DNA of 6,599 nucleotides, taken from Paraspadella gotoi (Eukaryota; Animalia; Chaetognatha). A model generated the notes under the pieces. It searched no databases and had not been told where the DNA came from. It saw nothing but the letters and a program-made list of their open reading frames with translations. Positions 1 to 6,599 of the stretch are shown here, one piece after another. Location of the stretch: contig JBJCIZ010000057.1 in assembly GCA_051294375.1 (NCBI GenBank), positions 1 through 6,599 on the forward strand, read 5' to 3'. The stretch's first letter is position 1. Each line of letters opens with the position of its first letter. Position numbers and translations under genes: made by a program.

Positions 1-1058
1 GGAGTTCTCGATCCGTAGTAAGGTCGTGGGTGATTTGGGTGGTGTAGTAAAAATGAGGTGAGCTTGTTGCTTCGACCTCGATCTTACAGCTTGGGATCAT
101 CATGGTTTCCCCTGTGAGCCGAAGGGTGAAGAGTACCTTTTGGTTTGCGTCACAGATCGGGGCACATCTTTCATAATTGTCTTTTATGCCCGGTCTGATG
201 AAGGTGCTGAGGCAATTCTTCCAGCAATTTGCTGGATTTCTTTTCACTTCCTCTGCACAAGGCGTTTTCCCGTCTCTGAGGGTGCAGTTCTTTAATGCCC
301 TTTCCTTGTCGTCGTTTGTTAGCGAGCGGATTATCCCATCTGCGCTTCTGACCATCGGACCTGTGTAGGCTCGATGCGCTCGGCAAACGGGATCTTTCCA
401 AGCCAGTATGCCGCCCGGGTATATGCATCTTTGGGCGGCCCTGTTGCAGTCGGTCTGCTTGGGGAGGTAGCTGAGATCCGTCATTCTCACTCTCTTCATA
501 GAGAGTGAGGTTGATGGTGAGCGTGGCTCTTTCCCCATCATAAGTGAAATCGTGGAAGACCAGCTTTTCGCCTGTGCAGTATCCGTCTGCGTCCGATGTG
601 CCGATTTCATGCTTAGCTTGATTTAGGCCAAGCTCNNNNNNNNNNAGAGTTAGAGGTCTCATGATTCCGGTTCGATCAGACAGCCTTATCGGGACGTTTT
701 CCAGGGAGATTCTCTCTCCATTGTGTAGAGCAAGGCATTGTGATCTGGTGAGTGAGAAGTGATCGGTGGTCTGCAGGTTTGGATATTGTATTGACCACCA
801 TCCACAGACACTTCCGACTGCTGAGATGGTAAGGTCACAGCCTTTNNNNNNNNNNTCTTCCTTGTCTGGGATGAAAACGAGTTCTCCGCGCCCTGTTTTC
901 TCCGATACTGGCTTTGGTCTTTCACAGTGATGAGGGTCGAGCAAGGTTGCTGTATGATCTGAAGTCCGGTTACAATTGTAAACCTGGACTATGTCGATCT
1001 GTTTCGCGTTTGCCAAGCTTAAGGCTAAGGCGAGCCTTATGAGATGGGTTGGAATCAT
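1..1058 (-). CDS. env: Env-like envelope glycoprotein, chuvirus/Jingchuvirales G-like; one frameshift near 485-500; runs off the left edge
   Basis: Signal peptide MIPTHLIRLALALSLANA. Motifs VYNC..LLDPHHC, C.LTI....VCGWWS, LT...C...HNG and GTSDADGYCTG...TINLTL. After the shift an open frame continues to base 2: DCNRAAQRCIYPGGILAWKDPVC...YTG...FTLRL...SCKIEVEATSSPHF. Sequons NRT, NLT and NCT. The last ~105 aa of the tracked ORF 171-1058 are out of frame. Confidence 0.8.
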
Positions 1059-1061
1059 CTC

Positions 1062-1310
1062 TAGTTTTCAAAAAAACTTTTTGGGTAAGTTGATCTTTTT
1101 AGACGGATAGTTTTTAAAAAAACTTTTTGGGTGGGTTGATCTTTCTAGAGAGATAGTTTTTAAAAAAACTTTTTGGGTGAGTTGATCTTTTTTGGAGAAA
1201 TAGTTTAAAAAAACTTTTTGGAGAAATAGTTTTGAAAAAAACTTTTTGGGTGAGTTGATCTTTTTAGAGAAATAGTTTTGAAAAAAACTTTTTGGGTGAG
1301 TTGATCTTTT
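1062..1310. repeat. 46-bp tandem array, consensus TAGTTTT(G/T/C)AAAAAAACTTTTTGGGTGAGTTGATCTTTTTAGAGAAA
   Basis: Units start at 1062, 1108, 1154, 1201 (26-bp internally deleted copy), 1227 and 1273 (lacks its last ~8 bp). The array abuts the env start codon. Confidence 0.95.
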
Positions 1311-1811
1311 TTTTTTTCTTCTTCGGTGGGAGCAATGGATATTTATCTTTCGATTGAATGATCCCTTCTTCGGTTTTTTCTTGCTTTTATATCGAGCCTT
1401 GGGATGCCGCCGTTCTTGTTGGCGTCGTTTCTTTGGCGAGGAGACCGGGCTTCCTTCTGGCGTCGTTTCTTTTTCTTTCTTTCTCTCTGTGAGGTGGAAG
1501 AGGAGGAGGAGAATGGGCCTTATTTGGCGTCTTTTCTCTTCTTCTCTTTCTCTCTGTGAGGTAGAGAGAGGAGGAGGAGAACGGGCCTTATTTTGGCGTC
1601 GTTTCTTCTTTGTTTTTCTCTTTGTTTCGGTCGCCGTTTGTTTCTGTTTCGGCGAGAGGAGGAGAGGAGAAGAGGAGGAGGACTTTGGTCGCCGTCGATT
1701 TCCGTTTCGGCGAAGCGAGGCTTTTGTTTTCTCCTTCTCTTTTTTTTGTTTTTGTTTGTGTGCCAGCTGCTTCTTTTCCAGATGTTCTTAGCCAGCTGTT
1801 GTAGATTCCAT
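1068..1811 (-). other. Candidate Lys/Arg/Ser/Pro-rich accessory reading frame between pol and env
   Basis: ACCATGG at 1811 starts MESTTAG, which stops at TAA 1790-1788. The same frame is then stop-free for 239 codons (1787-1071) until TGA 1070-1068, and is in frame with the env ATG. Confidence 0.3.
1421..1713. repeat. Imperfect repeats with alternating pyrimidine and purine tracts (~67-69 bp period)
   Basis: GGCGTC(G/T)TTT starts at 1421, 1459, 1526 and 1595. Units 1459-1525 and 1526-1594 share CTTTCTCTCTGTGAGGT...GAGGAGGAGGAGAA(T/C)GGGCCTTATTT. GGTCGCCGT...GTTTCGGCGA occurs twice (~1629 and ~1687). Confidence 0.85.
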
Positions 1812-1833
1812 GGTTTCTTTGAGTAATTTGTTT

Positions 1834-1868
1834 TTATCTAAGTTGTGTTATCTAAGTTGTGTTATCTA
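1834..1868. repeat. 14-bp tandem repeat TTATCTAAGTTGTG x2.5, giving three AGATAA (GATA-box) motifs
   Basis: Perfect copies at 1834-1847 and 1848-1861, plus a partial TTATCTA at 1862-1868. Confidence 0.9.
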
Positions 1869-1870
1869 TA

Positions 1871-1929
1871 TTTATTTTTTTTATTTTTCTATGTCTTTAT
1901 TTACAGTGGTATGACTCTGTTTATTTATT
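1871..1929 (-). terminator. Cluster of five AATAAA hexamers at and just after the pol stop
   Basis: Plus-strand TTTATT occurs at 1871, 1880, 1896, 1920 and 1924. Function is untested. Confidence 0.35.
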
Positions 1930-3200
1930 TGTTTGTCATGTGAGGCTTGAGTCGTCGCCTGTGATATTTCAAGTTCTGACCATTTATTGAGACGATATAA
2001 TGGTTCCCGTCTCGTTGTACGACCTTGTGTGGGCCTGAGTAAATCCGTTTTACTTTGTTTTCGGTCGTCGCGGTTCNNNNNNNNNNNNNNNNNNNNNGGG
2101 TAAGGACCAGATCTCCAACTTTAATCTCAGCTGTTGTTTTGTATGGGTTTCTCCTTGACGCTTGTTTGTAAAGTTTGGTTCTTTGATCCGCTAATCTCGT
2201 TTGAGCTTGTTCCTGCCTGTCGGCTCTCTTTCTGATGAAATCAACGAGATTTCTCTTTGTGAAGTCGTCGGCGGCTTCAACAATCCTCGGTCTATGTCCG
2301 AACTGGATCTCATGAGGAGACATTTCTGTCTTCCAACCGATGATGGGCGTGGCGTTTAGGAGTAACATTAGGTGAGGGAGTTGATCCAGCCACTTTCTTG
2401 GCTGGTCCTCGACAGCTTTGCGGAGGGCTTGACGTATTCTGCCTATATCCCTCTCCGCCCTATTACTGTCTTTTCTCCCCACTAAAACTCTCCTACCAAC
2501 TGTGTCGAGCAAGTCCAGTATGGAGTTCATTGCCTTTCCGTTTAGTTGTGTTGCGCCATCAAAGTTTACTTCCATATATGAGCCGTGTTGGAGAAAGATC
2601 CTTTCATCTAGTGCTTTCACTATAGTTTCAGCATCTGCGCGNNNNNNNNNNATAGCCCACGTGTATGCGGATGCATTGTCAGATGCAACTAAGGCGTAGT
2701 TAAACCCAGCTACNNNNNNNNNNTGCATTACGTCAATGCTCAGTGATTCCCACGGAGTGATAGCTAGATTTGGAGCTGATGGAGTTTCGTTGTTCCTCTG
2801 TGCATCAGTAGCTTTTGCGCAATTATCACAGTTTCTTACGCATCTTGCTGCGGCGGCTGATAATCCTGGTGCTGTGACATATTGGGCTGATATAAACGCC
2901 GTGCGATCACGGCCGGGGTGTCCATAGTGTTGGTGTATTTGTTTTATTATTTCTTCGATCTTATTTGGTGGAACAACAAACTTTGTGGTCGGGTTATTTG
3001 CTTTATAACCTTTTAATATCAGAATCGCGTTTTCGGTTATGTCAAGATCGGGAAGGACGTTTGCCAGATACTTTTCGGTTAGAGTTCTTCTCTTTTGCAT
3101 TTTTTTATTTAGTATTCTCTCGGCGTTAACCCGGTCGTTTTGTTGCAGGGCCTCTATGACGCTTTTGAACAATTCGTCTTCTTGTTGCCATTGTTTAACG
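1925..3200 (-). CDS. Integrase, uninterrupted (C-terminal part of ORF 1925-3733; the frame is open from 3919)
   Basis: HQHYGHPG...CDNC zinc finger; PWESLSID (D at 2734-2732), FDGATQL (D at 2560-2558), SNRAER (E at 2455-2453); LNATP, SPHEIQFG, VGDLVL, YSGPHKVV (GPY/F) and YHRRRLKP. Confidence 0.95.
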
Positions 3201-3442
3201 TGTTCCGCTAATGGCATGAGCTTCATTTCTTTCTTATGAGGATTTGCTGCCTCTTCTGCTATTTCTGGGGCTGAGGCATCAACGTCTGCTTCCAGTGTGC
3301 TGTCGGTCATCAACTCTTCTTTTGCACCGGGCCATTTCGACTGAATTGTTTGCACTGAGGCTTGCTGTGGTGTTATGGTCGGCGTTGGCGGCGTTGTCGC
3401 GTTGTTTGGTTCCGGCATTTGTATATGGACTAGGTCCTCTGG

Positions 3443-3960
3443 CAATGCTTCCCAGTGATGGCTGGCGACGTTTTGTCTTTTTGGCCTTCCTCTGAGCTCT
3501 GGTTTTCTCAGATTTGCTACGTTGATAGTTTGGATGTCCTCGTTTGCCGGGCGGAGGGGGCGTGTCGGATTTTCGTCACTGATGAGACTGACTTGTCCAG
3601 TTATGGTTCTGAATATTTTTATTCGTCCGACGTGGTCGGTCGGTCCGTATGTTCTTTCAAACTTACAGCCGGCCTCTCGTGTTGAGTCCTCTTCCATTAT
3701 TGTGATTGCGATGCCTGTCATTTCGCCTAACATTTCTAGCTCTGGATGACCTAAATTCCAGTCTTTGGCAGATATTGTTCTGACGAAGGCATCAGCGTCC
3801 TTCGTTTTTGGTTTTCCATATAACTTTTCTATGTTTGTTTTGATTGATGCAAATTTTTGTCGTACAAATTCGAAAAATTTTGGTTCTGAAAACTTTTGTT
3901 TCTTCTCCCAGTGTTTGGGCTACCAAGGCGAGGTGTGGTGCATGGCCTGTTATTAGATCT
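3443..3960 (-). CDS. Putative OTU-like (cysteine protease fold) domain between RNase H and integrase
   Basis: One correction at the A5 run 3873-3877 gives LVAQTLGEETKVFRTKIFEFVRQKF...DAFVRTISAKDWNLGHPELEMLGEMTGIAITIME...TYGP...IKIF...HHWEAL. This parallels the OTU pattern AQxLxG..LR..V.Y / F..Y...M...WGG..EL..LS...I.V / HY.AL. The catalytic DGNC motif is not clearly present. Confidence 0.45.
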
Positions 3961-4082
3961 AAATGTTCTGGGGTCACGTGATCTTGAACTGGGTTTTCGG
4001 CGAACCTGGCTCATAATTGCCGTCGACATCAAAGCCGCGCGGGGAAAAAGGGGTGTCGAGGGGGTGACCTGTCCTTGCTCAG

Positions 4083-4462
4083 TGAATCGTGTTAAGAATC
4101 AGCTGGATTGTCTTCGCTTTTTACTAGGATTATTTCTTTCGGTTGGCATTCTTGCCGGATCTCCGTTATCCATCTTAAGACGTTTGTCGGGAGCATTTGT
4201 TGTCGGTCATGCTGTAGATCCATTACTCTTTTAAAGTATTGGGAATCAGTTACTAAAGTTACCCTTCTTCCACACGTGTAACCCTTGAACTTTCGCACCA
4301 TCATATTAAAGCCAGGTTTCCAAGACATTGATGTGCTTGATTCGTTTCCTCTGGAAAGGATTTTGAGTGAAGAGAGGCGGATATTCGACGAGCGCCGTCG
4401 GCCGTGGCGGTGATTAGTCCGCCCATGGCGCTGGTACTAGCGTCCGCGTAAATTCGATAGAA
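4083..4462 (-). CDS. RNase H domain (frameshifted)
   Basis: Acidic motifs occur in order: YRIYADASTSAMGG (~4462-4421), HINVLE (~4336-4319), LVTDSQY, and EDNPAD followed by LTR after a 1-nt correction (equivalent to NxxADxLSR). Confidence 0.85.
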
Positions 4463-4699
4463 CCATTTCTGATTCTAGCATCATTTAAAAAGTTTAACCC
4501 TGGCAAGGCCTTGATTTCGTCGACAAGGGTTTGGAGCATCTCGATGTGTTTCTCGGAGAGCTTGAAATCTTTCTTGTCAGTAGGGTTAGGGCGTGAAGGG
4601 GTTGGGCGATGTAAGAATCGATGCGTAAAGCATCTGTAATAGAGTTTAAGGAAGCTAGCATCGCTCTGTTCCTTCTGCGTTTTGAGGGTTTGTTTTAAC

Positions 4700-5412
4700 T
4701 CGACCCGCTTGTAGCTTTTCTTTTTGTGGGAGGAGCTTGCTCTTGGAGATGCTGAAGCCAGTATCTTGATGTCTTCCTTTCTGAGGAGGACACTCTTCGT
4801 CCATTTGAGGACGACGTTTTCGTCTCGGCATTTCTGCAGTAGATCTCTGAGCCTCTGTGCCATGTCTTCGGGTGACTTGGCTGTGAGTATGAGGTCATCC
4901 ACATAGACTAAAAAGCTTTTCACGTCGTGCCAAGGTCATGGAAGATTTCGTCCAGGATTGCTTGGAGTACGTTTACACTATTTACGCCTCCCATCGGTAG
5001 CTTATTCATCCACCAGTTGTGACCTGCGCCCGCAAAGGTCGTGACGGGTTTGCAGCGCCTCGGTCAGATTGACCTGGTGGAAACATGCTAGGATGTCGAC
5101 GGAACATTGCAGCTCATGTGGCTTTATTGTTCGAGGATTGAGGAGATTGTCTGTGGTTCCGTGGCGTACGTGGAGATGTTGTTGTTGACGGAAGAGAGGT
5201 CGCAAATGAGTCGCCATTGTTTTGCGAAGGTCTCGTCGTTCATTTCGTCTTGTCCCTCGGCAATGTGGCCAGGCTTTTTTATGAGGAAGGCGTTTTGAAT
5301 AAGCTTCGTTTCTTGTGCTAGACACGATGCCAGCCTTTTCATATACTTCGAGATATCTTTTTAAGGCGGCCTTTTTGACCGGGCCTTGGTTAGCAAATCT
5401 CGGCTTGGGCAA
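4700..5412 (-). CDS. Reverse transcriptase domain (several frameshifts)
   Basis: Motifs across frames: YEKAGIV, NAFLIKKPG, WRLICDLSSVN, SVDILACFHQV, NKLPMGGVNS (~5008-4979), FLVYVDDLIL, then LLQKCRDENVVLKWTKS. Confidence 0.93.
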
Positions 5413-6179
5413 ATCTTCCGTTGTGTAACCGAGGTCAACTTTGTAATTTAGGAAGCCCTCCTTGCAATCATTTATTGTTTCTCCAAAAACGTCGCGATTA
5501 TTCCCAACACAATTTCCCAGACTAGGTGAGCCTTGTCTTGTAGGGAGGGTCTACGTCTTTGAAGGGCTTTAGGAATGCTTCCTTTCCACGGGCATCATGT
5601 TTTTGGCGCCTGTTCTGCCTGGCTTCCTNNNNNNNNNNNNNNNNTTCTTCCGTTGGTTTGTGATGAACTATCGTTGTGGCGGGGATATGGTCCTTTCTCA
5701 CCTTCCTGAGTACAGGTTTTTCGCCTGTCAGGTCCGCCTGGACTGGCTCGGCTGTTGATCCTGTTTCAAGTCCTAGTTCGGATTTCGCCTGATTGGTTAT
5801 CAAAGGTCTTGCTGTGCCCCATGGTCCTGGATAGGCGTCGAATTCGACTCCTTCTCTCAGCTGGTCTCCGTCTGCGACGTGTACTTCCTCTCCATCACAA
5901 GACTCAACTATCCATCTGGCACCAGCAAGGGTTTTCCAATACGGTTTGGTGGAAGTTAGTATGATCCTTCCTTCTATGTTCTGTTCGGCGTGAATGGGCA
6001 CCATTGTGTGTTCATCCACGTTTCCCCGGGCCAACCATCTGGCAGCTTTCAAGGCCTCATACTTGTCTCGGAACAAGTGGGTTATGGGCTTATTTCCCAT
6101 GGAGGCGACTTGGAGGTCGTGTCTTTGGTTTGATGGTTGTACCACCCACAGTTGGTCTGGAGGCCCGGGGTTGGTGACT

Positions 6180-6445
6180 GCCGTTCCTATGATGTACGTC
6201 TTTGATCATTCTCATCCGCGAGACGTAGAAAACCGTTTTTAAGGGTCCATTTTTGGAACATGATTCTTAAGTTTATCCTCTCTGTGAGAGTGATGTTTCC
6301 AGGTGGCGTTGACAGCTTGAGAGGGGTTCCGTGGTAAATTGTGTTTGGACAAATGCCCATTTTTCGATGAACTGCCCGCGGGACTGTGTTAACAGATGCC
6401 CTGTATCATACAGGCAGCTTGCTGGTGCTCCTAGCATTAACAGCT
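6180..6445 (-). CDS. Retropepsin-type aspartic protease domain (frameshifted, absent from ORF track)
   Basis: Minus strand reads LLMLGAPASCLYDTG, with DTG at 6407-6399. Adding one G gives DTGASVNTVP. The downstream YIIGT (~6197-6183) matches the hydrophobic-hydrophobic-G motif of retropepsins. Confidence 0.8.
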
Positions 6446-6599
6446 GGAATAGTAGCTGTTTTTAATCGCTGTGTGACATATTTTTGTGCTGTCGTCATCT
6501 GGGCTCAATGTCCACTTCTTATCTTTAAATGACGTTTGTTAAGTTCTCGGGTAAAGTTGGCATCTCCTTTTCATCTTTGGTAGTGTCGGGTGTTGGTTG

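Follow-up and report, generated by a model that had tools for sequence, protein, structure and literature searches.

The window analysed here, the whole stretch of 6,599 nt, includes six runs of N, and all of its coding features, like every feature located below, lie on the minus strand. Read in that direction it carries a Ty3/gypsy-type pol region with reverse transcriptase, RNase H and integrase, then a spacer, and then an env-like gene in the same orientation as pol. A DTG motif at 6399–6407, picked out by eye, is presumably the active-site motif of an aspartic protease; the Pfam search of the window gave no protease match, and the assignment comes from this motif. The roughly 200 residues between it and the reverse transcriptase (5525–6205) had no family match in Pfam either. 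The reverse transcriptase (4500–5520) is spread over several frames, with YVDD at 4894–4905, and matches PF00078 (E 3.2e-6); against solved structures this piece found the Ty3 reverse transcriptase (4ol8, E 0.001). Designed WD40 repeats scored above the Ty3 enzyme in the same search and were discarded as summed repeat noise. The RNase H (4095–4474) is present in pieces, which were placed by a pol profile and by two Pfam matches that both score below the cut-off (PF17917, E 0.028; PF17919, E 0.075). The integrase (1925–3050) is unbroken and contains an H2C2 zinc finger (about 2810–2974), a DDE core and a GPY/F-like motif. It matches PF17921 (E 7e-11) and PF00665 (E 0.003) and, among solved structures, the PFV integrase (E 2.4e-11) slightly ahead of Ty3 Gag-Pol (E 2.5e-9). 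Between integrase and RNase H lies a bridge of at least about 300 residues (3051–4094) with no meaningful Pfam or PDB match. It contains a Pro/Thr-rich stretch, and a part near 3590–3750 looks by eye like the C-terminal half of an OTU-like protease motif; Pfam gave no support for this likeness.

A search among longer proteins matched pol to 7 of 7958 candidates, all of them polyproteins with the RVT_1/RT_RNaseH/H2C2/rve families and 21–25% identity; one is fungal and one has a chromodomain family. Along the window, a profile built from these seven relatives recovers pieces of the reverse transcriptase, the RNase H and the integrase one after the other, and with the protease included by motif alone, the order protease, reverse transcriptase, RNase H, integrase is that of Ty3/gypsy elements (Metaviridae). 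A search with the integrase among proteins of near length gave none of 4853 candidates. Judged by its sequence relatives, pol is gypsy-type and not BEL/Pao, as the preliminary description had held, and the low identities of these relatives would mark a divergent lineage.

The integrase stop and the ATG of the env-like gene are separated by an A-rich spacer of 866 nt (1059–1924), which holds tandem arrays with a 46-nt unit (1062–1311) and a 68-nt unit (1438–1625). Its sense strand is 44% A and has four polypurine runs, and the arrays reach to within a few bases of the env ATG. The spacer could contain splice or translation signals for env.

The env-like reading frame starts with an ATG at 1058, continues in a single frame to about 490, proceeds in another frame from there, and leaves the window at its start. 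The first piece (490–1058, with the frame shift near 490) comprises a predicted signal peptide and fusion domain I, recognised through PF24664, the relative P0016 and Foldseek; the second (1–489) covers the domain II region, is open at the window start, and was matched by BLASTP to P0006 (E 2e-13). The predicted signal peptide (1005–1058) was read by hydropathy and by eye, with no dedicated predictor: the N-terminus, MIPTHLIRLALALSLANA, has a hydrophobic core with a mean Kyte-Doolittle value of 2.15 over 11 residues. In about 346 residues there are 16 cysteines (6 in the first piece and 10 in the second) and three N-glycosylation sequons, at 971, 512 and 289. The preliminary description had announced a co-oriented gene after integrase with a signal peptide, many cysteines and many sequons; the co-oriented gene and its cysteines are borne out, the signal peptide is predicted from hydropathy, and three sequons are not many. 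The order of motifs that it listed for the protein is present as well.

The first 190 residues of env match the Pfam family PF24664 (Monjiviricetes_fusion) with E 1.3e-6, a score of 27.2 bits where the cut-off is 27. Taken by itself, the second piece has no match in Pfam, and a phmmer search of an env piece against PDB sequences returned nothing at E 10. An Atlas look-up with the second piece offered unrelated phage-type clusters, which were rejected for sharing few features with it. Within the first piece the motif CGWWS (792–806) is the predicted tip of a fusion loop. It lies between two long predicted strands (model residues 73–81 and 96–102), in a loop that is itself modelled with pLDDT below 50. 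At the same position relatives read CGAWS, CGRWS or CGFAN, and aromatic residues are kept there. From these features and the model we infer that CGWWS may act as the fusion loop.

A full HMMER search with env gave 13 matches, of which a 5365-residue repetitive protein (P0008, matched in 11 stretches) was removed as spurious. The remaining 12 are env-like proteins with 26–44% identity, 11 of them non-redundant since P0003 and P0011 are near-identical. Six of the 12 matched PF24664 at E ≤ 0.1, two of these above the cut-off. Most informative is P0016, a cluster mate of 717 residues that itself matches PF24664 with E 1.4e-21. Both pieces of the window gene are colinear with it, at 39% identity for the first and 28% for the second, and the alignment scores of 330 and 162 stand far above the best values from 300 shuffles, 54 and 63. 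All 16 cysteines are conserved in P0016, including 10 of 10 in the second piece. About 330 residues of its length fall beyond the window, and in its C-terminal part a stretch starting at residue 619 is hydrophobic. A search with P0016 returned its own cluster only; in the ESM Atlas its top three clusters are all PF24664, at a low recognition score that lends weak support. Scans for loci with related pol and env found none, neither in viral contigs (with the integrase; alignment A5) nor in metagenome contigs (with P0016 and P0003).

Structure comparisons were made with predicted models of low confidence, with a mean pLDDT of 41 for P0016 (mostly 60–85 in the fusion-domain part) and 46 for the window piece. 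In Foldseek searches of BFVD, 13 of the 15 matches of the P0016 model at E ≤ 0.001 carry the name of a glycoprotein from a chu-, qin-, xinmo- or rhabdo-like virus, as do two of the three matches of the window model, the third being without a name. Sequence identity to the viral glycoproteins is 11–21%. Against solved structures the best Foldseek row for these low-confidence models was EBV gB (E 0.03). VIA superposed a low-confidence model on HSV gB with Z 3.6, an rmsd of 5.2 and 132 aligned residues, which is level with C2 domains, and gave no Z above 3.4 for the window model (mean pLDDT 46), with gB there at Z 3.1 or less. VIA scores stayed below 4 throughout, and neither F protein nor rhabdovirus G was prominent, which rules out nothing. 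By sequence family and predicted viral structures, the gene after integrase encodes a class III glycoprotein of the Monjiviricetes or chu-like kind and not a baculovirus F. A comparison with viral fusogens had been proposed as a check on this point, and the Foldseek matches, obtained with models of low confidence, fell mostly on chu-, qin-, xinmo- and rhabdo-like glycoproteins. Since these matches are tied at no more than 21% identity, no donor virus family is singled out. The assignment to a chuvirus-type G thus survives as regards class and broad affinity, and not as regards chuviruses as the donor: nothing indicates them as a specific or recent source.

Nine sequencing runs of one organism, from three studies, contain 82–90% of the sampled words of the window, and one of them may be its source. 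Short-read contigs of four public runs were compared with the window. At the env break, all contig depth differs from the window in four of four runs, and one contig variant is otherwise identical to the window over 146–519. Over 2724–6599 there are 46 gap places relative to the contigs, with details taken from the 12 of 46 that were listed. Contig and window are exactly alike over 2724–3607, and over 4430–4810 one contig has two substitutions and 13 gap letters. Among the 12 of 46 gap places listed, small gaps are dense over 3850–5560, almost without substitutions. The source assembly is unevenly corrected, exact in 2724–3607 and dense in gaps in 3850–5560, and gaps without substitutions would fit sequencing error better than decay. 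The contigs lack the env break of the window, and the listed differences between variants are concentrated at third codon positions, so that the frame breaks probably reflect errors of assembly in an element that is conserved, rather than decay.

In all four compared runs two variants occur, about 6–10% apart over both env and pol and at similar depth, from which no copy number can be read. They are either two subfamilies or two fixed haplotypes. Substitutions fall on third codon positions in 9 of 11 cases in env (P 0.0014) and in 21 of 26 in the integrase (P 9e-7), where some rows may be other gypsy families; these tallies cover 40 of 169 substitutions, the 40 being those listed, with three in the spacer left out. 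In three pieces of the reverse transcriptase the count is 21 of 22, taken from 22 of 40 listed substitutions out of 187 in all. This bias suggests that env, like pol, is under purifying selection.

The combination found here has a published counterpart. Chary and Hayashi (eLife 2026, PMC13524379) described chuvirus-like, HSV gB-type env genes beside gypsy pol across animals and argued for an ancient origin. The combination of a gypsy pol with a chuvirus-type env is real in the window, yet it was already published, and the earlier suggestion that it was new, or a capture specific to this lineage, does not hold. The element can very probably be placed among the errantiviruses of the HSV/gB type as these authors define them. 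Here as there, a Ty3/gypsy pol precedes an env of the same orientation, which in the window has a predicted signal peptide and encodes a chuvirus-like class III protein. In the accessible part of their material, the closest likeness by eye is to the Insecta_C1 cysteine pattern, and domains I and II have in common the order C..CG, C..H, G.D..G.C, C......C...G...W...C, YxG and F.L...C...T.HP. At the fusion loop the window has CGWWS where that part of the published set has CG[MAL][HFY]..SH. The exact motifs CGWWS, CGAWS, CGRWS, DGYCTG and RERAT have no row in the supplements of PMC13524379, and CGFAN has one, at a different position. A further difference is the long pol bridge without a family match in the window; in the published type this region is classed by a mini or pseudo-RNase H domain. 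With the gypsy, ZAM and Idefix errantiviruses of Drosophila the element shares the gag-pol-env layout, as far as it is known from pol and a partial env, and the presumed passage from soma to germline (PMC13524379). As env they carry a class I F protein, whereas the env of the window is class III: where an F-type errantivirus would have a class I F-like env, the gene here matches PF24664 and class III glycoproteins. With the glycoproteins of Jingchuvirales, Xinmoviridae and qin-like viruses (PF24664) it shares the family match and the predicted fold of the fusion domain, and it differs from them in its 11–21% identity and in adjoining a retroelement pol instead of an RdRp or nucleoprotein gene.

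We consider it very probable that the window contains pol together with the first half of env, both from one Ty3/gypsy retroelement; this class III (chu-like or herpes gB-type) env is predicted to fuse the particles of the element with adjacent cells. Three other explanations deserve comparison with this one. The gypsy lineage could have captured a chuvirus glycoprotein independently and comparatively recently, founding a separate infectious lineage. A recent transfer sits poorly with an identity of at most 21% to any viral glycoprotein, tied across several virus families, and the 11 non-redundant relatives at 26–44% speak for a family that has long been separate. By eye, its arrangement of cysteines also matches the published insect gB-type ENV in the part of that set at hand, and such a capture appears quite unlikely. 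An element of the BEL/Pao superfamily is harder still to reconcile with the data. The order of the pol domains is common to BEL/Pao, and the mosquito elements named Anakin are BEL/Pao elements that carry a Chuviridae glycoprotein, according to the accessible part of their description (Dezordi et al. 2020, PMC7642597). The window resembles these, as far as that part goes, in a chuvirus-type glycoprotein downstream of an LTR retroelement pol, and departs from them in its gypsy-type pol and in an env whose relationship to any chuvirus is distant. All seven pol relatives have a gypsy-type Pfam architecture, one of them with the chromodomain family, and both reverse transcriptase and integrase matched Ty3. 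The Pfam searches of the window gave none of the families that we take to be Pao-specific, and the probability of this reading is close to nil.

Pol and env could also be chance neighbours, either an endogenised or domesticated chu-like glycoprotein gene that came to lie by an unrelated gypsy pol, or a mis-assembly in the repeat-rich spacer. Gypsy fragments often adjoin endogenous Jingchuvirales glycoproteins with no clear sign of capture, as reported in the accessible part of Dezordi et al. (PMC10084718). The window is error-rich, its spacer has the tandem arrays, and no contig among those listed covers the whole spacer, so that the linkage of pol and env is drawn from the window and from the parallel variants. 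Likewise, no LTR-like repeat pair, PBS, PPT, TSD, gag or TM anchor was found inside the window, which stops within env at one end and near the protease at the other, and the status of a single element is accordingly drawn from adjacency. Against a chance arrangement stand the common strand, the canonical order of pol and env and their short spacing. In independent runs, contigs tie the spacer to the start of env (856–1182) and to the end of the integrase (1669–2066), and the two variants recur across both genes with similar divergence and depth. We regard a chance arrangement as highly improbable.

If the errantivirus reading is adopted, a cycle can be outlined by analogy with Drosophila errantiviruses and class III fusogens (PMC13524379), from which particle formation, fusion and route are taken; what the window itself shows is gene content, family and conservation. 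The RNA of the element would be packaged by Gag, and Pol would reverse-transcribe and integrate it. Env would likely be made from a separate message, spliced or internally started, across the 866-nt spacer. It would enter the secretory pathway through its signal peptide, be held by a predicted TM segment outside the window, and trimerise on budding particles. The tip of the CGWWS hairpin would then insert into the target membrane, and Env is predicted to fuse the particles with cells nearby, likely those of the germline. How errantiviruses with a gB-type env enter cells is described as unknown in PMC13524379 (section 11), and a literature search for a functional study of a gB-type gypsy env found none, which does not prove that none exists.

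One feature of the ectodomain bears on this question. Between the YxG and F.L...C motifs the window env has a stretch of 79 residues with six cysteines (128–367), and P0016 has the same stretch, with 80 residues and six cysteines. At this place the insect gB-type ENV rows of PMC13524379 have about 20–28 residues and no cysteine, according to a comparison by eye of 21 of the 124 insect rows and a few more, in a supplement of 229 sequences in 16 groups. The insert is a small new feature of the env ectodomain, and it may already occur elsewhere in the data of Chary and Hayashi (PMC13524379), which were consulted in that part. A bolder, rather doubtful proposal is that the window represents a deep gypsy lineage, so far unsampled, in which the class III env gained the six cysteines as a disulfide-bonded receptor-binding module in domain II, and that this family is still active in its host. 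If this were true, the module would explain, for this clade, how gB-type entry can proceed without the helper glycoproteins of herpesviruses.

The case falls short of establishing any new route to retrovirus-like elements. What it contributes is one more, divergent, member of the published series of gypsy elements with class III envelopes, along with sequence evidence that selection preserves env together with pol. For the question of how errantiviruses of the gB type enter cells, the six-cysteine insert, being conserved, offers something concrete to look at.
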